Positions 1-31,469 of a stretch of 31,469 nt of DNA are shown here, piece by piece. Every line of letters starts with the position of its first letter. The first letter of the stretch is position 1. The stretch comes from an uncultured Candidatus Bathyarchaeia archaeon (GTDB taxonomy: Archaea; Thermoproteota; Bathyarchaeia; 40CM-2-53-6). The translations under genes were made by a program, and so were the position numbers. The stretch is from the NCBI GenBank assembly GCA_964428235.1, contig CAYRXJ010000001.1, positions 5,077-36,545 on the forward strand. The letters run 5' to 3'. The notes under the pieces are model-generated. The model made no database searches, was not told the origin of the DNA, and saw only the letters and a program-made list of their open reading frames with translations.

Positions 1-436
1 AGTTAAACCGTGAAACTGAGCAATATGCCATTCAAGAACTCAGCGCCTTCTTAGCACCAGATAGTTCACCCAGTGGTGTTTCGAACAGATAGGCTCTTTA
101 TTTTCTAATACATGCCTTACTGAATCGCAATGAGTAGAGAGATATCTGAGCGAGAGACTGGCTATAGCTCCCATAAAGTACCCTCGACGCTCGAGACCTC
201 AGCCGTCGTGCTGGAAATATCATCACCCGAAGATCGATCAACCTTTCCGATCGAATCCCTTCGGCCGAGATGAGTGACCCCAACAATTCTCGAACCTCGC
301 GAGTTCCGATTAGACTCAAAATGAACCCGGCGTACGCTCGATAGAATATCTTCACATACACTGGAAATTTTGCCAAAACATAGTCCGGCGGGGACGCGAG
401 CCGCGCCCTAACCCTGATTCCTGAAGAAACACTCAT
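1..436 (-). pseudogene. Hypothetical protein, possibly disrupted. ATG 436, TAA at 98-100; the frame continues with protein-like sequence to a TGA at 32-34 and on to the window edge
   Basis: ATG at 436 with an ATTAAT TATA-like box about 30 nt upstream, divergent from the AKR gene. Translation past the stop gives IRK*RAYLFETPLGELSGAKKALSS*MAYCSVSRFN. Family not identified. Confidence 0.35.
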
Positions 437-482
437 CCGGTTAATAGCGCCACTCTCTAACAGATTAATGTTGAAGTCATAG

Positions 483-1331
483 TTGAAAGGCCCAGAGAAC
501 AAGTTGCAAACAACTGTGGAGCCATTCGCCAAGCTGAACAATGATCTGAGCATTCCGCGGCTGGGCCTTGGTGTTTACCAATCAGCACCCGGCCAAGCTA
601 ACCGACGGGCAGTCGAGTATGCCCTAAAAATCGGATATCGACACGTTGACACTGCCCGGATCTATGGAAATGAAGCAGACGTCGGTAGAGCGCTCCGCGA
701 GAGTGGTGTTAACCGCGACGATGTTTTCATAACTACAAAGCTCTGGAACAGTGACCACGGATACGAAAACGCGATCAGGGCATGTGAACAAAGTCTCAAA
801 CGGCTCGGATTGAAGAGTGTCGACCTTTACCTAATCCACTGGCCAGTCCAAGTTGTCAGAAACGAGAGCTGGAGAGGACTAGTAAAGTTGCTAAGAGACG
901 GAAAATGCCGCTCTATCGGAGTCAGCAACTATACCATCCCACATCTAACCGAGCTACTTGAGAAGACGGATGTCGTTCCAATGGTTAACCAAGTCGAGTT
1001 TAGTCCGTTTCTCTACCAGAAGGAACTGCTAGCTTATTGCGAGACGAAAAAGATTCAGCTCGAAGCATACAGCCCGCTTACTCAAGGGGAAAAGCTCAAC
1101 GACCCGGCAATCCGGAAGATAGCTGGAAAACACAACAAGACACCAGCACAGGTCCTAATTCGCTGGGGACTGCAGCACGATCTGGTAACAATTCCGAAGT
1201 CGGTCCGGGAAGAGAGAATCAGAGAGAACAGCGAGGTATTCGATTTCTCCTTGACAGACGACGACATGCGAGTTCTTGATTCACCGAACGAGAATTTCCG
1301 TAATTCGTGGGACCCGACCACGGTAGCCTAG
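483..1331 (+). CDS. Aldo/keto reductase (AKR5 / 2,5-diketo-D-gluconate or glyoxal reductase-like)
   Basis: Motifs LGLGVYQ, GYRHVDTARIYGNE (catalytic D/Y), ITTKLWN (K), DLYLIHWP (H), IGVSNY, IPKS. TTG start. Confidence 0.95.
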   Translation: MKGPENKLQTTVEPFAKLNNDLSIPRLGLGVYQSAPGQANRRAVEYALKIGYRHVDTARIYGNEADVGRALRESGVNRDDVFITTKLWNSDHGYENAIRACEQSLKRLGLKSVDLYLIHWPVQVVRNESWRGLVKLLRDGKCRSIGVSNYTIPHLTELLEKTDVVPMVNQVEFSPFLYQKELLAYCETKKIQLEAYSPLTQGEKLNDPAIRKIAGKHNKTPAQVLIRWGLQHDLVTIPKSVREERIRENSEVFDFSLTDDDMRVLDSPNENFRNSWDPTTVA

Positions 1332-1369
1332 GGGGTTCTCCTAGAACAAGGTCGGAGAAGAGAGGTGTT

Positions 1370-1876
1370 CTAGAAGGCGTTGCCACAAGAGCCGCAGAAC
1401 TTGGTCCCAGCGTTACTGCGTGCACCGCACTTGCTACAAACAATTCCTTGCATCTGGGCTGGTTGCTGCGGGACCATTCCTCCCATCTGCATTGCAGGCA
1501 CCATTCCTGCATATCCTGTCGAGAAGGGTGCCTGGAACCGGGATATGTTCGATCTTATGATCCCGTACGCCTTCTCAGCGTCACTGTTCGGGAGATCGGC
1601 GAGATTCAATGGGTCGCCTCCAAACCTCAAGGTGATCTTGACCGTGGATCTTAGTATTCCCTTGTCGAGAATCGCATTCGCGACATCTGTATAGTTGAAA
1701 TCGGTAAAATCCTTTTTCAAACCTAGACTGTGAGGATGTCGCAGAATGATTCTTTGCGTTGTGAGGACGACTGAGTCGATGTTGATCTTTGGGTGATAGA
1801 TCTTCTGCTGGATGAAGAGCTCGACTTGCTCTCCGGGACCAAGAACCCTTTCGATGTCTGGAGGAACGTTCCCCAA
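1370..1876 (-). CDS. Bacterial-type PH domain protein with C-terminal double zinc ribbon
   Basis: N-terminal beta-rich bPH-like region (SVVLTTQRIIL...DFNYTDVANAILDKGILRSTVKI), an M/Q/G/P-rich linker, then CSKC...FCGSCG. TTG start. Confidence 0.8.
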   Translation of the reverse strand: MGNVPPDIERVLGPGEQVELFIQQKIYHPKINIDSVVLTTQRIILRHPHSLGLKKDFTDFNYTDVANAILDKGILRSTVKITLRFGGDPLNLADLPNSDAEKAYGIIRSNISRFQAPFSTGYAGMVPAMQMGGMVPQQPAQMQGIVCSKCGARSNAGTKFCGSCGNAF

Positions 1877-1964
1877 TTCTGCTGCCTTCAGAACTCGTTC
1901 AAGTGATCGCTAATATCTATGTTTCAGTACCCGACTTGACAGATTTGAGGATTAGACTCCAGAA

Positions 1965-2204
1965 TCAAGTCAACAGACTGGCGGTCGCTTTGGTAAGTTT
2001 TCGGATCTCTTCTTCCAGGGGGTCCAGTTCTTGCTTCTTGTATTGGAAGGGAACGCCAACGACCATGCAGAACCATTCGGCCATTTCTTTTGAATCGGGA
2101 AAAACGAAGACTGTTCCGTCCATGGTCGTTACGGTCCATCCGTTCTCCACCTGATCGATCTTGTAGGAGAGCTTGATGCTTCTAATGGTCGAGAATTTGT
2201 CCAT
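1965..2204 (-). CDS. Small hypothetical protein (79 aa from ATG 2204; alternative GTG 2213)
   Basis: Non-overlapping ORF co-oriented with its neighbours. Plausible beta/alpha core and a coiled-coil-like C-terminus (LDPLEEEIRKLTK). Confidence 0.6.
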   Translation of the reverse strand: MDKFSTIRSIKLSYKIDQVENGWTVTTMDGTVFVFPDSKEMAEWFCMVVGVPFQYKKQELDPLEEEIRKLTKATASLLT

Positions 2205-2358
2205 GTCAAGCACCTAGGGAACTGCGGTCGAGCCTGACCTCTAGGGAGGTTGGGCGTGTCGCCTCATAAAGAGGCTTCCTCACGAGCAATATGAGAGTGG
2301 TGTTCCCGTACCCCATCTGATTCAAGTGATCTTTGGGGTTAGACCGATGGGACCCGTC

Positions 2359-2829
2359 TCAGAGGGCTATTTTCTCCACGCTGAAAGGGTGGACTCTTCC
2401 TTCAATCCAGAGACCTGCATAGTTCTGGTTGCGTGGAATCCATTCGAGGCGCACATTGCCAAGCTCTTTGATCAGGTGCTTAGCTCTCTGGTTGAGAGAT
2501 ATCAGCTTCGGCTCATTGACCCTCCACTCCCCGTTCGTTTGATTGACAATCAGCTTAGAATCTGAACGGATGAGACTAATTTTTCCCGGACCAGATAACT
2601 CGTCTTGTCTGTCATTGGTGGACTTTGCGATCAGCGAGAGTGCTCCGAGCAAGGCTTCATACTCGGCCTCGTTGTTCGTCTTGTCCCCGATCAATTCTGA
2701 GTAGACCCTGATCTTGCTCGGGTCAATGAAGTCCGATGATTCAGAATATGCTATAGCGATTCTCGCGCTGCGAGCTTTGGTCTTCTGTTCGTTTCCAAGA
2801 CTTCCTCCATCGATGTAGTAGACGGGCAA
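2359..2829 (-). CDS. rnhA: Ribonuclease HI family protein
   Basis: YYIDGG, TNNEAEYEAL, RSDSKLIVNQ.NGEW.V and EWIPR motifs. Start reassigned to TTG 2829 because the ORF-track extension overlaps the upstream gene. Confidence 0.85.
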   Translation of the reverse strand: MPVYYIDGGSLGNEQKTKARSARIAIAYSESSDFIDPSKIRVYSELIGDKTNNEAEYEALLGALSLIAKSTNDRQDELSGPGKISLIRSDSKLIVNQTNGEWRVNEPKLISLNQRAKHLIKELGNVRLEWIPRNQNYAGLWIEGRVHPFSVEKIAL

Positions 2830-2854
2830 TTTGAGGTCACATTGAAACTGGGAT

Positions 2855-4453
2855 TTAGGCCGGAAATGTCCAGCCAAACATCCGCATAATGAACGGCGTA
2901 ATGTCCGCCTCAATCAGTCCCGCGAAAAGAAACAAAGGCGAAAGGCCAACTGCAACGTAGACCGCAAGGCGCAAGGTTCTCCAGGGAAATTCGTCGCTCT
3001 CCGGGCCCCGACGTAGTCTTGCTCTCAGCGCCGCGTATCCGAGCTTCATTCCCACCGAACCGGAAATAAGTAGCGAGGGGATCTCGATTATCCCGTGTGG
3101 TAAGATAGCCGCATAGAACATGGTCATGCTCGGCGAGAGTTGTGGACCGGCAAGGACTCCCAGAATGAATCCGTTGAATAATATTCCTGTAAATGCTGGT
3201 GCGCCAAATCCAATGCCAGACGTCGCTGTCGCAATGGATACCAGCCAATTGTTCAGAAATATGTCGAGCCCGAGAACAGGGACCGCTCCGGTGAACTGTC
3301 GAAAGTCCGGATTGCCATGGCCCGGTTGATATCCCTGCCCGAGAAAGTAACTGGCTACCCCGCTGATAGATACGTGATATCCGAGATAGATCCCAATCGA
3401 GATCGCGGCGATCGAGAGAGCATGAAACGGGTAGTTTCTCGGCCCCACAACATACCAGAACATCTCTTTGAGTCCTGCCCGGATCTTTGCCCAAGTTGCA
3501 CGTGGTAAGCGCGTGAAAACGTCGTACCAAACGTGTTGTGAGACCTGAAACGGCATCTCAGCAACAGCTGGTCCTGACTGATAGTAGATTGCCGTCTTCG
3601 TTAGATGCAACACTGGGGTCAAAGCGATCCCTAGTGCGACAGCCATGAACGCCGCGAACATGGTAACGCCAAGCGGCTTTGCAAGAGTCGCGAGAAGAAG
3701 GAGAAGGGCTTGAAACAGGATTCTCACGACAGCATATGTCAGAGTGAGCCCAAGATTGTGACTTGCAACTCGAAAGCTCTGCCTAATTGCAGTTAACCCT
3801 GATGCGCCATCGACAACAACTGCCGCATAGGCGTATGTCGTAAAGATCGACATTATCAACGATGCTGCAAGAAGTGGCTGTAGAATACTGAGGCCAGTAA
3901 CAAGCCCGATCAATCCGGCAGTACTAGTTATAGCGGTTGCTGAAGCGAGGATGATCAGCAAGCCAATTGCGGCTGGACCCCAAGTGATCAAATTCGAGAG
4001 AAACAAAGTCCAAGCCATCTGCCTCCATCGCTTGGAGCCATGGGAAACAACCGATGATATAGAGGCACTATCGTTATTCCAGGCCTCAAAGTAGGTTCCA
4101 TATTCAGACGAGTAGATCCAGCCGCCTCCGAAGATCACGACAAGGACTCCAGCAGCGACTACTCCTGCAGTCAATAGTATGTTGGTGAACCAAAATGCAG
4201 GACTCAGCAGGATAATTGTGATTCCTCCAGATAGGAGTACGGCTACTAGTCTCGCCAGTTCGGAGTTTCCAGGGTCATTTGTTATCAATACGATAATCGA
4301 GGTGGTGACTATCGATTGAAGGATCAGTGAAAGCGCCGATTGTAGCATCGAGGGAACGATAATTGCCGGGTGATTTCTCCAGGTCCAGTAAGCCCGTTCG
4401 AGAATCTTGTCGAAGAAGACCCTTTTTACACCCAATATCGCGTTCGTGAACAT
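2855..4453 (-). CDS. Polytopic membrane protein: N-terminal multi-TM domain fused to a C-terminal SpoIIM (DUF95)-like domain
   Basis: C-terminal FLNNW...GILFNGFILG, ILPHGIIEIPSL and LFAGLIEA.ITP match the SpoIIM family pattern. The N-terminal ~290 aa has about 6 hydrophobic segments. Confidence 0.8.
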   Translation of the reverse strand: MFTNAILGVKRVFFDKILERAYWTWRNHPAIIVPSMLQSALSLILQSIVTTSIIVLITNDPGNSELARLVAVLLSGGITIILLSPAFWFTNILLTAGVVAAGVLVVIFGGGWIYSSEYGTYFEAWNNDSASISSVVSHGSKRWRQMAWTLFLSNLITWGPAAIGLLIILASATAITSTAGLIGLVTGLSILQPLLAASLIMSIFTTYAYAAVVVDGASGLTAIRQSFRVASHNLGLTLTYAVVRILFQALLLLLATLAKPLGVTMFAAFMAVALGIALTPVLHLTKTAIYYQSGPAVAEMPFQVSQHVWYDVFTRLPRATWAKIRAGLKEMFWYVVGPRNYPFHALSIAAISIGIYLGYHVSISGVASYFLGQGYQPGHGNPDFRQFTGAVPVLGLDIFLNNWLVSIATATSGIGFGAPAFTGILFNGFILGVLAGPQLSPSMTMFYAAILPHGIIEIPSLLISGSVGMKLGYAALRARLRRGPESDEFPWRTLRLAVYVAVGLSPLFLFAGLIEADITPFIMRMFGWTFPA

Positions 4454-5305
4454 TTAGGCAATTCCACCTTGGACGGTTGAATACTCAGGGAAGAGCCGCG
4501 CAATTTCTGGTTCAAGTTTAGAATGGTAATAGAAGTGCTGGGTAGGACCTTTCACCGAAAGGTCGATCCAGAACAGTGAGAACGCACCTATAGTCAGGTA
4601 GACCAGGACGAGGGCACCAGTAAGCCCAAGAATGATCCCAGAAAGCAGCTCTAGAACCGAGATCGCTAACATCGATACGCCCAATATGTCTCTAGGATTG
4701 ATCCCCATTTTGGTTGTCAAGGGTATGCTCCTTCCTCTGTTTCTGAGTGTTCTGTCGACATCCTCTAGAACGAGGCTTTCCATTCGATCGTGTCTTGCAA
4801 GGTCCCGCGAAAGCCGCCATTGAGAAACTGCGAGAAAAAACCAGCCGACAAATGGGATTATTGAAAGTAGAGCCCACAGAATTGCACCTCGGTCTTTCTC
4901 ACTCGCTGCTAAATTGCGGAAACCTACTTCCGTCGTATTCAAGAGCAGAAGCGATTGTTGATCCGAATCACCGACTTCTTTTCGCAATGTATCAATTGCG
5001 GCCCAGAGCATGGATCTGCTTCTGGTAGAATGCTCGTTCATTCTATTGAGCAGCTTGAAGACAAGATAGGCGGTTCCGGAGGAGAGACCTAGCCCGGCGA
5101 TTGCGAGTCCGCTAAATAACACCGTTAGATCAACAATGACTCCCGCTTCGGAAGACCAAAGTGCGATCGCCACAACAGCCCACAAGAGATAGTTTCCAAG
5201 AGAAAGTAGCAGCCATTTGATTGGGATCTCAACGTCGGTTCTAGCTCTCATCTGAAGTAGAGTAGCAATGCTAGCAACCGGGCCGCGAAGCTGCGAAGAC
5301 GACAT
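4454..5305 (-). CDS. Membrane protein, paralog of the adjacent DUF4234-like gene
   Basis: Colinear similarity to 5330..6172 (FKLLNRMNEH, WRLSRDLARHDRME, GPTQHF). Its TAA stop directly abuts the next ATG. Confidence 0.75.
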   Translation of the reverse strand: MSSSQLRGPVASIATLLQMRARTDVEIPIKWLLLSLGNYLLWAVVAIALWSSEAGVIVDLTVLFSGLAIAGLGLSSGTAYLVFKLLNRMNEHSTRSRSMLWAAIDTLRKEVGDSDQQSLLLLNTTEVGFRNLAASEKDRGAILWALLSIIPFVGWFFLAVSQWRLSRDLARHDRMESLVLEDVDRTLRNRGRSIPLTTKMGINPRDILGVSMLAISVLELLSGIILGLTGALVLVYLTIGAFSLFWIDLSVKGPTQHFYYHSKLEPEIARLFPEYSTVQGGIA

Positions 5306-5329
5306 GTGTAATCGTAAGATGGAACAGTA

Positions 5330-6172
5330 TTAGCTCGGCGGCGGAGCGGGCAGTGGTGGGGGAATGGGTGCGGAGGCCATCGTTCCTGAAAGCTGGGCCA
5401 TGATCGTGTCTTCCATAAGCATTTGTTGTCTGAAGTGGTTGTTCGGATCCGTGACCAGTACGTAGACCCAGTAGACCCCGAAGATACTTCCGGTAATTAG
5501 TGTCAGGACGAAGTAGAGAGCGAAGCTCCGTTCAGGTATTGGTGGATTGCGGTATGGGAAATTAATGGGAACACCTAGGGCATTGAAGGTCCTTAGCATG
5601 TCGTTGATGAACAGGTCCTCTCTTCTCTCATGTTTGAAGAAGTCTCTCATGAGAAAGTAGGCGACATAAATCCAAAGCAACGGTGCCATCAGTCCGGCTA
5701 ACGAAAAGAGAGTAGCATTCTTCTCGATCTCGTCCAGCCGTCCCTCTCGAACGCTTCTCTCCATATTATTGAGAAGAACAGAGACATCGACCCCTTTCTT
5801 TGATGCTAGCTCCCTCGCGATGCTGACCAAATCCTCCTGAAGAAGGATCTGGCGGTTGAAGTGGGCGTTCCGTCGCTTGACGAGCTTGAAGATCAAGAAC
5901 GCGACAAGGATCAGCACGACAAAATAGGCCAGATAATAGAAGGCGATCGCACCGAAAAATCCGCTTAGTACGGCGGTAGCAGTAGCGTTTGAAGGTGTTC
6001 CAGCGGTCATCGTTGATAGCGAGTTGAAGAAAAATGCGACAAAGAGAACAGTTGCAATTACTCCCACTATTATCGGCACGAGTGGAACCACTGCCCATGC
6101 ACCAGACATTTGCTGGTCGCTTTCGAGCCGTGTCCTGAGATCGCGCCTGAGATTCTCCAGTGGGATACTCAT
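5330..6172 (-). CDS. DUF4234-like membrane protein with Pro-rich C-terminus
   Basis: ERSFALYFVLTLITGSIFGVYWVY..D.N.H resembles DUF4234. ATG 6172 is preferred over TTG 6193; CTTAAATA box at 6209-6216 on the minus strand. Confidence 0.75.
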   Translation of the reverse strand: MSIPLENLRRDLRTRLESDQQMSGAWAVVPLVPIIVGVIATVLFVAFFFNSLSTMTAGTPSNATATAVLSGFFGAIAFYYLAYFVVLILVAFLIFKLVKRRNAHFNRQILLQEDLVSIARELASKKGVDVSVLLNNMERSVREGRLDEIEKNATLFSLAGLMAPLLWIYVAYFLMRDFFKHERREDLFINDMLRTFNALGVPINFPYRNPPIPERSFALYFVLTLITGSIFGVYWVYVLVTDPNNHFRQQMLMEDTIMAQLSGTMASAPIPPPLPAPPPS

Positions 6173-6253
6173 TGTTCGCTGCCCTGATTTCAAACGGTTC
6201 GATTTTTCTATTTAAGACAATTGAGAAAACTTGGGAGTCAATCTTGGTCAGGC

Positions 6254-6260
6254 TTTAAAT
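6254..6260 (+). promoter_or_regulatory. TATA box of the tRNA-Gly gene
   Basis: TTTAAAT ending 28 nt upstream of the mature tRNA 5' end. Confidence 0.6.
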
Positions 6261-6327
6261 GACCGGGGTCTTCGGGTCTGGTTTTGTGCGGCCGTGGTCT
6301 AGCCTGGTCTATGATATCAGCCTGCCA

Positions 6328-6345
6328 TTGCAGTGCTCTGCAGAA
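6328..6345 (+). other. tRNA intron 1 (18 nt, canonical position 37/38)
   Basis: Central helix CTGC(6322-25)/GCAG(6340-43) with 3-nt bulges CA|T and AA|C. The intron-side outer helix is weak (relaxed BHB). Confidence 0.88.
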
Positions 6346-6360
6346 CGCTGACGACCCGGG

Positions 6361-6386
6361 AAACCGCCTAGACAGCGGTTCGGGAA
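6361..6386 (+). other. tRNA intron 2 (26 nt, non-canonical position 53/54)
   Basis: BHB with central helix CCCG(6355-58)/CGGG(6381-84), bulges GG|A and AA|T, and intron helix AACCGC/GCGGTT closing a 7-nt loop. Confidence 0.9.
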
Positions 6387-6423
6387 TTCAAATCCCGGCG
6401 GCCGCACCAGAAACCCACTCTGC

Positions 6424-7440
6424 CTAAAGTCCCATGCTGTTAATTACGTTACCAGAGTTTCCATCGACGACCAGTACGATTTTGTTCCCTTTGTGATCAT
6501 ACCTCACGAACCATATGGGAACGTGAAGAAGTTCCGCATCCGAAACATCCTCCTGCGACGATATCTGCTGGATCATGTGATATTTCGCGTGAGCCTTCTG
6601 CGACTGCAGCTGATCGACAAGAGTCTTCGCCTGGTATTTTGCAGCATCCTCGCTAATATCCCCGTTGAGAGTCTTGATACCCTTTGGGAATTGTGAGATA
6701 TCGAACAATGTTCGTTGTTCAAGAGCAAACTGATAATCGTGGGGCTGATAGACCGTAAGGGCCTTCAACGCAATTATCGGAAAGTTGTAGTTCTCGTTCA
6801 TCTGCACCGCTTTCCTGTCTCCACCTCCCGTGCCGCGATTCATCATTGACCCCAGCATTGCACCCTCCAACAAGGGGGCACCGCCAAAGCCTCCCCGACG
6901 ACCCCCGCCCATCCCGCCAGCAAGTACTCCAAAGAGCGCGGCGGTTGTCGCGACCGTAGCGCCTTCCGCAACCATATCGGTTGCGACAATCGAGGTTCGA
7001 GCAGAGACTCCTACAAGCCAGTAAGGGACAAGCGAGAGAGTCATTTCTTCGAGACTAGAGCTTTCCTGCAGATGCCGGTTCAACAATCCCTTGTCCATCA
7101 TCGTTCTTACTCGAGTAGTGATCTCTTCAGTGCTTGGAATCCTCAACGGGAGCATCGTCTGTTTGTCGATGTTTGCCCAGCCAGCATTCCCAAGAGTAAT
7201 GCTACTACCGCAATATTCGCAAGTGATTATCATCTCACCGAACTTTGGCGCGATCGGCGCGCCACAACTCGGACACTTCAAGGAAGTCGCGCCTGATGGC
7301 GCTATCACCGGAGAGGTCGTTGTTGATTCACCACCCGACTGGGTTTGGCTGGAAGATTGAACTTGAGCGAGTTTTGCTCCGCACTTGGAACAGAACGCTG
7401 AGTCGTCCGGAAGTTGAACTCCGCATTTTGAACAATACAA
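6424..7440 (-). CDS. Multi-zinc-ribbon protein (double zinc ribbon plus CPSCG..CEYCG) with Gly-rich insert and conserved C-terminal beta domain
   Basis: YCSKCG...FCSKCG, KCPSCGAP...TCEYCGS, LVPYW, VPIWFVRY..G...VVDGNSGNV. Start reassigned to TTG 7440 (MYCSKCG). Confidence 0.8.
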   Translation of the reverse strand: MYCSKCGVQLPDDSAFCSKCGAKLAQVQSSSQTQSGGESTTTSPVIAPSGATSLKCPSCGAPIAPKFGEMIITCEYCGSSITLGNAGWANIDKQTMLPLRIPSTEEITTRVRTMMDKGLLNRHLQESSSLEEMTLSLVPYWLVGVSARTSIVATDMVAEGATVATTAALFGVLAGGMGGGRRGGFGGAPLLEGAMLGSMMNRGTGGGDRKAVQMNENYNFPIIALKALTVYQPHDYQFALEQRTLFDISQFPKGIKTLNGDISEDAAKYQAKTLVDQLQSQKAHAKYHMIQQISSQEDVSDAELLHVPIWFVRYDHKGNKIVLVVDGNSGNVINSMGL

Positions 7441-7546
7441 AGCGTATGCCAGCCAGTCGAGATGTTCAGAGTGATTTGAACTTGGTCTTGGTCGATAGTC
7501 TCTTGGGCTCAATCCTATAACCCTCGACGCTGTTTTCTAGGATAGT

Positions 7547-8581
7547 TTGCCAAACCCGTTAGTGCTGCATCACACCGGAATGGGAGCGCACCTGCAAGAC
7601 GGAGCAATCCCGTCAAGATATACGGACGTCCCAGATGAGTACCAAGCCGTTCAAACTCGTGCCGGGTTGATCGATGTCTCTCATCTGGGGCTACTGCAAA
7701 TAACGGGAAAGGACAAGCTCTCCTTCCTGAACGCTCTTCTTCCCAGCGAATTGTCCAAGCTCAAAGATGGATCGGGCATCCATTCGGCGTTGTTGAACAC
7801 TAAAGCTCGCGTCCTCGCGGATCTCTTCATCTACGCTCGAGGAGACGACCTGGTCGTCGACACATGCGACGTCGCCGGATTCAAAGTCAAAGACATCCTC
7901 GACCGGTTCATAATCACCGAAGACGTCAAGATCAGTGATATCGCTCCACAATTCGTCCACCTAACACTACAGGGACCGGAATCTGTAAGGATTATGAGGG
8001 AATTACTCGGAACGGAGCTCGGTGATTTGAAGAGCTTGGAAAGTCGGATGACCGGTCCAACGCTGGTCATTAGTCGCGACAGAACAGGTCAGTCAGGTTA
8101 CGACATAATACTTCCTAACGATGAGGCTGAAGCCGTGTGGCAGGGATTTCTCCTTAAGGGAATAACTCCCGTCGGCACCGACGCCCTGGAAGTCCTCAGG
8201 CTCGAGGCCGGATACCCTCGATACGGGATCGACGTGGACGAGAACACGATCATTCTCGAAGCAGGATTCAAGGACACGATCAGCTTCAGCAAAGGGTGCT
8301 ACTTAGGACAGGAAGTGGTCGCGCGCGCCACTCACATAGGCCGCGTGAACAAGAACCTCGTGCAGTTCCAAACAGAGTCGGAGCGTGTGCCTGCTCCAAA
8401 ATCAGTCTTTGACGCAAACGGTAAGGACGCTGGCTATGTCACGAGTGCCGCGTTTTCTCCAGGACTCAAAGCAGTTGTTGGTCTAGGATACGCCCTACGA
8501 GACTTTGCCAAGCAAGGAACCAAATTCCTAGTCGAGACAGAGCTCGGTCCACTATCCACAACGATAACGAAAGTGCTCTAG
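7547..8581 (+). CDS. ygfZ: YgfZ/GcvT-like folate-binding aminomethyltransferase family protein
   Basis: GcvT-type N-terminus (EYQAV...GLIDVSHLG..ITGKD), LRLEAG, and the YgfZ signature FSKGCYLGQEVVAR. Confidence 0.85.
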   Translation: MPNPLVLHHTGMGAHLQDGAIPSRYTDVPDEYQAVQTRAGLIDVSHLGLLQITGKDKLSFLNALLPSELSKLKDGSGIHSALLNTKARVLADLFIYARGDDLVVDTCDVAGFKVKDILDRFIITEDVKISDIAPQFVHLTLQGPESVRIMRELLGTELGDLKSLESRMTGPTLVISRDRTGQSGYDIILPNDEAEAVWQGFLLKGITPVGTDALEVLRLEAGYPRYGIDVDENTIILEAGFKDTISFSKGCYLGQEVVARATHIGRVNKNLVQFQTESERVPAPKSVFDANGKDAGYVTSAAFSPGLKAVVGLGYALRDFAKQGTKFLVETELGPLSTTITKVL

Positions 8582-9195
8582 TTCTTGCCAACTGCGTTCT
8601 TGAAGCAAGGCAAGTGCCAGACCTCAAGCTGGGTAGTCGCGGTCCTCTTGAAAACGACCGACTGGGTTTCGAACGAGATATTCTTCCGACAACCCACGCA
8701 GAAATTACCTGCTATGTTTGACGTGTTCGAGAACGTCAATCTCATGTTCTCTGACTCCTGACCGAGTTTCTGCAGCTTACTGTCGATGTAAGCTCTGAAA
8801 GAAGTGACATCCTTGTTGTTTGGGTTAACCTGGAGAATCTCGTTGATCGCCTCATCTGCATCTCCCAGTACCTTGACGATTTCCTGAAATCGTCCCAGCA
8901 TCTGGCTAGTCAACGCTCCGTCAACCATCAAAGAACCGTCGCTCATTGATTGAATCGGTTGCGGGAGGGCGCCTATCTCATCACTGATCGTGTCGGCGAT
9001 CTTATAGCAAAAATATGACCTCAGAAAGAGGAGTCCTTCTGACGCTGGGTGAGCGTTCAAGCCATCGTTAACAAGCTCCAGAGCGCCTGTGAAGTTGGCG
9101 CCTTCGGCCTCCTTCATTGCTGGCTCGACGAAGTGCTTAGTCTCTTCAGGGGTGCACTTGAGCGGAACATTGAATGCCCCAGCAGACGCTACCAA
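8578..9195 (-). CDS. Hypothetical protein with TPR-like helices and C-terminal CxxC...HxxC zinc finger
   Basis: ALELVNDGLNAHP and AINEILQVNPNN look like TPR units; CVGC...HLPC at the C-terminus. Start uncertain (TTG 9195, ATG 9117, or ORF-track 9294). Confidence 0.65.
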   Translation of the reverse strand: MVASAGAFNVPLKCTPEETKHFVEPAMKEAEGANFTGALELVNDGLNAHPASEGLLFLRSYFCYKIADTISDEIGALPQPIQSMSDGSLMVDGALTSQMLGRFQEIVKVLGDADEAINEILQVNPNNKDVTSFRAYIDSKLQKLGQESENMRLTFSNTSNIAGNFCVGCRKNISFETQSVVFKRTATTQLEVWHLPCFKNAVGKN

Positions 9196-9323
9196 GGACG
9201 AACGAGACCTAACAACGAGTGGAGCGAAAAAATAGCTTCCGTGCCCCGTAGAAAGGGGCCAAAGTACTACAACTCCGCGTGGACTCTCCACCAAGAATCC
9301 GTGAAGACTCCCGAGACAGTTTC

Positions 9324-9710
9324 TTACTTGGAAGAATCTCTCAGTTTCTCTTCGATCGTCTTCAGCTCGCCGTGCTCCTTAATCCTAATCTTCACGTCCA
9401 TGCTGAACGCGAGCCCTCCCCGACGGAGAAAAGAATACAATTCTTCACCGGAAATAGGTCCTCTGAGCCTGCCCTGGCCAACTAGGTTGGCGATGCTCGC
9501 TTCCAGTCGCTCGATTTCCGCAGGATAATATCGTCGCGCGGTCTCCATGACCTCGATGCCTCGATCGACAAGAATCTTCCGAACAACATCGCGAGGGGAC
9601 TCGGCGGGTTTTGGTGGAGAGGTCTCAGCTTGTTTGTTCTGAGACTGGAGCAGTTTCCGCCGAAGTTCTAGCGCCCGCTTCTGACGTTGCAGTTCTAATT
9701 CAGAAGACAT
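9324..9710 (-). CDS. PDCD5-related double-stranded DNA-binding domain protein (divergent paralog)
   Basis: ELELQRQKR..ELRR N-terminal helix and L..RG.EV...A...P......L..L...GRL.G.ISGEEL...L parallel the 11383..11727 protein. Confidence 0.7.
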   Translation of the reverse strand: MSSELELQRQKRALELRRKLLQSQNKQAETSPPKPAESPRDVVRKILVDRGIEVMETARRYYPAEIERLEASIANLVGQGRLRGPISGEELYSFLRRGGLAFSMDVKIRIKEHGELKTIEEKLRDSSK

Positions 9711-9760
9711 CCTTCAGGACTCCGATCAGGATAGAAAATCTCTGGCTGGTCTACATAAGC

Positions 9761-10459
9761 CTAGTTTCTAGACGACATCGATTTTCGCACAATCGCTTTC
9801 TCGCAATCGTACACCGCTCTAGCCACAACCGTCCACGCCTCTAAACTATGCTGGTCAATGCTGTAGGACTCGTTCGCGGCAGAGATCGACTTTGCGGAGA
9901 AGTGTCCGGTAGGGAATCCTCCAATCACTAGCGCTGCATCCTGTTTCCCGACAAGTCTCAATGCAACTTCTTCCAATGGCATCAAGTCAGCCTTTGTCGT
10001 CAGGGCAATCGTGAAACGGGATTTCTCAGCAACAAGCTCCTGAACACTTCCACGCCGTATCGATAACAGCGGCGGGCCACTAAGTGGAACGTTTCTCTCT
10101 GTATAGAGTTGCTCTAGCAAGGAAGTGAACCGGTCTGTGTTTCTTGGAAGTCTTGTTCTTGGATCAATTGTGATAATCCTGTTTTCTCTTGTGTGAATGT
10201 AGCATCGCAACTCACCAGAATGATTGAGCGGTGAACCGAGGGCAAGCAGTAGCGACAAGTGGGCTATGTCGGGGCGTCCTCTCCCGGCTCCTCGATCACG
10301 CAAATTGAGAATCGCAGAATGATGGTATGTCTGATCCAGGATTAGTTCGCCGGGCTTTTTTCCCTTCTTCTCAGCCAGCTTGACAACTGACGGGTGATGG
10401 ACAATTTCTTCTGGCACGAGCTCTATCGAGGAATCGGCCAGAATCAGCGAGAGGACCAA
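9761..10459 (-). CDS. nep1: Nep1/Emg1 16S rRNA pseudouridine N1-methyltransferase (SPOUT)
   Basis: LILADSSIELVP, LDQTYHH, GRGRPDIAH, SPLN, RLPRN..RF..LLEQL, IGGFPTGHF, SLEAWTVV. Confidence 0.93.
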   Translation of the reverse strand: MVLSLILADSSIELVPEEIVHHPSVVKLAEKKGKKPGELILDQTYHHSAILNLRDRGAGRGRPDIAHLSLLLALGSPLNHSGELRCYIHTRENRIITIDPRTRLPRNTDRFTSLLEQLYTERNVPLSGPPLLSIRRGSVQELVAEKSRFTIALTTKADLMPLEEVALRLVGKQDAALVIGGFPTGHFSAKSISAANESYSIDQHSLEAWTVVARAVYDCEKAIVRKSMSSRN

Positions 10460-10485
10460 GGAAGACCAATAACCAGCCTTATTCG

Positions 10486-10845
10486 GTGAGTGTTATGAAT
10501 TTCATGCGAGCACGGCCCGCCCGACAGAACCATGGAAAGCTGCGATCCGAAGTAGCCCAGATCGCGCGGGAACGAATTGGCATCCTTCTCGTTCAGGCCA
10601 AAGAGAAACTTTCCCAAAGCCCAGAATTGTCAAGAAGGTATGTCGAGCTCGCCCGGAAGACCTCCATGAGAACGAAAGTGAGGATCCCCAAGGAGAGCAA
10701 GCATTACCTGTGCAAGAACTGTGGTCTTCCAATGGTTCTAGGAACAAACGCGCGGCTTCGACTGCGTCCTGGCAATCAGAGAATAATTATCTCATGTCTT
10801 AGCTGCGGCGCTATCCGTCGATACCCCTACGACAAGGCGCGATAA
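10486..10845 (+). CDS. rnp4: Ribonuclease P protein component 4 (Rpp21)
   Basis: IARERI..L, ARKTSMRTKVRIP, CKNC...CLSCGAIRRYP zinc ribbon. Start could be 10486, 10495 or 10504. Confidence 0.92.
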   Translation: MSVMNFMRARPARQNHGKLRSEVAQIARERIGILLVQAKEKLSQSPELSRRYVELARKTSMRTKVRIPKESKHYLCKNCGLPMVLGTNARLRLRPGNQRIIISCLSCGAIRRYPYDKAR

Positions 10846-10867
10846 CAGACGCGTTTTCAATGAAGCC

Positions 10868-10875
10868 TTATATTA
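10868..10875 (+). promoter_or_regulatory. TATA box upstream of rps19e
   Basis: TTATATTA preceded by a purine-rich stretch, in an 84-bp spacer 55 nt before the start. Confidence 0.5.
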
Positions 10876-10929
10876 CGCAATAGCCGGCTTCCCGGCGAAA
10901 AATCAGAACGAACTAGAGCTAGGTACAAT

Positions 10930-11382
10930 TTGCCAACTGCATTTGAAGTCCCTGCAGAGGAACTCATCAACAAGCTAGCCAAGCACTTGAAAGAGAGCGT
11001 CAGCGACATTAGTCCTCCACCTTGGACCGAGTTTGCGAAGACCGGTGCTCACAAGGAGCGGCCTCCGCAGAATCCTGACTGGTGGTACTACCGGTGCGCC
11101 TCGCTCCTCAGAAAAATGTACGTGAGAGGCCCGGTAGGAGTCTCAAGACTCCGGGTTCAGTATGGTGGACATGTGACCCATGGCAATAGTCCCGCTCATC
11201 ACGTCCCTGCTGGGGGCTCCGCGATTAGAGAGCCTCTGCAACAGCTTCAGAAGGCAGAGCTTGTAGCGATTGACGGTAAGAAAGGTCGTAAACTCACGAA
11301 AGAGGGAATCGCACTTCTTAATCGTACGGCTACCGAGGTTGTGAAGGACTTGAAGGCGCGGCCTCGCGAGGCCCCAAACTAA
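10930..11382 (+). CDS. rps19e: 30S ribosomal protein S19e
   Basis: PPWTEFAKTGAHKERPPQNPDWWYYRCASLLRK, GPVGVSRLR, GRKLT. TTG start. Confidence 0.98.
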   Translation: MPTAFEVPAEELINKLAKHLKESVSDISPPPWTEFAKTGAHKERPPQNPDWWYYRCASLLRKMYVRGPVGVSRLRVQYGGHVTHGNSPAHHVPAGGSAIREPLQQLQKAELVAIDGKKGRKLTKEGIALLNRTATEVVKDLKARPREAPN

Positions 11383-11727
11383 ATGTCGAATGGAGACTAC
11401 TCAGACGAAGAGCTTGAAGCGTTACGGCGACGAAGAATGGCCGAGATGCAGCGTGCAGCCTACGACGAGCAGCGGAGATCACAGACTCAACAACAAGTTG
11501 AGCGGCAAAAGCAGTCTATCATTCGTCAAATTCTCACACCTGAAGCACGGCAACGGCTTGCGAACATCCGGATGGTCAAGCCAGAGTTCGCTGAGGAGCT
11601 AGAAATGCAGCTCATTCAACTCGCTCAGTCTGGACGCCTGCAAAACCAGATTACGGATGAACAACTGAAACGAACACTAGTCCAATTGCAATCGCAGAAG
11701 AAGGAGATCAAGATCAGGCGAGCATAA
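11383..11727 (+). CDS. PDCD5-like DNA-binding protein (canonical archaeal family next to rps19e)
   Basis: [55 protein letters not shown]; conserved position after rps19e. Confidence 0.95.
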
Positions 11728-11728
11728 T

Positions 11729-11884
11729 ATGGCGCGCCACAAACCATCCGGTAAGAAAAAACATCTAGCACACGCTCTCAAGCAGGCCCAGCCTGTGCCA
11801 TCATGGGTTGTCGCCAAGACCGAAGGAAAGGTCCGCAGGACCCCGAAGGAGCGGCACTGGCGCGAGACGAAGATCAAGGTGTAA
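11729..11884 (+). CDS. rpl39e: 50S ribosomal protein L39e (51 aa; absent from the ORF track)
   Basis: Manual translation: MARHKPSGKKKHLAHALKQAQPVPSWVVAKTEGKVRRTPKERHWRETKIKV. Confidence 0.95.
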   Translation: MARHKPSGKKKHLAHALKQAQPVPSWVVAKTEGKVRRTPKERHWRETKIKV

Positions 11885-11889
11885 CATAA

Positions 11890-12351
11890 ACGTCCAAGAA
11901 ACAGGCTCCTGACTTAGAAGAGGACAACGTCGCTTCGCTAGAGGATGCTCCGGTCAAACCGGATGAGGAAGAAGCAATTGCAAAGCAGGAAGAACCTCAG
12001 GAGCTAGAGACAGAAGAGAAAACTCCTAAGGCTCCAGCCGAGCCCGGGGCCGAGGAGGCTGCGGGGGGCGAAGAAGAGGAGGAAGAAATAGAAATCGTCG
12101 AAGAGAAGTTCTACGATCTTAACCTCCGAAAGATCTGGGCTGCTCCCAGGGAGAAACGGACCCCTCGAGCCGTCAGATACGTAAGGGCATATGCTGCCGC
12201 AAGAATGAAAACAAACGATGTCTCCTTGAGCGAGGACACAAACAGCCTCCTATGGACGCGCGGCATAAGCAAACCGCCGCGGAAGATCCGGATCCGCGTT
12301 GTCAAGGACAAGGATGGCAAGGTAATCGTTTTTCCAGGTAAGGGAAAATGA
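11890..12351 (+). CDS. rpl31e: 50S ribosomal protein L31e with acidic N-terminal extension; apparent ACG start (absent from the ORF track)
   Basis: Manual translation: ...IEIVEEKFYDLNLRKIWAAPREKRTPRAVRYVR...LLWTRGISKPPRKIRIRVVK. The frame opens after TAA 11887-89 with ACG TCC AAG AAA; the first ATG (12205) is mid-domain. Confidence 0.92.
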   Translation, partial: TSKKQAPDLEEDNVASLEDAPVKPDEEEAIAKQEEPQELETEEKTPKAPAEPGAEEAAGGEEEEEEIEIVEEKFYDLNLRKIWAAPREKRTPRAVRYVRAYAAARMKTNDVSLSEDTNSLLWTRGISKPPRKIRIRVVKDKDGKVIVFPGKGK

Positions 12352-12415
12352 ATGGCGCCTATCATTCTCTCTAAAAGACTAGGATCTTCGCTGTAATGCT
12401 CCCGTCGAGTTTTGC

Positions 12416-12907
12416 ATGAAAGCAGGAATCACATACCTGATCCGTTCCCACAAATCTTCCGACTTGGAATGGGTCATCCAAGCCCATAGAGAAATCCCGC
12501 CCGGAGAGTTCGGCTTCGAGAAGGACTTCGGGCAAATGGTAGCGGGAATTGTCTCGGGTTTTGAGAAAAACTTCGATGAAGAGTACGAGCATTGTTGGAT
12601 CGCTGAAATAGCGGGGGACCAGGTAGGATGTGTCTTCCTTGTGAAGATCTCGGACAAGGTCTCCCAGTTGCGACTCCTGCTCGTTGACCCGAAAGCCCGC
12701 GGGCTAGGCATCGGAAAACAGATGATAAACGAGTGTGTCAACTTCGCTAGAGCCGTCGGCTACGATAAGATCGTCCTCGAAACCGATAGCATAGCAGTCG
12801 TTGCGCGTCACTTGTACCACAACACTGGTTTTAGACTAGTGTGCACCGTCCCGCACACATTCTACGGTCGAGAAACACTCGATGAGAGATGGGAGCTGAA
12901 GCTCTAG
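12416..12907 (+). CDS. GNAT family N-acetyltransferase (resembles the GNAT half of bacterial MarR-GNAT fusions)
   Basis: CWIAE..GDQVGCVFLVK...SQLRLLLVDPKARGLGIGKQMI.EC..FAR..GY.KI.L; acetyl-CoA motif A RGLGIG. Confidence 0.9.
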   Translation: MKAGITYLIRSHKSSDLEWVIQAHREIPPGEFGFEKDFGQMVAGIVSGFEKNFDEEYEHCWIAEIAGDQVGCVFLVKISDKVSQLRLLLVDPKARGLGIGKQMINECVNFARAVGYDKIVLETDSIAVVARHLYHNTGFRLVCTVPHTFYGRETLDERWELKL

Positions 12908-12908
12908 A

Positions 12909-13574
12909 ATGCCAGTCATTCTCTCTGATATTTTCGGGGACCCTAACGTAGGAATCTTTTCATTCGCCAACGACAAAATAGCAATTCTCCCTGCAGGCAT
13001 ATCTGAAAAGAAACTGGAGAGTTTTCACCAGACTCTCGGTGTAGAATCGTGCTCGGTTGGAGTCGCGGAGTCGAGACTTGTCGGAATCTATGTCGCCGGG
13101 AACTCCAATGCAGTCCTAGTCCCGTACATCACAACCAAAGACGAGTTGAAGCATTTACGATCAACAGGCACGAACGTGAAAGTTCTCAAGGAGAAGCGGA
13201 CCGCCCTAGGAAATATCATCCTCTGCAACGACAATGGGGCAAACATCGAACCACAAATCAAACCAAACACGATAATCTCCTTCGAAAGGAATCTGAAAGT
13301 CCCCGTTCGACCATCAACGATCGGAGGCCTACACCATGTTGGTGCGCTAGCGATGGCGTCAAACAAGGGAGTTCTCGCCAACCCGATGATAACGGAGAGC
13401 GAGAGCAAGACGATTTCAACAGTCTTAGGCGTTCCGGTTTCGAAGGGAACTGTGAATTCTGGGATACCCTACCCGAAAGCGGGCCTCGTGGTAAATTCTC
13501 GTGGGGCGATAGTCGGCTCTCATACCCTTGGTTCTGAACTCCTGACATTGAGCAATGCTTTCCAAACGGACTAG
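12909..13574 (+). CDS. eif6: Translation initiation factor 6 (aIF6)
   Basis: GDPNVGIF, SRLVGIYVAGNSN, TALGNIILCND.GA, GTVNSG.PY..AGLVVNSRGAIVG..T.G.EL. Confidence 0.96.
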   Translation: MPVILSDIFGDPNVGIFSFANDKIAILPAGISEKKLESFHQTLGVESCSVGVAESRLVGIYVAGNSNAVLVPYITTKDELKHLRSTGTNVKVLKEKRTALGNIILCNDNGANIEPQIKPNTIISFERNLKVPVRPSTIGGLHHVGALAMASNKGVLANPMITESESKTISTVLGVPVSKGTVNSGIPYPKAGLVVNSRGAIVGSHTLGSELLTLSNAFQTD

Positions 13575-13629
13575 GGTTAAAGTACCGCATCACGAAGGCA
13601 CAACTTCTCAAAGGGCAGGGGACATCATT

Positions 13630-13833
13630 CTGAGCCAGGTAAGACGCTTCAAGATCACCGGTGAACTCCGCAAGGGAGGAGACAAACTACCATTCACCAA
13701 AGAGATACGGGCAGTCAAGAAAGAGGACGCGCTACAACACCTGTATTCTGATATGGGTAGCAGGCATAAGGCTCGAAAATTCGAGATAAATGTGAAACAA
13801 GTCGAAGAGCTTCCAGAGTCTGAGGCGGCTTGA
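13630..13833 (+). CDS. rpl18a: 50S ribosomal protein L18a/LX (L20e); probable CTG start
   Basis: RFKITGE, FTKEIRA, LYSDMGSRHK....I....VEE. The homologous region begins at CTG-AGC-CAG (MSQVRRF); the alternative ATG 13555 lies inside eif6. Confidence 0.88.
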   Translation: MSQVRRFKITGELRKGGDKLPFTKEIRAVKKEDALQHLYSDMGSRHKARKFEINVKQVEELPESEAA

Positions 13834-14303
13834 TGGCGAGCCCTAAGAAGCAGGCCATCGCTCCTCGAAACGTGGACGAGGAGATGCGTCAGCTTCTTGT
13901 CGAGATAAGAATGCTCGAAGGAACCGCGCGCGTCCTCTCATCGCGACTTGACATAGTGACTGGGGCGCTCTCAGAAACCCAGACTGCGAAAGCGACTCTT
14001 GAGGGAACGAAGGGGTCTGGAAAGGATGCTCACATGCTAATTCCGATCGGGTCCGGCTCGTTCGTCAAAGCCAAGCTAGAAGATCCAACGCACATCATAA
14101 TTGGCGTCGGTGCAGGAGTCTGTCTAGAGAAGACCGTTGATGATTCGATAAAGGATCTTAATCTTCGAGCCTCCGAACTTGACAAAGCGAGGATCAATGT
14201 TACCCAACAGCTGAACCAGGTAATAGGCCAGACCGAAGACTATCGAGCCCACCTCGAAGATCTTGCACGGAGAAAAGGCGGTGGGCCGGTAGAGATTGTT
14301 TGA
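13833..14303 (+). CDS. pfdA: Prefoldin alpha subunit
   Basis: Coiled coil - MLIPIGSGSFVKAKL....IIIGVGAGVCLEK - coiled coil architecture; conserved position. TTG 13830 is an alternative start. Confidence 0.93.
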   Translation: MASPKKQAIAPRNVDEEMRQLLVEIRMLEGTARVLSSRLDIVTGALSETQTAKATLEGTKGSGKDAHMLIPIGSGSFVKAKLEDPTHIIIGVGAGVCLEKTVDDSIKDLNLRASELDKARINVTQQLNQVIGQTEDYRAHLEDLARRKGGGPVEIV

Positions 14304-15201
14304 CAAGCTCAGAGCACAATTCTCGAACTTCTACGATCGCGTGACGAAGACAGATCTCCACGGCAAAGACCTGGACAAAGTCCTAGGCGAATTCCAGCTC
14401 TCTCTAGTCGAGAGCGATGTCGCGGTTTCTGTCGCGGACTATGTAGCTACCGAGCTGAAGGAAAAACTGCAGGATGCCCAGTTCACCCGCTTCTCTGACC
14501 CTCGCGCCAAGGTCAAAGCGATCCTAAGCGATGTCCTACTCTCAGTTCTCGATAGGGCCGGTAGGCTGGACATCTTCGAGCTTATCGAAAAGAAACGAAG
14601 CTCGGGAGAACCTGCCATCATCGTTTTCATCGGGATCAACGGAACCGGAAAAACAACAAGCATCGCGAAGCTGGCCCACATTCTATTGAAGAAAGGACGG
14701 ACTTGCATCGTGGCGGCCGGAGACACGTACCGATCTGGTTCAATAGAACAACTAGAGCAGCACACCAAGAAGATCGGCGTGCGATTGATCAAGCATCAGT
14801 ACGGAGCCGATCCCGCCGCGGTCGCTTTTGACGCTGTCAATTATGCGAGAGCTCACGGAGTCAATGCCGTTCTGATTGACACTGCAGGCAGAATGCAGAC
14901 AAACACCAACCTGCTAGAGGAGATGAGAAAAATCGTTCGGGTCACGAAACCAGACCTGACCATACTTGTTGTCGACGCTCTTACCGGGAACGACGCTGTT
15001 GAGCAGGGAAAAGTGTTCTCGCAGGCAGTCAAGATCGACGGTATCATTCTCTCTAAACTAGACGCGGATGTTAAGGGCGGAAACGCGATATCCCTGTCAT
15101 ATATCATGGGCAAACCGGTGACCCTGGTCGGGACGGGTCAAGGCTACGACGATCTAGAGTCCTTCCAACCTCAGACGATCGTAAAGAACTTGCTCGGTTA
15201 G
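14296..15201 (+). CDS. ftsY: Signal recognition particle receptor FtsY (NG domain only)
   Basis: GINGTGKTTSIAKLA, AAGDTYR, GADPAAVAFDA, DTAGRMQTN, SKLDADVKGG, GTGQGYDDL. Confidence 0.97.
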   Translation: MFDKLRAQFSNFYDRVTKTDLHGKDLDKVLGEFQLSLVESDVAVSVADYVATELKEKLQDAQFTRFSDPRAKVKAILSDVLLSVLDRAGRLDIFELIEKKRSSGEPAIIVFIGINGTGKTTSIAKLAHILLKKGRTCIVAAGDTYRSGSIEQLEQHTKKIGVRLIKHQYGADPAAVAFDAVNYARAHGVNAVLIDTAGRMQTNTNLLEEMRKIVRVTKPDLTILVVDALTGNDAVEQGKVFSQAVKIDGIILSKLDADVKGGNAISLSYIMGKPVTLVGTGQGYDDLESFQPQTIVKNLLG

Positions 15202-15265
15202 ACGAATCGAAGATGGTGTAGAGCGGCTACGCTGGGTGCGAGCTAGCCCGTAATTGGGATGTTTT

Positions 15266-15550
15266 CTAGATGGCGGGTTGCGTCGCTGGTGTTTCGAGCG
15301 GTATCGCGAGCTTTTGGTCGAGAGATTTCTTGAGATCATCGACTGTAGGGAAACGGCCCTGTTGGTGCTTCGAGAAGATCAGCTGGCCGTCAAGGACTAC
15401 ATCGAAGACTCCCTTGTCCGCCGGTTTTAGTGCAATTGTCAGCTTCCGGTTTAGTGGCATTCCATAAGTCGCTAACAACTGGTTTACCATGTCGACTGCT
15501 TTTGGCTGGTGACCACAGGGCTGGCAGTATGTTATTTCCAAATGAACCAT
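15266..15550 (-). CDS. Rdx (SelT/SelW/SelH) family thioredoxin-like protein, CxxC form
   Basis: LEITYCQPCGH, GVFDVVLDGQLIFSK....RFP. Confidence 0.85.
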   Translation of the reverse strand: MVHLEITYCQPCGHQPKAVDMVNQLLATYGMPLNRKLTIALKPADKGVFDVVLDGQLIFSKHQQGRFPTVDDLKKSLDQKLAIPLETPATQPAI

Positions 15551-15583
15551 TTTCTTGTCAGAGCCGAGGAATGCCTTGAGAGA

Positions 15584-15630
15584 TTTAAACCGTTTTCGGA
15601 CCAGCTACGGGATTCGGCGACTTATTATAA
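15584..15630. promoter_or_regulatory. Divergent promoter region for Rdx (TTTAAA 15584-89) and argF (TTATTATAA 15622-30)
   Basis: Two AT-rich TATA-like boxes at plausible distances from the divergent starts. Confidence 0.5.
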
Positions 15631-15682
15631 CGGGAGAGATTTCGAGGCTCGAAACCATATTCAGGGAGAGTAGCTAGAACAA

Positions 15683-16606
15683 TTGCTTGGACTGAAAGGA
15701 CGAGACATTCTCTCTCTAGTGGAACTCTCTCCCAAAGAGATTGACCTGATCCTCAAGCGTGCGGCCCTATTCGCTCGCCAGAAGAGAACCCCTCAACAGC
15801 TCAAGGGAAAAACCGTGGCCCTGATCTTCCAGAAATCTTCGACAAGAACCCGGGTCTCGTTCGAGACAGCTGTCGCTCAGCTAGGTGGGCACCCGATGTA
15901 TATGAGCTGGAACGAGATGCAGCTTGGAAGAGGCGAGACAGTGTCCGACACAGCGAAAGTCTTAGATCGCTACGTCGACGGCATAATGGCCCGAGTCTAT
16001 TCCCATGAGGATCTAATCACTCTAGCAGAAAACGCGGATGCTCCGGTGATCAATGGTCTATCAGACAAAGCACATCCGTGCCAGATTCTTGCAGACCTTC
16101 TCACCCTCATTCAATACAAGAAACGCCTGAAAGGTCTCAAGGTTGCGTACGTGGGCGATGGGAACAACGTGTGCAACAGCCTACTGATAGGCTGCGCCAA
16201 GACTGGAGTCAACATATCGGTCGCGAGGCCCCAAGGTTACGGCCCGGACCCAGAGGCAGTTCAGAACGCGGAGAAAGCAGCCGACACGTCCGGCTCAACT
16301 GTCGAAGTAACAGATGATCCTCAACAAGCGGTAAACGGCGCAGACGCCATCTATACCGACACGTTCGTCTCGATGGGAATGGAAAAGGAAAGAGAGACAC
16401 GTCTCTCGACGTTCATCCCGAAGTACCAGATTACCAAAGCGCTGATGTCACAAGCAAACCCTGGAGCAATATTCCTGCACTGCCTTCCCGCCCATAGAGA
16501 GGACGAAGTGACCGAGGAAGTTATTGATGGCCCGCAGTCAGCGGTTTGGGACCAAGCCGAAAACAGGCTCCACACATCAAAAGCCATCCTATCGCTAATC
16601 CTCTAG
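15683..16606 (+). CDS. argF: Ornithine carbamoyltransferase
   Basis: SSTRTRVSFE, HPCQILAD, GDGNNV, FVSMG, FLHCLPAHR, QAENRLH. Confidence 0.97.
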   Translation: MLGLKGRDILSLVELSPKEIDLILKRAALFARQKRTPQQLKGKTVALIFQKSSTRTRVSFETAVAQLGGHPMYMSWNEMQLGRGETVSDTAKVLDRYVDGIMARVYSHEDLITLAENADAPVINGLSDKAHPCQILADLLTLIQYKKRLKGLKVAYVGDGNNVCNSLLIGCAKTGVNISVARPQGYGPDPEAVQNAEKAADTSGSTVEVTDDPQQAVNGADAIYTDTFVSMGMEKERETRLSTFIPKYQITKALMSQANPGAIFLHCLPAHREDEVTEEVIDGPQSAVWDQAENRLHTSKAILSLIL

Positions 16607-16618
16607 ACAATCAAAAGA

Positions 16619-17449
16619 ATGGAATCCAGTTCCTCGCGCCACGTAATAGTTGCATCTCGTGCAGACCCCGCGTCGGTCAATATTGCCGCGAACCTGAAAG
16701 AACTGTTTCACTTCTCGGAGCCAAAGCAGACTGGTTTAGCTGGGGTCTACGCTAACGATAGTGTTTCACCCGTTGAAATCGAGGAGCCAGGCATATTCGT
16801 GAGACCAAACGGTGTTTCTCTTTCTGCGAGTCAGCTCATATTCGCATCGAACCACGTAAGCTCCTCAGGAACACCCGCTCGAACGGTACACGCCACAGGC
16901 AATCCTACTCGGGAGGCACTCTACGGGGGAAGTCCAGAACAACTCTCACAAGTTGACCCTCGCGCAATCAAGGAAGCTCTTCGTTCTTTGAAAAATGAAG
17001 CGCTGAAGCGTGGATTAGAGATCGAGATTACAATGGAAGCAACTCATCACGGCCCGACCGGCTTCGATATTCCTGTGATGTTCGTCGAGATTGGGAGCGG
17101 CCCGGCCCAGTGGCGCGATCCCCTCCTTGGACAAGTAGCCGCGAACGCAATCAGGGCGAGCATCAACAAACCCGCTAGAGCAGGTACAAACCGTATAGGA
17201 TTCGGTGGAACTCATTACCCCGCCAAGTTCACCTTTGCAAATTTCGAAAGTGACGATGCAGTTGGTCACGTCCTCTCAAGGCGTGCTTTCGATGCGGGAA
17301 TCTCCGAATCTACGTTAAGACAGGCTATTGACAAGACCCTCGGAGGCACCCCTTCCGCCCTCATTGACTGGAAGGGTCTGAACGGAAAACAACGACAAGA
17401 TCTGCTCTTGGTGCTTGAGAAATGGAATATCCCGGTGGAAAGATGCTAG
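16619..17449 (+). CDS. dtdA: D-aminoacyl-tRNA deacylase, archaeal/plant type (DTD2/GEK1)
   Basis: ASNHVS, TVHATGN, MEATHHGPT, FVEIGSG, IGFGGTHY, IDWKGL. Confidence 0.92.
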   Translation: MESSSSRHVIVASRADPASVNIAANLKELFHFSEPKQTGLAGVYANDSVSPVEIEEPGIFVRPNGVSLSASQLIFASNHVSSSGTPARTVHATGNPTREALYGGSPEQLSQVDPRAIKEALRSLKNEALKRGLEIEITMEATHHGPTGFDIPVMFVEIGSGPAQWRDPLLGQVAANAIRASINKPARAGTNRIGFGGTHYPAKFTFANFESDDAVGHVLSRRAFDAGISESTLRQAIDKTLGGTPSALIDWKGLNGKQRQDLLLVLEKWNIPVERC

Positions 17450-17475
17450 GGAATTTCCCATCCTATCTAGGATGG

Positions 17476-17483
17476 TTAAAATA
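17476..17483 (+). promoter_or_regulatory. TATA box upstream of secE-spt5-rpl11 operon
   Basis: TTAAAATA 46 nt before ATG 17529, in the dtdA-secE spacer. Confidence 0.5.
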
Positions 17484-17528
17484 GGAACTATCGGGTTCAA
17501 TCGCCTCTCAAACCGCGGAGTGTCAGCG

Positions 17529-17744
17529 ATGGGCCTCGGAAATTTCCTTCAATCGGCGAGACGCCTATTCCATGTAGCTCAGAAACCGGACTGGCAAGAA
17601 ACTAAGCTCAACATCAAGATCATCCTGTTAGGAGTCGCAATAGTAGGTGGCATCGGATTCGTTCTCCGGGTCCTCTTCTGGGTCGTCGGGCTGTATCAGC
17701 TTCCCGCGAGCCAGGCGGCCTCTGGTAGCACAACAGGTCCCTAG
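17529..17744 (+). CDS. secE: Protein translocase SecE/Sec61-gamma subunit
   Basis: RRLFHVAQKPDWQE....KI..LG..IVG.IGF plus a single TM helix; upstream of spt5. ATG 17529 chosen over the ORF-track start. Confidence 0.92.
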   Translation: MGLGNFLQSARRLFHVAQKPDWQETKLNIKIILLGVAIVGGIGFVLRVLFWVVGLYQLPASQAASGSTTGP

Positions 17745-17758
17745 GGGCATAACAACAA

Positions 17759-18256
17759 ATGGCGACCCAAACTCAGAAGACATCGATTTATGCAGTTCGT
17801 ACGACAAGCGGGCAAGAACGAACTGTAGTTGACATGATGGCTAGCCGTGTACAGCCCAAGAAATTGCCCATAGTGGCGATACTCGCACCGGAAGTCATCA
17901 AGGGCTACATCTTTGTCGAAGCATCAGGACCTCACTTTGTCGACGAGGCCATAGCCGGGACAAGACATGCACGCACAAGAACCAAGGGCGTCGTCTCTCT
18001 AGCAGCCATCGAACGATTCATTGTAACAAAACCGGTCATCGAAGAATTGAGCGTCGGTAACCTTGTCGAGGTTGTCGGCGGACCGTTCAGGGGTCTGAAG
18101 GCGAAGATCACTCACGTGGACAAGGTCAAACAAGAAGTCGTAATCGAGCTCCTGGAAGAAGGATTCGCCACGCTGCCGATCACTGTACACGCGGACTATG
18201 TCAAGCTCGTAAGCAGAGGAGAAGTGGAGGAAACTGGCGGACAAGAAAACAGTTGA
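17759..18256 (+). CDS. spt5: Transcription elongation factor Spt5 (NusG)
   Basis: YAVRTTSGQE, KGYIFVEA; KOW motif VEVVGGPFRGLKAKI; PITVHADYV. Confidence 0.97.
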   Translation: MATQTQKTSIYAVRTTSGQERTVVDMMASRVQPKKLPIVAILAPEVIKGYIFVEASGPHFVDEAIAGTRHARTRTKGVVSLAAIERFIVTKPVIEELSVGNLVEVVGGPFRGLKAKITHVDKVKQEVVIELLEEGFATLPITVHADYVKLVSRGEVEETGGQENS

Positions 18257-18725
18257 TGCAATAATCGACGGCGGCAAAGCAACGGCCGGCGTGCCGCTAG
18301 GGCCACAACTCGGCCCACTAGGCGTCAACATCCTTCAGATAGTCAACAAGATCAACGAACTGACGAAGGCCTATGCGGGAATGAAAGTTCCCGTCAAGAT
18401 TCTAGTCAACGTTGAAGACAAGAGCTTCGAGGTCGAGATCGGCACACCAACAACTTCCGCGCTGATCGTAAAAGAGCTTGGAGTGGAGAAGGGGTCTGCT
18501 ACTCCCAAAGCGACAAAGGTCGGGAACCTATCACCCGAACAGATTGTAAAGATCGCCCAGATGAAACGGACCGACAGCTACGCGAAGACCTTGCGGTCAG
18601 CAGTCGCCGAGGTCGCTGGAGCATGCGTGAGCATGGGCGTAACGGTCGATGCTAAGGAGCCGAAAGAATTCCTCAAGAACCTCTCCGAAGGCCAGTACGA
18701 CTCTGCGCTAAAGGAGCTACAATAG
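18234..18725 (+). CDS. rpl11: 50S ribosomal protein L11; apparent CTG start
   Basis: In-frame upstream extension of the ORF-track call gives (M)ADKKTVDAIIDGGKATAGVPLGPQLGPLG, 163 aa; GTGGAGG SD at 18224-30. Confidence 0.96.
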   Translation: MADKKTVDAIIDGGKATAGVPLGPQLGPLGVNILQIVNKINELTKAYAGMKVPVKILVNVEDKSFEVEIGTPTTSALIVKELGVEKGSATPKATKVGNLSPEQIVKIAQMKRTDSYAKTLRSAVAEVAGACVSMGVTVDAKEPKEFLKNLSEGQYDSALKELQ

Positions 18726-18737
18726 GCGACCATTAAC

Positions 18738-19403
18738 ATGCCACTCTCCAAGGAGGCGATAACAAAGGCTCTAGGCGACGTGAGGAGCAAGACAGAGAAG
18801 AAAAAGTTCACCCAAGCCATAGAACTCTCAGTCAAACTCCGAGAACTAGATCTCAAGAAACCGGAGGCAAGAATCAACGAGAATCTAGAACTGCCAACAG
18901 CAGCTAACAAGGACTCCAAGATCGCGGTCATCGCTGGTGGCGATCTCGCAATAAGAGCCAAGAACGCGGGCGCGGACATTGTTATCGGCCGAGAAGACGT
19001 TGACAAGCTCGGCCGAGACAAGAAGCAAGCCAGGAAGATTGCACAGGGATACGACTTTTTCGTTGCGGAAGCACCACTCATGCCGCAGGTCGGAAAATCT
19101 CTCGGACAAATCCTTGGTCCTAGAGGAAAGATGCCGACTCCAATTCCTCCCACAGCACCGATCGACGACATCATCAAGCGACAGCGGCGCAACGTGCGAT
19201 TGAAAATGAAGGATCAACCAGTAATCCAGTGCAAGGTCGGAACCGAGGACATGACCGACGACGTACTGGTTCAGAATATCCAGACTGTGATCTCGCGGCT
19301 AGAGGCAAAGTTGGAGAAGGGTCCCAAGAACATCAAGGCTATCTCGATCAAAGCCTCGATGGGGCCGCTCGTCAAGATCCCGTTAACAACGGCGGCGTCA
19401 TAG
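18738..19403 (+). CDS. rpl1: 50S ribosomal protein L1
   Basis: KKFTQAIELSV, DFFVAEAPLMP.VG..LG..LGPRGKMP, KASMGP. Confidence 0.98.
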   Translation: MPLSKEAITKALGDVRSKTEKKKFTQAIELSVKLRELDLKKPEARINENLELPTAANKDSKIAVIAGGDLAIRAKNAGADIVIGREDVDKLGRDKKQARKIAQGYDFFVAEAPLMPQVGKSLGQILGPRGKMPTPIPPTAPIDDIIKRQRRNVRLKMKDQPVIQCKVGTEDMTDDVLVQNIQTVISRLEAKLEKGPKNIKAISIKASMGPLVKIPLTTAAS

Positions 19404-19407
19404 AGCA

Positions 19408-20283
19408 ATGTCAACGACACGAAAAGTAGCCGCCTGGAAGAAAGAGGCTATCGCCGAGCTCCAAGAGCTCTTGAAAGAGTACCCGGTTATTGCCGCAGCT
19501 GATCTGACAAAGGTTAGATCCTCTCAGATTCACGAGTTGCGTAAGCGTCTTCGCAATAAAGTCGCTATGGTGGTTGCCAAGAACAATCTCCTGCGAAAAT
19601 CTGTAGAGCTTTCTGAAGACAATCATGGGCGAGTGGGAGAGTTCGTTAAAGACCTCGAGGGCTCAAACATTCTGCTGTTCACCGACGTCAATCCGTACTC
19701 ACTGATTATGCTGCTTGACAAGAGCAAGGTTCGAGTCCCGGCGAAAGGAGGCGATATTGCGACTGGCGAGATCATGATTCCTGCTGGAAACACGGGGATT
19801 CCTCCTGGACCGGTGATTAGCGAGTTTGGAGAGATCAAGGTCCAGACCAGAATCGAAGGAGGAAGCATATGGGTCGCGAAAGACTCAATCGTCGCAGGAA
19901 AAGGCGACCTGATTACTCCAAAGATGGCATCTGTCCTCTCGAAGCTTGGACTGAAACCGATGGAAGCAGGTCTCACACTAGCAACCGCTTACGATAACGG
20001 GACGATTCTCAAGTCAGACGATCTCATCCTCGATGTCGGCTCTTACCGAAACGATGTAGTACGAGCGGTCAGCAACGCATTCAGTCTATCACTAGATGCA
20101 GGATATGCCACACCTGAAAACGCTCCTAGAATTCTTGGAAAAGGAATGAGGGAAGCAATTGCGCTCGCTGTGAGCGGCGGCTTCATGGAGACCGGGACTG
20201 TTGAACCAGTCCTGAGACAAGCTCTGCGCTACGCCAACGCACTAAATGCCAAGATCGTGGCTGCCACACCCGCAAACCCTTAA
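19408..20283 (+). CDS. rpl10: 50S ribosomal protein L10 (P0)
   Basis: IHELRKRLR, VAKNNLL, PAKGGDIA, PAGNTGIPPGP, TRIEGGSI. Confidence 0.97.
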   Translation: MSTTRKVAAWKKEAIAELQELLKEYPVIAAADLTKVRSSQIHELRKRLRNKVAMVVAKNNLLRKSVELSEDNHGRVGEFVKDLEGSNILLFTDVNPYSLIMLLDKSKVRVPAKGGDIATGEIMIPAGNTGIPPGPVISEFGEIKVQTRIEGGSIWVAKDSIVAGKGDLITPKMASVLSKLGLKPMEAGLTLATAYDNGTILKSDDLILDVGSYRNDVVRAVSNAFSLSLDAGYATPENAPRILGKGMREAIALAVSGGFMETGTVEPVLRQALRYANALNAKIVAATPANP

Positions 20284-20339
20284 GTGCAAGATTTGATGCT
20301 CCGCTGAAATCCAATCAAAACTAAGAGAGGAATACTCGA

Positions 20340-20642
20340 ATGAAGTATGTTTACGCTGCACTGCTGTTGCACTCGTCAGCACAGCCTGTTACTGAAGAGA
20401 ACGTCAAGAAAGTTGTTGCTGCCACCGGCAGCCAAGTCGAAGACGCACAAGTCAAAGCGCTAGTAGCGGCATTATCAGAAGTCAACATCGACGAGGCCCT
20501 GAAGTCAGCCAGCGCCATGGCCGCGCCCGTAGCGGCGCCCGCAGCTCCGGCTGAGGCAAAGAAGGACGACAAGAAGCCAGCTGAAGAAGAGAAGAAGAAA
20601 GAAGAGGAAGCCCTAGCAGGACTAGGGGCGCTCTTCGGTTAG
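20340..20642 (+). CDS. rpl12: 50S ribosomal protein L12 (archaeal P1/P2 stalk)
   Basis: MKYVYAALLLH, LVAALSEVNIDEAL, Ala/Pro hinge, EEEALAGLGALFG. Confidence 0.98.
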   Translation: MKYVYAALLLHSSAQPVTEENVKKVVAATGSQVEDAQVKALVAALSEVNIDEALKSASAMAAPVAAPAAPAEAKKDDKKPAEEEKKKEEEALAGLGALFG

Positions 20643-20716
20643 AGGAGGTTCGCGGTTATAGCTCCGCACGATCTTCTCCATCCCAGAACTATCTAGAACA
20701 ACTGTCTCAGCTAAGC

Positions 20717-20726
20717 TTCTATATTT
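20717..20726 (+). promoter_or_regulatory. TATA-like box upstream of alaS
   Basis: TTCTATATTT ending 27 nt before ATG 20753. Confidence 0.45.
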
Positions 20727-20752
20727 CCAGCAAAACCGCGGGAGTACGGTAG

Positions 20753-23542
20753 ATGCCAGAGATTAATCCAGAAGAATTCGCCCTCCAATTCTTCAACGAA
20801 ATCGGATTCACCAGACACAAATGTCCATCATGCGGATCAAACTATTGGGCTATTCCGGAACAATCAACATGTGGTGAGGTGCCTTGTGCGCCATACACCT
20901 TTCTCGGCAATCCTCCGGCTAAACGAAAGTATAGTCTTGCTGAAATGAGGATCCAGTTTCTAGACTATTTCGCCCAGCATGGACATACAAGGATCAAACC
21001 ATACCCGATTGTAGCCCACTGGCGCAACGACGTGTATCTGGTTGGCGCGTCCATCTACGATTTTCAACCATACGTGACGGAGGGAAGCATGCCGCCGCCG
21101 GCCAATCCCCTGGTGATCAGCCAGCCCTGCATCCGCTTTACAGACATCGAAGCTGTTGGCGCCGCTGGTCGTCACATGTCAATTTTCGAGATGGGTGGAG
21201 CACATGCGTTCAACTATCCCGACAAAGAAATCTATTGGAAAGAAGACACAGTCAGATATCACCACGATCTCTTGTCAAACGTTCTCGGCGTCCCGTCCAG
21301 CTCGATCACTTACAAAGAGCACTTCTGGTCTGGAGGAGGAAACGCTGGCCCAGACCTCGAGGGAATTGTTGCCGGACTCGAAATATCGACACTAGTCTTC
21401 ATGCAATATAGGGTCCAAGGAGAACAGCTGATCGGACTACCAATTCGGACTGTAGACACCGGGTATGGAATGGAGAGATGGGCCTGGCTGTCCCAGGGGG
21501 CGCCCAGCGGTTTCCACGCCGTCTACGGGGATCTACTATCGCAGGTTACAGGACTTGCAAAGGTCGATCTTGACGAGAACACTCTGTCCGCCCTGACGAG
21601 AAATGCCGGGGTATATGGCGCGGCGACTAGGGGTGCGAGGAACTCATACATTGATGCGACAGCACAAGAACTAGGACGAGACAAGGATGAGTTCCGATCG
21701 ATAGTTCAAACCCTCGAAGCGGCTTACGCAATTACTGATCACACAAAGTCAATCACGTTCCTCCTCGCCGAGGGCGTTGTCCCTTCAAACGTTGGAGAAG
21801 GCTATCTCACACGTCTGATCATTCGACGTGCGGCACGGCTTGCTCGCCAGATGGGAATCTTGGGAGAATTGCCAGGAATTATCGAGAGCCAGATCAAACT
21901 TTGGGGAGGAGACTTCCATCTTCTCCGAGAGATGAAACGCGAAATACTAGACGGTCTGCAGATCGAGATAGGGAAATACGAGGAGACAATCGGCAAAGGA
22001 TCCGAGGCAGTCCTCAGACTGTCCAAGGATCTAGCGAGCCAAGGAATCCGGAAAATCCCGACCGACCAACTTGTCCTGCTGTACGACTCGCAAGGGCTCG
22101 CGCCCGAGATCGTCAAGGAGAGCGCGGAAAAAGTCGGAGTCGAAGTCGATGTCCCCGACAACTTTCTAACACTGGTTGCTGAACGCCATTCGAAACCCAC
22201 TAGCACACTTGACTCGTCGCCAGACAACGAGTGGGCCGAGAAGGTGAAGGACCTCCCAGCCACTAGGACACTGTACTACGATGACGCGTACAAGACTAGT
22301 TTCAAAGCGAAAGTTGTGGCAAACTTTCCCGACGGTGTTGTTGTCCTGGATCAGACCTGTTTCTATCCCGAGGGAGGAGGCCAGCCAGGCGATCATGGCG
22401 AGCTGAGGACCGGAGATAAGAAAGCCAGAGTCACGAACGTCCAAAAGATCGGAAACACTATCGTTCATTTTCTGGACCAGCCTCTCGACGAAGGGGCGGA
22501 CTTAGTCGAGGGAGAGATTGACTGGCAGCGCCGCCAGAACCTGATGCGTCATCACACAGGTACACACGTCCTCATCGGATCAGCACGCAGGGTCCTCGGC
22601 GAGCACGTATGGCAGGCAGGAGCCGCAAAAGAAGTTGAGAACAGCAGGCTGGACATTACTCACTATCGCGAGATCACTGCGAAAGAGAGAGAAAAAATCG
22701 AACGGCTCGCGAACCAGATAATCCTCCGAGACCTGCCCGTCCAGATAGCCTGGATGGCCCGCGAAAAGGCCGAAGCGAAATACGGCTACCGGCTATACCA
22801 AGGAGGAGCAGTCCCTGGCTCGAAGATCAGAGTAGTCCGGATCCAGGGATGGGATGCCGAGGCCTGCGGGGGAACACACTGCAAGAGAACAGGCGAACTG
22901 GGAGTCTTCAAGATCGAAAAGGCCAGCAAGCTCCAAGATGGAGTGGAAAGAATCATCTTTCAAGCAGGCGAGCCCGCGCTCAAACGAATCAACCAACAAG
23001 GCGATACTCTCGCCAAAGCAAGCGAACTCCTGAAGACAACTCCTGACAAGCTTCCCGAATCAATCAAGACGCTGGTCGCCGAGAACGACTCTCTCGCAAG
23101 AGAGGTCGAAAAAGTCCATGCGAAGTCTCTCGAAACCCATGTTCACCAGCTTGCCAAGAAGGCGTCCGTTCTCGGTCCCATTCGGCTTGTGATCTCCAAG
23201 AGTTCGAAAAAGCGAGGCATCGACCCACAGGCAGTAGCAAATCGACTGAAAGAATCCGATCCAAACATGCTCGCGATAATCTTCGAAGTCTCAGAACGCG
23301 TCCAGATCGTCGCGGCAGCAGGCGAAGCAGCTGTCAAGGCAGGCGTGAATGCAGGCCAAATAGTATCGGACGCAGCAAAAGTCCTTGGCGGCGGTGGAGG
23401 CGGCAGACCATTCTTTGCGACTGGTGGAGGCTCGTCCAAAGATCGAATCGACGAGGCGTTGAAAGTTGCTGAAGAGAGGATAACTGCACAGCTGAACCTG
23501 AGTAGGCCGGAGGAGGAGGTCGCTGACGCCAGCCAAGTTTGA
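20753..23542 (+). CDS. alaS: Alanine--tRNA ligase (archaeal type)
   Basis: N-terminal CPSC..CGEVPC, SQPCIRF, FEMGGAHAFN, VDTGYGMER, DHTKS; editing-domain HTGTH and CGGTHC; C-terminal GGGGGGRP. Confidence 0.98.
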   Translation: MPEINPEEFALQFFNEIGFTRHKCPSCGSNYWAIPEQSTCGEVPCAPYTFLGNPPAKRKYSLAEMRIQFLDYFAQHGHTRIKPYPIVAHWRNDVYLVGASIYDFQPYVTEGSMPPPANPLVISQPCIRFTDIEAVGAAGRHMSIFEMGGAHAFNYPDKEIYWKEDTVRYHHDLLSNVLGVPSSSITYKEHFWSGGGNAGPDLEGIVAGLEISTLVFMQYRVQGEQLIGLPIRTVDTGYGMERWAWLSQGAPSGFHAVYGDLLSQVTGLAKVDLDENTLSALTRNAGVYGAATRGARNSYIDATAQELGRDKDEFRSIVQTLEAAYAITDHTKSITFLLAEGVVPSNVGEGYLTRLIIRRAARLARQMGILGELPGIIESQIKLWGGDFHLLREMKREILDGLQIEIGKYEETIGKGSEAVLRLSKDLASQGIRKIPTDQLVLLYDSQGLAPEIVKESAEKVGVEVDVPDNFLTLVAERHSKPTSTLDSSPDNEWAEKVKDLPATRTLYYDDAYKTSFKAKVVANFPDGVVVLDQTCFYPEGGGQPGDHGELRTGDKKARVTNVQKIGNTIVHFLDQPLDEGADLVEGEIDWQRRQNLMRHHTGTHVLIGSARRVLGEHVWQAGAAKEVENSRLDITHYREITAKEREKIERLANQIILRDLPVQIAWMAREKAEAKYGYRLYQGGAVPGSKIRVVRIQGWDAEACGGTHCKRTGELGVFKIEKASKLQDGVERIIFQAGEPALKRINQQGDTLAKASELLKTTPDKLPESIKTLVAENDSLAREVEKVHAKSLETHVHQLAKKASVLGPIRLVISKSSKKRGIDPQAVANRLKESDPNMLAIIFEVSERVQIVAAAGEAAVKAGVNAGQIVSDAAKVLGGGGGGRPFFATGGGSSKDRIDEALKVAEERITAQLNLSRPEEEVADASQV

Positions 23543-26447
23543 TTGGAGATCGCTCGAGAGAAAGTGGCAGAAGAAATGGGACTGGGCGAAAGTCAACCGG
23601 ACCGACCCTGATCCTCGCAAGCCGAAGTACTTCGTAACAGCAGCCTATCCCTACCCTAACTCTCCGCAACATATCGGACACGCAAGAACATACACTATCG
23701 CTGATGTCAACGCTCGATATCATCGGATGAGAGGCTACAACACCCTCTTCCCTATGGGATTCCACTACACAGGCGCTCCCTTGTTCGCGATGAGCAAACG
23801 GTTACGAGAAGGCGACCAGGAGATCGCTGAGACATTCACAAAGATCTACGGCATTCCCTCGGCGACACTGGAGAAGCTGAAAGAACCGAAATCGATGGCC
23901 TCATACTTCCGCGAGGATATCAGAAAGGGTATGCTGGAAATGGGCTTCTCCATTGACTGGCGTCGTGAATTCACAACGATCGACCCATTGTACAGCAGGT
24001 ACATCGAATGGCATTTTCAAACACTCAGATCGAAAGGGTTGATCACGAGGGGAACGCACCCTGTCGCATGGTGTCCTAATGACAAGAACCCGGTTAGCGT
24101 CGTTGATACGATCGGAGACGTTGAGCCGGATATTGGCGAGTCCTATCTTGTAAAGTTCGAAAAAGATGGAATCTACTATCCAACTTCCACCCTTAGACCT
24201 GAGACATTGTTCGGCGTCACTAATCTCTGGGTCAATCCTGAGGCGAAGTACGTCCGGGCGAATGTTGACGGAGACCTCTGGGTCATCAGCAGAGAAGCAG
24301 TGGAGAAACTAGTCGAGCAGAACCACGAGGTTGCGGTCAAACTCGAAGTCGACTCCTCCGAGCTACTATGGAAGAACGTGACCAGTCCTGTTACTGGAAA
24401 AGACGTTCTGATTCTTCCCGGAGGGTTCGTCGAACCGGACAATGGCACAGGTCTCGTAATGTCCGTTCCCGGTCATGCCCCATATGACTACCAAGCTCTA
24501 AAAGATCTAAAGAAAAGGTCCGAGGGTTCAGCTCAGAGCGCTATCGTTCGAGATATCGAGCCCATCTCAATAATTCTTCTCGAAGGATTCTCAGAATTTC
24601 CAGCCGCGGATCTGATAGAGAAGTTCAAGATCACAGACCAGAACGATCCCCATCTAGAACACGCTACACAGGAGCTGTATTCGAAGGAGTTTCACGACGG
24701 CATTATGAAAGAGAACACGGGCAATTATTCAGGAATGCCCGTTGCGAAGGCTCGAGACGCCATCGTCAAGGAACTGACAAGCGAAGGTTCCATCAAGACT
24801 CTCCTCGAGCTGAGAAACGCGCCAGTCGTATGTCGTTGCGGAACCAAATGTGTTGTGCACATTCTCGAGAACCAGTGGTTCATCAACTATGGCGACCCGG
24901 AATGGAAGAAACTAGCCCACAAGTGCCTGGATCAGATGGCTATTCTACCCGAAGAATTACGAGGGGAGTTCAACTACACGATCGACTGGCTAAGAGAGCG
25001 AGCGTGCGCAAGAGCAGTTGGCCTAGGTACCAAGCTCCCATGGGACAAGGAGTGGATCATCGAGGCCCTGTCCGACTCAGTCGTCTACATGGCCTACTAC
25101 CTAATCGCGAAATATCTGTCGAAGGACTGGGTGGTCTTCAAGAGGTTCGAAAATGACATTTCAAAGCTACCGGATGCGTTCTTCGACTACACGCTACTCG
25201 GAGCGGGAGAAGTAGGGCCGCTCGCTGAGCAGACGGGTATCTCAAAGAGGACATTGAATGCCATCCGGGCCGAGTTCGATTACTTCTATCCTGTCGACGT
25301 GCGCCATTCGGCACGGGACCTAGTGTCAAATCATCTTTCGTTCTACATCTTCCAACACTCAACACTCTTCCCCGAGAAGAAATGGCCGAAGGGCATTGTC
25401 GCCAACGGCTTTGTCCTGATGGAAGGTGCGAAGATGTCCAAATCACTTCAGAACATCATGCCACTACGTCTGGGAATCTCGAAGTTTGGTGCTGACCCCG
25501 TGAGGGTCGAGGTTATGGCTACGGCAGAGTTAGGTCAGGACACAGACTTCAGCGAAAGTCTCGCGACATCAATACAGGAACGACTAGTATCCCTAATATG
25601 GCAGGCCAAAATCATCGGCCGAAAGAAAACAACCAGCCGGTCAAGATACTCCTCAGTAGACCGGTGGATGATCAGCCGCCTGACAAGTGCGGTTGAAGCA
25701 ACAACCATTGCTCTTGACAAGTTGCGGGTTAGAGAAGCGATCAATATCGTCCTCTATCACCTTGATAACGACATCGCATGGTACAAGAGGCGGCTGGGAC
25801 CAAGGAAACGCGGGGGGGACAATCGCGACCGAGTTCTACGGATGGTTTTGGAGACAAGGACGAGAATGCTTGCACCCCTTGCTCCGCACACTGCCGAGGA
25901 GGTCTGGAATCGTATCGGCAACAAAGGGTTCGTTGTTCAAGCTGACTGGCCAGAAGTCAAAGAGGATGAGAAGGATGCTAAGGCGGAAATGGCTGAAGCC
26001 TTGATTCGGCAGGCCATGGAAGACACTTCTGAAATTACTAGAGCGACAGGCATCACTCCGAGAAATATTGCATACTATGTTGCTGCGGAATGGAAATGGC
26101 AAGTATACCTGAAAGCATTGCACTGGGCAGAGGAGAAGCGGAAGCCTGGGGAGTTCATCAAGAGCATTATGGCGGATCCTCAATTGCGAGCCATCGGCAA
26201 GCCCGCGGCCGACTATTCGTCCAAGGCAATGCAGCAAGCCAACCAGATGCCAGATGAGATGAGAAAGTCGCGTCTAGCCACGAATGATGTAGACGAGAAG
26301 CAGATCTTCGCGAGTTCGCTAGAGTTCTACCAACGGGAGTTCAAATCCAGAGTGGAAGTCTGGACGGAAGGAGACGCAGCCATAAACGATCCGAAAGCGA
26401 GATCAAAAAACGCGGAACCCTATAGGCCGGCAATCTTTCTGGAATAG
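23523..26447 (+). CDS. leuS: Leucine--tRNA ligase (archaeal/eukaryal type); apparent CTG (or ACG 23526) start
   Basis: The frame opens after TGA 23499-501. It encodes KFDWRSLERKWQKKW...KYFVTAAYPYPNSPQHIGH (HIGH at 23670-81) upstream of the ORF-track ATG 23727; KMSKS is present. Confidence 0.98.
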   Translation: MTPAKFDWRSLERKWQKKWDWAKVNRTDPDPRKPKYFVTAAYPYPNSPQHIGHARTYTIADVNARYHRMRGYNTLFPMGFHYTGAPLFAMSKRLREGDQEIAETFTKIYGIPSATLEKLKEPKSMASYFREDIRKGMLEMGFSIDWRREFTTIDPLYSRYIEWHFQTLRSKGLITRGTHPVAWCPNDKNPVSVVDTIGDVEPDIGESYLVKFEKDGIYYPTSTLRPETLFGVTNLWVNPEAKYVRANVDGDLWVISREAVEKLVEQNHEVAVKLEVDSSELLWKNVTSPVTGKDVLILPGGFVEPDNGTGLVMSVPGHAPYDYQALKDLKKRSEGSAQSAIVRDIEPISIILLEGFSEFPAADLIEKFKITDQNDPHLEHATQELYSKEFHDGIMKENTGNYSGMPVAKARDAIVKELTSEGSIKTLLELRNAPVVCRCGTKCVVHILENQWFINYGDPEWKKLAHKCLDQMAILPEELRGEFNYTIDWLRERACARAVGLGTKLPWDKEWIIEALSDSVVYMAYYLIAKYLSKDWVVFKRFENDISKLPDAFFDYTLLGAGEVGPLAEQTGISKRTLNAIRAEFDYFYPVDVRHSARDLVSNHLSFYIFQHSTLFPEKKWPKGIVANGFVLMEGAKMSKSLQNIMPLRLGISKFGADPVRVEVMATAELGQDTDFSESLATSIQERLVSLIWQAKIIGRKKTTSRSRYSSVDRWMISRLTSAVEATTIALDKLRVREAINIVLYHLDNDIAWYKRRLGPRKRGGDNRDRVLRMVLETRTRMLAPLAPHTAEEVWNRIGNKGFVVQADWPEVKEDEKDAKAEMAEALIRQAMEDTSEITRATGITPRNIAYYVAAEWKWQVYLKALHWAEEKRKPGEFIKSIMADPQLRAIGKPAADYSSKAMQQANQMPDEMRKSRLATNDVDEKQIFASSLEFYQREFKSRVEVWTEGDAAINDPKARSKNAEPYRPAIFLE

Positions 26448-26454
26448 CCCCTAG

Positions 26455-26757
26455 TTAGAGTACCCTAACTGCAACATGACACGTGGGGCAGAACTGGTAG
26501 ATCGTGTAGATCTCCGAAGAAGGCTTTCCTTCTTCGATATCGTGGACCATTATTCCCACCATTTCCTGCATGCAAGGACTGTGATGCGACTCTTCCATAT
26601 TGGTAACTTCGACCTTGGCGCCCTCCGGCATGTGCTTCTGCAATTCAACGACCAGGTCTTCCGATTTCTTTAGAGGGAACTCGTCGAATGGAATGTGAGG
26701 GTAGCCGTTCAGTAGTTGTGTAGTCTTTGCGGTGTTTCTCTTGGTCGTCTTCGTCAT
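26455..26757 (-). CDS. Hypothetical protein with HHSPC and CPTC motifs
   Basis: Non-overlapping 100-aa ORF; upstream GTGAAGAGAG and a CTTAAA box at 26819-26824 on the minus strand. Confidence 0.65.
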   Translation of the reverse strand: MTKTTKRNTAKTTQLLNGYPHIPFDEFPLKKSEDLVVELQKHMPEGAKVEVTNMEESHHSPCMQEMVGIMVHDIEEGKPSSEIYTIYQFCPTCHVAVRVL

Positions 26758-26948
26758 TCTCTCTTCACTTCGTAGCGTTTTCTACGATTATCGTAGCCTT
26801 AGCGGGCGAGAGTTTGGGTTTAAGCATTGAGTAACTCTCGCGTGGAGCGAAGCGGGTCTGGTTACCATTAGCGCTGAACGAATCCGTTCAACTCTTTCTA
26901 ACATCAATCTTTGCCGTCCCAATCGCTCTCTTGACGGCTAGCTTCTTG

Positions 26949-27152
26949 TCAGAAACGCCGCTTGAACTTACGTATGGGGTGCTGCTTCTCGATGGCGAAC
27001 CAGTCTCCCCCACAGTTGTTGGGGCAATCCTTCGCGTCGAGTTGTAACATCTCTCCCTCGTTATAGATCACATTGCGCCGTCTATCTTCGAATGTTCGTT
27101 CGAACTGGACGTTGCATTTTACGCAGCGGAGTTCTAAGACTGTTCTTACCAT
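26949..27152 (-). CDS. Small zinc-finger-like hypothetical protein (CVKC...CPNNC)
   Basis: CxxC and CxxxC pairs with a basic tail. ATG 27152 preferred; ORF-track start TTG 27191. Confidence 0.65.
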   Translation of the reverse strand: MVRTVLELRCVKCNVQFERTFEDRRRNVIYNEGEMLQLDAKDCPNNCGGDWFAIEKQHPIRKFKRRF

Positions 27153-27194
27153 CCACTCGGCCCTTTTTTTCTCATCTCGGGCGAAGCTCAAGGG

Positions 27195-27202
27195 TAATTA
27201 AA
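27195..27202. promoter_or_regulatory. TATA-like box between divergent zinc-finger and methyltransferase genes
   Basis: TAATTAAA ending 34 nt upstream of TTG 27236. Confidence 0.4.
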
Positions 27203-27235
27203 CCAGAAAGCCGACTGAGACTAACAGTCCGGAAG

Positions 27236-28393
27236 TTGCAACTGGAACAACACGAGCAAGCCCTAGGACTGGATCGCGGTCTTCAGGACCATCTTCGAGA
27301 GGTCTATGGCTCTAGAGCGGACGACGCTCTGCGCTCGATGTTTGCGCTACCGACAAAGTACTACTTTCGAATAAACACGCTCAAAGCGGCTCGAGCCGAC
27401 CTGATCGAATCGATGAGATCAAACGGCGTTCCCGTGGAACCGCATCTCTCGCTTGATGACGTTGGATTCTTTCGTTCACGCCCAAGTAGAGTGGAAATTC
27501 ATGAGGTCACTGTCGAAGCGGATAGAATAGCCGCGGAGGCGGTTCAGCTTGGAGCGCATCTGTACGCTCCCGGGGTTCGACTATGTCATGGGTTGCGACC
27601 GGGAAAGAGTGTGACCGTGATCGATGAGAAGGGAACAGCGGTCGGATCAGGGATCTCTCATCAGAGCGAGACCAGCATTCTTACGTTCCGACAAGGAATT
27701 GCAGTAGAAATCGAACACAGTCGAACCGGACTTCCCAGCATCCTTGAGACTCCATGGCATAGGAATGGCCAAATTCATCTGCAATCGCTCCCAGCAATTC
27801 TCACAAGCCATATTCTCGACCCGAAGCCCGACGAGACAGTCGTTGACCTCAATTGCGCACCTGGAGGCAAGACAAGTCATGTCTGCCAACTCACGCAAAA
27901 TCAGGCAGACGTTATCGGCTTCGATCGCAACAAGAAAAAGATCCTGAAAACCAAGGATCTAATGCAACGAATGGGATGCTCGAATTATCAGCTGATTGCT
28001 CACGAATCAAGGTATGTTCATCTCGACTACAACATCAAAGCTGACAAGGTCCTAGTCGATCCGCCTTGCACCGCGCTCGGAATCACCCCTAAACTCTCAG
28101 TTAGCACAACCATGAGAAACGTTGAGGCTTCTGCAGACTATCAGAAACAATTCTTGAAAGCCGCTTCACGAATCGTCAAGCGAGGAGGAATTGTCGTCTA
28201 CAGCGTTTGCACAATCACAGGGAAAGAGTGCGAGGACGCGATCCACTTTGCCGAAGACAACCTGGAGTTGGAACTCGTCGATCAAAAGCCATTCCTAGGA
28301 AGCAATGGTCTTGGCCCATTCGATCGCGCTCAACGATTCAACCCTGATACTGACGAAACGGGTTATTTCATAGCTCGATTCATCAAGAAATAA
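27236..28393 (+). CDS. RsmB/NOP2/NSUN-family RNA m5C methyltransferase with PUA domain (NSUN6-like architecture)
   Basis: YFRINTLK, PUA region (GAHLYAPGV...G..VTV...G..VG.G), DLNCAPGGKT, VDPPCTALG, VYSVCTI, GYFIARF. Start reassigned to TTG 27236. Confidence 0.9.
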   Translation: MQLEQHEQALGLDRGLQDHLREVYGSRADDALRSMFALPTKYYFRINTLKAARADLIESMRSNGVPVEPHLSLDDVGFFRSRPSRVEIHEVTVEADRIAAEAVQLGAHLYAPGVRLCHGLRPGKSVTVIDEKGTAVGSGISHQSETSILTFRQGIAVEIEHSRTGLPSILETPWHRNGQIHLQSLPAILTSHILDPKPDETVVDLNCAPGGKTSHVCQLTQNQADVIGFDRNKKKILKTKDLMQRMGCSNYQLIAHESRYVHLDYNIKADKVLVDPPCTALGITPKLSVSTTMRNVEASADYQKQFLKAASRIVKRGGIVVYSVCTITGKECEDAIHFAEDNLELELVDQKPFLGSNGLGPFDRAQRFNPDTDETGYFIARFIKK

Positions 28394-28404
28394 GTCGACG
28401 CTCG

Positions 28405-29586
28405 TTGGGACAGCTTCAGACTTTCGAGAAAAGACTACAGAGAGCAGTCCTAGCCGTACGGGATTCGATGATCAAAGAGGCAATCGTTCTGCACCATGAC
28501 GAGGCGGATGGGCTTACCTCAGCGGCACTTTCAAAGATCGCGCTTGAGCATCTTGGGCTAGAAACGAAATTAATCTGTCTCGACAAGCTCTACCCGGAGA
28601 TTCTAAGGGGGCTTGAGTCAGAGCATCGTCGCGTTATCGTGTACGTTGATCTAGGGTCGGGTCATGTTGATTGGTTGGTCAAAGAGAATCGATCTAACAG
28701 TTTGATTCTGGTCTTAGACCATCACGACACAATTAGTATTGAGGATCCCCTTCTCCATAATCTGAATCCTGAGCTTGACGGGTTTTCCGGGGAAAAGGAG
28801 GCGTCCTCAGCGACTGTCGCTTACTTCTTCGGAAAGGCTGTTCACCCTGAGTTGTCAAAATACGCCCACCTTGCAGCTATCGGCTCAGAGGAATTACCTG
28901 GAGAGGCACAAGGACTGAATTCGATTGCTATCACAGAAGGCATTGATGGGGGGCTACTGAGAGAGTCTGGAAAAGACTTCAAGCTTGAAGTGGCGGGAAT
29001 GAGGATGTCAAGGAGTCGCGTCTCCACACTGCTCAATGTTCTCGGGTCTGTCGGGTACTATCGGATGGGACCGTCAATGGGGGTTGAAGCATGCGAGATT
29101 GGTTTCAGCGAGGAAACTTTCAGGATTGCAAGAGCGTTCGAAGAAGAGCGAAAACAAGCGAATCAAAGAATGATAGAAAAGATTCGCGAGAACGGGCTTA
29201 CGCAAATGAAGAACATTCAATGGTTTCACGCTCGCGACAATTATGATGGTATGGGAGGCAAAGTCGTAGGGAGCTTCTGTTCTTACCTCCGATATCAGAG
29301 GGGAGTTAACCCGGTTCGATACCTGCTTGGTATGATGAACGTTCCCGCCAAGATTCCTGGTTGGGGGAACCTACCCTCTCCGCATGTAAAAGTCTCGGGG
29401 AGAGTTCCGCAAATCCTTGCCAAGTTGATCGAAAAGGGAAGCAAGCCACCATTATCGAATATTCTCCCAGCATCCTGCAACAGAGCTGGAGGATTTGGGG
29501 ACGGTCACTCTGTTGCGGCTTCGGGAGTCTTTCCTGTTGGGAAGGAGGGTTTGTTCGTCGAGGAAATTGATCGGCTTGCCAACTAG
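28405..29586 (+). CDS. DHH family phosphoesterase, RecJ/Cdc45-like nuclease
   Basis: HHDEADGLTS, VDLGSG, LDHHD, LNPEL.G..G...SSATVAY; DHHA1-like KVSGR and GDGHSVAASG. Confidence 0.88.
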   Translation: MGQLQTFEKRLQRAVLAVRDSMIKEAIVLHHDEADGLTSAALSKIALEHLGLETKLICLDKLYPEILRGLESEHRRVIVYVDLGSGHVDWLVKENRSNSLILVLDHHDTISIEDPLLHNLNPELDGFSGEKEASSATVAYFFGKAVHPELSKYAHLAAIGSEELPGEAQGLNSIAITEGIDGGLLRESGKDFKLEVAGMRMSRSRVSTLLNVLGSVGYYRMGPSMGVEACEIGFSEETFRIARAFEEERKQANQRMIEKIRENGLTQMKNIQWFHARDNYDGMGGKVVGSFCSYLRYQRGVNPVRYLLGMMNVPAKIPGWGNLPSPHVKVSGRVPQILAKLIEKGSKPPLSNILPASCNRAGGFGDGHSVAASGVFPVGKEGLFVEEIDRLAN

Positions 29587-29625
29587 GACTAACGTGGCCT
29601 TGTGATTTGCAGGCCCGTCTATTAC

Positions 29626-31218
29626 TCAAGCATCTTTGACGACTGTCTGTGCTTGCTCGTGCATGAATTCGAGCAAATAGTAGGGTCCGCCTACTCCCTT
29701 GCCAGTCGCGCCGCTTCCTTTCCATCCGCCGAAGGATTGTGATCCTGGCCAGGCGCCTGTGGTTGCTCCGCCTTTCCTGTTTGCATAAGTGACACCGAAG
29801 TCGATGTTCTGGAAGAAATTGTCGACTTCGCTCTGATTATTGCTGAATATTCCAGCGGTGAGCCCAAAATCAGTGTCGTTGGCTTTCTGTAGCGCCTCGT
29901 CTAGGGTCTTGACTTCGTCAACCACGACGAGTGGAAGGAAGAGCTCATCTTTCATCAGGCGGTCATTTGCGGGCAGACTTGTGACAACTGTTGGTTTGAC
30001 GTAGTAGCCCTTTGAGAGTTTCTTGTCTTCTGGTAGGCCCCCTGCGACAATCTTGCCCCCATCCTTCTTTGCAATTTCCAGAGATCGTTGGAACTTCTTT
30101 ACGGCTTTCTCGTTAATGACGGGTCCGACGAATGTCTCCTTCTCTCGAGGGTCGCCGACCTTGAGGTTTTCGACTTTGTCTTTGAGAATCTTCAGGAAAT
30201 CGTTCTTTATGGCCCTTTCAACATAGACTCGTGATGTTGCGCTGCATTTTTGGCCCCCGTATCCGAAGGCACTTCGAACGACTCCCTCTGCAGCCTTCTC
30301 GAGATCAGCGTTTGCTGTAACGAGGGCTGGGTTCTTGCTTCCCATTTCAGCGATGAACGGTTTCGGGTAGGGCTGTTTGTTGACGAAGTCTCGGTAAAGT
30401 TTCATCCCAACATCTTTGGAGCCTGTGAAGGCGATTCCTGCAACGTCGAGGTTTCTAGTGACCTCCTCCCCGAACTCCTCTCCAGGACCCGTGACAAAGC
30501 TGAGGGCTCCTGCCGGAACTCCGGCTGCGACCAATATCTCGTATAGTTTGAGGCCCGAAAAAGGAGCAGCACTGGTCGGGTGGAATACAACCGTGTTTCC
30601 AGTCATGAGTGCGGAGGCGACCATCCCAGTTGCGAGTGCTAGTGGGAAGTTGAATGGTGAAATCACTGCCCATACGCCGTAGGGCCGAAGAACACTTTTC
30701 GAGGTCTCGCCTGGGGCCCCTGATTGCATGGGTTTTACGTAACCATTGTTCTGCTCGAGGAGATCAGCATAGTAATCGAGAAAGTCGATTGCCTCGCTGA
30801 CCTCGGCGACTGCCTCGTAGCGGTTCTTGCCCACTTCGAGGGTTATGAGTGCGGCGAGTTTGTAGCGGTCCTCTTCCATGAGATCCGCGGCCTTTCGAAT
30901 TATCCTAACTCTCTCTGTCCAAGGTTTCCTGCTCCAAAGTTCGAATGCTGCTTTTCCGGATTCGATAGCTTTCCGTGCGTGCTGCGATGTTCCTTTCTGG
31001 AAATAACCTAACAGGATTTTTGTGTCCAGCGGGCTTCTAACATCGAATTCTCCGTCGTTTGCGGTAATTTTACGACCATCGACGAACATTGGGTGATGCT
31101 TTCCGAGATCAGCTTCAATCTGCTTGAGAGCCGCTTCATATTTCGGGTGAATGCTCGGATCAGCGAGAAGAGTGACATAGGTAATCTTGGCTTCAGGACT
31201 CAAAGTGATACCGGACAT
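29626..31218 (-). CDS. NAD(P)-dependent aldehyde dehydrogenase, most similar in pattern to 1-pyrroline-5-carboxylate dehydrogenase (RocA type)
   Basis: ISPFNFP, FTGS, AEMGSKN, GQKCSATSR, ELFLP, DFGLTAGIFS, FGGWKGSG. Substrate assignment is inference. Confidence 0.88.
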   Translation of the reverse strand: MSGITLSPEAKITYVTLLADPSIHPKYEAALKQIEADLGKHHPMFVDGRKITANDGEFDVRSPLDTKILLGYFQKGTSQHARKAIESGKAAFELWSRKPWTERVRIIRKAADLMEEDRYKLAALITLEVGKNRYEAVAEVSEAIDFLDYYADLLEQNNGYVKPMQSGAPGETSKSVLRPYGVWAVISPFNFPLALATGMVASALMTGNTVVFHPTSAAPFSGLKLYEILVAAGVPAGALSFVTGPGEEFGEEVTRNLDVAGIAFTGSKDVGMKLYRDFVNKQPYPKPFIAEMGSKNPALVTANADLEKAAEGVVRSAFGYGGQKCSATSRVYVERAIKNDFLKILKDKVENLKVGDPREKETFVGPVINEKAVKKFQRSLEIAKKDGGKIVAGGLPEDKKLSKGYYVKPTVVTSLPANDRLMKDELFLPLVVVDEVKTLDEALQKANDTDFGLTAGIFSNNQSEVDNFFQNIDFGVTYANRKGGATTGAWPGSQSFGGWKGSGATGKGVGGPYYLLEFMHEQAQTVVKDA

Positions 31219-31252
31219 CAGCCGATCCTAGGCTAAAGATAAGACTACGTCT

Positions 31253-31468
31253 CTATACTTGGACAGGTCGGACAGGCTTGTAGGTTATCGCAAGCAGACC
31301 ACCTAATATTCCGAGCACCGATCCGATTCCTGTCAGGAAGTTCCCTCCTGCGAAGAGGCCCACCACTGAGAAGACAAGTATCACGGTCCCCCAGGTTGAG
31401 AATTGATAGGTCCTAAAGCTCATCACAACCGCGCTCACTAAGACGAGAATCCCTGAGAGGATCAGAAT
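31253..31468 (-). CDS. Small membrane protein (DUF6114-like), 5'-truncated by the window edge
   Basis: The open frame runs to the window end: ILILSGILVLVSAVVM...WGTVILVFSVVGLFAGG..LTGIGSVLGILGGLLAI. Confidence 0.65.
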   Translation of the reverse strand: MLILSGILVLVSAVVMSFRTYQFSTWGTVILVFSVVGLFAGGNFLTGIGSVLGILGGLLAITYKPVRPVQV

Positions 31469-31469
31469 A

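Follow-up and report, generated by a model that had tools for sequence, protein, structure and literature searches.

CUG and ACG as likely weak start codons of ribosomal protein and leucyl-tRNA synthetase genes in a lineage of Bathyarchaeia

Among the described systems in which translation begins at something other than AUG, one of the closest is near-cognate initiation in eukaryotes and their viruses, in which CUG and ACG are read by Met-tRNAi and stringency is set by eIF1. Of the start codons with a single mismatch, CUG and ACG are two that eukaryotic systems use comparatively well. NCBI translation table 11 lists CTG, ATT, ATC and ATA as initiators; ACG is not included. In Escherichia coli, infC and pcnB carry AUU, a weak, Shine-Dalgarno (SD)-preceded start which gene finders miss. 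Archaeal turnover of GUG and UUG starts was surveyed by Belinky, Rogozin and Koonin (2017, PMC5622118), who counted 61,358 AUG, 5,080 GUG and 2,468 UUG ancestral starts and saw only 2 switches from AUG to CUG. In Sulfolobus, the archaeal initiation factor aIF1 reportedly disfavors start codons other than the canonical ones (cited in PMC6237735, PMC8211752). Lastly, in plant chloroplasts and mitochondria, ACG codons are edited to AUG in the transcripts of conserved genes.

The window analyzed here is a 31,469-nt stretch of DNA from an uncultured soil/rock archaeon of the Bathyarchaeia, the relatives of which share near-cognate starts. Four genes of this window, all on the forward strand, have ACG or CTG in their start columns. 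In this lineage they probably function as true, if weak, initiation codons, initiation itself being inferred in the absence of peptide, footprint or RNA data.

The rpl31e gene (11890..12351) specifies an L31e protein with a 67-aa acidic N-terminal extension. Its start codon, ACG 11890–11892, lies 5 nt past the stop of rpl39e (11729..11884), an ATG-started gene, and directly behind an in-frame TAA (11887–9). An SD-like motif, GGTG (11878..11881), was recognized in the sequence 8 nt ahead of the ACG. No ATG, GTG or TTG occurs in the frame until ATG 12205, at residue 106; the Pfam match to L31e begins at residue 78, leaving 28 domain residues ahead of this canonical codon. The start column holds ATG in the 8 closest species and CTG in one, and ACG in a second subclade, one member of which has ATG instead.

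The homologous start codon of rpl18a/LX (rplX; 13630..13833) is CTG 13630–13632, at which a sequence resembling MSQVRRFKITG begins. It is preceded at a distance of 8 nt by GGGG (13618–13621) and lies 56 nt past the stop of the eIF6 gene (12909..13574; ATG start). An additional in-frame ATG (13555) occurs upstream in this genome only; in the closest species (L050–L052) the frame is shut 5 codons before the CTG column, which makes CTG the sole option there. Among close species the column varies between CTG, TTG, ATG and ACG.

The third gene, rpl11 (18234..18725), starts with CTG 18234–18236 and overlaps the 3' end of spt5/nusG (17759..18256) by 23 nt. The purine-rich SD-like stretch before it (18216..18230), which is also spt5 coding sequence, contains GAGGAG (18216–18221) 12 nt and GGAGG (18226–18230) 3 nt ahead of the CTG. 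There is an in-frame TAA at 18210–12, and the first canonical codon is GTG 18291, residue 20; the L11_N match begins at residue 10, with 10 domain residues preceding that GTG. The column holds CTG in 16 same-genus genomes, retained while neighboring synonymous sites vary, and GTG in one; 12 genomes from other genera have ATG, GTG or TTG. CTG has a separate origin in another family (L116–L118).

The leuS gene (23526..26447) shares 17 nt with the 3' end of alaS (20753..23542). Its frame holds TGA (23499–501), CTG 23523 and ACG 23526–23528, in that order. The start column is the ACG: it is occupied by ACG in 9 species and ATG in 2, with TTG one codon downstream in a further 5, while the column of CTG 23523 reads GTA, GCC, GCA or GAA in the relatives. 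The SD-like stretch GGAGGAGGAGGT (23509..23520) lies 5 nt ahead of the ACG and doubles as the EEE codons of the alaS tail; relatives place GGAGGG 8 nt ahead of their own ACG. The ACG is retained in the 9 species despite synonymous change in flanking codons. A change to ATG would be silent in alaS since C23527 is the third base of a GAC codon, and we infer that ACG persists in these species although alaS coding would permit ATG. Residue 68 is the first to have a canonical codon, ATG 23727. The match to class I synthetases begins at residue 14, and 54 catalytic-domain residues, together with the HIGH-type signature (printed as QHIGH), are encoded upstream of that ATG.

Inferred from sequence alone, the predicted N-termini are (M)SKKQAPDLEEDN for the rpl31e product, (M)SQVRRFK for that of rpl18a/LX, (M)ADKKTVDAIIDGGK for that of rpl11 and (M)PAKFDWR for LeuRS.

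An earlier note on this window had claimed that the conserved N-termini of leuS, rpl11 and rpl31e lie upstream of the first ATG, GTG or TTG, and that rpl18a probably behaves likewise; both statements, read from the sequence, held. It had spoken of a CTG or ACG where homologs begin; for leuS the conserved start column is ACG 23526 and not CTG 23523. The ortholog alignment it had called for was run, and revealed CTG and ACG to be conserved, with ATG, GTG or TTG in the same column of other relatives. Its expectation that gene callers would truncate these genes was also borne out, the LeuRS entry of the public protein set being exactly 906 aa long and beginning at ATG 23727.

To estimate the genome-wide extent, the genome of this archaeon was compared with that of a congener, represented by a 1.05-Mb contig. 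Among 506 ortholog pairs, 37 showed conservation over 8 or more residues ahead of the first canonical start. The affected share is about 5% of genes, 7% being the upper bound. The estimate rests on automatic flags, some of which fall on shadow frames of the antisense strand or on N-termini that are ambiguous; some 20 cases in this genome were judged convincing by eye. A start-column table over all ortholog pairs was noisy (ACG 2.0% versus 1.8% in controls), and a clear signal emerged once the analysis was restricted to genes without a nearby canonical codon. In the resulting 52 columns, in which the first canonical start of the partner is matched by no canonical codon close by in this genome, CTG and ACG each appeared 6 times and any other codon at most 3 times; the 12 CTG and ACG codons compare with 1.8 expected (binomial p = 1.4e-7). 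No enrichment was seen in these columns for ATA, ATT, ATC, AAG, TCG or GCG. The confident canonical starts of the lineage were ATG (54%), TTG (38%) and GTG (8%). An outgroup control, in which one set of 142 pairs was scored on both sides, gave 8 flags in this genome versus 2 in outgroups (p = 0.055), which is suggestive only; one of those 2 is itself an ACG start (rpl10e). Flag rates could be compared with two other genera of the family over only 89 and 53 pairs at about 52% identity, too few to be decisive.

Near-cognate cases are confined neither to this window nor to translation genes. By Pfam, further examples include rps9, secY, rpl14, rpl29, rpl24e and pyrI (S9, SecY, L14, L29, L24e and PyrI), as well as PGK, an aldo/keto reductase, a HAD protein and an ABC ATPase. 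In same-genus genomes the near-cognate codons are shared, or exchanged with ATG, GTG or TTG.

The context of these starts was also characteristic. An SD-like 4-mer at -17 to -4 was present in 19/30 near-cognate starts (63%) versus 91/280 canonical ones (33%; p = 0.0012), and 15/30 (50%) versus 73/280 (26%) lie within 30 nt of the stop of the upstream gene (p = 0.0095). In the window, a G-rich motif stands no more than 12 nt ahead of each of the four starts, and in three cases the upstream stop is 23 nt away or closer (-23 for rpl11, -17 for leuS and +5 for rpl31e). For rpl11 and leuS, the SD-like motif sits in upstream coding sequence and might exist for coding reasons. A count of GGAGG-spacer-ATG over the whole genome gave no signal, GGAGG being mostly coding, and the test on confident starts was used instead.

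With regard to the remaining claims of the earlier note, the SD-like element it placed before each start, the lineage-wide nature of the habit and the argument against consensus errors all held, the second on the sharing and swapping of codons among congeners, the proportion of genes affected and the frequency of TTG, and the third on cross-species conservation and the agreement of sequencing runs at ACG 11890. The implied cluster in essential translation genes was too narrow a description, since metabolic genes are affected too and the window cases form no special cluster. It had offered relaxed start selection or tuning of stoichiometry; looseness across the lineage is supported, and tolerance and tuning are not distinguished.

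In the mechanism that we propose, the ordinary initiator Met-tRNA (anticodon CAU) would pair with CUG or ACG, with one mismatch, on a small subunit positioned by SD pairing about 8 nt upstream; alternatively, the subunit may reach the start from the preceding operon gene's stop codon. In this reading start choice is loose across the lineage, with a usage order of ATG > TTG > GTG > CTG and ACG, so that orthologous positions drift among these five codons. Some genes have kept a weak codon over long times (rpl11 CTG, leuS ACG), and such a codon may hold translation below that of the gene upstream. Codons, conservation, exchanges, frequency and context are shown by the comparisons above; the reading of CUG and ACG by Met-tRNAi, and any lowering or tuning of expression, are inferred.

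In an effort to account for the loosened selection, the initiator tRNA arm and the number of aIF1 paralogs were examined, and neither was identified as its cause. A pattern search found the canonical anticodon arm, GGGCUCAUAACCC, in 16/18 same-genus genomes, and an altered arm is rejected on the strength of these relatives; ARAGORN did not find the initiator tRNA in the genome of this archaeon, whose assembly includes only 17 tRNAs. As to a second initiator-like tRNA, of anticodon CAG or CGU, the single-mismatch matches look like elongators and are also present in outgroups, and the idea was set aside. The genus carries three aIF1 (SUI1) paralogs, of which the two extra ones lack the zinc knuckle and one also lacks the basic and aromatic loop-1 residues. 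Paralog number was discarded as the cause of the looseness, since copy number does not track near-cognate starts: a genus with one copy has CTG at rpl29 in 2/8 genomes, a family with one copy has the rpl11 CTG, and in a genus with two copies no near-cognate starts were found in 6 genes × 21 genomes.

A bolder reading, that stringency is adjustable and that the extra aIF1 paralogs compete with the canonical one for the small subunit and raise initiation at CUG and ACG, is improbable. Were it true, translation of the weak-start genes (those for ribosomal proteins, LeuRS and SecY) would be regulated in common, and the system would be an archaeal counterpart of non-AUG control of the eIF1/eIF5 type or of re-initiation of the DENR/eIF2D type.

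Three rival explanations of the start columns were considered. The first is coupling alone, whereby the terminating upstream ribosome re-initiates with relaxed codon needs and the codons are not free-standing starts. The proximity of three of the four window starts to an upstream stop, and the excess of near-cognate starts within 30 nt of one, speak for it. Against it, for the other half of the near-cognate starts any supported upstream gene is over 30 nt away (some have one at 60–550 nt, or none at all), and the rplX CTG is well removed from the eIF6 stop. Coupling may therefore help and seems not to be required, and as a full explanation it is unlikely.

The second is C-to-U editing of the mRNA, which would convert ACG to AUG and CUG to UUG before translation, so that the genomic codons are never read as starts. 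In its favor, each is one such change away from a heavily used start. Editing should, however, also give rise to GCG (to GUG) and TCG (to UUG), while TCG was found in 2/52 columns and GCG was not among the codons seen at least twice; it would also require many unrelated sites to be recognized individually. The good use that eukaryotic systems make of CUG and ACG as single-mismatch starts also speaks against it. To our knowledge, editing of mRNA start codons has not been described in archaea. Editing is very unlikely, and cannot be excluded because no RNA run containing the window was available.

The third, that assembly or consensus errors or pseudogenes are involved, the true starts being the downstream canonical codons or the genes dead, draws on the fragmented state of this metagenome-assembled genome (265 contigs) and is all but excluded by the recurrence of identical codons, amid synonymous change, in as many as 16 species whose genomes were assembled independently, by the recovery of the stretch in contigs of four independent runs at up to 30x, and by the products of the downstream starts, a LeuRS without its N-terminal catalytic sequence and an L24e without its CxxC zinc-finger motif. 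ACG 11890 is identical in contigs from all four metagenome DNA runs; CTG 18234 and ACG 23526, for which the comparison with the run contigs was incomplete and gave no difference, rest on cross-species conservation. No 4-mer is depleted in the genome, and a methylation-linked miscall is thus not indicated. Read-through from, or fusion with, the upstream gene was also rejected, the upstream genes of rpl31e, rpl11 and leuS being in another frame; in relatives all three stop codons occur just 5' of the start.

Returning to CUG and ACG as genuine weak starts, no description of such a habit in archaea was found in the open-access literature searched. As these codons very probably start translation, gene finders shorten the proteins concerned. 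Standard gene callers cut short or overlook about one gene in 20 in these widespread soil archaea, with consequences for protein families, metabolic reconstruction and marker-gene sets. Archaea use start selection of the eukaryotic type, and this lineage, with ACG and CUG as sole starts of essential genes and UUG close to AUG in frequency, shows how far such selection can loosen. Its sequences are also natural material for tests of the determinants of stringency.

The likeness to eukaryotic and viral near-cognate initiation lies in the same two codons, each with a single mismatch to CAU, and in the same type of apparatus (aIF1, aIF1A, aIF2). In contrast, the codons here serve essential housekeeping genes as their only starts rather than marking isoforms or uORFs, they lie behind SD motifs or at operon junctions and are not reached by scanning, and this lineage also starts genes routinely with GUG and UUG. 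The AUU starts of infC and pcnB are likewise weak, SD-preceded and found in translation-related genes; unlike these rare bacterial starts, AUU, AUC and AUA are not enriched here, no autoregulatory logic such as that of IF3 and infC has been shown, and bacterial genomes have only a few cases each, far below the share of about 5% of genes in this archaeon. Organellar editing resembles the present case in a genomic ACG where relatives have ATG, again in conserved genes, but CUG starts do not fit the classical form, GCG and TCG are not enriched and there is no RNA evidence. The archaeal turnover of GUG and UUG (PMC5622118) shares with this lineage both the exchange of starts between orthologs and the association of weaker starts with SD motifs; here the exchange set extends to CTG and ACG, and TTG, at 38% versus about 3.6%, is ten times commoner than in that survey.

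The window carries an archaeal gene row comprising rpl39e, rpl31e, a GNAT gene, eIF6, rpl18a/LX, spt5, rpl11, rpl1, rpl10, rpl12, alaS, leuS and others. Four of these genes, rpl31e, rpl11, leuS and rpl18a/LX, possess no usable canonical start codon (ATG, GTG or TTG). The rpl31e frame (+) opens with ACG 11890, directly preceded by an in-frame TAA (11887-9); its first canonical codon, ATG 12205 (residue 106), lies well within the L31e domain, which is matched from residue 78. In rpl11 (+) the corresponding codon is CTG 18234, with an in-frame TAA upstream (18210-12) and the first canonical codon, GTG 18291, at residue 20; the L11 N-terminal domain match starts at residue 10, i.e. ahead of this GTG. 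In leuS (+), ACG 23526, with CTG 23523 one codon before it, lies downstream of a TGA (23499-501), and the first canonical codon is ATG 23727 (residue 68). The match to the class I catalytic domain begins at residue 14, and the HIGH-type signature (printed QHIGH) lies upstream of ATG 23727. In rpl18a/LX (+) a typical LX N-terminus begins at CTG 13630 (domain match from residue 5), and an in-frame ATG 13555 is also present in the window genome.

Several other features of this row were observed. A GNAT acetyltransferase gene (12416-12907, +) lies between rpl31e and eIF6. The N-terminus of L31e is extended by a long acidic or mixed-charge stretch (11890-12090; relatives' loci L049-L076), which measures 67 aa in the window and reaches about 110 aa in relatives, its presence being conserved across the family and its sequence not. 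The L1-L10-L12 stalk genes are followed by alaS and leuS (20753-26447), all in the same orientation; alaS and leuS overlap by 17 nt, and the same arrangement is seen in relatives.

The start column, where orthologs carry ATG, GTG or TTG, was compared across relatives. In leuS it holds ACG in nine species of the same genus (L001-L009), the adjoining codons differing synonymously, and ATG in two species; five others have TTG one codon downstream. CTG 23523 is not a conserved leuS start, since relatives carry GTA, GCC, GCA or GAA there. The C of the ACG (C23527) is the third base of an alaS GAC codon, so that ATG here would leave the alaS product unchanged; ACG is still kept in nine species, and from this it may tentatively be inferred that the weak codon is either tolerated or favoured there. 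The rpl11 column has CTG in 16 same-genus genomes, GTG in one, and ATG, GTG or TTG in 12 genomes of other genera. For rpl31e, the eight species closest to the window genome have ATG where it has ACG, and a ninth has CTG; ACG (TSKEKK) recurs in a second subclade, one member of which has ATG (MSKEKK). Close species have CTG, TTG, ATG or ACG in the rpl18a/LX column, and in three of them the frame is already closed five codons before the CTG column, leaving CTG as the sole start option.

The genome assembly (a MAG of 265 contigs, 1.63 Mb, 51% G+C) showed no depletion of any short motif. Four public rock-metagenome runs contain the window, two of them at approximately 30x coverage. ACG 11890 was read without difference in contigs from all four; 18234 and 23526 were covered and no difference is listed there, in a difference table that is incomplete. 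The earlier note had held that these codons are not consensus errors, and this stood, on ortholog conservation and the four runs, with only ACG 11890 confirmed in the latter.

All stop-to-stop frames of the window genome were compared with the 1.05-Mb contig of G006, its most divergent congener, and genes were flagged when at least 8 conserved aligned residues lay upstream of the first ATG/GTG/TTG. Among 506 usable ortholog pairs, 37 were flagged in the window genome and 47 in G006. The flagged set includes some antisense shadow frames and ambiguous cases; about 20 in the window genome were convincing by eye, from which near-cognate starts probably affect roughly 5% of genes. There were 52 cases in which the column coincided with the first canonical start of the partner genome and the window genome had no canonical codon nearby. 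The exact column held CTG in six cases, ACG in six and any other codon in at most three (CTG plus ACG 12/52 versus 1.8 expected, p = 1.4e-7); neighbouring columns showed no comparable excess, and ATA/ATT/ATC, AAG, TCG and GCG were not enriched. Confident canonical starts (n=140) were ATG (54%), TTG (38%) and GTG (8%), ATG/TTG swaps between the two genomes being frequent. Further cases, their identity confirmed by Pfam and their domains beginning before the first canonical codon, include S9, SecY, L14, L29, L24e (with its CxxC zinc-finger motif upstream of that codon), UPF0147, PyrI, an ABC ATPase, an aldo/keto reductase, PGK and a HAD hydrolase (DxD motif likewise upstream). Since metabolic and other families are included, the habit is not specific to translation genes, on which the earlier note had focused too narrowly; ribosomal proteins are prominent partly because their N-termini align easily.

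SD-like 4-mers (GGAG, GAGG, AGGT, GGTG or GGGG at -17..-4) precede 19/30 called near-cognate starts versus 91/280 canonical ones (p = 0.0012), and 12/14 in a strict set (p = 1e-4). The earlier note had reported SD-like elements upstream of leuS, rpl11 and rpl31e, and all four window starts have a G-rich motif nearby: GGTG 8 nt before ACG 11890, GGGG 8 nt before CTG 13630, GGAGG and GAGGAG 3 and 12 nt before CTG 18234, and GGAGGAGGAGGT 5 nt before ACG 23526 (all +). The stop of a supported upstream gene is no more than 30 nt away for half of the near-cognate starts (15/30), versus 73/280 canonical ones (p = 0.0095), the distances in the window being +5 (rpl31e), +56 (rpl18a/LX), -23 (rpl11) and -17 nt (leuS). 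Read-through fusion with the upstream gene was rejected for rpl31e, rpl11 and leuS, where that gene is in another frame.

CUG and ACG are likely to be start codons read by the initiator Met-tRNA, an inference from sequence made without N-terminal, ribosome or RNA data. Most economically, the normal initiator would read both with one mismatch, SD pairing or ribosomes arriving from the upstream gene would help, and the start-codon check would be loose in this lineage. An altered initiator was rejected because the tRNA gene, absent from the incomplete window assembly, has a canonical anticodon arm, GGGCUCAUAACCC, with an A1-U72 end, in 16 of 18 same-genus genomes. The relatives' genes (L166-L181), none of which was found by ARAGORN, are interrupted at least twice, by insertions following the anticodon arm and within the T arm; several genomes show, 5' of the D-loop, sequence unrelated to the expected acceptor/D-arm, which suggests that the gene is split or has another intron. 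A window tRNA gene (6288-6406, +; Rfam RF00005, 30.5 bits) is interrupted by two insertions, 20 and 33 nt long; neither ARAGORN nor the default Rfam scan run on the full window detected it.

Of the alternatives, pure termination-reinitiation as the driver fits half of the cases, but only half, 15/30 not lying within 30 nt of a supported upstream stop, and is unlikely. C-to-U editing before translation (ACG to AUG, CUG to UUG) fits both codons seen but predicts GCG and TCG starts, neither enriched in the start column; it is very unlikely, though not excludable without RNA. Errors, pseudogenes or downstream starts are all but excluded, because the codons are conserved in relatives and a downstream start would lose essential motifs.

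Near-cognate start codons are commonest in this genus and sporadic across the order. Comparison with two other genera of the order gave 142 ortholog pairs, of which eight were flagged in the window genome and two in the outgroups (0/99 in a 32% G+C genome, 2/43 in another), a difference that is only suggestive; one of the two is an ACG start of rpl10e (G030:C8, an outgroup contig). CTG also starts rpl29 in 2/8 genomes of a sister genus (L315, L317) and rpl11 in a separate family (L116-L118). Relaxed initiation-codon selection, as proposed in the earlier note, is supported as a lineage property, without direct evidence of initiation.

That note had also suggested inspecting aIF1, a factor that reportedly selects against non-canonical start codons (PMC6237735, PMC8211752). 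Three SUI1-domain genes occur in nearly every genome of the genus, two in a sister genus and one in all other families of the order. Those of the window genome lie at C51:5633-5851(-), C23:12020-12229(-) and C23:1122-1331(-) (relatives in L216-L245 and L290-L309). The paralogs form separate clades: A is an ordinary aIF1 with a zinc knuckle; B lacks the knuckle; C lacks it too and has a degenerate basic loop 1, HHSGR replacing RKWGK, residues whose Pyrococcus equivalents are important in binding the 30S subunit and mRNA. Several genomes carry B and C on a single contig, 9-22 kb from each other. The number of copies fails as the cause, as it does not track near-cognate starts: CTG starts occur in a genus and in a family that each have one copy, and a two-copy genus showed none when six ribosomal-protein genes were compared in 21 genomes. 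The paralogs remain a possible lead, not an explanation.

In the public protein collection, LeuRS is present precisely as the 906-aa form beginning at ATG 23727, and LX as the 92-aa form beginning at ATG 13555; no protein there matches the remaining L31e fragment. The expectation that gene callers would truncate or miss these genes was met for LeuRS, and the L31e fragment is absent. A full-text literature search, incomplete in coverage and not proof, returned no description of ACG or CUG starts in Bathyarchaeia or other archaea. In a survey of 36 prokaryote groups, ancestral starts were 61,358 AUG, 5,080 GUG and 2,468 UUG, with just two AUG to CUG switches (PMC5622118). Near-cognate initiation is a known phenomenon; what is probably new here, initiation itself being inferred from sequence, is its lineage-wide occurrence, in archaea and with ACG included.
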